Both the position numbers and the translations under genes were made by a program. From a virus: 49,795 nucleotides of DNA. The notes beneath the pieces were generated by a model. It was not told where the DNA came from, searched no databases, and saw only the letters and a list, made by a program, of their open reading frames with translations. Below are positions 1 to 49,795 of the stretch, one piece after another. How positions within the stretch are numbered: the first letter of the stretch is position 1; the number at the start of each line of letters is the position of its first letter. The DNA is taken from the UHGV virus genome UHGV-0206958. One strand, 5' to 3'.

Positions 1-1404
1 ATGCCTGATATTTCTACACCCAATCTGGACTATGGGAACATGGTCGAGGCGTGGGATATCAACGATGCCCTGATGGGCGGCACGCTCTATATGCGACAGC
101 TGGGCGAGCAATATCTACCGCGCTGGCCGAAAGAAGACAAAGAGGACTACAAAAAACGCCTCGCCGTGGCCACGCTTCTGCCAGCCTACGAAGAGACCAT
201 TAAGCAAAACATCGGGCGTGTATTCGCCGAGCCTATTAAGCTTGCCGAGAATGTGCCGGATCAGCTGCGAGAGTATGCGAAAAACTTCGACCTTGAGGGG
301 ACGCGCCTGGACGTATGGGCGCAGGCATTCTTCGGTCTGGCGATGCAGTATGGACTCTCCCACGCGCTGGTGGATTATCCCAGGGTGGACACCGAAAAGG
401 TGAAAACCAAAGCTGAAGAGAAAGCTACCGGCGCGCGCCCCTATGTCACCATGCTCAATCCACGCCAGGTAATTGGCTGGAAGTCGAAAATGGTGGACGG
501 CAAAGTGGTGCTGACTGCGCTGCGTATCAAAGAGGTTGTGGTCGAAGACGGCGACGACTTCGGGCAGACCAAGGTCGAGCAAATACGGTACCTGACACCT
601 GGAAAGGTGGAAATTTACCGCAAGGCCAAAGATGCTGACGGTGCCGCGAACTGGGCGCTATTCGAGGAGTGGCAGACATCCCGCCAGGATATCACTCTGG
701 TCACGCTCTACACCAAACGCACCGGGTTTATGTGTGGTTCACCTCCATTGCTCAATATGGCCCTGCTGAACATTAAGCACTGGCAGAGCCAGAGCGAGCA
801 GGACAACATTCTGCATGTCGCCCGGGTGCCGTTGCTCACGGTGTTCGGGCTGGAAGAGGGGCAAGAACTTGTGATTGGCTCATCCTCTGCCACTTCATTC
901 TCCGATCGGCAAAGGCAGGGGCTGGAATACGTCGAGCACACAGGTTCCTCCATCGGTGCCGGCAAAGAGTCGCTGGCAGAGCTGGTGGAGCAGATGCGAC
1001 AGGCGGGTGCGAAGCTGTTGCGCACCGAAAACACCTCTACCAAATCGGTAGACCAGACCTCTGAAGAGAAAATGCAGGAGCAGTCACCGCTCTACACCAT
1101 GGCTACCAGCCTTGAAGATGCGATCGACAACATTCTGCAAATCATGGCCGAGTACATCGGCGAGAAAGATGGTGGCAACGTTGATGTTCGCACTGAGCTG
1201 GATGTCGAATCGACCGTATTCAATCCGTCCGCCGCGCTTGCCATCCAGGCACTGCGCCAGGGTGGTGATATCCGTCGAGCTGATGCGATTAAATCGCTAC
1301 AGAAGTTGAACATTATTGATGCCGATGCGGATCCTGATGTGGTTCTGAGCGAACTGCTGGCTGAGTCCGCATCGCTGAGTGACCCGCCGCCGGGCGAGGT
1401 GTGA
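1..1404 (+). CDS. Portal protein (Mu gp29/DUF935-like)
   Basis: 467-aa ORF immediately downstream of terL in the circular map and followed by a Mu-F-like head morphogenesis gene. The size and position are typical of DUF935 portals. Confidence 0.75.
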   Translation: MPDISTPNLDYGNMVEAWDINDALMGGTLYMRQLGEQYLPRWPKEDKEDYKKRLAVATLLPAYEETIKQNIGRVFAEPIKLAENVPDQLREYAKNFDLEGTRLDVWAQAFFGLAMQYGLSHALVDYPRVDTEKVKTKAEEKATGARPYVTMLNPRQVIGWKSKMVDGKVVLTALRIKEVVVEDGDDFGQTKVEQIRYLTPGKVEIYRKAKDADGAANWALFEEWQTSRQDITLVTLYTKRTGFMCGSPPLLNMALLNIKHWQSQSEQDNILHVARVPLLTVFGLEEGQELVIGSSSATSFSDRQRQGLEYVEHTGSSIGAGKESLAELVEQMRQAGAKLLRTENTSTKSVDQTSEEKMQEQSPLYTMATSLEDAIDNILQIMAEYIGEKDGGNVDVRTELDVESTVFNPSAALAIQALRQGGDIRRADAIKSLQKLNIIDADADPDVVLSELLAESASLSDPPPGEV

Positions 1405-1405
1405 T

Positions 1406-2512
1406 ATGGCCCGCTCCGTTAACGAACGCCTGCAGGACGAAACGATAGCGCACGGCCTGTATGTAAACCGCTACGGTACTGGCGTCGCTCGTCGGATGGT
1501 GGCGCTGCTCAGCAAGATGGATGCTGACCTGGCTGCCAAACTGCTGGTGCTGCTGGATGGTAAGCGTGCCGATACCTACAGCGCTCGCCGCCTGGCTTCG
1601 CTGCTGGCTGGTGTGCGCGACCTGAATCAACAGGCCTATGAACCGGTGAATGCTGCGCTGGCACGTGAACTGACGCGCTACGTTGAATATGAGGTCGGTT
1701 ATCAGTTTGACCTTTTTAGCAGCATCATTCCGAAGCAGATCCTCAGGCATGTACCGCTCCAGAGCATCGCGCCTGAGCAGGTTTACGCCTCAGCAGTGAC
1801 TCAGCCATTCCAGGGGCGCTTGCTGAAGGAGTGGGGCCAGAAGCTTGAAACGGATCGGCTGGATAAAATCACCAACGCTGTGCGCACCGGTTTCCTTCAG
1901 GGTGAAACGGTAGATCAGATCGTTAAACGCGTTGCCGGAACGCCGAAACTCAATCGTGAGGATGGGGTGATTAACGCCTCCCGTCGCGACCTGGCGGTGG
2001 TGGCCCGCACGGCTGTAAATCACATGGCCGCTACTGCGCGTCAGGAGTTCGCACAGGGCAACAGCGATATCGTAAAGGCCAAACAGTGGTCCTCAACGCT
2101 GGACACTCATACCAGCCAGTGGTGCATTATCCGCGACCGAAAGCTTTACACGCTCGACGGCAAGCCGCTGGGGCATGAAATTCCGTATCTGCGCGGACCC
2201 GGCAAAATCCACTTTTGCTGCCGCTCCGGTGAAATCCTGATTACCAAATCGTGGGAAGAGATGCAGATAGCCTCTGGCGAACTGAGCACTGCCACACGCG
2301 CATCTATGTCGGGCCAAGTGCCTGCAGGGCTAAGCTTTGGTGAATGGCTGTTAAAGCAACCCTACGCACGAATGGAGCAAGTCCTTGGAGTGACCAGGGC
2401 TCAAATGCTTCGGGATGGAAAGATGCAGGTCCCGGACTTTTTTAATGATGCCGGGGAATTTCTCACCCTGGATGAACTGCGCCGCGTGGATGCCTCGGCG
2501 TTTGAGGGTTAA
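1406..2512 (+). CDS. Head morphogenesis protein (Mu F / SPP1 gp7 family)
   Basis: 368 aa starting MARSVNERLQD, with GAGGTG RBS 5 nt upstream. Its start overlaps the portal stop. The product resembles minor head / Mu F-like proteins. Confidence 0.75.
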   Translation: MARSVNERLQDETIAHGLYVNRYGTGVARRMVALLSKMDADLAAKLLVLLDGKRADTYSARRLASLLAGVRDLNQQAYEPVNAALARELTRYVEYEVGYQFDLFSSIIPKQILRHVPLQSIAPEQVYASAVTQPFQGRLLKEWGQKLETDRLDKITNAVRTGFLQGETVDQIVKRVAGTPKLNREDGVINASRRDLAVVARTAVNHMAATARQEFAQGNSDIVKAKQWSSTLDTHTSQWCIIRDRKLYTLDGKPLGHEIPYLRGPGKIHFCCRSGEILITKSWEEMQIASGELSTATRASMSGQVPAGLSFGEWLLKQPYARMEQVLGVTRAQMLRDGKMQVPDFFNDAGEFLTLDELRRVDASAFEG

Positions 2513-2514
2513 CC

Positions 2515-2658
2515 ATGCAAACTGAGAAAGACAAAACTGTCACCCTGACCGAGGCTGAGCGCAAATTCATCATGATTGCGATGATTGCCTATGCCTTATC
2601 TGGTGAGCCGTCAGAAGAAGACGCAAAAATCGCAGAGCAAATAATCAATAAGCTCTGA
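2515..2658 (+). CDS. Small hypothetical head-module protein (47 aa)
   Basis: ATG preceded by a GAGGG RBS, and followed by an intrinsic terminator. It is below the 60-aa cutoff of the ORF track. Confidence 0.4.
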   Translation: MQTEKDKTVTLTEAERKFIMIAMIAYALSGEPSEEDAKIAEQIINKL

Positions 2659-2679
2659 GCATTACAACATTCAACTCAA

Positions 2680-2705
2680 GGCTGCCTTCGGGCGGCTTTT
2701 TTTAT
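2680..2705 (+). terminator. Rho-independent terminator
   Basis: Hairpin GCTGCC-TTCG-GGCGGC followed by T8. Confidence 0.6.
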
Positions 2706-2784
2706 GCCTGCCGCTAAGCGGATGCGACGCGGTGACCGGGTCGGATGACCTATTACCAATGGCCGGAAGGCTGGAGCAAAAACA

Positions 2785-3537
2785 ATGAAACTGAAACTTG
2801 ATGCTAACGGAAATGTGGTCGTTGAAAACGGTATGCCTGTGTACATCCATGATGATGGCAAAGAAATCCCGTTCGACGCAGCCGCAGCGATGACCAAAAT
2901 CACCTCCCTGAATGGTGAGGCGAAAACTCACCGTGAAGCGAAGGAGGCGGCGGAAGCCAGTCTCGCGAAATTCTCTGGCATCACCGATCCGACCAAGGCG
3001 CTCGAAGCCCTGGAGATGATGACCAAAATCGACCAGAAAAAACTGATCGACGCTGGCGCTGTTGACCAGGTAAAAGCTGAGATCACCAAGGTCTTCCAGC
3101 AGCAGCTGGACGAAGCGAACGGAAAAACTCAGCAACTGGAAAGCCAACTGTACGACGAGATGATTGGCGGGCGCTTCGGTGGCTCCAAATTCATCTCCGA
3201 GAAGATGGCGATCCCGAGCGAGTTCGTGCGTTCGTACTTCGGGCAGAACTTCAAAATCGAAGACGGCAAGGTAGTGGCTTACGACGGCCAGGGCAATAAG
3301 GTGTTCTCCCGCACCAAACCCGGCGAGCTGGCCAGCTTCGATGAAGCGCTGGAATCTCTGGTCGAGTCGCACCCGCAGAAAGACTACATCCTCAAAGCGT
3401 CCGGCAACAGCGGCGGTGGTTCTCACCAGTCGCAGCATCAGGCCGGGCAGAAAACCATGAAACGCGCTGCTTTTGACGCCCTGCCACCAGCTGAACAACA
3501 GGCTGCGATTGGCGGCGGCACGAGCATCGTTGATTAA
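2785..3537 (+). CDS. Head scaffolding protein
   Basis: 250-aa, helical, charged protein directly upstream of the major capsid gene. RBS GGAGCAAAAACAATG. Confidence 0.6.
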   Translation: MKLKLDANGNVVVENGMPVYIHDDGKEIPFDAAAAMTKITSLNGEAKTHREAKEAAEASLAKFSGITDPTKALEALEMMTKIDQKKLIDAGAVDQVKAEITKVFQQQLDEANGKTQQLESQLYDEMIGGRFGGSKFISEKMAIPSEFVRSYFGQNFKIEDGKVVAYDGQGNKVFSRTKPGELASFDEALESLVESHPQKDYILKASGNSGGGSHQSQHQAGQKTMKRAAFDALPPAEQQAAIGGGTSIVD

Positions 3538-3553
3538 TCGAAAGGAAAAATAA

Positions 3554-4690
3554 ATGTCCAACACTTTGACTGGCCTGATCCCGACCATCTACACGGCACT
3601 GAACCGCGTATCCCGTGAGCAGGTGGGATTTATCCCGGCGGTGGCCCGTAACGCTAAAGCCGATGCCGCGGCCAAAGACCAAACCGTGACCGCACCGGTA
3701 GCACCAAAAACCACCACCGTTGATATCACTCCGGCGGCAACCGCGCCAAACGACGGTGATCAGAACATTGGTACCGTGGACGTGAAAATCACCAAATCCA
3801 AAATGGCCCCGGTCAAATGGAATGGTGAAGAGCAGCTTGCCATCGGACCATCAGGCACTTATGACGTTGTCCTGGCTGACCAGTTTTCTCAGGCGTTCCG
3901 CGCACTGAGCAACGAAATGGATGCTGACCTGGCATCGCTGGCTTATAAGTCTTCCCGCGCTGTTGGTGCTCCAAAAGATACACCGTTCAGTGTCAAAGAC
4001 GACCTGTCTGATGCGGCGAACGCTCGGCAGGTGCTGACTGATAACGGCGCACCAACCACTGACCTGCGCATGGTACTGGGCGGCGAAGCGATGGCGTCAA
4101 TCCGTGGTAAACAGTCCGTACTGTTCAAAGCGAACGAAGCCGGTACCGATCAGCTGCTGCGTGAAGGCATCATTGGTCGTGTGATGGGCTTTAACCTGCA
4201 CGAATCCGCCAACATCAAGCGCACCGCGAAAAGCACGGCGGCGGGCTATAAGGTCAATGGCGAGAAGAAAGAGGGCGACATCATTATTGCTATCTCTGCT
4301 GGTACTGGTGGTATTGCTGCCGGGACCGCAGTGAAGTTCGATGGCGATGACAACCAGTACATGGTCGTAGCGGCAACCTCTTCGACTATCACCATCGGCG
4401 CACCTGGCCTGCGTCAGGATCTGGCAGATCAGGCAACTGTCACTGTGCTGAGCGAGTTCGTGCCAAACGTTGCCTTTGACCGTAACGCATTCCTGCTGGC
4501 TTGCCGTACTCCGGCCATGCCAAAAGGCGGCGATACCGCTGACGACGTGATGAACGTAACCGATCCGGTCTCTGGTATTACCTTCCAGATCGCGCTGTAC
4601 CGCCAGTACCGTCAGGTGCGTTACGAGGTTGGTGTGGCGTGGGGTGTGGCCTCCGTTCAGCCTGAACATTCCACCATCATCATGGGTTAA
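3554..4690 (+). CDS. Major capsid protein
   Basis: 378 aa, follows the scaffold gene, RBS AAAGGAAAAATAAATG. It is a typical E/HK97-fold coat protein of lambdoid prophages, with a G/A/T-rich composition. Confidence 0.8.
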   Translation: MSNTLTGLIPTIYTALNRVSREQVGFIPAVARNAKADAAAKDQTVTAPVAPKTTTVDITPAATAPNDGDQNIGTVDVKITKSKMAPVKWNGEEQLAIGPSGTYDVVLADQFSQAFRALSNEMDADLASLAYKSSRAVGAPKDTPFSVKDDLSDAANARQVLTDNGAPTTDLRMVLGGEAMASIRGKQSVLFKANEAGTDQLLREGIIGRVMGFNLHESANIKRTAKSTAAGYKVNGEKKEGDIIIAISAGTGGIAAGTAVKFDGDDNQYMVVAATSSTITIGAPGLRQDLADQATVTVLSEFVPNVAFDRNAFLLACRTPAMPKGGDTADDVMNVTDPVSGITFQIALYRQYRQVRYEVGVAWGVASVQPEHSTIIMG

Positions 4691-4691
4691 C

Positions 4692-4713
4692 CCAGGGGGC
4701 TTCGGCCCCTTTG
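4692..4713 (+). terminator. Hairpin or partial terminator after the capsid gene
   Basis: AGGGGGC-TTCG-GCCCCTTTG with a weak T-run. It could act as an mRNA stabiliser or partial terminator. Confidence 0.35.
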
Positions 4714-4729
4714 TAATTCAGGAGGCCCG

Positions 4730-4975
4730 ATGGCCGGATTAACAAAAGAGCAGCGCGCGCAGCGTGAAGCGGAAAAGCTTGCAGCTCAGCAGACCGCTGA
4801 TAATAACCCTGCCCAGCAGGAACAGCAGCAGGAACAGCAGCAGGAACAGCAGGGTATTGAGCTGGTGGTCATGGTTCGCGACATCCCAGAATTCCCAGGC
4901 GGCCCGCTGCGCGCAGATGTTCATCCTGACGAAGTGAATAACTGGCTGGCGCTGGACTGGCGTCTGGAGGAATAA
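4730..4975 (+). CDS. Small head-associated protein with a QQEQ tandem repeat
   Basis: 81 aa, RBS AGGAGG. Contains a 12-nt unit (cagcaggaacag) repeated three times. Confidence 0.5.
   Translation: MAGLTKEQRAQREAEKLAAQQTADNNPAQQEQQQEQQQEQQGIELVVMVRDIPEFPGGPLRADVHPDEVNNWLALDWRLEE
4814..4849 (+). repeat. Perfect 12-nt tandem repeat x3 (cagcaggaacag) encoding (QQEQ)3
   Basis: Direct reading of the sequence. Confidence 0.9.
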
Positions 4976-4977
4976 CC

Positions 4978-5460
4978 ATGCTGGTTGCCGATCCCCATTC
5001 GCCGGACTTTAACAGCTACGCCAGCGTGTCCGACCTGCGGGTCTTTGCCGCCGCGCGCGGATACACCATTCCTGCCGAAGATGGCGAGTGTAGCCAGATG
5101 CTGATGCAGTCGATGGACTTTCTGGAAGGAAGGACCTGGCGTGGTCAGCGCTCCAGCGCATCTCAGCCTCTATCCTGGCCGCGCTCCGGCGTACGCTTCG
5201 ATGGTGTGGACCTGCCGGATGATGCTATTCCACAGCGCCTGATTGATGCCCAATGCCGCCTGGCTATCGAGTCGCAGGAGATTGACCTCACGCCGTCGGT
5301 CTCCGGTGGCGGCGCGGTCATAGCTGAGAGCGTACAGGGGGCGGTCTCTGTGCAGTACGAGCCGGGAACGAATAAGGCTACTCCATCATTCCCCTGGTTC
5401 TATTCCTCGCTGCGCGGGCTTGTGGTCGGCGGCAACCAGGTCCGGATCGAAAGGGGGTAG
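4978..5460 (+). CDS. Head-tail connector/adaptor protein (gp6-like)
   Basis: 160 aa, placed right after the capsid block. Its start overlaps the upstream stop (TAACCATG). Confidence 0.45.
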   Translation: MLVADPHSPDFNSYASVSDLRVFAAARGYTIPAEDGECSQMLMQSMDFLEGRTWRGQRSSASQPLSWPRSGVRFDGVDLPDDAIPQRLIDAQCRLAIESQEIDLTPSVSGGGAVIAESVQGAVSVQYEPGTNKATPSFPWFYSSLRGLVVGGNQVRIERG

Positions 5461-5461
5461 C

Positions 5462-5815
5462 ATGGCAATCGACTATCGCCGCATGCGCGCCACGGCAACG
5501 CGGCTGCTGACGGAGAACGGCAAAGCCTACCAACTGACTCGCGGAGGTACTACCACCCGCGATCAGTACGGGAAAGAGGTTATCACCGAGCCAATTACAG
5601 CGACCGTTACCGGCGTTATCACCGAATACTCCACGCGTGAAATCGACGGTTCACTGATTGCTACGGGCGATAAGAAACTGGCGGCCACGTTTGAAACGGA
5701 AGTGCGCATTGGCGACCTCATTGATATCGACGGCAAAAAATGGCGCGTAGTTCAGCCGAATCCGGTTAAGCCCGCAGACGTGCTGATTTCCTATAACATC
5801 CAGCTGAGGACCTGA
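5462..5815 (+). CDS. Head closure / head-tail joining protein
   Basis: 117 aa, RBS AAGGGGG. Assigned by position. Confidence 0.4.
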   Translation: MAIDYRRMRATATRLLTENGKAYQLTRGGTTTRDQYGKEVITEPITATVTGVITEYSTREIDGSLIATGDKKLAATFETEVRIGDLIDIDGKKWRVVQPNPVKPADVLISYNIQLRT

Positions 5816-5817
5816 TT

Positions 5818-6417
5818 ATGACCAGTTCTGCAAATCAGCCGTTTCTGGCTGCCATTCAGTTGTTCGTAGATGGTTCAAAGCAGGAGATTGAGGAGGCGGT
5901 CCGCCGGACGGGTATCAAAATACTCGGGCGGTTGGTGGACATGTCACCTGTCGGGCAGCCAGAAATCTGGCAGGTAAACCAGACGGCATCAGCCTATAAC
6001 ACCGCCGTGCGAGAGCATAATGCGGCGCTACGTGATGATCCGGCCAACCTTACAAAAGCAGGGCGGCTCAGGCGAGGCCTGCGTGTCAACGATTCGATGG
6101 ACATCAAAAAGCCAGAGGGTTATGTCGGCGGGCGATTCAAAAATAACTGGTATGTGGGGCTCGACAGCCAGCCTACAGCGACGAACGATACCCCAGATGC
6201 TTCCGGGCAGGGTTCCAACTCCCGCGGGCTGGCGGTGCTCGAAGTATTTCGGGTGGGGCAGGTGAACTCGATTTACTTTACCAATAACCTGCCATATGCC
6301 CAGGCGCTGGAGAATGGTCATTCGAATCAGGCGCCCGGCGGCATGGTCGGACTGACCGCATTGGATGCTGCGCAATATTTCCGAGAGGCAATGAGCGAGG
6401 TACGCAATGGTCGGTGA
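5818..6417 (+). CDS. Tail completion / neck protein (HK97 gp10-like)
   Basis: 199 aa, ATG overlaps the previous stop (TGATTATG). Assigned by position. Confidence 0.4.
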   Translation: MTSSANQPFLAAIQLFVDGSKQEIEEAVRRTGIKILGRLVDMSPVGQPEIWQVNQTASAYNTAVREHNAALRDDPANLTKAGRLRRGLRVNDSMDIKKPEGYVGGRFKNNWYVGLDSQPTATNDTPDASGQGSNSRGLAVLEVFRVGQVNSIYFTNNLPYAQALENGHSNQAPGGMVGLTALDAAQYFREAMSEVRNGR

Positions 6418-6853
6418 TCAGTCCATGCGAATAGCTGACCTGCTGGAGAGCCGGGTAGCCATAATCTCGGCCTCTCTCGGCTTGCCGATCGCATGGCCGA
6501 ATATCGTATTTGATCCACCGGATGCGCCATACGCCCGTGTTTATGTTTTACCTGCACAAACTGTAGGTCAGGACATAGAAGGTCTGATGCGTACCTATCA
6601 GGGGATCTTGCAGGTAAACATCATTACTCCCGCAGGCTCAGGCGTGAGCCAGGCAAGAGGGCTGGCCCAGTCGGTGGCAGATGCATTCCCTGAAGGACTG
6701 CCGCTGGTGGACGGTGATCTGACGGTTTACATCAACGGGCCGCCGCAGGTGAGACAATCCATCCAGGACCGGCCAGCCTCGGCGCCCAACGGGTCCAGTG
6801 GCTCCATAACCTACACCATTCCCGTCAGCATGCAGTATCGCGCTGACTACTGA
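6407..6853 (+). CDS. Tail terminator protein (gpU-like)
   Basis: 148 aa, immediately upstream of the major tail gene. Confidence 0.4.
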   Translation: MVGDQSMRIADLLESRVAIISASLGLPIAWPNIVFDPPDAPYARVYVLPAQTVGQDIEGLMRTYQGILQVNIITPAGSGVSQARGLAQSVADAFPEGLPLVDGDLTVYINGPPQVRQSIQDRPASAPNGSSGSITYTIPVSMQYRADY

Positions 6854-6876
6854 CCCGCCAGAAGGCGGGTTTTTTA
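6854..6876 (+). terminator. Rho-independent terminator (CCCGCC-AGAA-GGCGGG-T5)
   Basis: Perfect 6-bp GC stem followed by TTTTT. Confidence 0.6.
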
Positions 6877-6899
6877 TTACCTAAATTCAGGAGAGTGCT

Positions 6900-7832
6900 A
6901 TGGCATTCGCAATCCCTAACGGCTCGCGTGTGAACGTGGCCAAGGCCTATCAAGCCCCGATCACCTTTACCGCAGCCTCTAACGCGACGGAATGCGAACT
7001 GACCGTTGCATCGGCCTCCGGCATTCTGGCTGGTGACGTAGTTCAGGTGAGTTCCGGCTGGTTAAAGCTCGATAACATGGTGCTGCGCGTAAAATCGGTG
7101 ACCAGTAATAAAATCGTGCTGGAAGCATTCGATACTACCGACACCACCAAATTCCCGGCAGGCACTGGCGCGGGCACGCTGCGCAAAATCGACTCATGGA
7201 TCACCATGCCTCAGGTGATGACACTATCAACTGAAGGCGGTGACCAGCAGACCATCAGCGTGCAGTTCCTGGAAGATGACAAAGCGCGAACCATCCCAAC
7301 ATTTAAAAACGCGGTGGTTCAGGTTTACACCTTTGCGCATGACCCTCAACTGGCGATCTACAAACGCCTCATTGACCTGGATGACTCCAGCGATACAACG
7401 GCGGTCTGGTTCCATAACCCACGCGGCAAAGCCGATCGTTTCTACTCAGCCAAAGTATCGTTCCAGCGCGTACCGCGCACGGAAATCAACGCCGTGGAAA
7501 GTAACGAGGCGCGCATGAACTTCGAATCGGACATGCAGATTTACCCGATCGCCGATTCATCCGTGACGCCGCTGGCGTTCCTGACCGACCTGCCGGCCAC
7601 CAAGTCCGTTGCCACAGGCGCAGCGCTGGATCTGGCAGTGGTAATGAAGGGCGGCTCAGCACCTTACACCTACGTTTGGAAGAAAGGCAGCACCGCTATT
7701 CCGGGCAAAACCGCATCGACGCTCAACATTTCGTCCGTCGTGTCCGGGGATGCTGGCGTTTACACCTGTGAAGTCACCGACGCCGCGGGCAAAACCATCA
7801 CCTCTACTGCGTGTACTGTCACGGTCAGCTAA
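6900..7832 (+). CDS. Major tail protein with C-terminal Ig-like domain
   Basis: 310 aa, RBS AGGAGAG. The C-terminal roughly 90 aa (YTYVWKKGS...GVYTCEVTD...CTVTVS) is an I-set/Big-like Ig fold, as seen in lambda gpV-type tail tube proteins. Confidence 0.8.
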   Translation: MAFAIPNGSRVNVAKAYQAPITFTAASNATECELTVASASGILAGDVVQVSSGWLKLDNMVLRVKSVTSNKIVLEAFDTTDTTKFPAGTGAGTLRKIDSWITMPQVMTLSTEGGDQQTISVQFLEDDKARTIPTFKNAVVQVYTFAHDPQLAIYKRLIDLDDSSDTTAVWFHNPRGKADRFYSAKVSFQRVPRTEINAVESNEARMNFESDMQIYPIADSSVTPLAFLTDLPATKSVATGAALDLAVVMKGGSAPYTYVWKKGSTAIPGKTASTLNISSVVSGDAGVYTCEVTDAAGKTITSTACTVTVS

Positions 7833-7839
7833 CCAATCA

Positions 7840-7866
7840 GGCCCGGTAAGCCGGGCTTTTTTTTGG
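7840..7866 (+). terminator. Rho-independent terminator
   Basis: GCCCGG-TAA-GCCGGGC followed by T8. Confidence 0.65.
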
Positions 7867-7874
7867 AGTAACCC

Positions 7875-8210
7875 ATGAGCGGAACAATTGAGATTAGTGA
7901 GGTTGGGATGACAGTCAATATGGCTGGTGGCGGGAAAATAGTTATCGGCAATTGGGGTGATGGCCCAGTAAATACAATAACCGCTCGGCCACCCCTTACC
8001 CCGGAAGAGGGGCTTTACGGTCACGGGCTATGTCTCCTGCCTGATGGATGGGAAGATCTAAGCGGTGATGGACACTGGCAACATCACCTCACTAAATCTT
8101 TGCGTCATCTTTGGCCGTCGTTCAGCAGGGAACAGAAGATGGCTATCGCTTACTCCATCAGCGAACTGTCAGATGAGCTGACGAACACCGCATACGAAGG
8201 CTCCAGGTAA
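7875..8210 (+). CDS. Hypothetical protein
   Basis: 111 aa, with GGAG RBS. Confidence 0.4.
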   Translation: MSGTIEISEVGMTVNMAGGGKIVIGNWGDGPVNTITARPPLTPEEGLYGHGLCLLPDGWEDLSGDGHWQHHLTKSLRHLWPSFSREQKMAIAYSISELSDELTNTAYEGSR

Positions 8211-8258
8211 AAACACATCTGCGCATCGCACGCGCACATCGAAGAAAGTCTTTCAGCT

Positions 8259-8312
8259 GTGAGCCTGGGCAAACCGTTAACTTTCGGCGGATTTGCCGTG
8301 CGACAGGCTCAC
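8259..8312 (+). other. Nested stem-loop in the 5' leader of the next gene
   Basis: GTGAGCCTG ... CAGGCTCAC outer stem with an inner GGCAAA/TTTGCC stem. No T-run follows. Confidence 0.4.
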
Positions 8313-8331
8313 GTCTAAAAGGAAAATTAAA

Positions 8332-9123
8332 ATGTCAGAACCTTCAATCGTCCCTTATGTAAAAACCACTCCCAAACCTTTTGGTGTGGACGTCGAATGG
8401 AAATGGCCGGGTGGCTGCGCGGTGCTAGAACTGCAATGCCTTCATGAAGATGGCCGACTTATGAAAGAACGCATCTTCTGGCCAGCTACCGTATGCCTTA
8501 TTTCCGGCCTCAAAGCTGGTGAGAGATTGCAGGTGCGCCTGCGTCCAATTGCAGAAGATGGCTCAGCACGAGATTGGCGAGCCGGTGACTGGATCGAAGG
8601 GGTTTCTTCTGTCGATACCGAAGAGATTATTGAGGCGCTGGACGAAGAGATCCGTAACAGCTGCGCACTTCATGGCCTTAAAGGTGGCTGGTTTGTTGAT
8701 AAAACCGGCAAGGCTTACATCCACGAGGCGCTGATCGGCAATGGCACATTGTCTACGAACTACAGCGTGAAGATGAACGTGGATTATGGTGGCAAACGGT
8801 ACGCAGCTGGCATGACCCTCGGAGTTGAAGACGGCCAGAGCAAGGTAGAGTTTAAAGCTGATCGCTTTAAGGTACATGAAGCCGCTTCATCCATTATTGA
8901 AAACGCCGTGGCATCAGCCACGAAGGCGAAGATTTCTCTCTGTGAAGAAATGGAACAGGCCATCATTGATGCCGTGCGTGAAAGCGATTTGTTCGCAGCC
9001 CTCCAGGAAAAGATTGATGCGCAAACAGCGTCAGTAGCTGGCCTGCAACAGGCGATGAACGAAGCGGTCACCAATGCTATTAAAAACGCGCTGAAGCCCG
9101 GTGGCCTGCTTTACAACCGTTAA
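8332..9123 (+). CDS. Tail-associated protein sharing a motif with the distal part of gpJ
   Basis: 263 aa from ATG 8332 (the ORF track uses a TTG at 8293). The motif YGGKRYAAGMTLGVEDGQS...KADRF matches J's NGKQYAAGMGIGVEN...LADRF, and A-IGNGT matches J's A-IGEGT. Confidence 0.5.
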   Translation: MSEPSIVPYVKTTPKPFGVDVEWKWPGGCAVLELQCLHEDGRLMKERIFWPATVCLISGLKAGERLQVRLRPIAEDGSARDWRAGDWIEGVSSVDTEEIIEALDEEIRNSCALHGLKGGWFVDKTGKAYIHEALIGNGTLSTNYSVKMNVDYGGKRYAAGMTLGVEDGQSKVEFKADRFKVHEAASSIIENAVASATKAKISLCEEMEQAIIDAVRESDLFAALQEKIDAQTASVAGLQQAMNEAVTNAIKNALKPGGLLYNR

Positions 9124-9149
9124 CCTCCCATCACGCACTCGAATACTCG

Positions 9150-9172
9150 ACCCGCTCCGGCGGGTTTTTCAT
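9150..9172 (+). terminator. Rho-independent terminator (CCCGC-TCCG-GCGGG-T5)
   Basis: Hairpin followed by a T-run. Confidence 0.6.
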
Positions 9173-9188
9173 TTTCTAAGGAACCGAA

Positions 9189-9527
9189 ATGACCAAATTT
9201 TCTCTGAACCCCAACCCAACTTTTTCTGTGACCGCGAGCATTCCGCGTGCTGGAGCCGAAGACGGCAAGCTGACGTTCACCTTCCGCCATAAGACACTGG
9301 AAGAGCTGCGCTCTATGGACGAAAAGCTGCAAAAGGCCGCTGAAGGTAAAAAGGCTGCTATCGAGCCGCAGGCCGACTACCTCATGGACATTGTCGAAGG
9401 ATGGGCACTGCCGGACGAGTTCAACCGCGAAAACGTTATTGTCCTTCTGCGGAACTATCCACGCGCGTTCGACAGCATCGGTCTGGCATACACCAAAGAG
9501 CTGATGGGTATCCGCGAAAAAAACTGA
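9189..9527 (+). CDS. Tail assembly chaperone (gpG-like)
   Basis: 112 aa, immediately upstream of the tape-measure gene. Ends at an A7 slippery run. Confidence 0.7.
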   Translation: MTKFSLNPNPTFSVTASIPRAGAEDGKLTFTFRHKTLEELRSMDEKLQKAAEGKKAAIEPQADYLMDIVEGWALPDEFNRENVIVLLRNYPRAFDSIGLAYTKELMGIREKN

Positions 9528-9832
9528 GGCAGGTCGCCGCAGCGTTGTACACGCCGGGACCGACGCTCGCGGAGCTGAGCGCTTTTGGTTTGACGCCTGA
9601 GGACGTGGAGGAAGAGGTGGGGATCCTGCCCTCTGTGTGGAAGTCTTTCACCATCTTCTCTGCCCTGGCAACCCAGTGGCGAGTCGGCGCGAGCGGGGCG
9701 ACCGGCCTTGATTACAACGTTCTCCCCTGGATGTTCGAGTTACACGGGGTTGAGGATGCGGCGGCCTGCATGGCTGACCTTCAAATTATGGAAAGCGAGG
9801 CTCTCAAGGTAATGCATAAGGAGACGAAATAA
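9189..9832 (+). CDS. Tail assembly chaperone G-T fusion produced by a -1 programmed frameshift
   Basis: The -1 frame stays open from the G stop through to the tape-measure start (track ORF 9401..9832). The G-A7-C motif is at 9516..9524. Confidence 0.6.
9517..9523 (+). promoter_or_regulatory. Slippery heptamer A AAA AAA for the G/GT -1 frameshift
   Basis: An A7 run 2 nt before the G stop. This arrangement is conserved in lambdoid tail chaperones. Confidence 0.6.
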
Positions 9833-12800
9833 TGACAGACCAGATCGCCTCGATTACTTTGCGGGCCGATGTTTCTGACCTGAAAACAGCCAGCAACGAA
9901 CTGGATAAACTCGGCCAGGCGGCGGCCGGTGCTGTAGATAAAGCAGATGATCTGAATAGCGTGTTTCGCGCTGGCGCTGAGTCTGCGAAGCAGGGCAGCG
10001 AAGGTATCAAGGAGCAGCAGAACGCGCTCAAAGGGTTGCTGGAGAATATCGATCCGGTTACCAAGGCCTTAAACCGCCTGGATGAGCAGCAAGAATCACT
10101 GCGGAAATTTCAGGCCAAAGGTTTCCTGGATACCGAGACCTTTCAGGCTTACAACAAAATCCTGGATGACACCCGTCTCAAGCTGACCGATACCGGAGAA
10201 GCCGCGGCGCGCGCTCAGGCCGAATTAGCCGCTACCCAGGCAGCAGAGAAGCAGTCCGCAGCGTTAAAGAACCTGCTGGGTTCCATCGACCCGACAATCC
10301 GTGCGTTCAACTCGCTGGATGAACAACACGCGCAGCTGGTGGCGCACTTCGAATCAGGCCGCATCAACGGCGCGCAGTTCGAGCACTTCAACGGCATCCT
10401 CAACCAGACGCGGGAGCGTCTGTCTGGCGTGGCTGACGTGCTGCCAGAGGCGCTATCCCGGCAGGAAGCTGCTGCCCGGCGGGCTGGTATCTCTGTAGGC
10501 CAGTACAGCGCAGCGATGCGTACGCTGCCTGCTCAGTTCACCGATATTGCTACTCAACTGGCTGGTGGTCAGTCGCCGTTCCTGATCCTGCTGCAACAGG
10601 GCGGACAGATTAAAGACCAGTTTGGTGGGGTTAAAGGGGCTCTAACGGGGGTGGGCGACTATTTACGCACTCTGTTAGGTTTCATTAATCCTGTAACGAT
10701 AGGTATTAGCGGTCTGGTTGTAGGCCTCGGGGCGATGGCTGTAGCTTGGTACAAAGGCAGCCAGGAAGCCAGTGAGTTTAATAAGCAGCTCATACTAACG
10801 GGTAATTATTCGGCCAGTTCGGCGAGCCAACTGTCAGACATGGCTCAAAAAATTGGAGGCTCCAGTGGTAAGGTTGCGGCTGCCGCTCGGACGCTCGCGG
10901 AGGTGGTTGGGGCAGGGACGTTTAAAACGGAGCAGCTCGAAACAGTTACCAAGGCGGCGCTGGCGATGCAGGAGGCCACTGGCCAGTCTGTTGACGCCAC
11001 CATTAAGAACTTCCAAAAGCTGTATGCCAGCCCAACCAAGGCGGCGGAGGATCTTAATTCTACGCTCCATTTCCTCACCTCATCGCAATACGGCTATATT
11101 TCGGCACTGGAGCGTCGGGGTGATAAAGAGGGCGCGGCAGAGGCGGCTGCAAAAGCTTATAGCCTAGCTGAGCAAAAGCGCAGCCAGCAAATCCTCGACA
11201 ACATGGGATTAATTGAGAGAGCTGCTGGTAGCGTCAGCAAGGCCCTTAAGGGGATGTGGGATGAACTTCTGAATATTGGTCGCCCTGAAGCTCCGAACGA
11301 CATGCTCCGCAAGATGCAGTCCGAACTTGCTGAGCGTGAGAAAGCCTTGCTTCCAGATAGACAGCGTCAGGGATATGGATATAGCTATGATGCGAGCAGT
11401 AACGATCAGGAATATGACGCACGTAGGAAAGCTCAGTTATCAGCGATAAGTGCTTTAAAGGCACAAATAGCGCCACTTCAACAAGCTGCTCAGCTTCAGG
11501 AAGATATTAGTGCTTCTATTCAGCAAGGAACCGAGGATGATAACAAGCGAACTAATGCCCTGATTTATCGAAACCGCATCCTTGAACAGTCAGCTACATG
11601 GCAGGAAAAACGCAGCAAGGCCCTGTCTGAACTTTGGAAAAATGTCGCGGCCTCGCCCGGCGACTGGAGCTCAGCACAGCGGCAGCAGGCTGTAGATGCC
11701 ATTAATAAACAGTTTCATCCGGACAAAACTCCCAAAACTCCAGCCGTTAAGGTTTCAACAGGTGATCGCTCAACCGACACCTACAATGCTGAAACTCTAG
11801 CTCTGCAAGCGCAGCTCAAAACGCTGCAGGATCATCGTGACATCAACGATGTAATCAGCCAGCAGCGTAAGCAGCAGTGGGAGTTAATCTCAAAAATCAC
11901 CATCCTCGAGTCCACAGCTAACGATCCGAAAGGGCGTGCATTAACTTTCGATGAAAAATCGTTGCTGGCGAACAAAGAGAAGCTGCTGGCCCAGGCAGAT
12001 ATTAATGCCGGACTGGGTGATCAAATTGCCAAGCAGCAAAAATTGAACTCATTGGCTGACCAGGCAACTAAGTTCGCCCAGCAACAGTCTGCCAAGCAGG
12101 CGGAAATTGCGGCAGCAGCTAGAGGCTTGTCCACCAGAGAGGCTGAAAGGGAGGCGACGCGCCAGCGCCTGACTGAATCCTACGGCTTTAACCAAGACGC
12201 TCAGAAAAAGGTTCTCGCAGATCAAGAGGAGACCTACCGGAAAGAAGATGAACTTCGCAGCGACTGGCAGGCTGGCGCAAAGCGGGGCTGGGCCGATTAT
12301 GCCGACTCAGCAACAAACACGTTTGAAGCAATGCGAAATGTGGCCGGTTCAACCTTCAGTGGTCTATCCGACATGTTGACAGATCTGGTTACTACCGGCA
12401 CTGCAAGCTTCAAAGACTTCACCAAGTCCATGTTGAAGATGATCGCGCAGGTAACGAATCAGTTGCTTGTGGCTTACGCCGTTCAGGCTGCGATGGGGTG
12501 GATTAGCGGTAGTGCTGGTGGCAACACGCCAGGCGGAGCATATGCCAGCGCTGCAAACTCTGGAGTTAGCCTGTTTGATTCCGGTGGTTACACAGGTGCG
12601 GGCGGTAAATATGAACCCGCAGGCATCGTGCATAAAGATGAGTTCGTTTTCACCAAAGAAGCCACTAGGCGGATCGGCGTAGATAACCTATATCGTCTAA
12701 TGAACAACGGTAATTTAGGCCGTTACGCTTCTGGTGGGCTTGTTGGGGGAAATCAGGCTGGGGCGGCAGACTCTGGCGTGCCAATTATCAGCGTCAGTTT

Positions 12801-12963
12801 TGGTGACATAAACATTGGTTCAGGTGGACAGGCCAATACAGGTGGCTCAGCAAATGCTGCAGCTATTGGCAGGCAACTCAACGATGCGATGATTGACACC
12901 ATTAATACTCAAGTAAGAAAACCAGGCACTCCGCTGTGGAATGCCGTTAGAGGGAAATACTAA
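9832..12963 (+). CDS. Tape measure protein (gpH-like)
   Basis: 1043 aa, helical with Q/A-rich repeats, a central hydrophobic segment and a C-terminal G-rich region. By eye the 3' third is lower in GC than the rest. Confidence 0.9.
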   Translation: MTDQIASITLRADVSDLKTASNELDKLGQAAAGAVDKADDLNSVFRAGAESAKQGSEGIKEQQNALKGLLENIDPVTKALNRLDEQQESLRKFQAKGFLDTETFQAYNKILDDTRLKLTDTGEAAARAQAELAATQAAEKQSAALKNLLGSIDPTIRAFNSLDEQHAQLVAHFESGRINGAQFEHFNGILNQTRERLSGVADVLPEALSRQEAAARRAGISVGQYSAAMRTLPAQFTDIATQLAGGQSPFLILLQQGGQIKDQFGGVKGALTGVGDYLRTLLGFINPVTIGISGLVVGLGAMAVAWYKGSQEASEFNKQLILTGNYSASSASQLSDMAQKIGGSSGKVAAAARTLAEVVGAGTFKTEQLETVTKAALAMQEATGQSVDATIKNFQKLYASPTKAAEDLNSTLHFLTSSQYGYISALERRGDKEGAAEAAAKAYSLAEQKRSQQILDNMGLIERAAGSVSKALKGMWDELLNIGRPEAPNDMLRKMQSELAEREKALLPDRQRQGYGYSYDASSNDQEYDARRKAQLSAISALKAQIAPLQQAAQLQEDISASIQQGTEDDNKRTNALIYRNRILEQSATWQEKRSKALSELWKNVAASPGDWSSAQRQQAVDAINKQFHPDKTPKTPAVKVSTGDRSTDTYNAETLALQAQLKTLQDHRDINDVISQQRKQQWELISKITILESTANDPKGRALTFDEKSLLANKEKLLAQADINAGLGDQIAKQQKLNSLADQATKFAQQQSAKQAEIAAAARGLSTREAEREATRQRLTESYGFNQDAQKKVLADQEETYRKEDELRSDWQAGAKRGWADYADSATNTFEAMRNVAGSTFSGLSDMLTDLVTTGTASFKDFTKSMLKMIAQVTNQLLVAYAVQAAMGWISGSAGGNTPGGAYASAANSGVSLFDSGGYTGAGGKYEPAGIVHKDEFVFTKEATRRIGVDNLYRLMNNGNLGRYASGGLVGGNQAGAADSGVPIISVSFGDINIGSGGQANTGGSANAAAIGRQLNDAMIDTINTQVRKPGTPLWNAVRGKY

Positions 12964-13187
12964 TGAAAATTGCAGAAGTAAAGGTCTCTGATGTTGTTTG
13001 GTATGCCAACGAAAATGGAAAGGCGATCAGTGCCTTCGTGACTTTCTATGGCCCAGACGATTGCACTCGCATTGCAAGTGTCCCTGTTAACCTGCCATAT
13101 CAGCTAGACCTGACCCTTAAGCAAGTTGAAGAGCTTGCCATTGCCACTGCTAAGGGCACGCTAAAAGCGGTCGCTACTAGTTTCTGA
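12963..13187 (+). CDS. Hypothetical protein (74 aa) coupled to tape measure
   Basis: ATG overlaps the tape-measure TAA (TAATGA). It has low GC and is the first gene of the AT-rich insertion. Confidence 0.35.
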   Translation: MKIAEVKVSDVVWYANENGKAISAFVTFYGPDDCTRIASVPVNLPYQLDLTLKQVEELAIATAKGTLKAVATSF

Positions 13188-13216
13188 TCGTTACATCCCT
13201 ATCTCCCCTGGTTATC

Positions 13217-13660
13217 ATGAGAAAAAACATGATAATCATGGGGATGATAATGAGAAAAATGTTTTGCTTAAGTTTGGCCTGTATTGCACTTACTGCGTGT
13301 AAACCTTCAGAGGAAAAAGCACTACAACTCGGGCAACAAGAAATTGCAAATGGGTTGATGGATCCCGATAGCGCCAAATTTAAAATGGTTAGGTTCAATT
13401 TGGACAAAAACCAGCAGTCCGGGGATGTTGTGAGCGGTTTCGTATGTGGCAGGGTTGCTGGGAAGAATGGGTTTGGTGCGTATGTTGGCTACCATCCTTT
13501 CTATGTTCATATCAAGATGACTCCCAAAGGGGCGTTTTCTAAAGGCGTGAATTATGAGATCGGAGAAAAAGCGATATACCCCGATGGAAGAGATGAGTCA
13601 TGGATAGATCTTGACGGAAACTCTTATGTTAGCCGCTGCGGTGCCACACCATCCAAATGA
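13217..13660 (+). CDS. Lipoprotein (moron; candidate superinfection-exclusion or surface protein)
   Basis: Signal peptide with lipobox LTAC (MRKMFCLSLACIALTAC), in an AT-rich region, with its own terminator downstream. Confidence 0.6.
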   Translation: MRKNMIIMGMIMRKMFCLSLACIALTACKPSEEKALQLGQQEIANGLMDPDSAKFKMVRFNLDKNQQSGDVVSGFVCGRVAGKNGFGAYVGYHPFYVHIKMTPKGAFSKGVNYEIGEKAIYPDGRDESWIDLDGNSYVSRCGATPSK

Positions 13661-13703
13661 GTTTATGTAGAGCCTTCTAACCACCACCACTCAACCGAAA
13701 CCA

Positions 13704-13730
13704 AGCCTCGCACATGCGGGGCTTTTTTGT
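13704..13730 (+). terminator. Rho-independent terminator
   Basis: CCTCGC-ACAT-GCGGGG followed by T6. Confidence 0.6.
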
Positions 13731-14151
13731 CGGCGCAAGGTTCGGTCTTGTTGGTTAAAATCTGAGCGCCTCTTTCAGATGGGGCCAAATACTACAGCAA
13801 TCTTTTGGTTGGTGCATTGCTATCTGGACACGGTTTTTGTGCAAAAAGTGCTATTGAGCAAGATTTTGACCGTTTGAAGCGAACCATAGGTTCAACCTAT
13901 CTCCTGTGATCGTGACAATAGTTTACTATTACCTGAGGGGTAAGTTCTGCGAAAGTGTCGTTAACTTGCAAAGTGGCCGCCTCTAAGTTCGTCGAACGTG
14001 AATGGATCTTGAGCGATACGCCCGTTGCTCAAAAATGACGAATGGTATTAAGATGAATAACAGAACATGAATTTTATAGGGCTGAAGAATCTTATCTTCG
14101 GCCTTTCTTGTCAGAGGTGCTCCAAGGAAACTGGGAGGACGTTATGCCTAA

Positions 14152-14716
14152 GAATGAAAAAGATAAGCGAAATATGCCTTTTTTTGATGCCTTTAAGACT
14201 ACTGCCGCTATTGGTTTGCTGATGCAGCAAACAGCCGCATTACATTGCTCTGAAGGCCCGCAGCCACATCCATCGTTTTACACTCTTCAGGCAAGTGTGG
14301 CAGCGAACGCGCACATGATTAGCCCTGAGATGGAGGAGTCCCTCGAATTCATCAAGGGGCTGAAAGAGATGTTACAGAAAGGTTACGTTCTCCTTTCTGA
14401 TGCTCACTTAAATGAGCGTGACTATTATATTCGCAAGCTGGACCCTGCTCAAACGGATCTGGTTGAACTTCAGCTACGCGGACTTGAGGGTGGTTTGAAA
14501 AACGTCTTTAAGAATTGCTCTGAGGCGGACAAAGAACTTCTGAAACCGTATTTGATGACGATTGCTGAAGCCCGCTCAGCTTCTACAAAGTTGAATCATT
14601 TAATTGCCCAAATGACTAAAGCTGCTGACAATTTCACCAGCGAGATTGATATGGAAGGGCTGCGTTCACTGGCAAAATATGGCACAGAGACCTTTTTCTC
14701 TGGTCGTTTCCATTGA
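14152..14716 (+). CDS. Hypothetical protein directly upstream of a YafO-like toxin (candidate antitoxin/partner)
   Basis: 188 aa from the ATG with a GGGAGGA RBS (track ORF 14108). Its stop lies 8 nt before the toxin start. It has no resemblance to YafN/Phd. Confidence 0.5.
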
Positions 14717-14724
14717 GGTGAAGG

Positions 14725-15162
14725 ATGCACGTAACTGTCACATATAATGTTAAAAGTTACGACTTCTTCTTTAAACCTATCTTCCTTGAGTTTCCGCACT
14801 TGAAACAATCATTACTTGATGATTTTTCAGCATATAAGGCCACTAATCAGCTACCCCACTACTTTGGAAGAGATACTGATTATGCAAGGCCAGCAGATAT
14901 TCAGGGTTCTGGCCTTATGCATATCCATTTAGGTTTGCATGAGAACAAACTGCTAACACCTCAAGGTAAGCAGATAGACTCCAGTACGCCACAGTGGGAT
15001 AGAACCTCAGATTCTGCTTTGCTATATGCTCAGAATCTATTTGATGAAAATCAATATTCTCTTATCGCTCTCTTCGACCCGTTAGCGCACAGTAAAGCTC
15101 AGAATTTTGACCGAATGAGACTATTGGCATCGTATGCTTTAGAGTTTAAGAATCAAATCTAA
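14725..15162 (+). CDS. YafO-family toxin (ribosome-dependent mRNA interferase)
   Basis: 145 aa, RBS GAGGTGAAGG. It aligns with E. coli YafO as recalled from memory: YK..LP..FGRD, HIHL, FDE..LIA...P..H, and a C-terminal M..LA..A.EF. Confidence 0.65.
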   Translation: MHVTVTYNVKSYDFFFKPIFLEFPHLKQSLLDDFSAYKATNQLPHYFGRDTDYARPADIQGSGLMHIHLGLHENKLLTPQGKQIDSSTPQWDRTSDSALLYAQNLFDENQYSLIALFDPLAHSKAQNFDRMRLLASYALEFKNQI

Positions 15163-15186
15163 ACCCGCTTCGGCGGGTTTTTGTTT
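15162..15186 (+). terminator. Rho-independent terminator (CCCGC-TTCG-GCGGG-T)
   Basis: Hairpin followed by TTTTTGTTT. Confidence 0.6.
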
Positions 15187-15203
15187 AATACGCTACATCC
15201 AAG

Positions 15204-15228
15204 CCCGCCTTATGGCGGGTTTTTTTAT
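15204..15228 (+). terminator. Second tandem terminator (GCCCGCC-TTAT-GGCGGGT-T7)
   Basis: Hairpin followed by T7, then immediately GGAG and the gpM ATG. Confidence 0.6.
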
Positions 15229-15237
15229 GGAGAAAAT

Positions 15238-15588
15238 ATGGCAGTTGAAACCTACGCCTGGCGCTCGCAACTCGGTGCTGGCGCGATTGAATATAGTCAA
15301 ACGGTGCGCGCTGCGCAGTTCGGTGATGGCTATGAGCAGGTTGCTGATAATGGCATTAACTCCACGGCTATTCAGGTCCCTATGAAGCATACAGGAGCAG
15401 AGGCTGAGGTTGATGCAGTCCGTGATTTCCTCCTGGCTCATACCGTGAAGGCCTTCATCATCACGCCGCCGGGAGAAGAGAAGGGGCTTTACCGTGTAGT
15501 CGCAGATTCTGTGCGGAAAAATCAGATCAGCAGCAAATTCGCTGAGCTGACATTCACTATCAAACGGGCTTATGGGGTGTATGCATAA
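15238..15588 (+). CDS. Minor tail protein M (lambda gpM homologue)
   Basis: 116 aa starting MAVETYAWRSQLG. The protein and its position immediately upstream of the L/K/I/J homologues follow the lambda tail-tip order. Confidence 0.85.
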   Translation: MAVETYAWRSQLGAGAIEYSQTVRAAQFGDGYEQVADNGINSTAIQVPMKHTGAEAEVDAVRDFLLAHTVKAFIITPPGEEKGLYRVVADSVRKNQISSKFAELTFTIKRAYGVYA

Positions 15589-16358
15589 TGGCATTAGTCG
15601 ATCAGGCGGCGATGCTGGCACCAGGTGGCAGAGTCCGCCTGGTTGAAGTTGATGCCTCAGAGTTCAGTGGCGGTATTCACCGTTTCCACTACGCGCCTTT
15701 CCCCCATACGCCGGAAGAAATTGATGCTGCCAATGGAGATGAACAAAAGCTCGGACCCAAGCCTATCTTCTTCGGTGGCAATACCTACGATTTTTGGCCG
15801 TTTCAGGTTTCAGGCCTGGAGCTATCAACAGACCAGGCGGCGGAGCCGTCTCTTAGCGTTTCCAACCTCGACGGTCATATCACGGCGCTGTGCCTCCAAT
15901 TTAAGGATATGGTTAACGCTAAAGTGAGCATTATCGACACTTACGCGGTTTATCTCGATGCCGTGAATTTTCCTGGCGGTGTAAATCCTACAGCCGATTC
16001 GTCAATGTTCACACTTCAGACCTTCTGGCTTGACACCAAAACCTCCGAAGATGACGAGGTAGTTACCTGGTCACTCAGCAGCCCGGCCGATTTGCAAAAT
16101 CTGGTCATTCCTACACGGCAAATCACCTCTCTCTGCGAGTGGGCGCTGCGCGGGCAATACCGTAGCGGCGACGGCTGCACCTACAACGGCACGGCGTATT
16201 TTGATGCGAAGGGTAATCCTGTCGCTGACCCGGCGCTGGATGTGTGCGGCGGCTGCCTGAGTGACTGCCGTAAGCGGTTTGGTTCCGGGCTGGCAGAGCC
16301 TAATACCGCGACCCTTGATTTTGGGGGCTATCCAGCCACCGTGCTTTTTTCCCGATAA
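15588..16358 (+). CDS. Minor tail protein L (lambda gpL homologue)
   Basis: 256 aa with the C-terminal cysteine cluster typical of gpL. Confidence 0.9.
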   Translation: MALVDQAAMLAPGGRVRLVEVDASEFSGGIHRFHYAPFPHTPEEIDAANGDEQKLGPKPIFFGGNTYDFWPFQVSGLELSTDQAAEPSLSVSNLDGHITALCLQFKDMVNAKVSIIDTYAVYLDAVNFPGGVNPTADSSMFTLQTFWLDTKTSEDDEVVTWSLSSPADLQNLVIPTRQITSLCEWALRGQYRSGDGCTYNGTAYFDAKGNPVADPALDVCGGCLSDCRKRFGSGLAEPNTATLDFGGYPATVLFSR

Positions 16359-16370
16359 CCGGACTAACCC

Positions 16371-17102
16371 ATGAATAAAACCATAATGGCAGCTATCCGG
16401 GCGCATGCACTGGAGGAATCCCCGCGTGAGTGCTGTGGCTTCGTTATTCAGTCTGGCCGTCGCCAGCGCTACATTCCCGTGCCGAATACGCACGAAAATC
16501 CGACAGAACATTTTCGCATCGATGGCGAGCACTGGGCTAACGCCGAAGATATCGGGACGATTATTCGCGTCATCCACTCCCACCCGGGCGACGGTGCCCG
16601 GCCTATTCCGTCCGAACTGGACCGCCAGCAGTGCAACAACTCCGGCGTGATCTGGGGTATTTACTCACCTGACAGCGATGAATACGCCGAGATAATGCCG
16701 GAGGCGGTGCCGCTTATTGGGCGTCCGTTTATCCTGGGCTCGAATGACTGCTGGGGGCTAATTATGGACTGGCACGCCATTCAGGGCGTCACGCTGAACG
16801 ATTTTCGCGTCGATTACCCATGGTGGGAAAGCCAGTACCCGGACAACCTCTATTTCGAAAACTGGGAGCGGGAAGGATTCGTCGAGTGCGATCCGGCACC
16901 TGGCTGTATGGTCATCATGCAGGTTGATTCCGATAAGTGGAACCATGCGGGCATCATCACTGAAGAAGGTGAACTGCTCCATCACCTTTACGGCCAGCCT
17001 TCATGTATTACCCCGTATGCCCGCGGCTATTTCAAAGACCGCACGATGATCTGCGTTCGTCACAAAGACCTGCCGCAGGAGATAAAGCCATGGCGCGTTT
17101 AA
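16371..17102 (+). CDS. Tail tip assembly protein K (JAMM/MPN plus NlpC/P60 domains)
   Basis: HSHP..D JAMM motif and a C-terminal Cys/His peptidase-like domain, as in lambda gpK. Confidence 0.9.
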   Translation: MNKTIMAAIRAHALEESPRECCGFVIQSGRRQRYIPVPNTHENPTEHFRIDGEHWANAEDIGTIIRVIHSHPGDGARPIPSELDRQQCNNSGVIWGIYSPDSDEYAEIMPEAVPLIGRPFILGSNDCWGLIMDWHAIQGVTLNDFRVDYPWWESQYPDNLYFENWEREGFVECDPAPGCMVIMQVDSDKWNHAGIITEEGELLHHLYGQPSCITPYARGYFKDRTMICVRHKDLPQEIKPWRV

Positions 17103-17683
17103 CCACTATTCGTCTGTATGGCGCACTGGGCGCCCGGTTCGGGCGCGTGCACAAACTGGCAGTACAGACATCTGCCGAAGCGGTCAAAGCCCTGTGTATC
17201 AACTTCGATGGGCTGGAAGACTATCTGATGAATGCCAAAAAAAATGGCATGATCTTCGCGGTGTTTCGCGGTAAGCGCAACATAGGCGTGCAGGACTTCC
17301 AGGAGCTGGCAGGCAATAGCGATATTCGCATAGCGCCAGTGATGGAGGGGGCCAAAAAAGCCGGCATTTTTCAAACCATCCTTGGTGCCGTGATGGTGGT
17401 TGCGGGCATTGTAGTATCTGGTCTCTCTGCTGGTTGGGCTGGGCCAGTTGGTGGGGCGATGATATCCGCTGGCATCGGTATGATGGCCGGCGGTATTTAC
17501 CAGATGCTTTCGCCCCAGCCCAAAGGGTTGCAGGGGCGAGACGACCCTGACAATAAACCCTCTTATGCCTTTGGTGGCTCAGTTAATACCCTTGCGATGG
17601 GAAACCCGGTCGCGCTTCTTTATGGTGAGCGCGAGATCGGCGGCGCTATCATCAGCGCTGGCATAGTCGCCGAAGACATCTGA
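17090..17683 (+). CDS. Tail assembly protein I (lambda gpI homologue)
   Basis: Starts MARLTTIRLYGALG and overlaps the K stop. Has a hydrophobic G-rich C-terminal half. Confidence 0.85.
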   Translation: MARLTTIRLYGALGARFGRVHKLAVQTSAEAVKALCINFDGLEDYLMNAKKNGMIFAVFRGKRNIGVQDFQELAGNSDIRIAPVMEGAKKAGIFQTILGAVMVVAGIVVSGLSAGWAGPVGGAMISAGIGMMAGGIYQMLSPQPKGLQGRDDPDNKPSYAFGGSVNTLAMGNPVALLYGEREIGGAIISAGIVAEDI

Positions 17684-17704
17684 TAACTCCTTTCTGAATA
17701 TCAA

Positions 17705-17728
17705 GCACCCAGTCGGGTGCTTTTTTTA
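17705..17728 (+). terminator. Rho-independent terminator immediately upstream of J
   Basis: GCACCC-AGTC-GGGTGC followed by T7. Confidence 0.6.
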
Positions 17729-17738
17729 TGGATGTAAT

Positions 17739-20700
17739 ATGGAAGCGATCACTGGTGCAAAGGGTGGCAGCCAGAAGCAGCACACACCTGTAGAACAACC
17801 TGATTCGGCGCAGTCAATGGCGCGCTGCCGCATGCTGCTGGCGCTCGGGGAGGGTGAGTTTGCTGGTGGTCTGGATGCGACCAGCATTTTCCTGGACGGT
17901 ACGCCGCTGGGAAACTCAGACGGAACGATGAACTTTGAAAACGTTTCCTGGGAATTTCGGCCAGGCACACAGACCCAGACGCCGATTCCGGGTTTCCCCG
18001 CAGTGGAGAACGAAACTACAGTCGGCGTATCGCTGACAAAAGCCACGCCCTGGACGCGCGCGCTGAGCAACACCCAGATTGACGCTGTGCTCGTTCGCAT
18101 TGGTATTCCGGGTTTGCAGCAGCAGGAAAACGACGGGGATATTGTCGGCACTACCGTAAAGTACTATATCGATCTTGCTGTAGATGGTGGTGCGTTCTCT
18201 ACGGTCATGACAAGAACCGTCACAGAGAAACTCAGTTCGCTCTATGAACTAACCCACCGTATTAATCTTCCCAAAGCCAGCACTGGCTGGCAGATTCGCG
18301 TGGTGCGTGACACTGATGACAGCACCAGTCAGATGTTGCAGAACAAAACGCAGGTACAGGCGATCACTGAGGTTATTGATGCGCGCCTGCGTTATCCCCA
18401 CACGGCGTTGCTGTATGTGTCGTTCAACGCCAAATCGTTCAATAATATCCCGAAGGTTTCCTGTAAACCTAAGGGGCGCATTATCCGCATCCCTTCGAAT
18501 TACGATCCGATAGCCCGAACCTATAGCGGCACATGGGACGGGACGTTTAAGTGGGGCTGGACGAATAACCCAGCATGGATCTGGTTCGATGTGCTCACTG
18601 AGCCGCGTTTCGGACTTGGCCGACGCGTCACGGCTCAGATGCTGGATAAGTGGGAGCTTTACCGTATTGCCCAGCGTTGCGATCAGAAAGTACCTGACGG
18701 GAAGGGTGGCGACGGTACCGAGCCGCGCTTCATGTTTGACGTGTACATTCAGGCGCAGGCCGACGCCTGGCAGGTGATCAAGGATATCGCCGCAGGGTTC
18801 AATGGCATGACGTTCTGGGGCAACAATATGTTCAATGTTGTCTCGGACATGCCGGCAGATACGTCGAAGCTGCAAATCCTTACCCGCGCTTCGGTGGTGG
18901 GCAAACCGGTTTACTCGAGCGGCAGTGAAAAGACCCGCTACTCCAGCGCGCTGATTAACTTCAGCGACCCTGACAATCACTATCAGGACCGCACAACAGC
19001 GGTGATGTTCCCGGACCTGGTTAAGCAGTTCAAGTTTAAGCAGACGCAGATCACCGCAATCGGCTGTACGCGCGAGAGCGAAGCACAGCGCCGTGGCGGG
19101 TGGGCTGTGTACTCCAACTCACTTGACCGGATTATCACGCTACAGACCGGGCTTGATGGCTATGTCTACGTGCCGGGTACCGTGTTTGCATTTGCTGACG
19201 AACGCCTTTCAGGGCGTGTTTATGGCGGGCGTATAACCGGATATAACGCCGGGTTGAAGGCTGTGACAACCGATCGGGGAACCAGTGCCGTTGCGGGTGA
19301 CACACTGATGATCCGCACACGGGGCGGTACCGTTGAAAGCAGGGTGATCCAGGCCGTAAACGGCACGCAGCTGGTGGTCGCCACGCCTTTCACGGCAGAG
19401 CCGTTACCCAACGCTGTATTCGTCATCGATGCCGGGCAGTTGCGCCTGCAATACTTCCGCGTTACGAACCTGAGATTTGATGATGAAGAAAACACCTTCA
19501 CAATCACCGGGGCCGAATATAACGCATCAAAATATGATGCGGTCGATAACAATGCCCGCCTGGACACGCCGCCAATTAGTCTGATACCAACCGGTCTCGT
19601 CAACCAGCCGACCAATATCGTGGTAGCGAGCTATGACGCAGTGCGCCAGGGGCAGCGAGTGGCTACCCTGACGGCATCCTGGGATGCGCCGGTCGACAAG
19701 AACGGCAAACCACAGGCGGATGTCATAGCCTATCGGGTGCAGTGGAAGCGCGGCGACAATGAGTGGGTTAACGTGCCGGAGACTGGCCTGCGCAATATCG
19801 AAGTGGCCGGTATCTTCGATGGTGATTACCTTGTCAGAGTCAGGGCAATTAACTCTGGCGGGGCCTCAAGTCTATGGGCAACTTCAGCTCTCACGCATCT
19901 GAAAGGACGCACTGGTAATGTGCCTAAGCCGGTTGGTCTTTCTGCAACGGATAATGTTGTTTTCGGCATCAACGTAACCTGGGGATTCCCTGCTGATTCC
20001 GGTGATACGCTTAATACAGAACTGCAATACAGCCTGACCTCTGACGGTGCGAGTCCGATGCTTCTGGCTGATGTTCCGTATCCTCAGAAACTCTATCAGC
20101 AGATGGGGCTGAAGGCAGGTCAGGAATTCTGGTATCGCGCCCGGCTGGTTGACCGCATCGGGAATCAGAGCGACTGGACAGACTGGGTGCGCGGGCAGGC
20201 CAGTATCGATGTTTCCGATATCACCAATGCAATCCTGGAGGACATCAAAAGTTCTGAAGTCTTCAAGGACCTAATTGAGGATGCAGTAGCCAGCAGCGAG
20301 AAACTGGCTGAACTTTCTGATGCGATTAAGGAGAACGCCGATGGTCTGGCTGCCGCCGTAGGTTCGAATAAGCAGACCGCTGAAGCAATCATCGGAAACG
20401 CGCTGGCTATTGCCGATGTTGTCGTGCGCCAGACAGCCCAGCAGGGCGCTAACTCTGCGACATTCGAACAGCTCAGGGAGGTGATCGCCACTGAGACGGA
20501 AGCCCGCGTTACGGATGTTACTCGTCTTGAGGCGAAAACTGCCCAGAATGAAGCGGGTATTACTGATGTTCGCCAGGCGTTAGCAACGGAAACTGAAGCT
20601 CGCGCTTCTGCGGTAAGTCAATTGACGGCTGCCACTCAGGCCGCATCTGACAAAGCTGATTCAGCAGCTGCTGTAGGTGCTCAGAATACAGCATCAATCA

Positions 20701-21596
20701 CTGACCTTAGCCAGGTTGTCACGGACCTCGATTCCTCAATGGCATCACGCCTGGAAGAGCTGGGGGCACAAACTGATAAGGCCAGCGGCGGTATTCAGAG
20801 TAACTCCATCGCGCTAATTACGAGTACGCTGGCGCAGGTTGATCAGCAGGTGAGACTCAGCGCGCAGTACGGTGACAGTAAGGCCAGCATCGATCGTATT
20901 GATAATGTTATGGCAAGCGACAGGGAGGCAACAGCGCGTTCGCTGCTGAGTTTGCAGACTGACGTGAACGGCAACAAGGCAGCAATCAACAGCCTGAACC
21001 AGACGTTTTCCAATTATCAGCAGGCCACGGCCACGCAGATAAACGGCATTACGGCGACCATCAACGGGCACACTTCAGCGATCACCACCAACGCGCAGGC
21101 CATTGCTAACGTCAACGGCGACCTGAAGGCGATGTACAGCATCAAGGTTGCCGTGGATGCGAACGGAAAACAGTATGCTGCTGGTATGGGGATAGGTGTT
21201 GAGAATACTCCATCTGGCATGCAGTCGCAGGTATTATTCCTCGCAGATCGTTTTGCAGTGATGATGCAGGCAGGAGGAACCCCCACCATCGTCTTCACCA
21301 CGCAAAATGGTCAGTTAATAATCCGCGATGCTGTTATCGGGGAGGGGACGATCGGTAACAGTAAAATCGGTAATTACATCCAGTCATCAACCTGGGATGG
21401 AACAGGGAATGTCGGATGGCATATCAACAAGTCCGGGTATGCCGTGTTTAACAACGTGACTGTTCGTGGCTCGATTTACGCCACAACGGGTAACTTTGGA
21501 TTCAGTGGGCCGAACAAGGCGACGGTGATAGACAGTAATGGTGTAACTATCAACCTGACCGGAGGCGGCCGTATCGTACTTGGAGAATGGACATAA
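17739..21596 (+). CDS. Tip attachment / host specificity protein J
   Basis: 1285 aa with a lambda-J-like N-terminal two thirds and central FN3-like domains. The helical region carries an ATETEAR repeat, and the distal YAAGMGIGVEN motif is present. Confidence 0.9.
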   Translation: MEAITGAKGGSQKQHTPVEQPDSAQSMARCRMLLALGEGEFAGGLDATSIFLDGTPLGNSDGTMNFENVSWEFRPGTQTQTPIPGFPAVENETTVGVSLTKATPWTRALSNTQIDAVLVRIGIPGLQQQENDGDIVGTTVKYYIDLAVDGGAFSTVMTRTVTEKLSSLYELTHRINLPKASTGWQIRVVRDTDDSTSQMLQNKTQVQAITEVIDARLRYPHTALLYVSFNAKSFNNIPKVSCKPKGRIIRIPSNYDPIARTYSGTWDGTFKWGWTNNPAWIWFDVLTEPRFGLGRRVTAQMLDKWELYRIAQRCDQKVPDGKGGDGTEPRFMFDVYIQAQADAWQVIKDIAAGFNGMTFWGNNMFNVVSDMPADTSKLQILTRASVVGKPVYSSGSEKTRYSSALINFSDPDNHYQDRTTAVMFPDLVKQFKFKQTQITAIGCTRESEAQRRGGWAVYSNSLDRIITLQTGLDGYVYVPGTVFAFADERLSGRVYGGRITGYNAGLKAVTTDRGTSAVAGDTLMIRTRGGTVESRVIQAVNGTQLVVATPFTAEPLPNAVFVIDAGQLRLQYFRVTNLRFDDEENTFTITGAEYNASKYDAVDNNARLDTPPISLIPTGLVNQPTNIVVASYDAVRQGQRVATLTASWDAPVDKNGKPQADVIAYRVQWKRGDNEWVNVPETGLRNIEVAGIFDGDYLVRVRAINSGGASSLWATSALTHLKGRTGNVPKPVGLSATDNVVFGINVTWGFPADSGDTLNTELQYSLTSDGASPMLLADVPYPQKLYQQMGLKAGQEFWYRARLVDRIGNQSDWTDWVRGQASIDVSDITNAILEDIKSSEVFKDLIEDAVASSEKLAELSDAIKENADGLAAAVGSNKQTAEAIIGNALAIADVVVRQTAQQGANSATFEQLREVIATETEARVTDVTRLEAKTAQNEAGITDVRQALATETEARASAVSQLTAATQAASDKADSAAAVGAQNTASITDLSQVVTDLDSSMASRLEELGAQTDKASGGIQSNSIALITSTLAQVDQQVRLSAQYGDSKASIDRIDNVMASDREATARSLLSLQTDVNGNKAAINSLNQTFSNYQQATATQINGITATINGHTSAITTNAQAIANVNGDLKAMYSIKVAVDANGKQYAAGMGIGVENTPSGMQSQVLFLADRFAVMMQAGGTPTIVFTTQNGQLIIRDAVIGEGTIGNSKIGNYIQSSTWDGTGNVGWHINKSGYAVFNNVTVRGSIYATTGNFGFSGPNKATVIDSNGVTINLTGGGRIVLGEWT

Positions 21597-21597
21597 C

Positions 21598-22563
21598 ATG
21601 CCAAGAGGACTACTAATTGATCTGAATGATGGCGGAAAGCGGATGGAGATAACGGCGGGTCTTCGATGCCCGTCTTTTGGATCCTACTTTGACAGTGGCT
21701 ACCAGAAAGCCAAATACGCTGATATTGCCGGTTATGTTTCCGGGGCGCAGGTGCTGTTTATCCCGCACGCGACAGCTTACCTTGATTCAGGGCTGCTTCA
21801 TAAAATGAACTCGGTCACCATATCCGGTGGCCGTGTGACGCAGAACTCCACGATGAAGGACGTAAGCATCAGTGAGCGTGAGAGTACGTACACGTTCCCC
21901 GGAAGCATCTGGCAGATATTTCCGTCAGGCCAGCGTAGTGGTGTGGGTCTTCTCATCAGCAACAGCACTGACTTCACCTCAATAACCAATGCTACACAGT
22001 CAGGACAGTGTATCTGGAAGGGGACCGTCAATGTCTCCACAGGCGGCTGGGCAGTTCCCACGATAGCGGGGTACGACAAGTCCAAATATATCGTTTTTGG
22101 GCGCTGTAATAGCGCTAACACCGTCGATTTCGATGGCAACACGGTCAGGTTCTTCAGCCCTCCATCCACCAACGATGATGCTCCGACGACCGGCACGATA
22201 GATATTGTCATCTTTGCCAGTGGCGTGGCGCCTCAGCCGGGCACCGGGCTCAACATCTTCAATGCAGCCGGGGCCTGCACGTTTTCAACGACAAAGCGGC
22301 CTTTCGTCTACCTCAACCAGCTCTGGACGCCTTCAAAAAATGCCGTGAGCATCGGCAGCGGGTATGTTCCGCTGGGTAGATTCGGGCTGATGGCTCACGA
22401 AGTTAATGGCATGTACGTGTATCGAATGTTCGGAATAAAAATACAGAACGGCAGTGCTTCAGTTCAGGGTGGGAAATATCTCGGGCGCGAACAATATGCC
22501 ATTTTTGGTAATGACACGGTAACGCCCCTCAATCTTCCCGTTCTTCCCGATATGTACGTCTGA
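21598..22563 (+). CDS. Hypothetical tail-associated protein translationally coupled to J
   Basis: 321 aa. Its ATG lies 1 nt after the J stop (TAACATG). S/T/G-rich and predicted beta-rich. Confidence 0.5.
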   Translation: MPRGLLIDLNDGGKRMEITAGLRCPSFGSYFDSGYQKAKYADIAGYVSGAQVLFIPHATAYLDSGLLHKMNSVTISGGRVTQNSTMKDVSISERESTYTFPGSIWQIFPSGQRSGVGLLISNSTDFTSITNATQSGQCIWKGTVNVSTGGWAVPTIAGYDKSKYIVFGRCNSANTVDFDGNTVRFFSPPSTNDDAPTTGTIDIVIFASGVAPQPGTGLNIFNAAGACTFSTTKRPFVYLNQLWTPSKNAVSIGSGYVPLGRFGLMAHEVNGMYVYRMFGIKIQNGSASVQGGKYLGREQYAIFGNDTVTPLNLPVLPDMYV

Positions 22564-22585
22564 AAAATATCACCCTTTAAATGCA

Positions 22586-22609
22586 CCCTCGCTCCGGCGG
22601 GGGTTTTTA
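22586..22609 (+). terminator. Rho-independent terminator
   Basis: CCCTCGC-TCCG-GCGGGGG followed by T5. Confidence 0.6.
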
Positions 22610-22624
22610 TTGCCTGGAGAAAAC

Positions 22625-23935
22625 ATGATTTATACCACCGGCACTATCGCCATCAGCGGAAACACCCTTACAGGTACCGGCACAAACTTCACTGCTGCTG
22701 GTTCTCTTATTCGTAACGGCTGTACCGTTATTGCAATGACCAGCCCTGTGCAGGTATTTCAGATTACCGCCATCGGCAGCGCAACAAGTCTCACCGTAAC
22801 GCCAGCGGCTAACCCAGCAGTTCCCGCCGGAACCCGATTTGCCATTCTTCTGAGTGACAGTCTGAGCGTGGATGGGCTGGCGCAGGATATCGCTGAAACC
22901 TTCACGATGTACCAGCGCTACATGAGCGGGTTCGCTGATGTGATGAACGGTACTACAGACGTCACTATCACGATTAACGGTGTGGCCGTTACCGTGCCGG
23001 GCCAGAAATCACTGGCGAAGAAAGGGGCTAACAGCGATATAACCAGCCTAAGCGGCCTGACTACCGCGCTCAGTATCAGCCAGGGCGGTACAGGTGCAAA
23101 GAATGCTGCTGACGCTCGCACAAACCTCGGTTTGGGAACATCTGCAACAAAAAACACAGGAACAATGAGCGACAATGTCATGCAGCCCGGCATGTTTGGG
23201 CTTGGTCGTCCGGATGGGGCATTAATATTCAACACAACGAGCCAGGATGATCTTCTTGTTGGATTGACAGGATATGGGCTTACAGTTCTTCGAAATGATG
23301 CCCAAATACCTGAGCCATGGAATATATGGAACTATTCTCCGACAATATTTGCCCGTACCGGTGATACTTATAGTCTTTTCTCAATGCCTTTTGAATCATC
23401 TGGCAAAGTTCGTATTTTGGGGGGTTCTGCCAGCACAGGCTGGACGCACAGCAGGATCTTGTATGATGATAAAAATACGGTTGTAGATAGCAATGGCTTT
23501 ATAAAACAGGCATCCCCGGTCGTCAAAGTCTTCTCTAATGGTAAATATGAAACTAACGACGAATCAGAAGGCGTCACGGTCACTCGTCTGGATATCGGAC
23601 AATACCTTATTGAAGGCTGTAAAGCACTCAATTCAGACGCTGCCTGGGGCGGTATCGACGGAGGATTTGAAATCCCCACAGACAGGAATAAGCAACCGCT
23701 CATATGGCTGGACTACGAGGTTAACGCAGACGGCTCTGTGCTGGTAAAAACCTATCACCGCGAACATTCTTCTGCGCCAGCATTTGCCAGGAATGAGCGT
23801 GATGGATTGGCAGATGGTGAGCCGGTTGACATCCCGGCTCATCAGTTCGTCAGCGTTCGTGTAGAAATGCCAGTTGACAGCATCTGGAATCAGAAACAAA
23901 CGGAAGAGGCTTTAAAGCAGGAACAGGGCTCGTAA
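22625..23935 (+). CDS. Side tail fiber protein
   Basis: 436 aa starting MIYTTGTIAISGNTLTGTGTNF, with the fiber motif SISQGGTGAKNAADARTNLGLG. The distal half is AT-rich. No tail-fiber-assembly gene follows it. Confidence 0.7.
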   Translation: MIYTTGTIAISGNTLTGTGTNFTAAGSLIRNGCTVIAMTSPVQVFQITAIGSATSLTVTPAANPAVPAGTRFAILLSDSLSVDGLAQDIAETFTMYQRYMSGFADVMNGTTDVTITINGVAVTVPGQKSLAKKGANSDITSLSGLTTALSISQGGTGAKNAADARTNLGLGTSATKNTGTMSDNVMQPGMFGLGRPDGALIFNTTSQDDLLVGLTGYGLTVLRNDAQIPEPWNIWNYSPTIFARTGDTYSLFSMPFESSGKVRILGGSASTGWTHSRILYDDKNTVVDSNGFIKQASPVVKVFSNGKYETNDESEGVTVTRLDIGQYLIEGCKALNSDAAWGGIDGGFEIPTDRNKQPLIWLDYEVNADGSVLVKTYHREHSSAPAFARNERDGLADGEPVDIPAHQFVSVRVEMPVDSIWNQKQTEEALKQEQGS

Positions 23936-23939
23936 AAAA

Positions 23940-23973
23940 CCGCCGCCCATTTTGTGTAGGAATGAGCGGCGGC
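23940..23973 (-). terminator. Terminator for the leftward msgA-like gene
   Basis: CCGCCGC/GCGGCGG stem. On the minus strand it is followed by T6. Confidence 0.5.
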
Positions 23974-24028
23974 TGATTGCTCAGTGTTCATGCCCGAGCA
24001 AACGTCGGGAATATTACCCGAACAATAT

Positions 24029-24295
24029 CTACAGGCCAACCTGGCGAACGGTCGGGAACTCAGAAACCAGCCACATATCGGACTCTTCAAACATCTCCTC
24101 CAGCAAGCGGTTCAGTTTTTCCCGATCGCTTTTGCTGGCATCGCTGTTCAGGCCGTTCGCCTGCATCGGCTTCACCTTCACTTCGGCATCAGGGAAAATC
24201 TGGTGCACCCGCTTCGTCAGCTCGTCCAGAATGATTTCTCTGGCCCCTTCGAGCCCTTCAACATTTCGCTTGTCATAAACCAACTCAACGAACAT
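24029..24295 (-). CDS. msgA: DinI-family protein, MsgA-like
   Basis: Starts MFVELVYDKRNVEG...MWLVSEF, matching Salmonella MsgA as recalled from memory. GGAG RBS, with a LexA box in its promoter. Confidence 0.75.
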   Translation of the reverse strand: MFVELVYDKRNVEGLEGAREIILDELTKRVHQIFPDAEVKVKPMQANGLNSDASKSDREKLNRLLEEMFEESDMWLVSEFPTVRQVGL

Positions 24296-24337
24296 CACTC
24301 TCCATCCTTGCTGACTTGATCTGGTGAAACAAAAATA

Positions 24338-24357
24338 CTACTGTATATGCATACAGT
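24338..24357. promoter_or_regulatory. LexA (SOS) box TACTGTATATGCATACAGTC in a divergent promoter region
   Basis: CTGT-N8-ACAG consensus. It sits between msgA (-) and the 24382 ORF / UmuD-like ORF (+). Confidence 0.8.
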
Positions 24358-24381
24358 CAATGAGCGAGTGAGGGTGCGTTT

Positions 24382-24621
24382 ATGACTCGTCAACCGAATA
24401 TTCGTGCCGCCTTCGTCGCGGCAATAGAGGTTAACCCAAAAGGGTACCGTTATCTGAGAACAGATAGCTTCATCAAAAAGTTGCGGGGGTTTAACTGGCA
24501 CTTCAGCCGTGCAGAAGCAAACTCATGGATAGAACGCTATCAACCCGGTTTTGCAGATAAGACAACTGACGGCAGTGATAACAGATACTGGATCCTGCGT
24601 AACATGGGGAGGGTTCACTGA
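24382..24621 (+). CDS. Small hypothetical protein downstream of the LexA box (candidate SOS-controlled antirepressor)
   Basis: 79 aa, RBS GAGGGTG. Confidence 0.4.
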   Translation: MTRQPNIRAAFVAAIEVNPKGYRYLRTDSFIKKLRGFNWHFSRAEANSWIERYQPGFADKTTDGSDNRYWILRNMGRVH

Positions 24622-24944
24622 TGGGATTTGCATCACCAGCAGCTGATTACGTTGAGCGCCAGCTCACTCCCGAAATTCTGTGCAACATGGGCGCCGATAG
24701 CAGGGTTCTTGAAACTGATATGGGATTCGCGGTTATCGAGCCTGTAGTGATGAAGACGCCAGGAGATGTGTTGCTGATTTTGTGCGACGGGCACACACAG
24801 TTTGCCAAGCTGATGGGACGATCGCTCATAACAGACGACGGCGAAGCGATCGAAGGGGCTGCTCTGGAAGAAGTTGAGGTATTGGGTAGAGTGACGTTCT
24901 TCATCAACCGTGCGCTGGGCGATGATGACTGCCCAACAATTTAG
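24621..24944 (+). CDS. UmuD-like protein, degenerate (no S24 catalytic serine)
   Basis: N-terminus GFASPAADYVE matches UmuD GFPSPAADYVE. GDVLLI and FAKL segments are retained, but the GDSM catalytic serine is replaced and one beta-strand is missing. Confidence 0.45.
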   Translation: MGFASPAADYVERQLTPEILCNMGADSRVLETDMGFAVIEPVVMKTPGDVLLILCDGHTQFAKLMGRSLITDDGEAIEGAALEEVEVLGRVTFFINRALGDDDCPTI

Positions 24945-25063
24945 TTTTCATTGCTTAACCGTAGTCACTCGTTATCACACGATGAACAGGAGATCGTATG
25001 CTGACGATTTGGGCGCTACAGTGTAATATGCATGCCAGTCGTTGATGGGGTAGTTACTGTGGA

Positions 25064-25357
25064 GTGTCCACCGCTGTGTCCATCAAGAAGATTTAATCCG
25101 CATAGCGAGTAAATAAATTCATACATATGAAGAACATAAGAAATTTCTCCATCATTGCTCACATCGATAATTGATACCCCGCCAGCCTCCGCAAACCTCC
25201 GACAAAAACGCCTCAAGCTCCCCATCAAATCAGCCTTTCCAAAAATCATACTGTTTGCATGTACAGTCAACCTACGACATCATAAGTCATGGTTTTTGTG
25301 TCCACCAGTGCGTCCATATCCTATGATGGACACATAACCCCCAGTTCTGATGGACAC
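25064..25357. other. Candidate attP region with integrase arm-type repeats (GTGTCCA / TGGACAC)
   Basis: GTGTCCAcc 25064, GTGTCCAtc 25076, GTGTCCAcc 25298, GcGTCCAta 25310; inverted TGATGGACAC at 25324 and 25348. The cluster is immediately upstream of int. Confidence 0.45.
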
Positions 25358-25372
25358 ACGCAGGGACAAATC

Positions 25373-26602
25373 ATGGCTATTTCAGATAGTTATCTAAAGT
25401 CGTGCCTTGGGCGCGAACGAGACAAAGTTGAAGAAAAGGCAGACCGTGATGGTCTGTGGGTACGCATCTCCAAAAAGGGAGCCGTTACTTTTTTCTACCG
25501 ATTCCGCTTCCTGGGCAAACAGGACAAGATGACGATCGGCAGCTATCCGGAATTCGGATTAAAAGCCGCGCGCGATGAAGTCGCTAAGTGGGCCGCTATT
25601 CTTGCCCGTGGCGAAAACCCTCGGATTAGGCAAAGCCTCGACAAAGCCAAGATTAACAGCCAGTACACCTTCGAAGAGCTGTTTCGCGAATGGCACGCTA
25701 TGGTCTGCATTCAGAAAGAATCAGCCGGGCAGGTCCTCCGCACGTTTGAATTGCACGTTTTCCCTAAGCTCGGGAAGTACCCGGCGCATCAGCTGACGCT
25801 TCACAATTGGCTCACTGTTCTGGATCGTCTGGCGCAGGGATACACCGAGATTACCCGGCGCGTAATCAGCAATGGCCGGCAGTGTTATTCATGGGCGGTG
25901 AAACGCCAGTTGCTGGAGGTCAATCCACTGGCTGAAATGTCTGGGCGTGATTTCGGCATCCAGAAACAAATGGGTGAGCGAACACTGGACCGCAAAGAAC
26001 TGGCGATTGTCTGGCGAGCCATTGAGGATTCCCGCCTCATTGAGCGAAACAAGATCCTCTATAAATTGTCACTGATATGGGCGTGCAGGGTCGGCGAACT
26101 CCGGCAGGCTGAAGTAGCACATTTTGATTTTGAAGAAGGGATCTGGACTGTTCCATGGGAAAACCACAAGACAGGACGGAAGACAAAGAAACCGATAATT
26201 CGACCTATCATCCCGGAAATGCTCCCACTGATAAGACGGGCCATTGAGCTGGCGCCAGGACGCTTTGTTTTTTCAAAATATGAAGACAAGCCGATGAGTG
26301 AAGGCTTCCATATGAGCATCAGCAGTAACCTGGTTAAGTTCATGCTCAAGGCCTATAACGAGCAGGTCCCACACTTTACTATTCATGATCTGCGCAGGAC
26401 TGCGCGAACGAATTTCTCAGAGCTAACCGAGCCGCATATCGCCGAAATAATGCTTGGCCACAAACTGCCTGGTGTGTGGTCAGTGTACGACAAGCACACC
26501 TATGTTGAGGAAATGAGAGTGGCATATGGTAAGTGGTGGGCCCGACTTATGAGCATCGTCGAGCCCGAAATTCTGGAGTTCACGCCGCGTCAGGTCGGGT
26601 GA
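25373..26602 (+). CDS. int: Tyrosine integrase (P4-like, DUF4102 N-terminus)
   Basis: 409 aa starting MAISDSYLKSCLG with an AGGGA RBS. The C-terminal catalytic region contains HDLRRTARTNFSEL and LGHK...SVYDKHTY. Confidence 0.85.
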   Translation: MAISDSYLKSCLGRERDKVEEKADRDGLWVRISKKGAVTFFYRFRFLGKQDKMTIGSYPEFGLKAARDEVAKWAAILARGENPRIRQSLDKAKINSQYTFEELFREWHAMVCIQKESAGQVLRTFELHVFPKLGKYPAHQLTLHNWLTVLDRLAQGYTEITRRVISNGRQCYSWAVKRQLLEVNPLAEMSGRDFGIQKQMGERTLDRKELAIVWRAIEDSRLIERNKILYKLSLIWACRVGELRQAEVAHFDFEEGIWTVPWENHKTGRKTKKPIIRPIIPEMLPLIRRAIELAPGRFVFSKYEDKPMSEGFHMSISSNLVKFMLKAYNEQVPHFTIHDLRRTARTNFSELTEPHIAEIMLGHKLPGVWSVYDKHTYVEEMRVAYGKWWARLMSIVEPEILEFTPRQVG

Positions 26603-26864
26603 GACGGCCTTTATCATCACGGGTTAGGTTCAGGTGAGACATCGGCTTACGAGTTGATCGTGACATCTCTTTAATCTGCCAGGCGGTGACTTTGGTTCTG
26701 AGCCATTTATTGGGTCCACCCATGTAAGCGCAATCCGGCTCAGGGAAAGGGTTCTCGTTTGGGGCTCTTTTCCTGTAGCGTTCGAGCGTACGCGGGGAAA
26801 TACACAACTGGCCGCAGATATCTTTGGTGCTCATCAGCTCAAATTTATTCGTTGCTTTGCTCAT
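26580..26864 (-). CDS. AlpA-family excisionase / transcriptional regulator
   Basis: MSTKDICGQLCISPRTLERYRK is an AlpA-type HTH. GGAGA RBS. It is convergent with int and overlaps it by 23 nt. Confidence 0.65.
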   Translation of the reverse strand: MSKATNKFELMSTKDICGQLCISPRTLERYRKRAPNENPFPEPDCAYMGGPNKWLRTKVTAWQIKEMSRSTRKPMSHLNLTRDDKGRLTRPDAA

Positions 26865-26910
26865 CTTCGTTCTCCAATGGCCCCAACCGGGGCCGTTTGA
26901 TAATTCTTTA

Positions 26911-27159
26911 TCAGGACGCCTGGCCGGGAAGGGCGCGCAAGCGGCGCATGCCTGTCATTGCCGTGGCCACATAGCTCGCCTTGCGGTTCACCACCTCAAC
27001 CCAGACCTTCACGCCTTCAACCTTCACCGTGTACGTCTCTTTCATCTTGCTGCGCCCATAGTCGCCGTATCTTTGCTGGTGGGCTGCCAGAGCGATGTCG
27101 CATGCCTGACGCGCTAACGGGGACTGCTGGTTACCTCGGTTAATCAGTCGCATAGCCAT
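26911..27159 (-). CDS. Hypothetical protein
   Basis: About 80 aa with an AAGGAG RBS. The real start may be the second ATG. Confidence 0.35.
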   Translation of the reverse strand: MAMRLINRGNQQSPLARQACDIALAAHQQRYGDYGRSKMKETYTVKVEGVKVWVEVVNRKASYVATAMTGMRRLRALPGQAS

Positions 27160-27844
27160 CTCCTTCGATACGCTTAAACTCGATCACCCAGACCCATGGG
27201 TTTGCATGCCAGCTGTCAGAACCGTAGATGGATTCCCACAGGTACTTAAATGCGCCCGTTGCCGTTGGTCTTCCGGTCATGTTGTGGCCTGCAATGCAGT
27301 CGTAACAGTCCTGGGAGTCAAAAAGTGCCTCCATATCGATGCCTTCTGCCTCTGCGTCCGTTTCGCTGATGCTATTCAGGCGCTCAACCCTTACCCCAGT
27401 GATTTCCAGCACAATGCGGGACGCCCAGCGCGGCATGTGGATGCTGGGTGTCCAGCGGACATCCTCAGCCGGCGGCACGTTCTCGTAATGAGTTGGAACA
27501 TGCGCAGGGTAATTCGCGCGATAAAGTTTTAGATCCGGCGCGCTGGCTCCAGCCTCTGCCCACGTTTCCCGCACCCAAATGCGATCGCCGACAGCACCGT
27601 AAGGGCAGCAGTGCTCTTGAAAGAAAAGATGGCAATCGGAAATAAGTGAGTTACCTGGAACGAGGTCAGAAACGTGCACCATGCTTTCTAATTTTTTCGA
27701 TGAAAACCAAAAATCTCCCGGTCGTGATTTCGATGGCTGCGGCTGCACCTTCATTATCCGGCGCGTCTGCGTCTTCCGGCCGTCGAGAATGGCGCGCACC
27801 ATCTCAGCGTTAAAAATCATCCCGCGTTCGATAATTTTCGTCAT
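27140..27844 (-). CDS. Hypothetical protein with an ASCH-like N-terminal motif
   Basis: 234 aa. The N-terminus F..EMVRAILDGRKTQTRR resembles ASCH-domain proteins. Confidence 0.35.
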   Translation of the reverse strand: MTKIIERGMIFNAEMVRAILDGRKTQTRRIMKVQPQPSKSRPGDFWFSSKKLESMVHVSDLVPGNSLISDCHLFFQEHCCPYGAVGDRIWVRETWAEAGASAPDLKLYRANYPAHVPTHYENVPPAEDVRWTPSIHMPRWASRIVLEITGVRVERLNSISETDAEAEGIDMEALFDSQDCYDCIAGHNMTGRPTATGAFKYLWESIYGSDSWHANPWVWVIEFKRIEGDGYATD

Positions 27845-27878
27845 GTTATTACCGGGAGGGCGGACCCTCCCGCCTCCC

Positions 27879-28997
27879 TTAGTCCACGTATTCCGGTTTC
27901 ATGTCCGCCAGGGTGATGCTGAACTGATCGTGCAGTTCTTCGCCCAGGTGACGCTTTGAAGATGCCAGCACGCGCTCGGCTTCCGCGAATCGTTCTGCCG
28001 CGTCAGGTTCTTCTGGAGAAGGCAGGGAGTTGATCGCCGCTTCCACCTTGTTACGTGCATCGACCAGGTAGTACCGCTTAACGGCTTTGTTTTTCAGCTC
28101 GGTGAACAGTGCGGATCCAAGCGTCGCTTTAGCCGTTTCGATGTCGGCACGGACCGCTTTGGCGCTATCCACATCCTGAGCGGCCTCAATGCGGTCGCGG
28201 AAATCCTGGGCCAGGGTGTCGATATTTACAGATGGATCCTGAGAATCCTGCGTGTTTACTACATTTTCACCTTTGATATCAGCCAGGCTCATTTTCTGAA
28301 CCGGTGCCGGGTTAATTTCCCTTTCGGTGGGCTGCTCAATCTCATCAGGCGTGTAAACGCCTAGGATCACGTGTGGGCAGTACAAGCGCGCCCAATATTT
28401 CACGCCGAGGTAGGCTATTTGCTGGTCGGGCTTTGAAACCCACAGCGGCGAATTTCGTGTAACCACCTGCGACAGGTAAAGAGGTTTATCCCAGGTGATT
28501 TCACTTTCCCCACGAAGAATTGCTCCGACTTGAACATAGAGACCTTCTTCGTCTTCATCAGTCCAGTCGCGAACGCGTTCGGTAACAGTGTACTTACCGT
28601 TCTTACCCATTTTTTCACGGGGCACTTCTTTGGTTTTGGTGCAACGTTCCCAGTCGCCGCCGTAGCGATAATGAAAACGGCCATGAATGGCGCTGGAACT
28701 GGTGATTACAGCGTTAACAAGCTGCGCTTCGTAACCCAACTGGCCGTTGACGAGGTGAGTTTTTTGCGCCACCGCGTAAGGGTTCATGCCCCACTGCATG
28801 GCTTGCATAACAATCGCCATGCAATCCGCAGGCTTACCTGCCAGGTGAGCAGGTACTGTAACGACAGACTGGGCCATCAGCCCGGCGAAAGCCTGCAACT
28901 GACCCAATGCCTGAACGTTGAAAATTGAGTTGCTGGCAGAGATAGTGTTAGGAGCTTGCTGCTCAGCAGTTACGATATTCATGTTTTCCATCATCAT
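27879..28997 (-). CDS. recT: RecT-family single-strand annealing recombinase
   Basis: ATGATGATG start with an AAGGGGA RBS (the track ORF extends to 29090). Core region QLQAFAGLMAQSVVTVPAHL...MQWGMNPY. Confidence 0.8.
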   Translation of the reverse strand: MMMENMNIVTAEQQAPNTISASNSIFNVQALGQLQAFAGLMAQSVVTVPAHLAGKPADCMAIVMQAMQWGMNPYAVAQKTHLVNGQLGYEAQLVNAVITSSSAIHGRFHYRYGGDWERCTKTKEVPREKMGKNGKYTVTERVRDWTDEDEEGLYVQVGAILRGESEITWDKPLYLSQVVTRNSPLWVSKPDQQIAYLGVKYWARLYCPHVILGVYTPDEIEQPTEREINPAPVQKMSLADIKGENVVNTQDSQDPSVNIDTLAQDFRDRIEAAQDVDSAKAVRADIETAKATLGSALFTELKNKAVKRYYLVDARNKVEAAINSLPSPEEPDAAERFAEAERVLASSKRHLGEELHDQFSITLADMKPEYVD

Positions 28998-29002
28998 TCC
29001 CC

Positions 29003-32000
29003 TTATGCCTGTGTACGCAGCGCTTCGAGGCGGCGCAGGTCGAAGTCGTTCAGTTCGTCGGTGTAGTCGGCAGTGATTGGTGCTGGCCATTCACCTGTGT
29101 CGAATCCGGTTGCGATAGCGCGCATCGCTTTGCGGTACTCGAGCATGCCCAGCTCCAGCAGTTCAGCGGATGCCTCGATGATGGCGATCCAGTGGTAGTT
29201 CTCGTCTTTGTTGACGAAAATCCAGAAGAACTGGTCCAGCGCCGCGGTTTCGCAGTACATGGCCGCGCTCAGGTGGTAGTCGCGGTCAATGATTTCCCGG
29301 TGCAGTCTGGCGCGCAGGCTTTCCTGCTTTACGTTCCACATGCTGATAGTTTTCAGGTCTGCGCCGATACGCACACCGTCCAGGTCGATCTCAAGGTCAG
29401 GGCGCACACGAACTTCCAGGCCCGTCTCCTCGTCAAAGCCGAAGTAACTCACCTCGACGGCGCGGCCCGGGTGGGTCAGCAGCATGCCGGCGGTCGGGTG
29501 AGCCAGAAGCGCTTTTTGAATATTCAGCGCGGTGCTCAGCTGCTGGCGGGTGACCAGCACTTTTCCTTCCGGATTCTCGCGCCAGGCATCCAGCAGCTCG
29601 TCGGCAAAAACAGCATCTGGTTTGACTGCTTTCACGGCCTGAATTAGATCGGACTTGGTGCCAGAAACTTTCAGCGGCTGTGGCTTCTGCGCTTCCTGCG
29701 CCACCATGTCAGGGTTGATGATCGCTAACTGCTCGAGCAGCACGTCACGGCTACCGCTGGTTTTCACCTGCGGGGGCAGGGTGGCGTTGTACTCTTTGAT
29801 GCAGGCTTTCATCGCGTTGGCGGTCTGCTTCTGGTCTGCGTCAATACGCTGGAAGTCAGCTGGCAGTGCCATATAGTTCTGCGCCGTTTCTTCCAGGTTA
29901 GCGCCCAGCGGCACCTGCGCGGGGAGGGTGGCGTTGTACTCTTCCAGTAATACCTTGATGTCGTCGGCAGACAGCAGCGCCGGCAGGCTGGCGTTGTACT
30001 CATCGATAAAGGCGCGCAGGGTCGCGGCTGTTGTGAATGCGCCTTCCGGGATAGCCGGTTCAATGCTGAATTCTGCGTCCAGCTGTTCAGGCTGCAACGC
30101 CAGCGCATGCACTAAGTTGCCCATGTCCAGCACTGCGGAACGCTCTTTGACGATGGTTTTCTCAACGTGGCGCGCATTGAAGTACATCAGCGATACGCGC
30201 GCATCTTTCACCTGGGTTGAGCTGATGCCGTTGGCAGCGTGGTAAACCTCGTTCGGAAGACCTTCATAGCGGCCTGGCTCGAAATAAGCAGGATATTCAA
30301 CAGCTGGTTCTTCCTGATGCACTTCTGGTTCGTTTTGTGCCGATTCTGGTTCGCTTTGAGTAGGTTCTGGCTCTTCCTGGTTGACAGAATCTGTTTTTTG
30401 GTGAACACCAGCCTGCTCCTGGTTAGTTAGGCTTGGTGCGGCTGCGGCCAATATCTCTGCCGGAGCTACGGTAACTGCTTGCGTATCAGCTGCATCAACG
30501 CCTTCGCCTGGTTGTACCGGATCAGTATTTTCGACTTTCTCTGGCTGAGTCGTTTCCATCTGCACATCGCTGGTGGTCTCCGCTGCGTTTTCCGTTTTTT
30601 CGGCTTCATTTGAGGCGTTTTGGTTGAGCAGGGCATCAATGGAAAATATGCCGTTGCCCATACTTGTGATTTTCGGTTGTCCTTTCGCTTCCTCGGCGCG
30701 GCGGCGCGCACCTTCTTCACGAATCCGTTGTAAATTCTCTTGGTGAGTAGTGGTGGCCACACGCTGGGTCATTTCCCATTTCGGATCTGTTGGGTCGCTA
30801 ATACCCTCGACAAACTCACCACGTTCTGCTGCCAGCTGCTTGTCCACGTTTTCACGTGAAATACCTGGAGCGGCAGAAGGCAGCGGCATTAACTCTGTTG
30901 TCGAATTGAAATTTGTTGTCATCGTTCGATTAACAAATTCCAAGTGAGCAGCAGGCGTCTTGTGGATGTTCTCAGGAGCGATACGCACCAGGTTAAAAAT
31001 TGCCGTCCGGTTAACCGCCAGAACGCCGGGCTGGTTGCGCAGAATGCTGCTCCATGATTTCCACGGCTCCTCTTTTTTAGCGACAATTTCCTTCGCGCGG
31101 CGCAGAACGCTGCCTGGTATTTCGTGTGGGTTGAAGTCCATCGGCAGCAGGGCGCAGGCGATTTCAAGATCGAGAGAGTCCAGCGTATGGTGTGCGCCTT
31201 CGCCGCGGTCAGTAACATGGCCGCCATCAGCGTTAGTGCCGGAATCAGTACGCTGCACGCTGCTGATGCGGTTTCCGGCAGCCCATTCGCGCGCCAGGAT
31301 GCCACGGTCAATGTAATCAGTTTCTGCCCATATTTTGGTAAAACGAAGAACCAAAGCGAGTTCGTGACGCTTCTCCTGGCTGAACACCTTGCGAATGGCG
31401 TCGGTATAGCGCCAAAGGTCTTTGGTATCGTAACCCTTAACCTCTTCGCAGTTTTCTGCCGCCAGCAGCAGGTTCTGAACGTAGCTGTTGTCAGTGTCCA
31501 TCTCCAGCATGCTGATAGCTTCGTACTCTTCGCGGGTAACGTGGTGGCGCAGTTCGTCGGCGGTGAACTGTGAAAGAAGTTGCTTGCGGAAGGGCATTCT
31601 GCACACTGGATAACGGGTATTTTCATCGTCGTGCTCGCCGATCTGGATACCGTCATCAGTAGCGATATGCTTGCCAGTTTCAACCCCGGCGTCGCTGGTT
31701 CTTTCTGATTTGAGCAGAGTAAGCTTTCCGCTTCTCCACTCTCTTACTACCTCATTGTGGTCGCCAGCATCTACTCTCAACCAGTCGGCCATGAAAGCAG
31801 CAAGTAGTTTTACTTCGTGCTCTTCATCTGGCGCGAATACCTGCTTAATCGCCTGTACCAGTTTCCACTCAGCGTTTAGGCTGAGTTCGGCAACTTCAGG
31901 GGTGTCGTTCTTCGCCAGTAGCAGATTCTGGAGATAGGTGTTGCCTTCATCCAGTGACATTTCGCTGGCAGCCAGCTGCTGCGCTTTACTGATATGCGTC

Positions 32001-32422
32001 TGATATTTGTCGCTGGTCAGGTGGAAGGCAAAACGGACTGCTGGAGTACGGTTTTCAAGCGTAACACTCTCGTCGATAGTTTCGACTTTAACGGTCGTTT
32101 CCGGAGCGGCAGTGTTAACCACGGATCCAGTAGACTCAGCTCCTGCCTTTGGCAGCCAGGTGCGTCCATCGTCCTGGAGTGCGTAGCGCTCGCACCAGGT
32201 GTAATCCACAGTGCCTTCTTCCGGCAGGTCGTTATATACGGGAAAATCGGTGCGGATCGGTTTGGCGTAGTCTTTACCGCGGCCAGTTTCTTCAATGCCT
32301 GCTTCTTCCAGTGCAACATCGAGTTGGAGATTGGCGCGGGCTGCACTTTTCGCAGTGAACCAAATCACCGCATCTTTCTTGCCAGATTTCTGACTGGCTT
32401 TGAGCAGATGGAAAAATTCCAT
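29003..32422 (-). CDS. recE: RecE-like exodeoxyribonuclease VIII (extended, 1139 aa)
   Basis: C-terminal PD-(D/E)XK nuclease domain (YHAANGISSTQVKDARVSL...). The N-terminal half has an internal duplication, the centre is acidic and low-complexity, and the C-terminal region has an EYNA(S/T)LP triplication. Confidence 0.75.
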   Translation of the reverse strand: MEFFHLLKASQKSGKKDAVIWFTAKSAARANLQLDVALEEAGIEETGRGKDYAKPIRTDFPVYNDLPEEGTVDYTWCERYALQDDGRTWLPKAGAESTGSVVNTAAPETTVKVETIDESVTLENRTPAVRFAFHLTSDKYQTHISKAQQLAASEMSLDEGNTYLQNLLLAKNDTPEVAELSLNAEWKLVQAIKQVFAPDEEHEVKLLAAFMADWLRVDAGDHNEVVREWRSGKLTLLKSERTSDAGVETGKHIATDDGIQIGEHDDENTRYPVCRMPFRKQLLSQFTADELRHHVTREEYEAISMLEMDTDNSYVQNLLLAAENCEEVKGYDTKDLWRYTDAIRKVFSQEKRHELALVLRFTKIWAETDYIDRGILAREWAAGNRISSVQRTDSGTNADGGHVTDRGEGAHHTLDSLDLEIACALLPMDFNPHEIPGSVLRRAKEIVAKKEEPWKSWSSILRNQPGVLAVNRTAIFNLVRIAPENIHKTPAAHLEFVNRTMTTNFNSTTELMPLPSAAPGISRENVDKQLAAERGEFVEGISDPTDPKWEMTQRVATTTHQENLQRIREEGARRRAEEAKGQPKITSMGNGIFSIDALLNQNASNEAEKTENAAETTSDVQMETTQPEKVENTDPVQPGEGVDAADTQAVTVAPAEILAAAAPSLTNQEQAGVHQKTDSVNQEEPEPTQSEPESAQNEPEVHQEEPAVEYPAYFEPGRYEGLPNEVYHAANGISSTQVKDARVSLMYFNARHVEKTIVKERSAVLDMGNLVHALALQPEQLDAEFSIEPAIPEGAFTTAATLRAFIDEYNASLPALLSADDIKVLLEEYNATLPAQVPLGANLEETAQNYMALPADFQRIDADQKQTANAMKACIKEYNATLPPQVKTSGSRDVLLEQLAIINPDMVAQEAQKPQPLKVSGTKSDLIQAVKAVKPDAVFADELLDAWRENPEGKVLVTRQQLSTALNIQKALLAHPTAGMLLTHPGRAVEVSYFGFDEETGLEVRVRPDLEIDLDGVRIGADLKTISMWNVKQESLRARLHREIIDRDYHLSAAMYCETAALDQFFWIFVNKDENYHWIAIIEASAELLELGMLEYRKAMRAIATGFDTGEWPAPITADYTDELNDFDLRRLEALRTQA

Positions 32423-32561
32423 GTCAGATCCTCATTTTTGGATGTAAGATCCCCGGGCCAGAAATAGCGCCCATTGGGTGTGTTTTTGGTTTGGTATAAA
32501 TTCCGGTGTAACTTTGGTCGGTGGCACCGGACGTATAGGCCCGCTTCGGCGGGTTGTTACG

Positions 32562-32723
32562 TTATGCTTCGTGAGCCATCTGGTCGAACGAAGCGCAACG
32601 CACAGAACAGTAATCACGTTGTTCGCGTTTCAACTGCGAGCCGTGGATGAAGAGCAGTTTGTTTTTAACTTCCTTCCCTTGCTCGATCGGCTTCCGGCAG
32701 TACGCGCATTTCTTTTCCTGCAT
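32562..32723 (-). CDS. Small zinc-ribbon protein (53 aa), not in the ORF track
   Basis: MQEKKCAYCRKPIE...YCSVRCASF with a C-x2-C...C-x3-C pattern. A GGAGGG RBS lies 5 nt upstream. Confidence 0.5.
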   Translation of the reverse strand: MQEKKCAYCRKPIEQGKEVKNKLLFIHGSQLKREQRDYCSVRCASFDQMAHEA

Positions 32724-32734
32724 AACGCCCTCCG

Positions 32735-32941
32735 TTAATGGCTAAGGCCATTTCCAACGCCGTTTAAATAGACCTCAACCAGCAAATCTTTGGTGTAGGT
32801 GCGTTCGACTCCACGGTGAAGATACAGACGGCCTCGTGCATTAGCAGACGCGGTCCAGGTTGAATCTTTGTGTTTGACGAGCATGCCTGGCATAACTGCG
32901 CCGCGGTTGACCGTCTGGGTGCCATAGTGCTGATGAACCAT
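32735..32941 (-). CDS. Hypothetical early-left protein (68 aa)
   Basis: AGAGGGA RBS. Its stop abuts the RBS of the next gene. It is the first gene downstream of the candidate pL. Confidence 0.4.
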   Translation of the reverse strand: MVHQHYGTQTVNRGAVMPGMLVKHKDSTWTASANARGRLYLHRGVERTYTKDLLVEVYLNGVGNGLSH

Positions 32942-33059
32942 GATGATTCCCTCTTGTTTGCCCTTGTCGCCAGGCCAGCGGAACGTTTATCACCTGACAA
33001 CGATGCGCTTGTTGTCGATGGAGATAACAATACAAATATTATTTACATCTAGCAAGCGG

Positions 33060-33116
33060 AATGAAATATAAATTTTCAATTAAGGGTGTGTCAATGCATC
33101 CAAACTATTGGATGCA
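33060..33116 (-). promoter_or_regulatory. Candidate pL (TTGACA-N18-TATATT, minus strand) with an adjacent 22-bp palindrome TGCATCCAA-ACTA-TTGGATGCA
   Basis: The -35 is at 33089-33094 and the -10 at 33065-33070. The perfect palindrome at 33095-33116 lies just upstream of the -35 and is a likely operator. Confidence 0.45.
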
Positions 33117-33137
33117 ATGAAAAAAAAGATGTGATTT

Positions 33138-33602
33138 TTACTTCTGAATGCTTTGGATGATGTTGGTAACGTCATCCTTGAGGAGATCTAGCTCTTTAAG
33201 AGTAGCTTTTGCGTGAACGATGAGGCGAAGCTTTTCAGCTTCAGGCATCTGGTTGAATAATGAGAGCAAAGCGATTTCTTTTTCATCCAGTTGCCGTGGA
33301 GGTTGATGCATGCTCAGGTCATCATCACCTGCATCAGGCGGCATAAAAAACCAATGCTCTGGTTTACCTGTGGCAGCTGCAAGGCGTTTCAACCTTTCAC
33401 CTCGAGGCGCTGACTCACCTTTAGCCCATTGCTGAACTGCCTGGGGAGTAACCATGGCTCTCCTGGCTATATCAGACATGTTCCAGCCGAATTCATCTTT
33501 GATGAGCTGAAGTCGGTAGGCGAACGCTTCATGAGGTGCTTTTTTCATGGCATTCATTCTACAAGGTAGCCTTTCATAGTGCATTGCAAAGATTTTTTTC
33601 AT
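33138..33602 (-). CDS. Prophage repressor, HTH_XRE only (RacR-like), no S24 peptidase domain
   Basis: 154 aa with the HTH FAYRLQLIKDEFGWNMSDIARRAMVTPQAVQQWAKG. The start is ambiguous (M1 may be leaderless, or M20). It is divergent from a cro-like gene. Confidence 0.65.
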   Translation of the reverse strand: MKKIFAMHYERLPCRMNAMKKAPHEAFAYRLQLIKDEFGWNMSDIARRAMVTPQAVQQWAKGESAPRGERLKRLAAATGKPEHWFFMPPDAGDDDLSMHQPPRQLDEKEIALLSLFNQMPEAEKLRLIVHAKATLKELDLLKDDVTNIIQSIQK

Positions 33603-33663
33603 ACATGATTGAAAATAATATTTTCATGCTGTAATCTCATTTTTCATTCACTGAGGGCTGGAT
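33603..33663. promoter_or_regulatory. Divergent promoter/operator region with three TTTTCAT-containing repeats
   Basis: TTTTTCATACATG, TTTTCATGCTG and TTTTTCATTCAC spaced about 18-28 bp apart, in the AT-rich sequence between the repressor gene and the ydaS-like gene. Confidence 0.4.
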
Positions 33664-33891
33664 ATGACCAAATCAATTAAACAGCGAGTATGCGATGTCA
33701 TGACTCAAACAGAGATCGCCAAGAATCTTGGCACAACTTCTCAAGCTGTAAGTCTGTGGCTGAACCATGAGGTTCCCGCGCATCGAGTGCTACCGATTTG
33801 CAAGTTGTTGGGATGGAAAATCACTCCGCATGAAGTACGTAGTGACATTTATCCAAATCCCACAGACGGGCTGCCAAAACAGGAGTCTTGA
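33664..33891 (+). CDS. Cro-like HTH protein, YdaS family
   Basis: 75 aa with the HTH TQTEIAKNLGTTSQAVSLW. Its position matches Rac racR-ydaS-ydaT. Confidence 0.65.
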   Translation: MTKSIKQRVCDVMTQTEIAKNLGTTSQAVSLWLNHEVPAHRVLPICKLLGWKITPHEVRSDIYPNPTDGLPKQES

Positions 33892-34436
33892 CCATGCATG
33901 CCATTTCATATCAACAAAATACCGGATTACATCCAGGGGCGATGATAAATCGCAATCAGCCAAGCGCGGCAGATAAGCACGAACAGATCCGCGATGCCGT
34001 TCGTGCCTGGGCCGCGTCACTGGATAACCAGGATGTCGTTGCCGGGATCATCGTTGAGGAGTGGGAACGACAGGGCGGCGCCGGGCTGGAATTTCCCGAA
34101 GACCTGAGCCGTAAGCGTCAGAAACTCTTCCGCTGGCTCGATGGTGATACGGAGTATGCGCGCAAAAACATCAGCCAGCTGTCGCCCGCGATCATCGCCG
34201 TTCTACCGCTTGAGTTCCGTGGCCGCCTGGTACCTCAGGACTGCTTTATGACGCGTTATGCAGCGATGGAGAAGGAGATCGGGGAAGCGAAACGCGCGGT
34301 GATTCTGAGGGCGCCGCAGCACCAGCTGGTGAAAGAGGTGAGGGAGGGCATTGAACACCTGCTGGCGCTTCTGCCTGGCGAGGCTGTTGTTCAGGTTCTG
34401 AGTGGTCTCGCAGTCATGGGCCCGGGTGTCATGTGA
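33888..34436 (+). CDS. YdaT-family protein (cII-position)
   Basis: 182 aa. Its start overlaps the ydaS-like stop. Assigned from the Rac-type module architecture. Confidence 0.5.
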   Translation: MTMHAISYQQNTGLHPGAMINRNQPSAADKHEQIRDAVRAWAASLDNQDVVAGIIVEEWERQGGAGLEFPEDLSRKRQKLFRWLDGDTEYARKNISQLSPAIIAVLPLEFRGRLVPQDCFMTRYAAMEKEIGEAKRAVILRAPQHQLVKEVREGIEHLLALLPGEAVVQVLSGLAVMGPGVM

Positions 34437-34699
34437 GGTGCGCAGTGAATCATGTCGAGTTTATTGAAAAGCACGTTCGCGAAGAACTTATCCGGCAGGG
34501 CTTCACCGCAGCTGTCGCGCAGGGGGGGGCATTTCAGGCCGTCGATATTTACAAGCGAATGTCTCAGGCAAGTCGTAAGGGGAGAATTTTCGATGATGTT
34601 TTGCGTCACGCGAAGTTATGGGCAGAAAAACAGACAGTGCCGGCAGATCGGTTTGAGTCGAAGCGCATCAAGCGCGGTAAGCAGCAGGGGCTGTTCTAA
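34433..34699 (+). CDS. Hypothetical protein (GTG start)
   Basis: 88 aa with protein-like composition. The alternative-frame ORF 34452..34814 looks like junk. Confidence 0.3.
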   Translation: MRCAVNHVEFIEKHVREELIRQGFTAAVAQGGAFQAVDIYKRMSQASRKGRIFDDVLRHAKLWAEKQTVPADRFESKRIKRGKQQGLF

Positions 34700-34738
34700 A
34701 AGGGTGAAAGCCGCGGTGAGGGGTCACCAACGGCTTTC
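34697..34738 (-). terminator. Candidate oop-like antisense terminator (nested hairpin plus T5 on the minus strand)
   Basis: GAAAGCCG...CGGCTTTC 8-bp stem with an inner GGTGA/TCACC stem. On the minus strand it is followed by ACCC-TTTTT. It sits just upstream of the O gene, as lambda t-oop does. Confidence 0.3.
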
Positions 34739-34815
34739 GGGTGCAAAAACGGGACGTAATTGCGAGGTCATTATGACAAACGCATGTACTAAACACCAGG
34801 CTAAAGGGGCATAGC

Positions 34816-35865
34816 ATGTCAAATGTCGCTTATGCCGATTTTGCGGCACGTAGTGCCATCAGGAGCAACCGGATGGAGAACCAGAAGACCGGATTCATCC
34901 CGTTGTACCGGAGCGTACTGAAGAAGCCCTGGGCGAAAGATGTGTTCCTGCGCACGTTGTGGGAGAACCTTCTTTTGGGTGCTGCACGTCAGCCCTACAC
35001 GGCGAACTTTAAAGGCCGTCAATGGCCCTTACAAACCGGACAACTGGTAACCACAACGGCCGATTTGGGGCTGAAATTATGCGACCGGGAAGGGAAGCCG
35101 AGTAGTCGCCACGCCGTGGACAGGATGCTTGATGTTTTCGAGCGCGAAGGAATGATTTCTCGTTCTGGAGAGAAGCGAAAAGGCACTGTGATAACCATCA
35201 CAAATTATGAGCAATATGCTCAAAAAATAGACGATTTACCCGCGCAATTCCCCGCGCATAACGGCGAGCATTTCACCGCGCATGACGAAGCCAGTAATGG
35301 CGCGGCTTGCGAGGGACATGCCGCGCATTTACCCGCGCATAAGACCGCGCAATTCCCCGCGCATCATGAACAACAATATAATAACAACAATATAAATAAT
35401 AAGATCTCTTCGTCTCGGAATTCTGAAGAATCCCGAAACGAGGCGACTCAAAAATTCCTCTCTCGTCACCCTGAAGCTGCTGACGGAATTTACACCCCGG
35501 CAGGTAAATCATGGGGAACTGCTGACGATCTCAAAGCCGCTCGCTGGATTCATTCTCTGCGCCTGACCATCAATGCCAGCCTGAGCGAACCGAAATGGGT
35601 CGAATGGGCTAACACAATCCGCCTGATGCGCGTCCAGGACAAACGTACGCACTTCGAGATTTGCGATCTGTTCAAGTGGGCCAACAAGGATGATTTCTGG
35701 AAAGACAACATCCTGAGTCCGTCAAGCCTGCGCAGGAAGTGGGACGACCTAACTACCAAGCGCCTGCGCAGCGGTGGACAACCAATGAAGACCACTGCGA
35801 AGGGCAAGGTGGATTTCAACAACACAGACTGGATCAACGGGGTGTTCGATGAAAAGTCTTTCTGA
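34816..35865 (+). CDS. Replication initiator O-like protein (contains ori iterons)
   Basis: 349 aa with a wHTH-like N-terminal domain. The central region carries repeated PAH/CCCGCGCA iterons and an N-rich AT-coded linker. Confidence 0.7.
   Translation: MSNVAYADFAARSAIRSNRMENQKTGFIPLYRSVLKKPWAKDVFLRTLWENLLLGAARQPYTANFKGRQWPLQTGQLVTTTADLGLKLCDREGKPSSRHAVDRMLDVFEREGMISRSGEKRKGTVITITNYEQYAQKIDDLPAQFPAHNGEHFTAHDEASNGAACEGHAAHLPAHKTAQFPAHHEQQYNNNNINNKISSSRNSEESRNEATQKFLSRHPEAADGIYTPAGKSWGTADDLKAARWIHSLRLTINASLSEPKWVEWANTIRLMRVQDKRTHFEICDLFKWANKDDFWKDNILSPSSLRRKWDDLTTKRLRSGGQPMKTTAKGKVDFNNTDWINGVFDEKSF
35234..35412 (+). repeat. Origin of replication: seven CGCGCA(T/A) iterons plus an AT-rich tract, inside the O gene
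   Basis: CGCGCA at 35241, 35254, 35277, 35323, 35334, 35346 and 35359. AT-rich tract (caacaatataataacaacaatataaataataag) at 35370-35403. Confidence 0.65.
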
Positions 35866-36541
35866 GCAGATGGTCAGCATAGACCGTGAAAATTTTGCGC
35901 GCATAGCACGCGGCATGCCTGAATTGCCGGATGCGCAGGATACGCCCGCCGAGCAGACCGCTGAAATCTTTAACGCGCTGTTTAGCGCCTTGCGTGCAGC
36001 ATTCCCGGCCAGCGTGCATAGCTTCAGCGACCAGTCTGAGTTTGACGAACTGCGCCGCCAGTGGGCTCTGGCATTTCGTGAAAACGGGATCACCACCATG
36101 GAACAAGTGAACGCCGGGCTGCGCATTGCACGTCGCCAGGAACGCCCGTTCCTGCCGTCGCCAGGTCAGTTCATCGCATGGTGCCGGGAAGGTCATGGCG
36201 CCCTGGGTATCACCGTTGACGATGTCATGTCCGAATACTGGCGCTGGCGAAAGCTGGTTTTTCGCTACCCGACCAGTGAGCAATACCCGTGGAGCCAGCC
36301 CGTGCTCTATCACATTTGCCTTGAACTGCGCAGACGCGGTACTGACGGCCAGCTCAGCGAGAAAGAACTTGTTCGCGTTGCTGGTGATCTACTCCACGAC
36401 TGGGAAATGCGTGTTCTTGATGGAAAACCTGTTCCACCAGTACGCCGGGCACTAACCGCACCAGCTCAGGATCGAGGCCCGACTCCGGCGCAGATGCTGA
36501 TGGCGAAATACAAACAGCGAAAAGACGCTGGACTGATTTGA
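35849..36541 (+). CDS. Replication protein P (DnaB helicase loader, lambda P family)
   Basis: LAFRENGITTMEQVNAG and RPFLPSPGQFIAWCREG are near-identical to lambda P motifs. Confidence 0.85.
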   Translation: MKSLSEQMVSIDRENFARIARGMPELPDAQDTPAEQTAEIFNALFSALRAAFPASVHSFSDQSEFDELRRQWALAFRENGITTMEQVNAGLRIARRQERPFLPSPGQFIAWCREGHGALGITVDDVMSEYWRWRKLVFRYPTSEQYPWSQPVLYHICLELRRRGTDGQLSEKELVRVAGDLLHDWEMRVLDGKPVPPVRRALTAPAQDRGPTPAQMLMAKYKQRKDAGLI

Positions 36542-36552
36542 GAGGCAATCAC

Positions 36553-37239
36553 ATGGAAACCGTAATTCAGGTACTGGAAAAAATGGGCCGGGCGACATAC
36601 CGCGAAGTTGCTGCCCGTCTTGATATCGACCCGGTCGATGCGCTCACCATGTTACGTGAGCAGCGTGATCAGGGGTTATGCGATTTTGGAGACGGCGGCT
36701 GGTTCCTCGGTACCGTGAAAGGTCAGTCTCAGCAGTCAACGCCAAAGGCACCTGTGAATCCGTTCCCGCGTCTGAAAGGTGAGGAGCCGGAACCCGTTGA
36801 TCCTGATGTCGTCCGACAGCAGCTGCGTGAGCAGGGGGCTATGACGACAGTTTCGCTGGCCGCGGCCGTCAATCGCAATGCCCGCGGAATGGTCTCTGTT
36901 CTTCGCGCGCTGGAGCGCCAGGGCGTTGTGGTGAAGAACGGGAAGGGCAAAGGCGTTACCTGGTCCCTTGCTGTTGTTACAGAACCCGTTAAGCAAGAAC
37001 CGGTACCGGAGGCACCTGCCGCGCCGGAAGAAGCAAAACCGGTCGAACAGATCGTAAGTGAAATCCCCTCGTTCACCGAAGGGTGCGCCGCAGTCGAAGC
37101 GGTACCAGCGGTACGGGATATTTCTCGCGAAATCCGCCGCACCAGAAACAAGCTGGAGCAACTGACCAAACTGCGTGAGGCGGTTCGTGTTATTGGTCGC
37201 CACAGAAATCTCGTGCAGCAGCTGACAGGGAGGGAATAA
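36553..37239 (+). CDS. Hypothetical DNA-binding protein
   Basis: 229 aa with a winged-helix-like N-terminus and a P/E/A-rich linker. Confidence 0.4.
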   Translation: METVIQVLEKMGRATYREVAARLDIDPVDALTMLREQRDQGLCDFGDGGWFLGTVKGQSQQSTPKAPVNPFPRLKGEEPEPVDPDVVRQQLREQGAMTTVSLAAAVNRNARGMVSVLRALERQGVVVKNGKGKGVTWSLAVVTEPVKQEPVPEAPAAPEEAKPVEQIVSEIPSFTEGCAAVEAVPAVRDISREIRRTRNKLEQLTKLREAVRVIGRHRNLVQQLTGRE

Positions 37240-37242
37240 CCG

Positions 37243-37503
37243 ATGGCCAGAAAGAAAACCGACAAAGAACGCGCCCTGATCATCAACCGAATTATCGAAC
37301 TGGTGAAGGAGCAGGGGCGCATCACCACGAATGACGTCGTTGCGATGTTCGGCCTGCACCGGACCACGGCGGAGAAATATCTCCGCGTAGCGGTGGAGCA
37401 GGGTGGCCTGGTTCGCCATGGACGCTGCGGTGTCTTCCGTGACATGCGGGCAACAATCGACTTTGACCTGAAGCGTTTTTCACACAACAAGGCGGCAGCA
37501 TGA
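37243..37503 (+). CDS. Hypothetical winged-helix protein
   Basis: 86 aa, RBS AGGGAGGGA. Confidence 0.45.
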   Translation: MARKKTDKERALIINRIIELVKEQGRITTNDVVAMFGLHRTTAEKYLRVAVEQGGLVRHGRCGVFRDMRATIDFDLKRFSHNKAAA

Positions 37504-38246
37504 GCAACATCGACAAACAGGCGCTGCGTGATAGCGCAGAAAGCACAATCAACATTCTGGAAAACATCGCCGGATTCGAACCATCTGATATCGACGGCGA
37601 CACCGTAGAGCTCCGCTTTGAAACTGAGGACGGCTTCGATACCGGTTGTGACGTGAGCATTGTTGACCAGTGCCAGAAAGCCGCCGATGTAGTTCAGGCG
37701 CTGCTGGATGAGCTGGAAGCCAAAGACAAGCGCCTGAATGAAATTCTCACGCCGAACATGCTGCTGCCAGTGATTGGCGATATGGATGAAGACAATCTGC
37801 GTCACGTTATTAAGACCGTCAGCGAAAACTATTCGTTGCTGCACGCGAAATGGGAATCCGCAGAGAAGCGGGTTGCTGAGCTGGAGAGCGACAACGCATA
37901 CATAAAAAACCGCCACAAAGAACTGGACCTGTTAATCGGTAAAAACATTCTGGTAATGCAGGCAGCAATCATCGAATGGCAGGGAACTGGCGACGCCAGA
38001 AAGGGGCTGGCATGGATTTATAACACGCTGTTTGGCCCAGGCGAACTGCCGGACGAATCGGAGAAAGACGCCCAAGCCTATTTTGACCGTAAATATGCTC
38101 CTCTGGACGACGAACTCATGAATCTTCATCGGTGGTTCTGGGAGCAGAGCGAAGCTGAGCGCGCCGCCGCGCGCGTAGAGGAGGATGGCTACGACGCTAT
38201 GCACAAGGCAATGCTCACGGCAGCACCGCAGCAGGAGGAGAAGTAG
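37500..38246 (+). CDS. Ead/Ea22-like protein
   Basis: 248 aa. The NLHRWFWEQSEAER region is typical of the lambda Ea22 family. Confidence 0.45.
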   Translation: MSNIDKQALRDSAESTINILENIAGFEPSDIDGDTVELRFETEDGFDTGCDVSIVDQCQKAADVVQALLDELEAKDKRLNEILTPNMLLPVIGDMDEDNLRHVIKTVSENYSLLHAKWESAEKRVAELESDNAYIKNRHKELDLLIGKNILVMQAAIIEWQGTGDARKGLAWIYNTLFGPGELPDESEKDAQAYFDRKYAPLDDELMNLHRWFWEQSEAERAAARVEEDGYDAMHKAMLTAAPQQEEK

Positions 38247-38503
38247 TGGACCATTTGCTGAAATACGCTTGTAGGCGTGTGGCTGAGTTGGAAAATCTCC
38301 TGCTGGTGGAAGTACCTGAAACCATATGGCCTGCCGAGGTCGGTATGGTCTACAGCCAGATTGAAAACGCCGGGAACCTGCCGGCGCACCACCAGCGCCG
38401 CCTGCAGCATCACATCAATCGGATGTGGCTGGAACGAATGCCGGTACCGTCAATTATCGCTGCTGCCCGCTCGCTGGCCACCGCCATGGAGGAATACGCG
38501 TGA
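38246..38503 (+). CDS. Hypothetical protein (GTG start coupled to the upstream stop)
   Basis: GGAGGA RBS with GTG overlapping TAG. 85 aa. Confidence 0.4.
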   Translation: MDHLLKYACRRVAELENLLLVEVPETIWPAEVGMVYSQIENAGNLPAHHQRRLQHHINRMWLERMPVPSIIAAARSLATAMEEYA

Positions 38504-40542
38504 GAGAAATTATTGTTGATAACTTTGCTGGCGGCGGCGGGGCGAGTACAGGAATTGAAATGGCTATCGGGCGCAGTGTGGATATTGCGATCAACCACGA
38601 CCCGAACGCCGTTGCGATGCACACCACCAACCACCCGGACACGTTGCACTATTGCGAATCCGTCTACGAGGTCCGGCCAAAGATTGCGACCGCTGGCCGC
38701 CCGGTTGCGCTGGCATGGTTTTCTCCTGACTGCCGTCACTTTTCGAAAGCCAAAGGCGCAAAGCCCGTTGAGAAAGCGATTCGCGGACTGGCGTGGATTG
38801 TCATTCGCTGGGCGCTGGATGTTGGCCCGCGCGTGATGATGCTGGAGAACGTTGAGGAGTTCAAAACGTGGGGGCCGTTGCTACGTGAAATGCCGTTTAT
38901 CAGTCACGCAGATCGCTTCCTGGATGAATTTATTGGTCCGCCGCAAGCTGTTGAGCAGCGCCCGGATCCTGCCCGCTCTGGCGAAACTTTTGAGGCATTC
39001 ATTGGCATGCTGACCACTGGCATTTCAGCAGATCATCCTGCGCTGGCGGAATGCTGTGAATTTCTGAATCTTTCGTTGGACAGCGAGGAAGCTGCACGTC
39101 TGGTAAAAGGCCTGGGCTATGCCGTTGAGTATCGCGAGCTTCGTGCCTGTGATTATGGTGCTCCGACGATCAGAAAGCGTTTCTTCATGGTGATGCGCCG
39201 GGACGGGCAGCCAATTACCTGGCCGGAAGTAACCCACGCGGATCCGAAATCTCCAGCAGTGCAGGCTGGGAAGCTGGCGCCGTGGCGAACAGCTGCTGAA
39301 TGCATCGACTGGTCGATTGCCGCGCCGTCAATTTTTGGCCGTAAAAAGCCGCTGGCAGAAAACACTCTGAAGCGGATAGCCCGGGGAATTCAGCGCTTCG
39401 TCCTGGACAATCCGACGCCGTTCATCGTGAAGTGTAACCACACCAGCACCCGTTCGGGTTATGACTGTTTCAGAGGTCAGAGCCTGAATGAGCCTTTGCA
39501 GACCATCACAAAAAAACACGGCTACGCAATCGCAGTACCGCACCTGACGAAGTTCCGCACAGGTGCTACTGGGCAGGAAGTCACTGAACCGGTACCGACA
39601 ATTACCGCAGGTACATCGAAGCGTCCGGGCGGCAACGGGCATGCACTTGGCATGGTAGAAGCCGCACTTACACCTTTCCTGGCTGGTAACGGCGGCAGTG
39701 AATATCAGGCAAAGCCGCGCCCGCTGGAAAAGCCTGCGCATACAATCCTGAAACAGTCACGGGCGTGCGTTGTTGCCCCGGTTATTGCCCGGCAGTTCGG
39801 CGCCAGTACAGGACATCGGGCAGACGAACCCAGCGCGACAATCACCGCTGGTGGCGGCGGCAAATCGCAGCTGGTGATGCCTACGCTCATTCAGATGGGC
39901 TATGGCGAACGCGCGGGGCAGGAGCCGCGCGTGCTGCAACTGGATAATCCGCTTGGTACCGTTACGGCAGGCGGCAATAAATTCGCCACTGTGAGCGCGT
40001 TCCTGGCGAAGCACTACGGCGGGAATTACCAGGGCGCTGGCGTGGGCATGGACGAGCCGATGCACTCTGTGACAACCGTCGATCACCATGCTGCGGTAAC
40101 CTCTCATCTGGTGAAGCTGCGAGGAACCTGCCGGGACGGACAGCGCACCGACCAGTCAATGCCGACCATTACCGCTGGTGGCACGCATGTGGGAGAGGTG
40201 AAAACCATGCTGGCCGTAGACGGATACGACGAGCAGCGCGCGCAGCAGGCGCTGGCGTTCCTGCGCGAATATTGTGGCCCGGACAGCACTGGCCTGGTGA
40301 CGCTGGATGGGGTGGTTTATCGCATTGTCGATATTGGCATGCGCATGCTGCAACCACATGAGCTATACCGGGCGCAGGGCTTTCCGGAATGGTACATCAT
40401 CGACCAGGATTTCCGGGGCGTGAAGTACGCGAAGGATAAGCAGGTGGCGCGTTGTGGAAATGCGGTTCCTCCGCCATTCGCAGAGGCGCTGGTGAGGGCG
40501 AATCTCCCTGAACTTTGCCAGTCGAAAGAGATAGCAGCTTAA
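38500..40542 (+). CDS. DNA (cytosine-5) methyltransferase with a repetitive C-terminal extension
   Basis: GTG start with a GGAGGA RBS, overlapping the upstream stop. Motif I FAGGGG, a Cys motif SPDCRHFS and ENV are present. The C-terminal half has five (P)TITAGG-like repeats. Confidence 0.75.
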   Translation: MREIIVDNFAGGGGASTGIEMAIGRSVDIAINHDPNAVAMHTTNHPDTLHYCESVYEVRPKIATAGRPVALAWFSPDCRHFSKAKGAKPVEKAIRGLAWIVIRWALDVGPRVMMLENVEEFKTWGPLLREMPFISHADRFLDEFIGPPQAVEQRPDPARSGETFEAFIGMLTTGISADHPALAECCEFLNLSLDSEEAARLVKGLGYAVEYRELRACDYGAPTIRKRFFMVMRRDGQPITWPEVTHADPKSPAVQAGKLAPWRTAAECIDWSIAAPSIFGRKKPLAENTLKRIARGIQRFVLDNPTPFIVKCNHTSTRSGYDCFRGQSLNEPLQTITKKHGYAIAVPHLTKFRTGATGQEVTEPVPTITAGTSKRPGGNGHALGMVEAALTPFLAGNGGSEYQAKPRPLEKPAHTILKQSRACVVAPVIARQFGASTGHRADEPSATITAGGGGKSQLVMPTLIQMGYGERAGQEPRVLQLDNPLGTVTAGGNKFATVSAFLAKHYGGNYQGAGVGMDEPMHSVTTVDHHAAVTSHLVKLRGTCRDGQRTDQSMPTITAGGTHVGEVKTMLAVDGYDEQRAQQALAFLREYCGPDSTGLVTLDGVVYRIVDIGMRMLQPHELYRAQGFPEWYIIDQDFRGVKYAKDKQVARCGNAVPPPFAEALVRANLPELCQSKEIAA

Positions 40543-40560
40543 AATCGTCTGATTATTCAA

Positions 40561-40586
40561 CCCGCTACGGCGGGTTTAATTTTTTC
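40561..40586 (+). terminator. Rho-independent terminator (CCCGC-TACG-GCGGG-T)
   Basis: Hairpin followed by TTTAATTTTTT. Confidence 0.6.
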
Positions 40587-40647
40587 TTACATACACAAAA
40601 TTAGCATTTTGTGCTCTTGTTGCGTTGACCATTTTTCCAGGTAGGTG

Positions 40648-40667
40648 TACTGTATAAAAACACAGTA
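40648..40667 (+). promoter_or_regulatory. LexA box TACTGTATAAAAACACAGTA overlapping the -10 of the dinI-like promoter (TTGACC -35 at 40625)
   Basis: CTGT-N8-ACAG consensus, 19 nt upstream of the dinI-like ATG. Confidence 0.8.
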
Positions 40668-40685
40668 TATGCAAAGGAGGCCACC

Positions 40686-40919
40686 ATGAAAGTTGAATTA
40701 ACCATTGATCGCACAAAGAAACTTCCAGATGGAGCAATGCCAGCGCTGGAAAAAGAACTGCTAAAACGGCTCCGGAATCAGTTCGAGGATTGCAGTCTGG
40801 TTGTTCGTCGTGCTGGTTCGGATGGGTTAAGCGTTTATGGTGGGGCAAAGGAAGCGAAGAAGACGGTTGAAGGGATCCTTCAGGAAACCTGGGAAAGTGC
40901 AGACGACTGGTTCTATTAA
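40686..40919 (+). CDS. dinI: DinI-family DNA-damage-inducible protein
   Basis: MKVELTIDRTKKLPDGA...ILQETWESADDWFY is near-identical to the E. coli DinI C-terminus. RBS AAGGAGG. Confidence 0.8.
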   Translation: MKVELTIDRTKKLPDGAMPALEKELLKRLRNQFEDCSLVVRRAGSDGLSVYGGAKEAKKTVEGILQETWESADDWFY

Positions 40920-41029
40920 GGGTGTACACAGGGGTAGCGCGCATTTTCAGAATACCGCAATTTGCGAATCCCTTTGATGCTGCTGCCGACAATTTCTAAT
41001 CGCGTCTGTATGTCGCTCAGGGGGATTCC

Positions 41030-41239
41030 GTGGAGGGTGTAGTTCAGTCAGATCTGCGAGTGACCATAACCGATGGGAAAGGAAGGGAGTTGCTGTCCTT
41101 CAAGTTGGGTGCGGAAGAGCGCTATATAATTTCCACCAAAGATAGCTCCATAACTCACAGAAAACTAAGCAGGGACGATCGTTACTGGTCCAAAGAAACC
41201 ATTATGGAAGTTGTAAGGGAAATGGCTTCTAAAAATTGA
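41030..41239 (+). CDS. Hypothetical protein (GTG start)
   Basis: ORF only, 69 aa. Confidence 0.3.
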   Translation: MEGVVQSDLRVTITDGKGRELLSFKLGAEERYIISTKDSSITHRKLSRDDRYWSKETIMEVVREMASKN

Positions 41240-41323
41240 CTTGTCACTACGTACGCAATCATAATTCTTGAGCTGGCCTGAACAACCAGCAACCTGACCG
41301 CGATGCGCCACGGAGTGAACACC

Positions 41324-41923
41324 ATGGCGCAGTTACAACTCATTAAGCAGTCCTCAGGGATCCTGATCCCGGCTACGCCGGAGACCAGCGATTTGCTGCA
41401 ATCAAAAATCAAGCTCGGCGCCGTGCTGGTGGCCGACTTCAAACAGGTACGCAATCCTGCGTTTCATCGCCGCTTCTTCGCTCTGCTGAATCTGGGCTTC
41501 GAATACTGGGAGCCTACCGGCGGCGCAATCTCCTCCAACGAGCGCAAGCTGGTTACCGGCTACGCTAAATTCCTGGCTACCTATGGCGGAAACGAAGGCG
41601 CACTGCTCGATGCCGCTGAGCACTATCTTGAGCAGGTTGCGAGCCGCCGCGTAACAAACGGGATCAGCCTCTGTAAATCCTTCGATGCATACCGTGCCTG
41701 GGTGACTATTCAGGCCGGGCATTACGACGCTATCAAACTTCCGGATGGCTCACTTCAGAAGCACCCACGCAGTATTTCATTCGCCAACATGGACGAAATT
41801 GAGTTCCAGCAGCTGTACAAGGCCGCGCTTGATGTCCTCTGGCGCTGGATATTATCCAAAGCATTCAGGGACCAGCGCGAGGCGGAGAACGCCGCTGCGC
41901 AACTCATGAGCTTCGCGGGGTGA
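41324..41923 (+). CDS. Hypothetical nin-region protein (DUF1367-like)
   Basis: About 199 aa from the ATG with a GGAG RBS. Confidence 0.4.
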   Translation: MAQLQLIKQSSGILIPATPETSDLLQSKIKLGAVLVADFKQVRNPAFHRRFFALLNLGFEYWEPTGGAISSNERKLVTGYAKFLATYGGNEGALLDAAEHYLEQVASRRVTNGISLCKSFDAYRAWVTIQAGHYDAIKLPDGSLQKHPRSISFANMDEIEFQQLYKAALDVLWRWILSKAFRDQREAENAAAQLMSFAG

Positions 41924-42129
41924 TGGGGATGAAGCATACCTGGTTCCATCATACCGATTGTACAACCCAGCAGGCCGAAGAACTCATGGCGGAATACCAG
42001 CGCCGCGGCGTGAAGGTAGAGCGCAACCTGAACTCAGATTATCTCACCTGGACCGTCAGCGCCCGGCTGCCTGAAGGTAATAAACCACCGCGTATAAATC
42101 GCCGGTGGCAAAACCGGATATGGGGGTGA
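41923..42129 (+). CDS. Hypothetical protein
   Basis: 68 aa, coupled to the upstream gene. Confidence 0.3.
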   Translation: MGMKHTWFHHTDCTTQQAEELMAEYQRRGVKVERNLNSDYLTWTVSARLPEGNKPPRINRRWQNRIWG

Positions 42130-42131
42130 GC

Positions 42132-42413
42132 ATGGCTATTTATCGCAGCAAAAAATGGCTCGCCGCCGTCGGGCAGATCGAGCGTTGTGTTCTTTGTGGA
42201 GCATGGGGGACGCAGGTGGCACACCGGAACGAAGGGAAGGGCATGGGATTAAAAACCGATGATTGTGCGACAGCTGCGCTCTGCATTTGCTGTCATGACA
42301 GCATTGATAACGGGAATAAGCTGAACAGGGAGGAGCGTCGGCAGCTTATGGACCGCGCGATTGTTCTGACAGTGATTGAAGTTGCCCGCCGCGGGCTGGT
42401 GGTGCCCGCATGA
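42132..42413 (+). CDS. YbcO-like (DUF1364) zinc-binding putative nuclease
   Basis: The C..CGAWG..VAHRNEG...DDCATAALCICCHDSID pattern parallels DLP12 YbcO (C..C...H....C..CHD.ID). Confidence 0.5.
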   Translation: MAIYRSKKWLAAVGQIERCVLCGAWGTQVAHRNEGKGMGLKTDDCATAALCICCHDSIDNGNKLNREERRQLMDRAIVLTVIEVARRGLVVPA

Positions 42414-42766
42414 AAATTTACGAAATTACGCCGATTGGCAAGCCCCGAATGACTCAGCGTGATCGATGGCATAAACGGCCAGCAACAGCAGCGTACTGGG
42501 CATACAAAGAACAGGTCCGGTTGCTTGGCATCCGTCTGCCTGAGTCCGGATATCACATCACGTTCGTCATCCCCATGCCGAAGAGCTGGAGTAAGACAAA
42601 GCGGGCGCAATATGTCGGCCAGCCTCACCAACAAAAGCCTGACAAAGACAATCTGGAAAAAGCTCTGCTGGATGCAGTGTTTGACGAGGATAGCCATGTC
42701 TGGGACGGACGGGTAACCAAAATCTGGGGAGAAACCGGGCAAATTATCATCGGGGAGGCCACATGA
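42410..42766 (+). CDS. rusA: RusA Holliday junction resolvase
   Basis: 118 aa with the DKDNLEKALLDAV catalytic motif (the RusA D-x-D-N motif). Confidence 0.85.
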   Translation: MKIYEITPIGKPRMTQRDRWHKRPATAAYWAYKEQVRLLGIRLPESGYHITFVIPMPKSWSKTKRAQYVGQPHQQKPDKDNLEKALLDAVFDEDSHVWDGRVTKIWGETGQIIIGEAT

Positions 42767-42900
42767 AGCCAGAAACGCTTGAGGTACTCCGAGCGCGCTG
42801 GCAGCGCCTTCGCATTTACCGCTACCGGGGATCAGTGCTGGTGGACTACCGCATCCTTCGTAATTTTGTTCGAATCTATCATTCAGCAGGAGCCGCATAA
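42763..42900 (+). CDS. Small hypothetical protein (45 aa) coupled between rusA and Q
   Basis: ATGA overlap with the rusA stop and TAATG overlap with the Q start. Confidence 0.3.
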   Translation: MKPETLEVLRARWQRLRIYRYRGSVLVDYRILRNFVRIYHSAGAA

Positions 42901-43709
42901 TGAACCTCGAATCAATAGCTAAATATTTCGCACCAAAATCACCGATGTTCAGTGACTCCTCGAGGGCGACTGCCACCGACAATCTGACCGGAACTGATGT
43001 TATGGCCGCGCTTGGACTGGTTAACGCCAAGTGTGGGTTTGGATTCGATTTATACCTTGCAAAAATTGGTATCAGCAGCCCTGACCGGGCAATGGAGGCG
43101 CTTTATGGAGCATCGCTGGACCTATGCCGACGCTTTAAATCAGTTACAGAACTCGATGAAAAAGTTCGGCAGCGCGTTCTCGAAATTATGTGTGCTTTTG
43201 TATACCAGGATTACGCCCGTAGTGCGGCAAGCGTTCGCAGATGTGACTGCTGCGATGGTAGCGGCTTTACCGAAGTCGAGGTATTCACCAACAAAATCCA
43301 ATACCCTGACGGCAAGCCGCCAAAATGGGCAAAAGTTACAAAGGGTGTTTACCCCTCATACTGGGAGGAGTGGAAATCAGTTCGGGAGAACGCGCGAGTT
43401 CTGTGCAAAGCGTGTAACGGCAAAGGCTTTATCAGCAATGCGTGTCGTTGCCACGGAAAAGGGAAGGTGCTGGATAAGAAAAAGACAGAGGAACAGGGCG
43501 TGCCGATCATGAAGGTGTGTGACCGCTGCACGGGGAGAGGATACGCCCGGCTAAAATTCTCCAATGTGCTGGAGGGCGTCCGCACCGTATGGGATGTAAA
43601 AAAAACCACCGCTTACGATCACCTGCAACCGCTGTTTGAATTGCTGGTGGAGGAGTGCCATCGGCAGGAAGGTTATGCAGAGAATGCCCTCAAATCCGTA
43701 ACTCAGTAG
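42900..43709 (+). CDS. Late antitermination protein Q (Phage_antitermQ family)
   Basis: 269 aa with four CxxC zinc motifs (CDCCDGSG, CKACNGKG, CRCHGKG, CDRCTGRG). It is positioned before the lysis genes. Confidence 0.75.
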   Translation: MNLESIAKYFAPKSPMFSDSSRATATDNLTGTDVMAALGLVNAKCGFGFDLYLAKIGISSPDRAMEALYGASLDLCRRFKSVTELDEKVRQRVLEIMCAFVYQDYARSAASVRRCDCCDGSGFTEVEVFTNKIQYPDGKPPKWAKVTKGVYPSYWEEWKSVRENARVLCKACNGKGFISNACRCHGKGKVLDKKKTEEQGVPIMKVCDRCTGRGYARLKFSNVLEGVRTVWDVKKTTAYDHLQPLFELLVEECHRQEGYAENALKSVTQ

Positions 43710-43760
43710 TAGGATTTTTCACAAAAAGTTAATTTCATGGAAAAATGATATTGAGCTTTA
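43710..43760 (+). promoter_or_regulatory. Candidate late promoter pR' / Q-utilisation region
   Basis: Position only: immediately downstream of Q and about 110 nt upstream of a strong terminator. TTCACA and TGATATTGA are the candidate elements. Weakly supported. Confidence 0.3.
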
Positions 43761-43835
43761 CGGAATTATTGGCTAATATCGACTCTAACGCTGGGAATCC
43801 GTTCAATCGTTTCGACCAGCAAGAAATCAATCAAG

Positions 43836-43866
43836 CCCTGCGGTTAATACCGCGGGGTTTTTTCGT
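43836..43866 (+). terminator. tR'-like intrinsic terminator about 130 nt downstream of Q
   Basis: CCCTGCGG-TTAATA-CCGCGGGG followed by T6. It lies inside the track ORF 43745..44020, which is therefore rejected. Confidence 0.65.
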
Positions 43867-43983
43867 TTGGGGGATTAAAAAATCTCCCCAGCTTCTCAAT
43901 GAAGAAAAATTAAACCTCTTGTTATGGTGTGGTTTTTCATTTGGGAGTACATTTTGCTCATGCGAATCTTACGTGAGTGAACT

Positions 43984-44766
43984 ATGGAACCCAGAGGAAA
44001 TTACCTTATCAAACCCCTGAGAGATCTTGGGTGTGGTGCATTTGGCAGAGTTGAGAAAGTCGAAGTTTACAACACTGCTGGGCACTTAAGTGGTGAGTAC
44101 GCAAGAAAAGTGCTTTCAGTCAATCCGGTTTTGTTGAATGAATACTTCAGTGTTGATGATTGGAAGCGAAGATTTAGAAGGGAAGTTGATTATCAAGCTA
44201 AGTGTAGTCACGATCATGTCGTGAGAATTTGCATACATAATCTTGATTGCGAACACCCTTGGTTCGTTATGGAACTGGCCGAAACCGACTTAAGAAGTGA
44301 GTTGAGGTCCAACGCGCTGCTAGACGATGAAAAGCTATCAGCCCTTCAAATGGTATTCAAAGGTGTGCAATACCTTCATAGAAATGGATTGCTGCATCGA
44401 GATCTAAAGCCCGAGAATATCCTGAAATTTGATGGTGGATGCTACAAAATTTCAGACTTTGGATTGATTAAGAAAATGGATTCGAAAGCCCAATCCGATT
44501 TCCTCTCTGGGGTATTACAAGATAAAAATGCCGGAATAGGCACGGCCAAATACATGTCCGATGAGGCTAAAAGAGGAGTTTATACTCAAAAATCGGATAT
44601 TTTTGCATTGGGTGTCATCATTAGCGAAATGGATTTGGCTCATATTGATGGCATAAGTGCCCTGATAGACAAATCCGCTGCATTCTTACCTCGTTCAAGG
44701 TACGATTCGGTAGACGAAATGATTGTTGCACTTGATGAGATTATTGCTACTAGGAGAGGCAAATGA
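43984..44766 (+). CDS. Hanks-type Ser/Thr protein kinase
   Basis: G-loop LGCGAFGRV, Lys in YARKVL, catalytic loop HRDLKPENIL, DFG, and an activation segment GTAKYMSDE. AT-rich. Confidence 0.85.
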   Translation: MEPRGNYLIKPLRDLGCGAFGRVEKVEVYNTAGHLSGEYARKVLSVNPVLLNEYFSVDDWKRRFRREVDYQAKCSHDHVVRICIHNLDCEHPWFVMELAETDLRSELRSNALLDDEKLSALQMVFKGVQYLHRNGLLHRDLKPENILKFDGGCYKISDFGLIKKMDSKAQSDFLSGVLQDKNAGIGTAKYMSDEAKRGVYTQKSDIFALGVIISEMDLAHIDGISALIDKSAAFLPRSRYDSVDEMIVALDEIIATRRGK

Positions 44767-45509
44767 TTGAGCTGTTGAATTGCGGTGCATTCTCATGCCC
44801 AAAAGATCCAAGTCGCGAAAACCAAGATGCCATTCTGCTTCCGCAACCTTGTAACGATGGTTTCATTTTTGCTGTGGCTGATGGTGTAGGTTCATATGTA
44901 GGTGCTGGAGAGGCTGCTCAAGCAGCTATAAACTTTGTTGCTGGGCATAAGGATAGAGCTGGGCATGAGCCAGGAATCATTTTCGCAGGCATCAAAAACA
45001 ACATAGCAGAGCTTTCTCAGAACGATTCGGCGCAGCGCAAGGCGGCTACAACTTTATCATATTGTGTTGTTACTGGTAATGAACTTGTCATTGTTCATGT
45101 TGGCGATACACGAGTTTATGTAAAAACCGAAAACAAACTAAAGCAGTTGACTAAGGACCACACCCAACATCAAGAGTTGCTCGACGCTGGTTTGTATAAC
45201 AAAAAAGAGCTAGCAGAATTACCTGGAAGCAATATGCTGACTGCTGCTCTGTCTAAGGTGTTACCTATCAACTTTCAGCATATAACTTTGCCGCTAGCGG
45301 ATTTTGTAGATGAGAACGGCATCATCACGATTATCATTATGTCTGATGGCGCCCACCATCATTGGGAGCGACGACCTCGGTTTTCCCCTAATACACTGAA
45401 CAATGCAAATAGCTTCACTTCGAGCCTTTTAAAACGTATACAAAGAGTTGGCCCTACAGATGACCATTCTCTGATCGCCGTGAATTTAAGGGTAAGTTCA
45501 AGAGACTAA
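44763..45509 (+). CDS. PP2C-family (PPM) Ser/Thr phosphatase
   Basis: ENQDA, FAVADGVGS, GDTRVY, TKDHT, IMSDG and DDHSLIAV are ordered PP2C metal-binding motifs. The ATG overlaps the kinase stop. Confidence 0.8.
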   Translation: MIELLNCGAFSCPKDPSRENQDAILLPQPCNDGFIFAVADGVGSYVGAGEAAQAAINFVAGHKDRAGHEPGIIFAGIKNNIAELSQNDSAQRKAATTLSYCVVTGNELVIVHVGDTRVYVKTENKLKQLTKDHTQHQELLDAGLYNKKELAELPGSNMLTAALSKVLPINFQHITLPLADFVDENGIITIIIMSDGAHHHWERRPRFSPNTLNNANSFTSSLLKRIQRVGPTDDHSLIAVNLRVSSRD

Positions 45510-45570
45510 TTTCAACTGTTTCAGTTTATTGTTCAATTTAGAATAGTAGCGCTGTTTCCCCCCTTTTATT

Positions 45571-45596
45571 AGCCAGCCTAAGAGCTGGCTTTTTCT
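45571..45596 (+). terminator. Rho-independent terminator after the kinase/phosphatase pair
   Basis: AGCCAGC-CTAAGA-GCTGGCT followed by T5. Confidence 0.55.
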
Positions 45597-45699
45597 ATTT
45601 CAGGTACGTAAGAAACAAACTCTATAAGACTTCTTGTTAAATCATCTCGAGAGCCTGACCTTTTAAACACACAGCACCCGCACATAGCGAGGTGAGAGC

Positions 45700-45915
45700 A
45701 TGAATCGAATGGAAAAAATCACGACGGGTATTGCATACGGCGCATCTGGAGGGGGGACCGGCTACTGGTTACTTCAGCTCCTCGATAAAGTCTCCCCATC
45801 TCAATGGGCGGCCATTGGTGTGCTGGGAAGCCTCATGTTTGGTTTGCTGACGTGGTTAACGAGTCTGTACTTCCAAATCAAAGCGGATCGCCGCAAAGCT
45901 GCGCGGGGTGAATGA
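45700..45915 (+). CDS. Pinholin (phage 21 S21-like class II holin) with a dual-start motif
   Basis: [14 protein letters not shown]...[14 protein letters not shown]...RRKAARGE. Met1 and Met4 give the antiholin/holin pair. Confidence 0.85.
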
Positions 45916-46451
45916 TGTCGAACAAAGCAAAGCTCAGCGCAGCAGTGCTGGCGCTAATCGCGTCAGGTGCATCTGCTCCACTCATTTTCGACCAGTTCAT
46001 CAGCGAGAAAGAAGGCAATGCGCTGGTGGCCGTTGTTGATCCGGGTGGGGTCTGGTCTTTATGTCATGGCGTAACCGTTATCGATGGCAGGCGTGTGGTT
46101 AAAGGCATGACGGCCACAGAAGAACAATGCCGCAAGGTTAACGCTATTGAACGCGATAAGGCATTAGCCTGGGTTGATCGCAATATCAAAGTGCCTCTGA
46201 CAGAGCCGCAGAAGGTAGGTATCGCATCCTTCTGCCCGTACAACATTGGTCCGGGTAAATGCTTCCCTTCGACCTTTTACAGGCGCATTAATGCAGGCGA
46301 CCGGAAAGGTGCCTGTGAGGCTATACGCTGGTGGATTAAAGACGGTGGTCGTGATTGCCGTCTGACTAAAGGACAGAAGAATGGATGTTACGGCCAAGTC
46401 GAACGACGTGACCAGGAAAGCGCGCTGACGTGCTGGGGGATAGACCAGTGA
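45912..46451 (+). CDS. SAR endolysin (T4-lysozyme family, R21-like)
   Basis: N-terminal signal-anchor-release segment [19 protein letters not shown] and a catalytic E...D...T triad. Confidence 0.85.
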
Positions 46452-46545
46452 GTCCGAGCAACATTTGTTTCATTGTGGCAGGAATTCTTGCGTGTCTCGG
46501 TATGTCTGGTTGGGGATGGTTTCTGTTCGTAGGGGTAATCCTCTT

Positions 46546-46923
46546 ATGAGCCGATTAACCGCAATCATCTGCGCTGTCATTATCTGCCTGCTTGTTTCCA
46601 TGTCCTGGGCGATTAACCACTACCGCGACAACGCTATCAACTACAAAGGCCAGCGCGATAAAGCGACGGTCAGGGCAGAAACATCGGAGGCGATCACCAG
46701 AAACGTGATCACCACGATGAACCTCATCCGTGACATCTCACAGGCTACCCAGAATGCAAAGAACGAACTGGCCAAAAAAGGCGAAACGCGCATTGTCTAC
46801 ATCAGGCAGGCGCTTGAAGGCGATCCGTGCGCTAACCAGCTTGTTCCTTCTGCCGCTGCTGACAGCCTGCGGGAATACGCAGACAGTTTACGTTCCGGCC
46901 CCGGTGGTGCCGATAAGCGCTGA
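46546..46923 (+). CDS. i-spanin Rz
   Basis: [22 protein letters not shown]-terminal TMD followed by a coiled-coil periplasmic domain. GGGGTAATCCTCTTATG RBS. Confidence 0.7.
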
Positions 46924-47077
46924 CCTGACCGCAGACACACCGATCCCCGGAATGGTGGTTCCGTTCACATGGCAGGCAAGTCTGGAGTTAAACGCTCAGC
47001 TCTACACGGCGCTGGGGCAGTGCAATCTGGATAAGGCAGCAATCAGGAAAATCGAATCATCAAGAGCCTCGCAATAG
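46754..47077 (+). CDS. o-spanin Rz1 (overlapped architecture, extends beyond Rz)
   Basis: +1 frame within Rz with lipobox LLTAC. It runs 154 nt past the Rz stop and ends inside the terminator hairpin. Confidence 0.55.
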
Positions 47078-47090
47078 CGGGGCTTTTTTA
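47065..47090 (+). terminator. Rho-independent terminator after the lysis cassette
   Basis: AGCCTCGC-AATA-GCGGGGCT followed by T6. Confidence 0.6.
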
Positions 47091-47116
47091 TTCCCAGAAG
47101 AAGCAGGAGAAGAAGC

Positions 47117-47317
47117 ATGTTAACAGTAAAAGTAATGTCGCCAAGTGGCGGTGAAGAGATTCATTGCGGGTTGAGTGTAGGGTTCAATCCGGGGCAGCAG
47201 AGCATCGCGGTATCGGGAATGGACAAAAATGTATTCCTGAAACCTGGCGAGGTCGCCTACGTGATGAACCAGAACGGGAAGACGGTATCTCGTTACGAGC
47301 ATAATGACCGCCAGTAG
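47117..47317 (+). CDS. Hypothetical small protein
   Basis: 66 aa with a strong GGAG RBS. Confidence 0.4.
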   Translation: MLTVKVMSPSGGEEIHCGLSVGFNPGQQSIAVSGMDKNVFLKPGEVAYVMNQNGKTVSRYEHNDRQ

Positions 47318-47416
47318 CCATTCCAAAGCTCACCTGCTGGTGGGCTTGATAATGGATATCCCACTGAGCGGATAAATCAAAAATAACCCCTGCAACGGAT
47401 AATGACGGAGCAACAA

Positions 47417-47788
47417 ATGGCAAAAGCCAAATGGCACAGACTTCCGGCATTCACCATTCCGCTGTTTCAAAGTGCGCATGTCTACCTCGCAACAACCAGA
47501 GAACAGTTTCAGCACGCTGATAAATTCCTTGGCGGCAGCGGGGATGAGAGGTCGTTTAACTCTGGACTGGCAAGCAACTATGAAAACACCGATACCGGAG
47601 AGCGTTGCTACCTGATCGGAGTATTCGATAACCAGATATCCACGCTCGTTCATGAATGCGCTCACGTATGCTTTTACGTTTGCTCTGATGTCGGCGTGAC
47701 AACCAAGCCGGAAGACGCCAACGAAACGTACTGCTACATGCTGGATCGCATGTTCAGCCACTTCCTGCCATACCTCAAACAGGAGTAA
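47417..47788 (+). CDS. Hypothetical protein with an HExxH motif (putative small zinc metallopeptidase)
   Basis: 123 aa. VHECAHV is the HEXXH core. GGAG RBS. Confidence 0.4.
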   Translation: MAKAKWHRLPAFTIPLFQSAHVYLATTREQFQHADKFLGGSGDERSFNSGLASNYENTDTGERCYLIGVFDNQISTLVHECAHVCFYVCSDVGVTTKPEDANETYCYMLDRMFSHFLPYLKQE

Positions 47789-47791
47789 CCA

Positions 47792-48307
47792 ATGAGCAAA
47801 CCAGATTGGGAGGCCATTGAATCGGCTTACCGGGCTGGTTCATTGTCAGTAAGGTCCATCGGTGAAAAGCATGGCGTTAACCACGCCACCATCCTGAAGA
47901 GAGCGAACAAAGAAGGATGGCAGCGCGACCTGACAGAAAAGGTCAGGGCGGCAACCAAGGCCAAGGTAACCAAGTCGGTAACCAAAGACAGTAACCAGTC
48001 ACCAGTGGTTACTGATGAGCAGATTATTGACCAGGCCTCCGACGAAGCCGCCGCTGTAGTCATGGCCCATCGAGAAAGTTTAGCGGCATGGCGCGGCATC
48101 ACCAATAAGCTCCGCGACTTCCTCGAAGATGCAGATATCACGGAAGAAAATCACGCCTCAATGTCTCGCTCGATTACAGCCGGTGTTGATGCTCAAATAA
48201 AAGTGATAAACGCTGAGCGCAAGGCGTATAACCTCGACACCGAAGAAGGCAATAAGACGGTTGATGACCTGTCTAACCTGATGGATTCACTGTCTCAGGG
48301 GGCGTAA
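47792..48307 (+). CDS. Terminase small subunit
   Basis: An HTH-containing N-terminal domain, immediately upstream of terL. Assigned by position. Confidence 0.65.
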   Translation: MSKPDWEAIESAYRAGSLSVRSIGEKHGVNHATILKRANKEGWQRDLTEKVRAATKAKVTKSVTKDSNQSPVVTDEQIIDQASDEAAAVVMAHRESLAAWRGITNKLRDFLEDADITEENHASMSRSITAGVDAQIKVINAERKAYNLDTEEGNKTVDDLSNLMDSLSQGA

Positions 48308-49791
48308 TGAAACCTGAGCATCTGAAGCTGCTGTCCGACAAAGACTGGCGGCTGAACAACCTTTACTGGATCACCGACAAAGAGGGTAAGCCTACTCGCT
48401 TCAGGATGACGCCTGAGCAGCGGGAATACTTCGAGGGGATCCACACCCGCAACATCATCCTGAAAGCTCGCCAGCTAGGTTTCACCACTGAGGTGTGCAT
48501 CATCCAGCTCGACGCGGCCCTGTTTGAGTCGGCGAAGTGCGCGCTGATTGCCCACACGCTGAATGACGCAAAGCGCCTGTTCCGTGAAAAGGTGAAGTAT
48601 GCATACGACAAGCTGCCGGCAGAGATAAAGGCTGCCAACCCGGCGAGCAATGATTCGTCTGGTGAGCTCGTCTTTAAGAAGGGAGGATCGCTATACGTCA
48701 GCACGTCGTTTCGTGGTGGTACGCTGCGTTACCTGCACGTTTCTGAGTTCGGGAAGATATGCGCCAAGTATCCTGATAAAGCCCGTGAGATCGTCACTGG
48801 TGCGTTTGAGGCGGTATCGACTGGATGCTTCGCTACTATCGAGAGCACGGCAGAGGGCCGGGCGGGTTACTTCTTCGATTACTGCCAGACGGCAGAGAAG
48901 GCTCTACTACAGGGCAAGCCACTTTCACCGCTCGACTGGAAGTTTTTCTTCTTCTCCTGGTGGAAGAATCCGCAGTACGCCATCGACCCGGTAGAGCCAC
49001 TACCGCAGCGCCTGATTGAATACTTCGCTGAAATGGCGGCGAAGCACGGCGTAGTCGTCAATGAGCGTCAGAAAGCCTGGTACTACGCCAAAGAGAAAAC
49101 GCTCGGCGACGACATGAAGCGCGAATACCCGACCATTCCGGCCGAGGCGTTCCAGCAGTCTGTCGAGGGCGCGTATTACGCCAAGCAATTCCGCTGGCTC
49201 TACACCAACAAGCGGATCGGCAAAATCCCGGATAACTCACACCTCCCGGTGCACACGTTCTGGGATATCGGTGTGGGTGACTCCACGGCAATCTGGTTCG
49301 TTCGCGAGGTCGGCGAAGAGTTCCATATCATCGACTACTACGAAAACTCTGGCGAGGGCCTGCGGCACTACATGAAGGTTCTGAAAGACCGAGGCTACAC
49401 CTATGGTGAGCACTGGGGGCCGCACGATATCGACAACAGGGAGTTCGGTAGTGATGCCAAGTCCCGGCGTGAGATTGCACGTGAAGGTTATGAAATCGAC
49501 GGGCATAAATACTCGTTGAAGTTCCTAGTGGTGCCAAAGGAATCAGTCGATACCGGCATTGAGTCGGTGCGTGAGATTCTGCCTCGCTGCGTATTTGATG
49601 AAGAGAAATGTGCTGAAGGGATCTCCCATCTTGAGGGATACCGCAAAGAGTGGGACGACAAGCGCGGCTGCTGGAAAGATAAGCCGCTACACGACAAAAC
49701 ATCACACGGTTCTGACGGTTTCCGCTATTTCGGGGTCGTGAAGACAAACCGTCGCAAACCAACCGGCAAAGTCACCAACCTACGGATGTAA
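48307..49791 (+). CDS. Terminase large subunit (headful/pac-type family)
   Basis: 494 aa with an ATPase N-terminal domain and a nuclease C-terminal domain (the D-rich segment GPHDIDNREFGSD). Confidence 0.85.
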   Translation: MKPEHLKLLSDKDWRLNNLYWITDKEGKPTRFRMTPEQREYFEGIHTRNIILKARQLGFTTEVCIIQLDAALFESAKCALIAHTLNDAKRLFREKVKYAYDKLPAEIKAANPASNDSSGELVFKKGGSLYVSTSFRGGTLRYLHVSEFGKICAKYPDKAREIVTGAFEAVSTGCFATIESTAEGRAGYFFDYCQTAEKALLQGKPLSPLDWKFFFFSWWKNPQYAIDPVEPLPQRLIEYFAEMAAKHGVVVNERQKAWYYAKEKTLGDDMKREYPTIPAEAFQQSVEGAYYAKQFRWLYTNKRIGKIPDNSHLPVHTFWDIGVGDSTAIWFVREVGEEFHIIDYYENSGEGLRHYMKVLKDRGYTYGEHWGPHDIDNREFGSDAKSRREIAREGYEIDGHKYSLKFLVVPKESVDTGIESVREILPRCVFDEEKCAEGISHLEGYRKEWDDKRGCWKDKPLHDKTSHGSDGFRYFGVVKTNRRKPTGKVTNLRM

Positions 49792-49795
49792 CTCC

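Follow-up and report, generated by a model that had tools for sequence, protein, structure and literature searches.

The window, that is, the whole stretch of 49,795 nucleotides of the virus genome UHGV-0206958 that we analyzed, encompasses a tail gene cluster in which the H-M-L gene order is split, between the tape-measure gene and the gpM gene, by about 2.2 kb of low-GC DNA (0.40–0.47 over 12950–15200 vs 0.50–0.60 on either flank). The sequence-only reading of this region, that foreign cargo interrupts the H-M order, is borne out by the GC drop, the ORF content and the identification of gpM and gpL by Pfam, and all the elements it listed were found: a 74-aa ORF, a lipoprotein gene with a terminator, a leader tract with an end hairpin, a two-gene cassette and two terminators. 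Some details have to be amended: the non-coding tract does end in a hairpin but spans 483 bp (13661–14143), not 490; the partner ORF is located upstream of the toxin gene but encodes 190 aa, not 188; and the foreign low-GC cargo, rather than one insertion, comprises at least three modules acquired separately. The features are as follows.

9832–12963, plus strand: tape-measure protein gene (gpH equivalent, 1043 aa; an ORF), the left anchor of the slot
12963–13187, plus strand: 74-aa ORF, whose ATG shares one base with the TAA of the tape-measure gene (TAATG)
13250–13660, plus strand: lipoprotein cargo gene, 136-aa precursor (signal peptide MRKMFCLSLACIALTA/C, lipobox LTAC read from the sequence)
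13703–13734, plus strand: intrinsic terminator after the lipoprotein gene (9-bp stem with 6 GC pairs and T run, 13703–13724)
13929–13997, plus strand: upstream regulatory region with candidate operator sites (two palindromes and repeated CGTGA motifs)
14025–14054, plus strand: conserved promoter-like block TTGCTCAAAAATGACGAATGGTATTAAGAT (TTGCTC, 18 nt, TAAGAT), a putative promoter
14078–14105, plus strand: leader hairpin P1, an 11-bp stem followed by UUUCUUGU, the hairpin already seen in the sequence-only reading
14114–14143, plus strand: leader hairpin P2, in which CUCC (14120–14123) is predicted to base-pair with the Shine-Dalgarno GGAG (14134–14137)
14144–14716, plus strand: A190, the 190-aa partner and proposed antitoxin (ATG at 14144 with a GGGAGGA Shine-Dalgarno sequence), 100% identical to HK639_17
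14725–15162, plus strand: 145-aa YafO-family (RelE-fold) toxin, 100% identical to HK639_18
15161–15180 and 15201–15222, plus strand: two tandem intrinsic terminators that close the cassette, the right edge of the variable slot
15235–15588, plus strand: gpM-type minor tail protein (PF05939, E = 1.1e-19), the right anchor of the slot
15588–16358: gpL (PF05100)

The tape-measure protein shares 91% identity with a protein annotated as 'phage tail tape measure protein' in the E. coli prophage NZ_LR536430, and in other E. coli prophages, similarity to the window picks up again at about 15205–15220 (query positions 2506–2521). In related prophages, gpM either directly follows other cargo or is present without any of the slot genes of the window. 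Comparison of the junctions shows different cargo at the same site, in NZ_LR536430 and, in part, in phage HK639 (NC_016158), instead of the same genes as ordinary conserved tail components. In lambdoid phages, autonomous promoter-gene-terminator units of cargo inserted among the late genes are known as morons (Hendrix, Juhala, Cumby and colleagues); examples are lambda bor and lom, and HK97 gene 15, which lies between the genes for the tail chaperone and the tape measure. The slot resembles them in its foreign, low-GC composition between tail genes, its own flanking terminators, its variable presence between conserved genes, the swapping of cargo at the junction and the occurrence of the same cargo at several junctions; it differs in carrying an operon of two genes, for a toxin and its partner, behind a conserved leader of about 250 nt where morons carry one exclusion or virulence gene, and in that the promoter is putative. 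In this HK639-like temperate siphophage, the H-M junction is probably a hot spot for cargo of the moron type, which here would comprise three independent modules, namely, an ORF coupled to the tape-measure gene, the lipoprotein gene with its terminator, and a two-gene cassette bounded by terminators. A search of positions 12800–15400 against Rfam (E up to 1) yielded weak terminator-like matches only, none of them in the leader, and none of the four proteins had a match in PADLOC-DB 2.0 at E up to 1.

The 74-aa ORF belongs to a PHROG family of unknown function (phrog_2891, E = 3.5e-21) and produced no tblastn match in the phage collection. In NZ_LR536430, it is found at 96% identity straight after the tape-measure gene, with other cargo downstream, and it is missing from HK639; as judged from these comparisons, it goes with the tape-measure type and not with the toxin cassette. 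Given its coupling to the tape-measure gene and its retention in a prophage with different cargo, this ORF alone could be tail-related.

The lipoprotein ORF extends over 13217–13660, with ATG 13250 as the likely start and ATG 13217 as an alternative. The protein is a member of phrog_2320 (E = 2.6e-33), another PHROG family of unknown function, and matches no Pfam or NCBIfam family. Its homologs form only 9 clusters, the single source name among them being Enterobacter roggenkampii, and its relatives are located in generic cargo slots, such as the ogr-integrase slot of the P2-like Salmonella phage SEN5, which carries a 46%-identical relative and no cassette. The lipobox apart, no match in Pfam or NCBIfam places the protein among the superinfection-exclusion lipoproteins of the Cor/Llp type. 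The proposal that the lipoprotein is a receptor-blocking factor finds no footing here: nothing ties it to receptor blocking and no family of known function was matched.

The 145-aa protein had been aligned along its length with YafO, and profile comparison upholds this assignment: it matches PF13957 with E = 1.3e-20 and 73.8 bits (cut-off 25) over profile positions 2–100 of 101. It shares 35% identity over 119 aa with E. coli K-12 YafO, and no variation is seen at F47-G48-R49-D50, H66, H68, Y101, P119 or H122 across 13 sequences, K-12 YafO among them. The AF2 model (pLDDT 94) has the RelE-superfamily toxins HigB, YafQ, YoeB, RelE and ParE as structural neighbors, which places the protein in the predicted RelE-superfamily (microbial RNase) fold. 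With the YafO equivalog NF007377 (NCBIfam), the score is 66.5 bits, below the cut-off of 153, so that the toxin is a member of the YafO family and not the same protein; a search against PDB sequences returned no match and so revealed no solved YafO structure. The near-neutral pI of 6.1, that is, a protein that is not basic, counts against a toxin-antitoxin operon, with the proviso that E. coli YafO is near-neutral as well (pI 7.0). Taken by HMM, predicted fold and motifs, the 145-aa protein is a YafO-family toxin.

The upstream partner, A190, was said to be unrelated to YafN, and this holds: alignment of the A190 profile with YafN by hhalign gives a probability of 0.2%, and no Pfam antitoxin domain was detected. 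More generally, A190 has no Pfam, NCBIfam or PADLOC match. The family is tiny, with 36 representatives among 1.84 billion, and is characterized by an invariant C-terminal SGRFH (HG..SGRFH) and the motifs MPFFD...GLLMQQ, ELQLRGLEG and ARSA. The protein is predicted to be all-helical, with a non-diagnostic fold in which the first 56 residues are modeled at low confidence, and no catalytic fold is detectable. Besides the low-confidence N-terminal part, two properties count against a toxin-antitoxin operon: neither Pfam nor the fold reveals an HTH, RHH, AbrB or Phd DNA-binding domain, and A190 is twice the size of a typical type II antitoxin; the missing PADLOC matches of both cassette proteins count against it as well. 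The sole match of the A190 profile to PDB sequences, ribosomal protein S7 (E = 0.008), was judged spurious. We also rejected a membrane or secreted location, the maximum 19-residue Kyte-Doolittle hydropathy being 0.72 and the conserved Cys35 lying outside any lipobox.

The two cassette genes are tightly linked. In every locus retrieved with A190 for which downstream sequence is available, a PF13957 gene adjoins; in the reverse direction, relatives of the toxin down to 40% identity have an upstream partner of 188–190 aa without a Pfam match. The gap between the genes is exactly 8 nt in 28 of the 29 toxin-bearing loci, with the junction CAY-TGA-GGTGnAnn-(A/T)TG, so that the TGA stop of A190 sits within the Shine-Dalgarno sequence of the toxin; among the 15 junctions carrying it, the toxin start is TTG in 11. 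The divergences of the two proteins are correlated (r = 0.86; Mantel test, 0 of 2000 permutations), and A190 evolves faster than the toxin (0.41 vs 0.34). Antitoxins usually evolve faster than toxins. Across 40–100% identity, both proteins are full length and retain the invariant motifs. This is the general layout of type II toxin-antitoxin operons: co-oriented neighbors inherited together, with the partner upstream at a fixed short spacing. Strict linkage, the fixed 8-nt spacing and co-divergence jointly indicate that A190 is the cognate partner of the toxin, and on these sequence-based grounds, it is reasonable to consider A190 a putative new antitoxin class.

The conserved leader of about 250 nt moves along with the cassette. 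The palindromes TTACCTGAGGGGTAA (13929–13943) and GTTCGTCGAAC (13987–13997) keep their distance to the start codon in diverged cassettes, where TTACC-N5-GGTAA is present in loci L003, L019 and L024, with a near copy in L010, and the palindrome TTCGTCGAA recurs in L003 and L024. Among the 16 non-redundant cassettes, 11 share the promoter-like block at -117 to -120 relative to the ATG, with only about 50% identity between their proteins. A sigma-70 consensus scan did not report this block (14025–14054), a weak match to the consensus, so that we infer its promoter function rather than read it from the scan; this, too, weighs against the toxin-antitoxin reading. In the alternative upstream regions of L007 and L020, no LexA box (CTGT-N8-ACAG) was seen by eye.

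Hairpin P1 folds with -15.6 kcal/mol in RNAfold (z = -4.6), and a stem is predicted at its position in all 15 non-redundant leaders, with differing stem sequences (GCCGAAGC/GCUUCGGC, GUUGAAG/CUUCAAC, GCCGGAGA/UCUCCGGC and CCGCUUAA/UUAAGUGG); in L021 and L023, the stem does not outperform shuffled sequences. Because the U tract is missing in L021 and L030, we discarded the idea that P1 is generally an obligatory intrinsic terminator, and a terminator function of P1 is uncertain. Hairpin P2 is predicted in the MFE and centroid folds, and in 15 of the 15 main-family leaders folded. Its CTCC and GGAG are invariant and the loop is variable; with both sides under constraint, covariation is absent. 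As modeled, P2 would mask the ribosome-binding site of the 190-aa gene.

The cassette and leader move as a unit among at least six slots in temperate phages: H/M (the window, HK639, L013, L014 and L022), Q/holin (L003), tail fiber/DinI-integrase (L006 and L007), tail tube-chaperone/tape measure (L008, L009 and L028–30), after the primase gene (L010) and downstream of gpL (L019). The cassettes in L008, L009 and L028 occupy the slot equivalent to that of HK97 gene 15. In most of these contexts, the cassette is co-oriented with the late operon, so that expression could be mainly lytic and not lysogenic, a further point against a toxin-antitoxin operon expressed in the lysogen. The closest counterpart is HK639, in which the two proteins identical to those of the window are encoded in the same H-M slot and the DNA is 98.6% identical from the lipoprotein terminator, where the shared DNA exactly begins, through gpM and gpL; HK639 differs in its lipoprotein, which is unrelated to that of the window (E = 0.16), and in the missing 74-aa ORF. 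In the RefSeq record of this phage, HK639_17 is a 'hypothetical protein' and HK639_18 a 'YafO family toxin'. The finding is thus less new than the sequence-only reading implied, the cassette being part of a published phage genome with the toxin already labeled; our literature search turned up no functional study of HK639_17/18, nor of any YafO toxin paired with a protein of about 190 aa.

The best-known relative of the cassette is the YafN-YafO pair of E. coli K-12, encoded in the dinB-yafN-yafO-yafP operon (Christensen-Dalsgaard et al. 2010, PMC2814082). Both share a PF13957 toxin with the FGRD, HxH, Y and P..H motifs and a RelE/HigB-like fold, and a partner encoded upstream across a short gap. 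The partner itself differs, being a 190-aa all-helical protein in the window as opposed to the 97-aa Phd/YefM-type YafN, and no upstream Phd/YefM-type antitoxin of about 90–100 aa, as in canonical yafNO, is present at the window cassette. Furthermore, the toxin of the window is extended by about 15 aa at its N terminus, and the setting is a mobile phage cargo cassette rather than a chromosomal dinB operon. Type II modules are known to 'mix and match', with RelE-superfamily toxins joined to swapped, non-homologous antitoxins, and the partners of YafO were found to be limited to Phd and unclassified sequences, none of them on phages (Leplae et al. 2011, PMC3141249). A SLING survey of E. coli reported 13 partner clusters for 6 YafO_toxin clusters, with 8% known antitoxins (PMC10790755); partners of YafO toxins outside the described families have therefore already been noted computationally. 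The window cassette conforms to this pattern in that a known toxin fold is joined to an unrelated upstream partner, but the A190 family is phage-borne and strictly monogamous with one YafO subclade.

We favor, with a probability of roughly 0.6 that applies jointly to the cargo hot spot and its three modules, the interpretation of the cassette as a type II-like toxin-antitoxin operon, in which a RelE-fold ribosome-dependent mRNA endonuclease would be paired with a dedicated neutralizing partner, A190, from a small new family; toxicity and its relief by A190, the activity of the promoter, what the leader does and the biological benefit are all inferred here. In a lysogen, the cassette would be transcribed from its own conserved upstream block, and P2 in the structured leader would mask the A190 ribosome-binding site. 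Translation of the two genes may be coupled through the stop codon within the toxin Shine-Dalgarno sequence, the 8-nt gap and the weak TTG starts, an arrangement that would keep A190 in excess. A190 would bind and block the toxin, possibly by its invariant C-terminal SGRFH tail; once A190 is lost or titrated, whether by infection, a halt in host expression or disappearance of the prophage, the toxin would cleave translated mRNAs and growth would stop. The pay-off could be abortive infection or exclusion, or else prophage retention. A more far-reaching version appears doubtful to us, namely, that A190 is a partner class found only on temperate phages of Enterobacterales which, with a riboregulated leader (a covarying hairpin and a masked ribosome-binding site), would make up a prophage sensor-antitoxin, such that infection or prophage loss frees a YafO-type RNase in an abortive-infection or addiction system outside the defense catalogs.

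The serious competitor to a simple toxin-antitoxin operon, although an unlikely one, is that A190 is an obligate partner but not a simple sequestering antitoxin, acting instead as a sensor or trigger-binding module, a type VII-like modifier or a chaperone/adaptor, or that the pair serves the lytic phage, with a shut-off of host translation timed by A190. The large, folded helical core of A190 with invariant polar motifs is unlike short disordered antitoxin tails, there is no DNA-binding fold, the cassette mostly follows the direction of the late operon, and the elaborate leader, in which the ribosome-binding site would be masked, suggests that expression is conditional. Conversely, the upstream position, coupling, weak toxin starts and faster evolution of A190 compose a classic type II antitoxin signature, A190 has no detectable catalytic fold, and the flanking terminators and conserved upstream block favor expression apart from late transcription.

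The proposal of a single coordinated defense or exclusion island, composed of A190, the toxin, a lipoprotein acting as receptor blocker and perhaps also the 74-aa ORF, could draw on the adjacency, common low GC content and same orientation of the genes, on the metagenomic relative L013, where the same lipoprotein (86%) adjoins the same cassette, and on the presence of a lipoprotein in the HK639 slot. Nevertheless, it fails because the modules assort independently, and we consider it highly improbable: a strong terminator stands between the lipoprotein gene and the cassette, HK639 homology starts exactly there with an unrelated lipoprotein upstream, at least five further slots harbor the cassette without any relative of the window lipoprotein being detectable nearby, a relative of the lipoprotein resides in a P2-like phage without the cassette, and the lipoprotein matches no family of known function. 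Still harder to sustain is a reading of the slot genes as standard conserved parts of the tail or its assembly, or as functionless remnants in decay. Their place within the tail cluster, and the 74-aa ORF with its coupling and its retention beside different cargo, could be read that way, but related prophages have gpM after other cargo or none of the slot genes, the cassette is found beside Q/holin, primase or integrase genes in other phages, and both of its proteins remain intact, with invariant motifs, across 40–100% identity.

If A190 is the neutralizing partner, it would represent a new structural antitoxin class for the YafO branch of the RelE superfamily, which has received little study, and this branch would gain an ecological setting, that of a portable cassette hopping between the cargo slots of temperate phages. 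The conserved structured leader is a candidate case of post-transcriptional control of a toxin-antitoxin operon. Given that the cassette is small (about 1.3 kb with the leader) and present in the cultured and published phage HK639, toxicity and rescue, exclusion and prophage stability are directly approachable. Should the pair prove to have no phenotype, the region would be one more case of moron mosaicism at a tail-gene junction.

The stretch between the tape-measure and gpM genes has a GC content of 0.40–0.47, compared with 0.50–0.60 on both flanks. The ORF listing, direct reading and GC content agree with the sequence-only reading that a low-GC insertion with its own genes occupies this junction.

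9832-12963, +, tape-measure gene, 1043 aa (ORF listing)
12963-13187, +, 74-aa ORF, its ATG overlapping the tape-measure TAA (TAATG; ORF listing and direct reading)
13217-13660, +, lipoprotein ORF; likely start at 13250, giving MRKMFCLSLACIALTA followed by C, with lipobox LTAC
13703-13724, +, intrinsic terminator after the lipoprotein ORF
between the lipoprotein ORF and the A190 gene, 483-bp tract with no convincing ORF
14144-14716, +, A190 gene, 190 aa, with the Shine-Dalgarno (SD) sequence GGGAGGA in front
14725-15162, +, toxin gene, 145 aa, after an 8-nt gap
15161-15180 and 15201-15222, +, two terminators after the toxin gene
15235-15588, +, gpM gene, PF05939 match
downstream of gpM, gpL gene, PF05100 match

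The two-gene cassette is thus present as described, except that the upstream protein consists of 190 aa, not 188. Since the first 21 kb of the window match Escherichia phage HK639 (NC_016158) over 65% of their length with about 91% identity, the window can be classified as an HK639-like lambdoid siphophage or prophage. The few named sources of close homologues of the cargo proteins are from Enterobacter, and at the megablast level the cassette was detected in none of 5,426 complete E. coli genomes.

The YafO affiliation proposed for the 145-aa protein was confirmed by the HMM search: the match to Pfam YafO_toxin (PF13957) covers the whole model with E = 1.3e-20 and 73.8 bits (threshold, 25 bits), the identity to E. 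coli K-12 YafO is 35% across 119 residues, and the two proteins have the invariant positions F-G-R-D, H66, H68, Y101 and P119..H122 in common. Because the score against the NCBIfam YafO equivalog, 66.5 bits, is under the cut-off of 153, we classify the toxin, by profile scores, as a member of the YafO family rather than a YafO orthologue. The AlphaFold2 model (35 sequences in the alignment) has a mean pLDDT of 94; no YafO relatives were found among PDB sequences with the toxin as the query. E. coli YafO has been shown by experiment to be a translation-dependent mRNA interferase (PMC2814082), and by analogy we infer that the 145-aa toxin would have the same activity.

The partner, A190, had been read as unrelated to YafN, and the searches bear this out: the A190 family profile yields a probability of 0.2% against E. 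coli YafN, and A190 has no match in Pfam, NCBIfam or PADLOC, its sole match being PHROG 8416 (function unknown; E = 9.5e-87). A190 thus far defines a tiny family, with 34 clusters among 5.8 billion proteins, nearly all members 188–193 aa long, and 36 representatives at E <= 1e-3 among 1.84 billion; the few named sources in the clusters are all Enterobacterales, and the more distant members contain no Pfam domains. The family alignment includes an invariant or near-invariant N-terminal MPFFD..KT.A..GLLMQQ and a central ELQLRGLEG motif, and conservation extends through the final residue (SGRFH-COOH). The AF2 model is all-helical (pLDDT 74.6), with residues 1-56 ill-defined and no recognisable DNA-binding fold. 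We also considered a membrane protein and rejected this possibility (hydropathy maximum, 0.72).

The two genes are tightly linked. In the loci retrieved with A190 from assemblies and IMG/VR, a PF13957 gene lies directly downstream wherever sequence is available; in the reverse direction, a partner of 188–190 aa without Pfam matches precedes toxin relatives with identities as low as 40%. Of the 29 toxin-bearing loci, 28 have a gap of exactly 8 nt between the genes. The junction has the structure CAY-TGA-GGTGnAnn-(A/T)TG (window 14714-14727 and its equivalents in 15 loci), so that the stop codon of the partner lies inside the toxin SD. In 11 of the 15 non-redundant junctions of this structure, the toxin starts with TTG; ATG appears only in the clade of the window and HK639 (with loci L015 and L009), where it may result in higher toxin translation than in the TTG relatives. 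Pairwise divergences of A190 and the toxin are correlated (r = 0.86; Mantel, 0/2000 permutations), with A190 diverging faster (0.41 vs 0.34). Linkage, fixed spacing, the stop codon within the SD and co-divergence are the usual hallmarks of type II antitoxin-toxin operons, with binding and neutralisation of the toxin by A190 being putative.

At 40% identity, the toxin relative of locus L027 (1959-2974) diverges most; the 8-nt spacing is retained, and a gene with a T5orf172/MUG113 nuclease domain lies downstream. The 188-aa upstream partner of this toxin, very different in sequence, with a hydrophobic N-terminus and without the SGRFH tail, may represent a second partner lineage.

The A190-toxin pair was found in at least six different slots among the window, HK639 and other phage, prophage and metagenomic loci (denoted L): between the tape measure and gpM (window, HK639, L013, L014, L022); between antiterminator Q and holin (L003); after the tail-fibre genes, beside DinI and integrase (L006, L007); between tail tube or chaperone genes and the tape measure (L008, L009, L028-30); after the primase (L010); and downstream of gpL (L019). 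The cassette is mobile as a unit and brings a leader along: about 250 nt of upstream sequence move together with it (window 13929-14143; L003, L010, L015, L016, L019, L021, L023, L024, L030). In L006 and L007 (7155-7892), prophages of the Serratia type, the cassette adjoins one or two DinI-family genes and an integrase, at the prophage end and not inside the tail cluster.

Within the leader, 11 of the 16 non-redundant cassettes have the block TTGCTCAAAaATGAnnAATGGTATTA at -117 to -120 relative to the start codon (window 14025-14054); we denote it promoter-like only, because its match to sigma-70 is weak and was missed by the promoter scan. The palindromes TTACC-N5-GGTAA and GTTCGTCGAAC recur upstream in a subset of the cassettes. 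A predicted hairpin, P1 (14078-14105; z = -4.6 in the window), stays in place between clades while its stem covaries through compensatory changes; many of the leaders, but not all, have a U-rich tract after it. All 15 main-family leaders folded are predicted to form a second hairpin, P2 (14114-14143), in which the GGAG of the ribosome-binding site (RBS) is base-paired to an invariant CUCC. The leader has no match in Rfam. The combination of P1 with the RBS-pairing P2 suggests that A190 synthesis is controlled post-transcriptionally. In L007, L017, L020 and L009, the same GUCAGAGGUACUCC-SD segment is preceded by a second upstream region, which is unrelated to the first.

The insertion had also been read as a possible three-part defence or exclusion island, with the lipoprotein as a candidate receptor blocker. 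Comparison of the H-M junctions of related phages, which differ in cargo, argues against such an island. From 13702 onward, the window and HK639 share 98.6% identity, beginning exactly at the lipoprotein terminator, and A190 and the toxin are each 100% identical between the two. HK639 lacks the 74-aa ORF and carries in the same slot a lipoprotein unrelated to that of the window (E = 0.16). An E. coli prophage, NZ_LR536430, matches the window in the tape measure (91%) and the 74-aa ORF (96%) and then has genes for a zinc-ribbon protein and two hypothetical proteins ahead of gpM. Relatives of the window-type lipoprotein are few (9 clusters); one occupies the cargo slot between ogr and integrase in a P2-like Salmonella phage. 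Because these comparisons split the components, the insertion is best described as three units, namely, the 74-aa ORF, which belongs with the tape measure, the lipoprotein as separate cargo, and the toxin cassette; nothing links the lipoprotein to receptor blocking, and it has no established link to the cassette.

The unrelated lipoproteins of HK639 (5553-5966) and the window (13250-13660) are of nearly equal length (137 vs 136 aa), with the same terminator just downstream, and their shared position in two related phages suggests that the H-M slot repeatedly recruits lipoprotein genes. Elsewhere in the tail cluster, an ORF at 8293-9123 (+; 263-276 aa), located after the major tail gene (6900-7832) and before the G/T chaperone genes, resembles the window's own gpJ (17739-21596) in an FN3-like segment (gpJ residues 729-845, E = 4e-12) and a C-terminal segment (residues 1126-1174, 55% identity, E = 8e-11); a homologue in NZ_LR536430 carries the annotation 'phage tail tip fiber protein', and the ORF looks like a further cargo or accessory insertion. 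The overlapping ORFs of 112 and 143 aa at 9189-9832, upstream of the tape-measure gene, the latter DUF1799-like according to the annotation of a related prophage, appear ordinary, fitting the usual G/GT tail-chaperone frameshift arrangement.

In architecture and logic, the cassette matches a type II toxin-antitoxin operon carried as a phage moron. It has a toxin of the YafO family, as yafNO does, but does not qualify as a yafNO module, since it lacks the Phd-type antitoxin that defines one. Of the earlier reading, the YafO-family toxin with a non-YafN partner lacking a known family stands, and the single coordinated island does not. Leplae et al. (PMC3141249) found YafO toxins paired only with Phd-type or unclassified partners, none on phages; a later E. 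coli survey (PMC10790755) reported 6 YafO_toxin clusters with 13 partner clusters, only 8% of them known, and surveys of Pseudomonas prophages include 'orphan' YafO toxins. In the RefSeq record of HK639, the toxin counterpart, HK639_18, already bears the name of a YafO-family toxin, with HK639_17, the A190 counterpart, hypothetical; we found no functional study of either in the literature. The cassette is not categorically new, and it is worth simple toxicity-and-rescue and phage-exclusion tests, with HK639 as the setting.

Follow-up and report, generated by a model that had tools for sequence, protein, structure and literature searches.

A minimal kinase and PP2C phosphatase cassette of temperate phages as a candidate phosphorylation-based exclusion or toxin/antitoxin-like module

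The window analyzed here, the whole 49,795-nucleotide stretch of virus genome UHGV-0206958, is a complete lambdoid genome by profile annotation, and it carries a two-gene cassette that encodes a Ser/Thr protein kinase without accessory domains and a PP2C phosphatase, both of which are predicted to be active. The cassette lies after the late antiterminator gene Q and belongs to a family in which the two genes always occur together. The best-supported reading is that the pair would act as a reversible toxin/antitoxin (TA)-like or exclusion module, and we assign a probability of roughly 0.5 to the proposal that it is a phosphorylation-based superinfection-exclusion, abortive-infection or type-VII-TA-like module. 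The window features described below, from Q to the lysis cassette, lie on the + strand.

The first gene of the pair (43984..44766) encodes a bare Hanks-type Ser/Thr protein kinase of 260 aa. It matches Pkinase (PF00069) with E=2.4e-32 and a score of 112.8 bits against a cut-off of 31.7, and phrog_2361 with E=2.5e-67; a Pfam search of the 260-aa protein returned nothing besides kinase-domain families. The kinase motifs are present as GCGAFG at residues 16-21, K42, E67, HRDLKPEN at 138-145, which is a catalytic loop of the Ser/Thr type, DFG at 158-160, and DIFALG, and the catalytic residues are invariant in an alignment of 48 family members. The AlphaFold2 model (pLDDT 88.5) consists of a single kinase domain, and Foldseek matches it to PknB, IRAK4 and RET with TM scores of about 0.7-0.77, such that both the motifs and the bilobal fold of Hanks-type kinases are found. 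Matches of the kinase to PADLOC models are limited to the generic kinase core: Stk2 is matched at E=5e-22 over profile positions 153-358 of 500, PD-T4-6 models at values down to 2.5e-31, roughly over positions 15-205 of profiles with 292-547 positions (for example, 33-205 of 292 and 15-205 of 327), and mad6 over positions 53-249 of a 659-position profile. No full-length PADLOC match of the kinase to a Stk2 or PD-T4-6 model was found.

The second gene (44763..45509) encodes a Ser/Thr phosphatase of the PP2C (PPM) family that comprises a catalytic domain only, with a length of 248 aa. It matches PP2C_2 (PF13672) with E=7.5e-17 and a score of 62 bits against a cut-off of 24, and phrog_5650 with E=9e-46; its match to PADLOC PDC-M21C is weak (1.6e-5). 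The metal-binding residues D22, D40-G41, D115, D195-G196 and D233-D234 do not vary among 45 homologues and align with those of tPphA (2j82), where the equivalents are D18, D34-G35, D119, D193 and D231. The AlphaFold2 model has a pLDDT of 86.5 and is matched by Foldseek to PstP and tPphA with TM scores of about 0.7-0.75. Thus, the Asp residues and the beta-sandwich fold that characterize the PPM/PP2C family (PF13672 / PF00481) are both present.

Reading of the sequence places the TGA of the kinase gene and the ATG of the phosphatase gene in an ATGA stop/start overlap at 44763-44766, which is preceded by AGGAGAGG and is a predicted translational coupling of the two genes. Members of the family are present on 119 IMG/VR contigs; 80 related IMG/VR loci served for synteny, overlap and slot counts and 56 distinct loci served for terminators and promoters. 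The kinase gene lies directly 5' of the phosphatase gene in all 80 loci, as it does in every contig examined, and the overlap measures 4 nt in 61 of them and 8 nt in another 13. A stop/start overlap is retained in about 74-75 of the 80 loci, down to approximately 35% identity, which indicates obligatory co-production of the two proteins. Of the properties looked for in a TA system, gene coupling is thus seen in most of the 80 loci and strict pairing in all of them. The intact, family-invariant catalytic residues and the confidently predicted canonical folds indicate that both activities are under selection. The original prediction had described a Hanks kinase and a PP2C phosphatase with intact motifs and an ATG of the latter overlapping the stop of the former, and profile matches, residue invariance and structure models bear this description out.

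These same data weigh against the idea that the two genes are decaying or selectively neutral passengers without current function. Its sole support is the absence of functional data, and it conflicts with the invariant catalytic residues, with reading frames that are intact across homologues of 35-100% identity, and with the conservation of gene order, overlap and terminator across many hosts. This idea is scarcely credible and appears, on the conservation described, already strongly disfavored.

The pair resides in an AT-rich cassette of 1.8 kb (43869..45674), delimited by homology breaks and GC content, that comprises a short leader, the kinase gene, the phosphatase gene and a terminator. 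Upstream of it lies Q (42900..43709; 269 aa; Pfam Antiterm PF03589 E=6.1e-37; phrog_127 E=4.6e-92), and a consensus scan finds a pR'-like sigma-70 promoter candidate, TTCACA-17-AAAAAT with an upstream TG, at 43718..43746. This candidate sits at the start of a leader conserved with E. coli prophages, and we infer from its sequence that it would serve as the late promoter. The Q-linked late leader (43742..43868) ends in a tR'-like terminator, the hairpin of which (43833-43860; 12-bp stem with 7 GC pairs in the terminator scan) is followed by a T-run. The leader is 83-88% identical to those of 7 E. coli prophages and this homology stops at 43868, which places the left edge of the cargo there. In E. 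coli EC17CM13, the leader lies downstream of a Q of the same size and is followed by a different cargo. A megablast search of the cargo DNA against 5,426 E. coli genomes returned the 127-nt post-Q leader as its sole match, while the same search against the phage collection returned no match and an Rfam search of 42500-46500 returned nothing significant. An open reading frame of 91 aa at 43745-44020 was judged spurious, since it runs across the tR' hairpin and stop codons interrupt it in a relative with a 98%-identical kinase.

On the right, 96-97% identity with the S21-type lysis cassettes of other phages resumes from 45675. The lysis cassette of the window (45700..46923) consists of a P21-type S holin gene (45700-45915; PF04971 E=3e-31), a lysozyme gene (45912-46451; PF00959 E=4.3e-21) and an Rz-like spanin gene (46465-46923; phrog_214 E=8e-36). 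The GC content of the cargo is 0.421 compared to 0.529 for the window and is the lowest among 962 windows of equal size, and GC3 is 0.39 and 0.38 for the kinase and phosphatase genes compared to 0.54-0.69 in adjacent genes. A terminator scan identified an intrinsic terminator of the cassette at 45571..45599, with a hairpin at 45571-45590 (AGCCAGC-CTAAGA-GCTGGCT) followed by TTTTTCT; the segment 45572-45673 is conserved with two related loci (L102 and L103), and a terminator lies downstream of the phosphatase gene in 48 of the 56 distinct loci, whatever the slot. The Q/S slot of E. coli prophages, HK639 and Enterobacter prophages holds other cargo or is empty. Several features by which morons are recognized are found here, namely conserved neighbors on either side, sharp homology breaks, deviant base composition and an own terminator. 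The sharp boundaries at 43868/43869 and 45674/45675, the anomalous GC content and the recurrent terminator together indicate that the cassette moves as a unit, and we read it as a self-contained, horizontally mobile two-gene moron ending in its own terminator. The placement of the pair between Q/tR' and the lysis genes, its downstream terminator and its AT-rich, horizontally acquired character had all been proposed beforehand, and each agrees with these measurements.

We searched for a promoter within the cassette. A consensus scan between tR' and the kinase gene found no sigma-70-like site; the 2.3-kb region of the window contains 2 promoter-like matches compared to a mean of 3.6 in shuffled sequences, and weak 9/12 sigma-70 matches lie upstream in only 23 of the 56 relatives. 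Thus, a cassette-borne sigma-70 promoter was not consistently found in the window and its 56 relatives. Since the cassette lies just 3' of tR' and no promoter is recognizable within it, most of its expression is predicted to depend on Q and to occur late, and read-through in the lysogen would be basal at most. This argues against the exclusion or TA-like reading: the window and about half of the phage loci place the pair in a late operon without a convincing upstream sigma-70 promoter, and such a position is a poor fit with a defence that is needed in the lysogen before attack.

Late expression would instead suit a kinase that is made from the Q-antiterminated late transcript and phosphorylates host proteins, such as transcription or RNA-processing factors, nucleoid proteins or defence systems, in favor of virion production, with the phosphatase limiting the extent or timing of phosphorylation or protecting phage proteins, much as T7 gp0.7 or JSS1_004 might do if they acted late. 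The position of the window pair right after pR'/tR', the approximately 50 of 80 phage loci in which the cassette lies within late operons (following Q or the lysis genes, or among the connector genes), and the established existence of phage kinases that disarm defences, T7 gp0.7 (T7K; PMC13645617) and JSS1_004 (PMC12345140), are consistent with this reprogramming function. We nevertheless regard it as unlikely. Copies adjacent to CI and copies in non-prophage chromosomal islets make a lytic-phase function implausible, and late expression would come too late against defences that target incoming DNA. Furthermore, while T7 gp0.7 and JSS1_004 phosphorylate many host proteins and broadly disarm defences, they are early genes of virulent phages without a partner phosphatase and have no detectable sequence similarity to the pair. 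In the T7K paper (PMC13645617), phosphatases appear as reagents only, and no T7-like record is among the tblastn matches at E<=1e-5.

The slots occupied by the family are varied. The cassette follows Q in 20 of the 80 IMG/VR loci, the lysis genes in 19 and N in 4, and it lies inside the head-tail connector genes in 11. In 9-11 loci it is directly downstream of a CI-like repressor gene and in the same orientation, and directly downstream of the CI repressor is also the position of rexAB in lambda. In the window the CI-like gene is at 33138-33602, and the pair lies far from it, after Q. The CI-adjacent copies favor the exclusion or TA-like reading, and expression in the lysogenic state is also described for 933W stk (Friedman et al. 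2011, as cited in PMC8008677). The original prediction had likened the location of the pair to that of stx; however, the module is not tied to that slot, and the occurrence of the cassette in at least 5 phage slots and in non-prophage islets means that the stx analogy says little about function.

[quoted passage not shown] Many loci adjoin CI, N or Q, in some the cassette adjoins a lysogenic-conversion glycosyltransferase gene, and the prophage-borne kinase-kinase-phosphatase system KKP governs the lysogeny of Pf prophages through phosphorylation of MvaU besides its role in defence (PMC11341870). Yet the slots differ in ways that entail unrelated regulation, the switch has no known substrate, and chromosomal copies that lie in no prophage argue against a prophage-specific regulatory role, leaving us to consider such a switch quite unlikely.

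The family ranges over elements of Enterobacterales, Pasteurellaceae-like hosts, Vibrio, Aeromonas, Acinetobacter and Xanthomonas, and non-prophage islets with the cassette are found in Acinetobacter, Aeromonas and Xanthomonas. In Xanthomonas, the copy adjoins a full-length match to the PADLOC HEC-04 ATPase (7.7e-47), a defence candidate, and a ParE/Phd pair, and these non-prophage copies favor the exclusion or TA-like reading. That the association of the family with defence islands is based on a handful of loci counts against it. The proximity of the Xanthomonas copy to another TA pair, the overlap of two enzyme genes carried on mobile elements and the classification of KKP as a type VII TA system would also fit pure addiction, whereby a stable kinase toxin that outlasts its phosphatase antitoxin would stabilize a mobile element through post-segregational killing and play no part in conflicts between phages. 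On the other hand, there is no evidence for a difference in stability between the two proteins, an integrated prophage has little to gain from addiction, and the pair has neither a DNA-binding antitoxin nor an autoregulation signature. Pure addiction is therefore very unlikely.

Orthologous pairs are present in named phages. Gp21 and gp22 of the Cronobacter phage phiES15 (NC_018454, 2012) are 72% (kinase) and 55% (phosphatase) identical to the window proteins, and the layout is Q-kinase-PP2C-lysis as in the window. CDS0008 and CDS0009 of Escherichia phage Flotzy (PP925827) are each 53% identical, and they are located between Rz and terS instead of following Q; a pair of the Flotzy type is absent from E. 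coli complete genomes. Both pairs have the same gene overlap as the window and are annotated as a kinase and a PP2C phosphatase. The suggestion that the pair is new to the Q-S slot is therefore contradicted by phiES15 and by the approximately 20 of 80 IMG/VR loci in which it follows Q. The concern that it might prove common and already characterized in this slot was justified as to recurrence and annotation but not as to characterization, since we found no functional study of the phiES15 or Flotzy pair, or of any other member of the kinase/PP2C family, in the literature. Our literature search returned KKP and single-kinase systems only, and no two-gene kinase/PP2C phage module. Two other sets of candidates were discarded. 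A scan of genome contigs for Hanks motifs (HRD[LI]KPxNIL, YKISDFGL) used generic motifs and retrieved only unrelated kinases of Chloroflexota, Planctomycetota and other phyla, and phosphatase-then-kinase matches in faecal records named 'Bacteriophage sp.', considered as KKP relatives, are Firmicute chromosomal RsmB-RlmN-Stp-PrkC(PASTA) operons.

The closest characterized system, omitted from the comparators of the original prediction, is KKP (PfpC / PfkA / PfkB), which Guo et al. 2024 (PMC11341870) described as a kinase-kinase-phosphatase module in prophages of the Pf, P2, P4 and Mu-like types. Experiments on prophage-borne KKP identify the kinases as toxin and the PP2C phosphatase as antitoxin, with T4 Gp59 inhibiting the phosphatase and thereby triggering defence (PMC11341870). 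KKP and the pair are both mobile and prophage-borne, combine a Hanks kinase with a PF13672 phosphatase in one operon, and also occur in non-prophage mobile or defence contexts, and the mechanism tested for KKP could apply here. Nevertheless, the pair departs from the gene and domain architecture that defines KKP, and it is on this described architecture that we separate the two. The three genes of KKP are ordered phosphatase-kinase-kinase, whereas the pair has two in the order kinase-phosphatase and 43869-45674 contains no second kinase ORF. The KKP kinases need C-terminal CSD (PfkA) or FHA (PfkB) domains for toxicity, and toxicity requires both kinases; here there is one kinase of 260 aa without an extra domain. 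The KKP gene filter is 900-1300 bp, whereas close relatives of the phosphatase are all about 245-255 aa. Finally, although both systems are carried by temperate prophages and mobile elements, the element types differ, being P2, P4, Mu and Pf for KKP and lambdoid and other siphophage slots for the pair.

Comparators named originally (933W Stk, Stk2 and T7 gp0.7) proved more distant, having at most the generic kinase core in common with the pair, or nothing detectable. 933W Stk is a eukaryote-like kinase of a lambdoid prophage implicated in abortive exclusion of another phage (Friedman et al. 2011, as reported in PMC8008677), and some relatives of the cassette lie next to the repressor gene, in a position from which genes are expressed in lysogens; however, 933W stk is a single gene of the immunity region without a partner phosphatase, whereas the window pair is in the late region. 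No Stx-phage/933W record is among the 32 phage records matched by tblastn at E<=1e-5. Staphylococcal Stk2 and PD-T4-6 of E. coli likewise employ a Hanks kinase core in anti-phage defence, but each consists of a single gene whose product has additional regions, and neither has a phosphatase partner. That the kinase of the pair lacks a sensor or accessory domain, unlike Stk2 and the KKP kinases, counts against the exclusion or TA-like reading, as do the confinement of its PADLOC matches to the generic kinase core and the weakness of the phosphatase match to PDC-M21C. Morons such as lambda rexAB, the sieB type and stx are accessory cargo of these classic slots too (downstream of cI, within the pL operon, at Q/tR'-S) and likewise have an anomalous composition and an own terminator, but their proteins and biochemistry are unrelated to those of the pair.

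If the exclusion or TA-like reading is correct, the coupled kinase and phosphatase would maintain a futile phosphorylation cycle in which the phosphatase restrains the kinase and the phosphorylation of host or phage substrates. A trigger would tip the balance towards the kinase, which is assumed to be toxic; the most plausible trigger would be inhibition of the phosphatase by a protein from a superinfecting phage, and an imbalance of the two proteins would be an alternative. Phosphorylation of essential cellular or phage proteins would then block growth of the phage or the cell, to the benefit of the prophage and the lysogen. More tentatively, and at somewhat less than even odds, the pair may define a minimal two-gene, domain-bare family of phosphorylation-based immunity or TA systems that is distinct from KKP, in the form of a promoter-less, terminator-bearing cassette that spreads into any temperate-phage operon (cI, pL, Q-late or structural) and whose balance a competing phage would tip through one of its proteins. 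Carriers in the Q slot would then exclude superinfecting or co-resident phages during the lytic cycle, amounting to late-expressed exclusion in the stx position.

Phosphorylation-based conflict systems of bacteria are only beginning to be understood, and those characterized are Stk2, 933W Stk, KKP and, on the phage side, T7K. The family described here reduces such a system to its conceivable minimum, a bare kinase always coupled to a bare PP2C phosphatase, and the rexAB and stx positions are among the classic slots for accessory genes that it occupies in temperate phages. Because public phage genomes already include annotations of these genes and the idea has a precedent in print, the value of the family is that of a testable variant rather than a new principle. 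Should it prove to be a late host-takeover device, the pair would represent the first equivalent of T7K in a temperate phage, one that carries its own brake. As a defence or TA module, it would provide a compact and tractable model for the sensing of infection by kinase/phosphatase balance, and it would give defence-annotation tools, which now register a generic kinase match only, a further class of system to recognize.

The window covers a complete lambdoid genome, with structural genes 91% identical to those of Escherichia phage HK639 alongside an integrase, RecE/RecT, a CI-like repressor, an O-like replication protein, a C-5 methylase, a nin region, Q, lysis genes, and terminase. Q (42900-43709; Antiterm, 6e-37) is followed by a pR'-like promoter match at 43718-43746 in a consensus scan, and a terminator scan places a tR'-like 12-bp hairpin at 43833-43860, with a T-run behind it. 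The kinase gene (43984-44766, + strand, 260 aa in the ORF list) and the PP2C phosphatase gene (44763-45509, + strand, 248 aa) come next, and the genes for the P21-type S holin, lysozyme, and Rz-like spanin lie beyond a second terminator at 45571-45590. From the nin region through Q and 127 nt of post-Q leader, the sequence is homologous to E. coli prophages; this homology ends exactly at 43868, the last position of the tR' T-run. Similarity picks up again at 45675, where the window becomes 96-97% identical to S21-type lysis cassettes from other phages. Given these two breaks, the cargo is a 1.8-kb insert (43869-45674) in which a short leader is followed by the kinase, the PP2C, and the terminator. 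Its GC content (0.421 vs 0.529 for the window) is the lowest among 962 equal-sized windows, and GC3 is 0.38-0.39 in its genes vs 0.54-0.69 in adjacent genes. Thus, the original prediction of an AT-rich block between Q/tR' and the holin, carrying its own downstream terminator, is borne out.

A short hairpin, GGGGA-TTAAAAAA-TCTCCCC (43872-43893), stands right behind the tR' T-run in the very first part of the cargo and may represent either a second terminator in tandem or a scar left by insertion. We rejected a 91-aa ORF at 43745-44020, which crosses the terminator hairpin and contains several stops in a contig with a 98% identical kinase. HK639 has four terminators but no cargo at the corresponding position, and E. 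coli EC17CM13 has the leader after a same-sized Q, then an unrelated gene, then the holin. In Enterobacter prophages with the pair behind Rz, this slot is occupied by the toxin-antitoxin pair HicAB and an N6/N4 DNA methyltransferase (loci L008 and L009, 2586-3233; L006-L011, 3504-4556), and because of this the Q-holin slot is a general accessory or defense hotspot.

Profile searches and structure prediction of the single proteins support both enzyme folds. The kinase matches Pfam Pkinase (E=2.4e-32) and the phosphatase matches PP2C_2 (E=7.5e-17), both well over the curated cut-offs, and PHROGs assigns them to phrog_2361, 'serine-threonine kinase' (2.5e-67), and phrog_5650 (9e-46), respectively. 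When the proteins are aligned with solved structures and with 48 kinase and 45 PP2C homologs, all catalytic residues of the kinase (G16/G18/G21, K42, E67, H138-R139-D140, K142, N145, and D158-F159-G160) and of the PP2C (D22, D40-G41, D115, D195-G196, and D233-D234) are invariant, confirming the intact catalytic and metal-binding motifs that had been read from the sequence. The AlphaFold2 models are confident (pLDDT 88.5 for the kinase and 86.5 for the PP2C); the former superposes on PknB, IRAK4, and RET (TM 0.7-0.77), and the latter on the bacterial PP2Cs PstP and tPphA (TM 0.7-0.75). Each protein is a typical member of its superfamily (Hanks kinase or PP2C) and has all of the defining features tested. 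The phosphatase ATG, preceded by a Shine-Dalgarno sequence, overlaps the kinase TGA as first noted; the junction in the window reads AGGAGAGGCAAATGATT. The phrog_5650 profile has 565 positions, of which the window PP2C covers 273-523 only, suggesting that its members include kinase-PP2C fusions or mis-merged proteins.

The pair recurs in public data. In Cronobacter phage phiES15, Q and the lysis genes flank an orthologous pair (72% kinase and 55% PP2C identity) that is correctly annotated as a kinase and a PP2C phosphatase in a genome published in 2012, so the earlier supposition that such an operon was undescribed in this slot does not hold. The window arrangement is near-identical in IMG/VR UViG_2671180246_000007 and one ENA metagenome contig, and Escherichia phage Flotzy has an orthologous pair (53% identity for each protein) after Rz and before terS. 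At 90% identity, family members in a large protein database fall into approximately 100 kinase clusters and over 160 PP2C clusters; every one is a bare protein of some 245-262 aa, and the sources are Enterobacterales, Pasteurellaceae, Vibrio, Aeromonas, Acinetobacter, Xanthomonas, and Pseudomonas. Searching 1.84 billion representatives exhaustively with a profile shows that the PP2C family is compact, with about 20 clusters (50% identity) at E<=1e-58 before matches fall to generic PP2Cs. The cassette family is rare in E. coli, and window-type and Flotzy-type DNA are both absent from 5,426 complete E. coli genomes.

When relatives L102, L108, and L140 are compared with the window (43984-45509), the PP2C is the faster-diverging protein among close relatives (86% vs 73% and 72% vs 55%, kinase vs PP2C), whereas at long range the PP2C is better kept (47%, kinase 38%); recombination inside the cassette or shifting constraints may account for this. 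Phosphatase-then-kinase matches in faecal 'Bacteriophage sp.' records were rejected as Firmicute housekeeping Stp/PrkC operons. One such record, L181 (MT836046.1, 6100-12705), and its sibling MT83xxxx records, labelled uncultured bacteriophage, hold an RsmB-RlmN-Stp(PP2C)-PrkC(PASTA kinase) operon; they look like bacterial chromosomal fragments rather than phage and yield misleading 'phage kinase/phosphatase' matches.

Among the 80 IMG/VR loci retrieved with the PP2C profile, the kinase is immediately 5' of the PP2C on the same strand in every case. The two genes overlap by 4 nt (ATGA) in 61 loci, 8 nt in 13, and 7 nt in 1, and are separated by 0-3 nt in 5, a pattern kept down to about 35% kinase identity. 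Of 56 distinct loci, 48 have a strong intrinsic terminator 3' of the PP2C gene, and a simple consensus scan of the 56 did not consistently detect a sigma-70-like promoter 5' of the kinase. With slots defined by the nearest recognizable upstream gene, using seed proteins, the pair follows Q in 20 loci, follows Rz or endolysin before terS in 19, lies within the head-tail connector cluster in 11, follows an N-like antiterminator in 4, and lies about 100 nt 3' of a co-oriented CI-like repressor in 9 (plus 2 truncated); 17 of the 80 were left unassigned. The CI-adjacent loci read Cro(-) CI(+) kinase PP2C terminator Kil Bet, the position that rexAB occupies in lambda. Non-prophage copies lie in islets on the chromosomes of Acinetobacter baumannii, Aeromonas, and Xanthomonas; the Xanthomonas copy adjoins a ParE/Phd pair and a full-length match to the PADLOC defense candidate HEC-04 (7.7e-47). 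Thus, the architecture is conserved but the position is not, and the Q slot itself is incidental.

In the Aeromonas islets (L017 and L018, 7590-8237), a DUF4760 protein is tightly 3' of the pair, and in the Acinetobacter islet (L016, 4654-5826) the pair is preceded by a DUF6932 protein that weakly matches PADLOC PDC-M63A; these proteins may be extra partners of the module in its chromosomal form. In several phages (L133, 6775-8238; L109, L116, L128), a 487-aa glycosyltransferase (phrog_1579, a lysogenic-conversion moron) lies directly 3' of the cassette, forming an accessory-gene cluster behind the lysis cassette. The window itself has a second moron slot between Rz and terS, with a 66-aa ORF (47117-47317) just 5' of a 128-aa ORF (47402-47788, + strand) that matches no Pfam family and, because of its HExxH motif (LVHECAHV), may be a small metallopeptidase-like accessory gene. 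Three stretches of a 705-aa protein (38425-40542, + strand) match C-5 cytosine DNA methylase; the best-scoring covers residues 31-147 only, leaving most of its length outside.

The architecture clearly differs from that of the sole characterized prophage kinase-phosphatase system, the PfpC/PfkA/PfkB (KKP) module. KKP has two kinases, with CSD or FHA domains, whereas the window has one kinase with neither; its gene order is opposite to kinase-then-PP2C, its proteins are longer, and its host elements differ. The pair is not a KKP module, as judged from KKP's published description. PADLOC matches are domain-level resemblances and not memberships: mad6, PD-T4-6, Stk2, and MkoA match only the generic kinase core, and PDC-M21C matches the PP2C weakly. 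The likeness first proposed to 933W Stk, staphylococcal Stk2, and T7 gp0.7 finds no backing here, since the tblastn matches include neither Stx-phage (933W) nor T7-like records and the Stk2 match is to the generic core. We found no functional study of the two-gene kinase/PP2C family in the literature.

Sequences and models together show a pair of predicted active, opposing enzymes that would be obligatorily co-translated, and the loci show that it is mobile as a unit with its terminator, in slots typical of moron genes, some of which are transcribed in lysogens. The enzymes would form a phosphorylation cycle whose balance would set whether cellular or phage proteins become phosphorylated. We favor, at a probability of roughly 0.5, a phosphorylation-based exclusion, abortive-infection, or type-VII-TA-like module, by analogy with the KKP precedent. 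In KKP, two kinases of the prophage are toxic together and are neutralized catalytically by a PF13672 PP2C; T4 Gp59, a protein of a lytic phage, inhibits this phosphatase and so releases the kinases, and lysogeny is also adjusted through MvaU (Guo et al. 2024, PMC11341870).

The main difficulty for this reading is expression. Given that the window cassette lies behind tR' with no promoter recognizable in a simple consensus scan, its expression should be largely Q-dependent and late. This placement would suit late host reprogramming or anti-defense, as with T7K or JSS1_004, a role that we consider unlikely; the cI-adjacent and non-prophage copies count against an exclusively lytic-phase function. 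The same difficulty leaves room for a regulatory or lysogenic-conversion role, which seems rather less likely still, and for plain addiction, which we regard as improbable. The pair is best described as a minimal kinase-PP2C moron, unsurprising to a specialist after KKP, yet a compact, widespread, and readily testable candidate.
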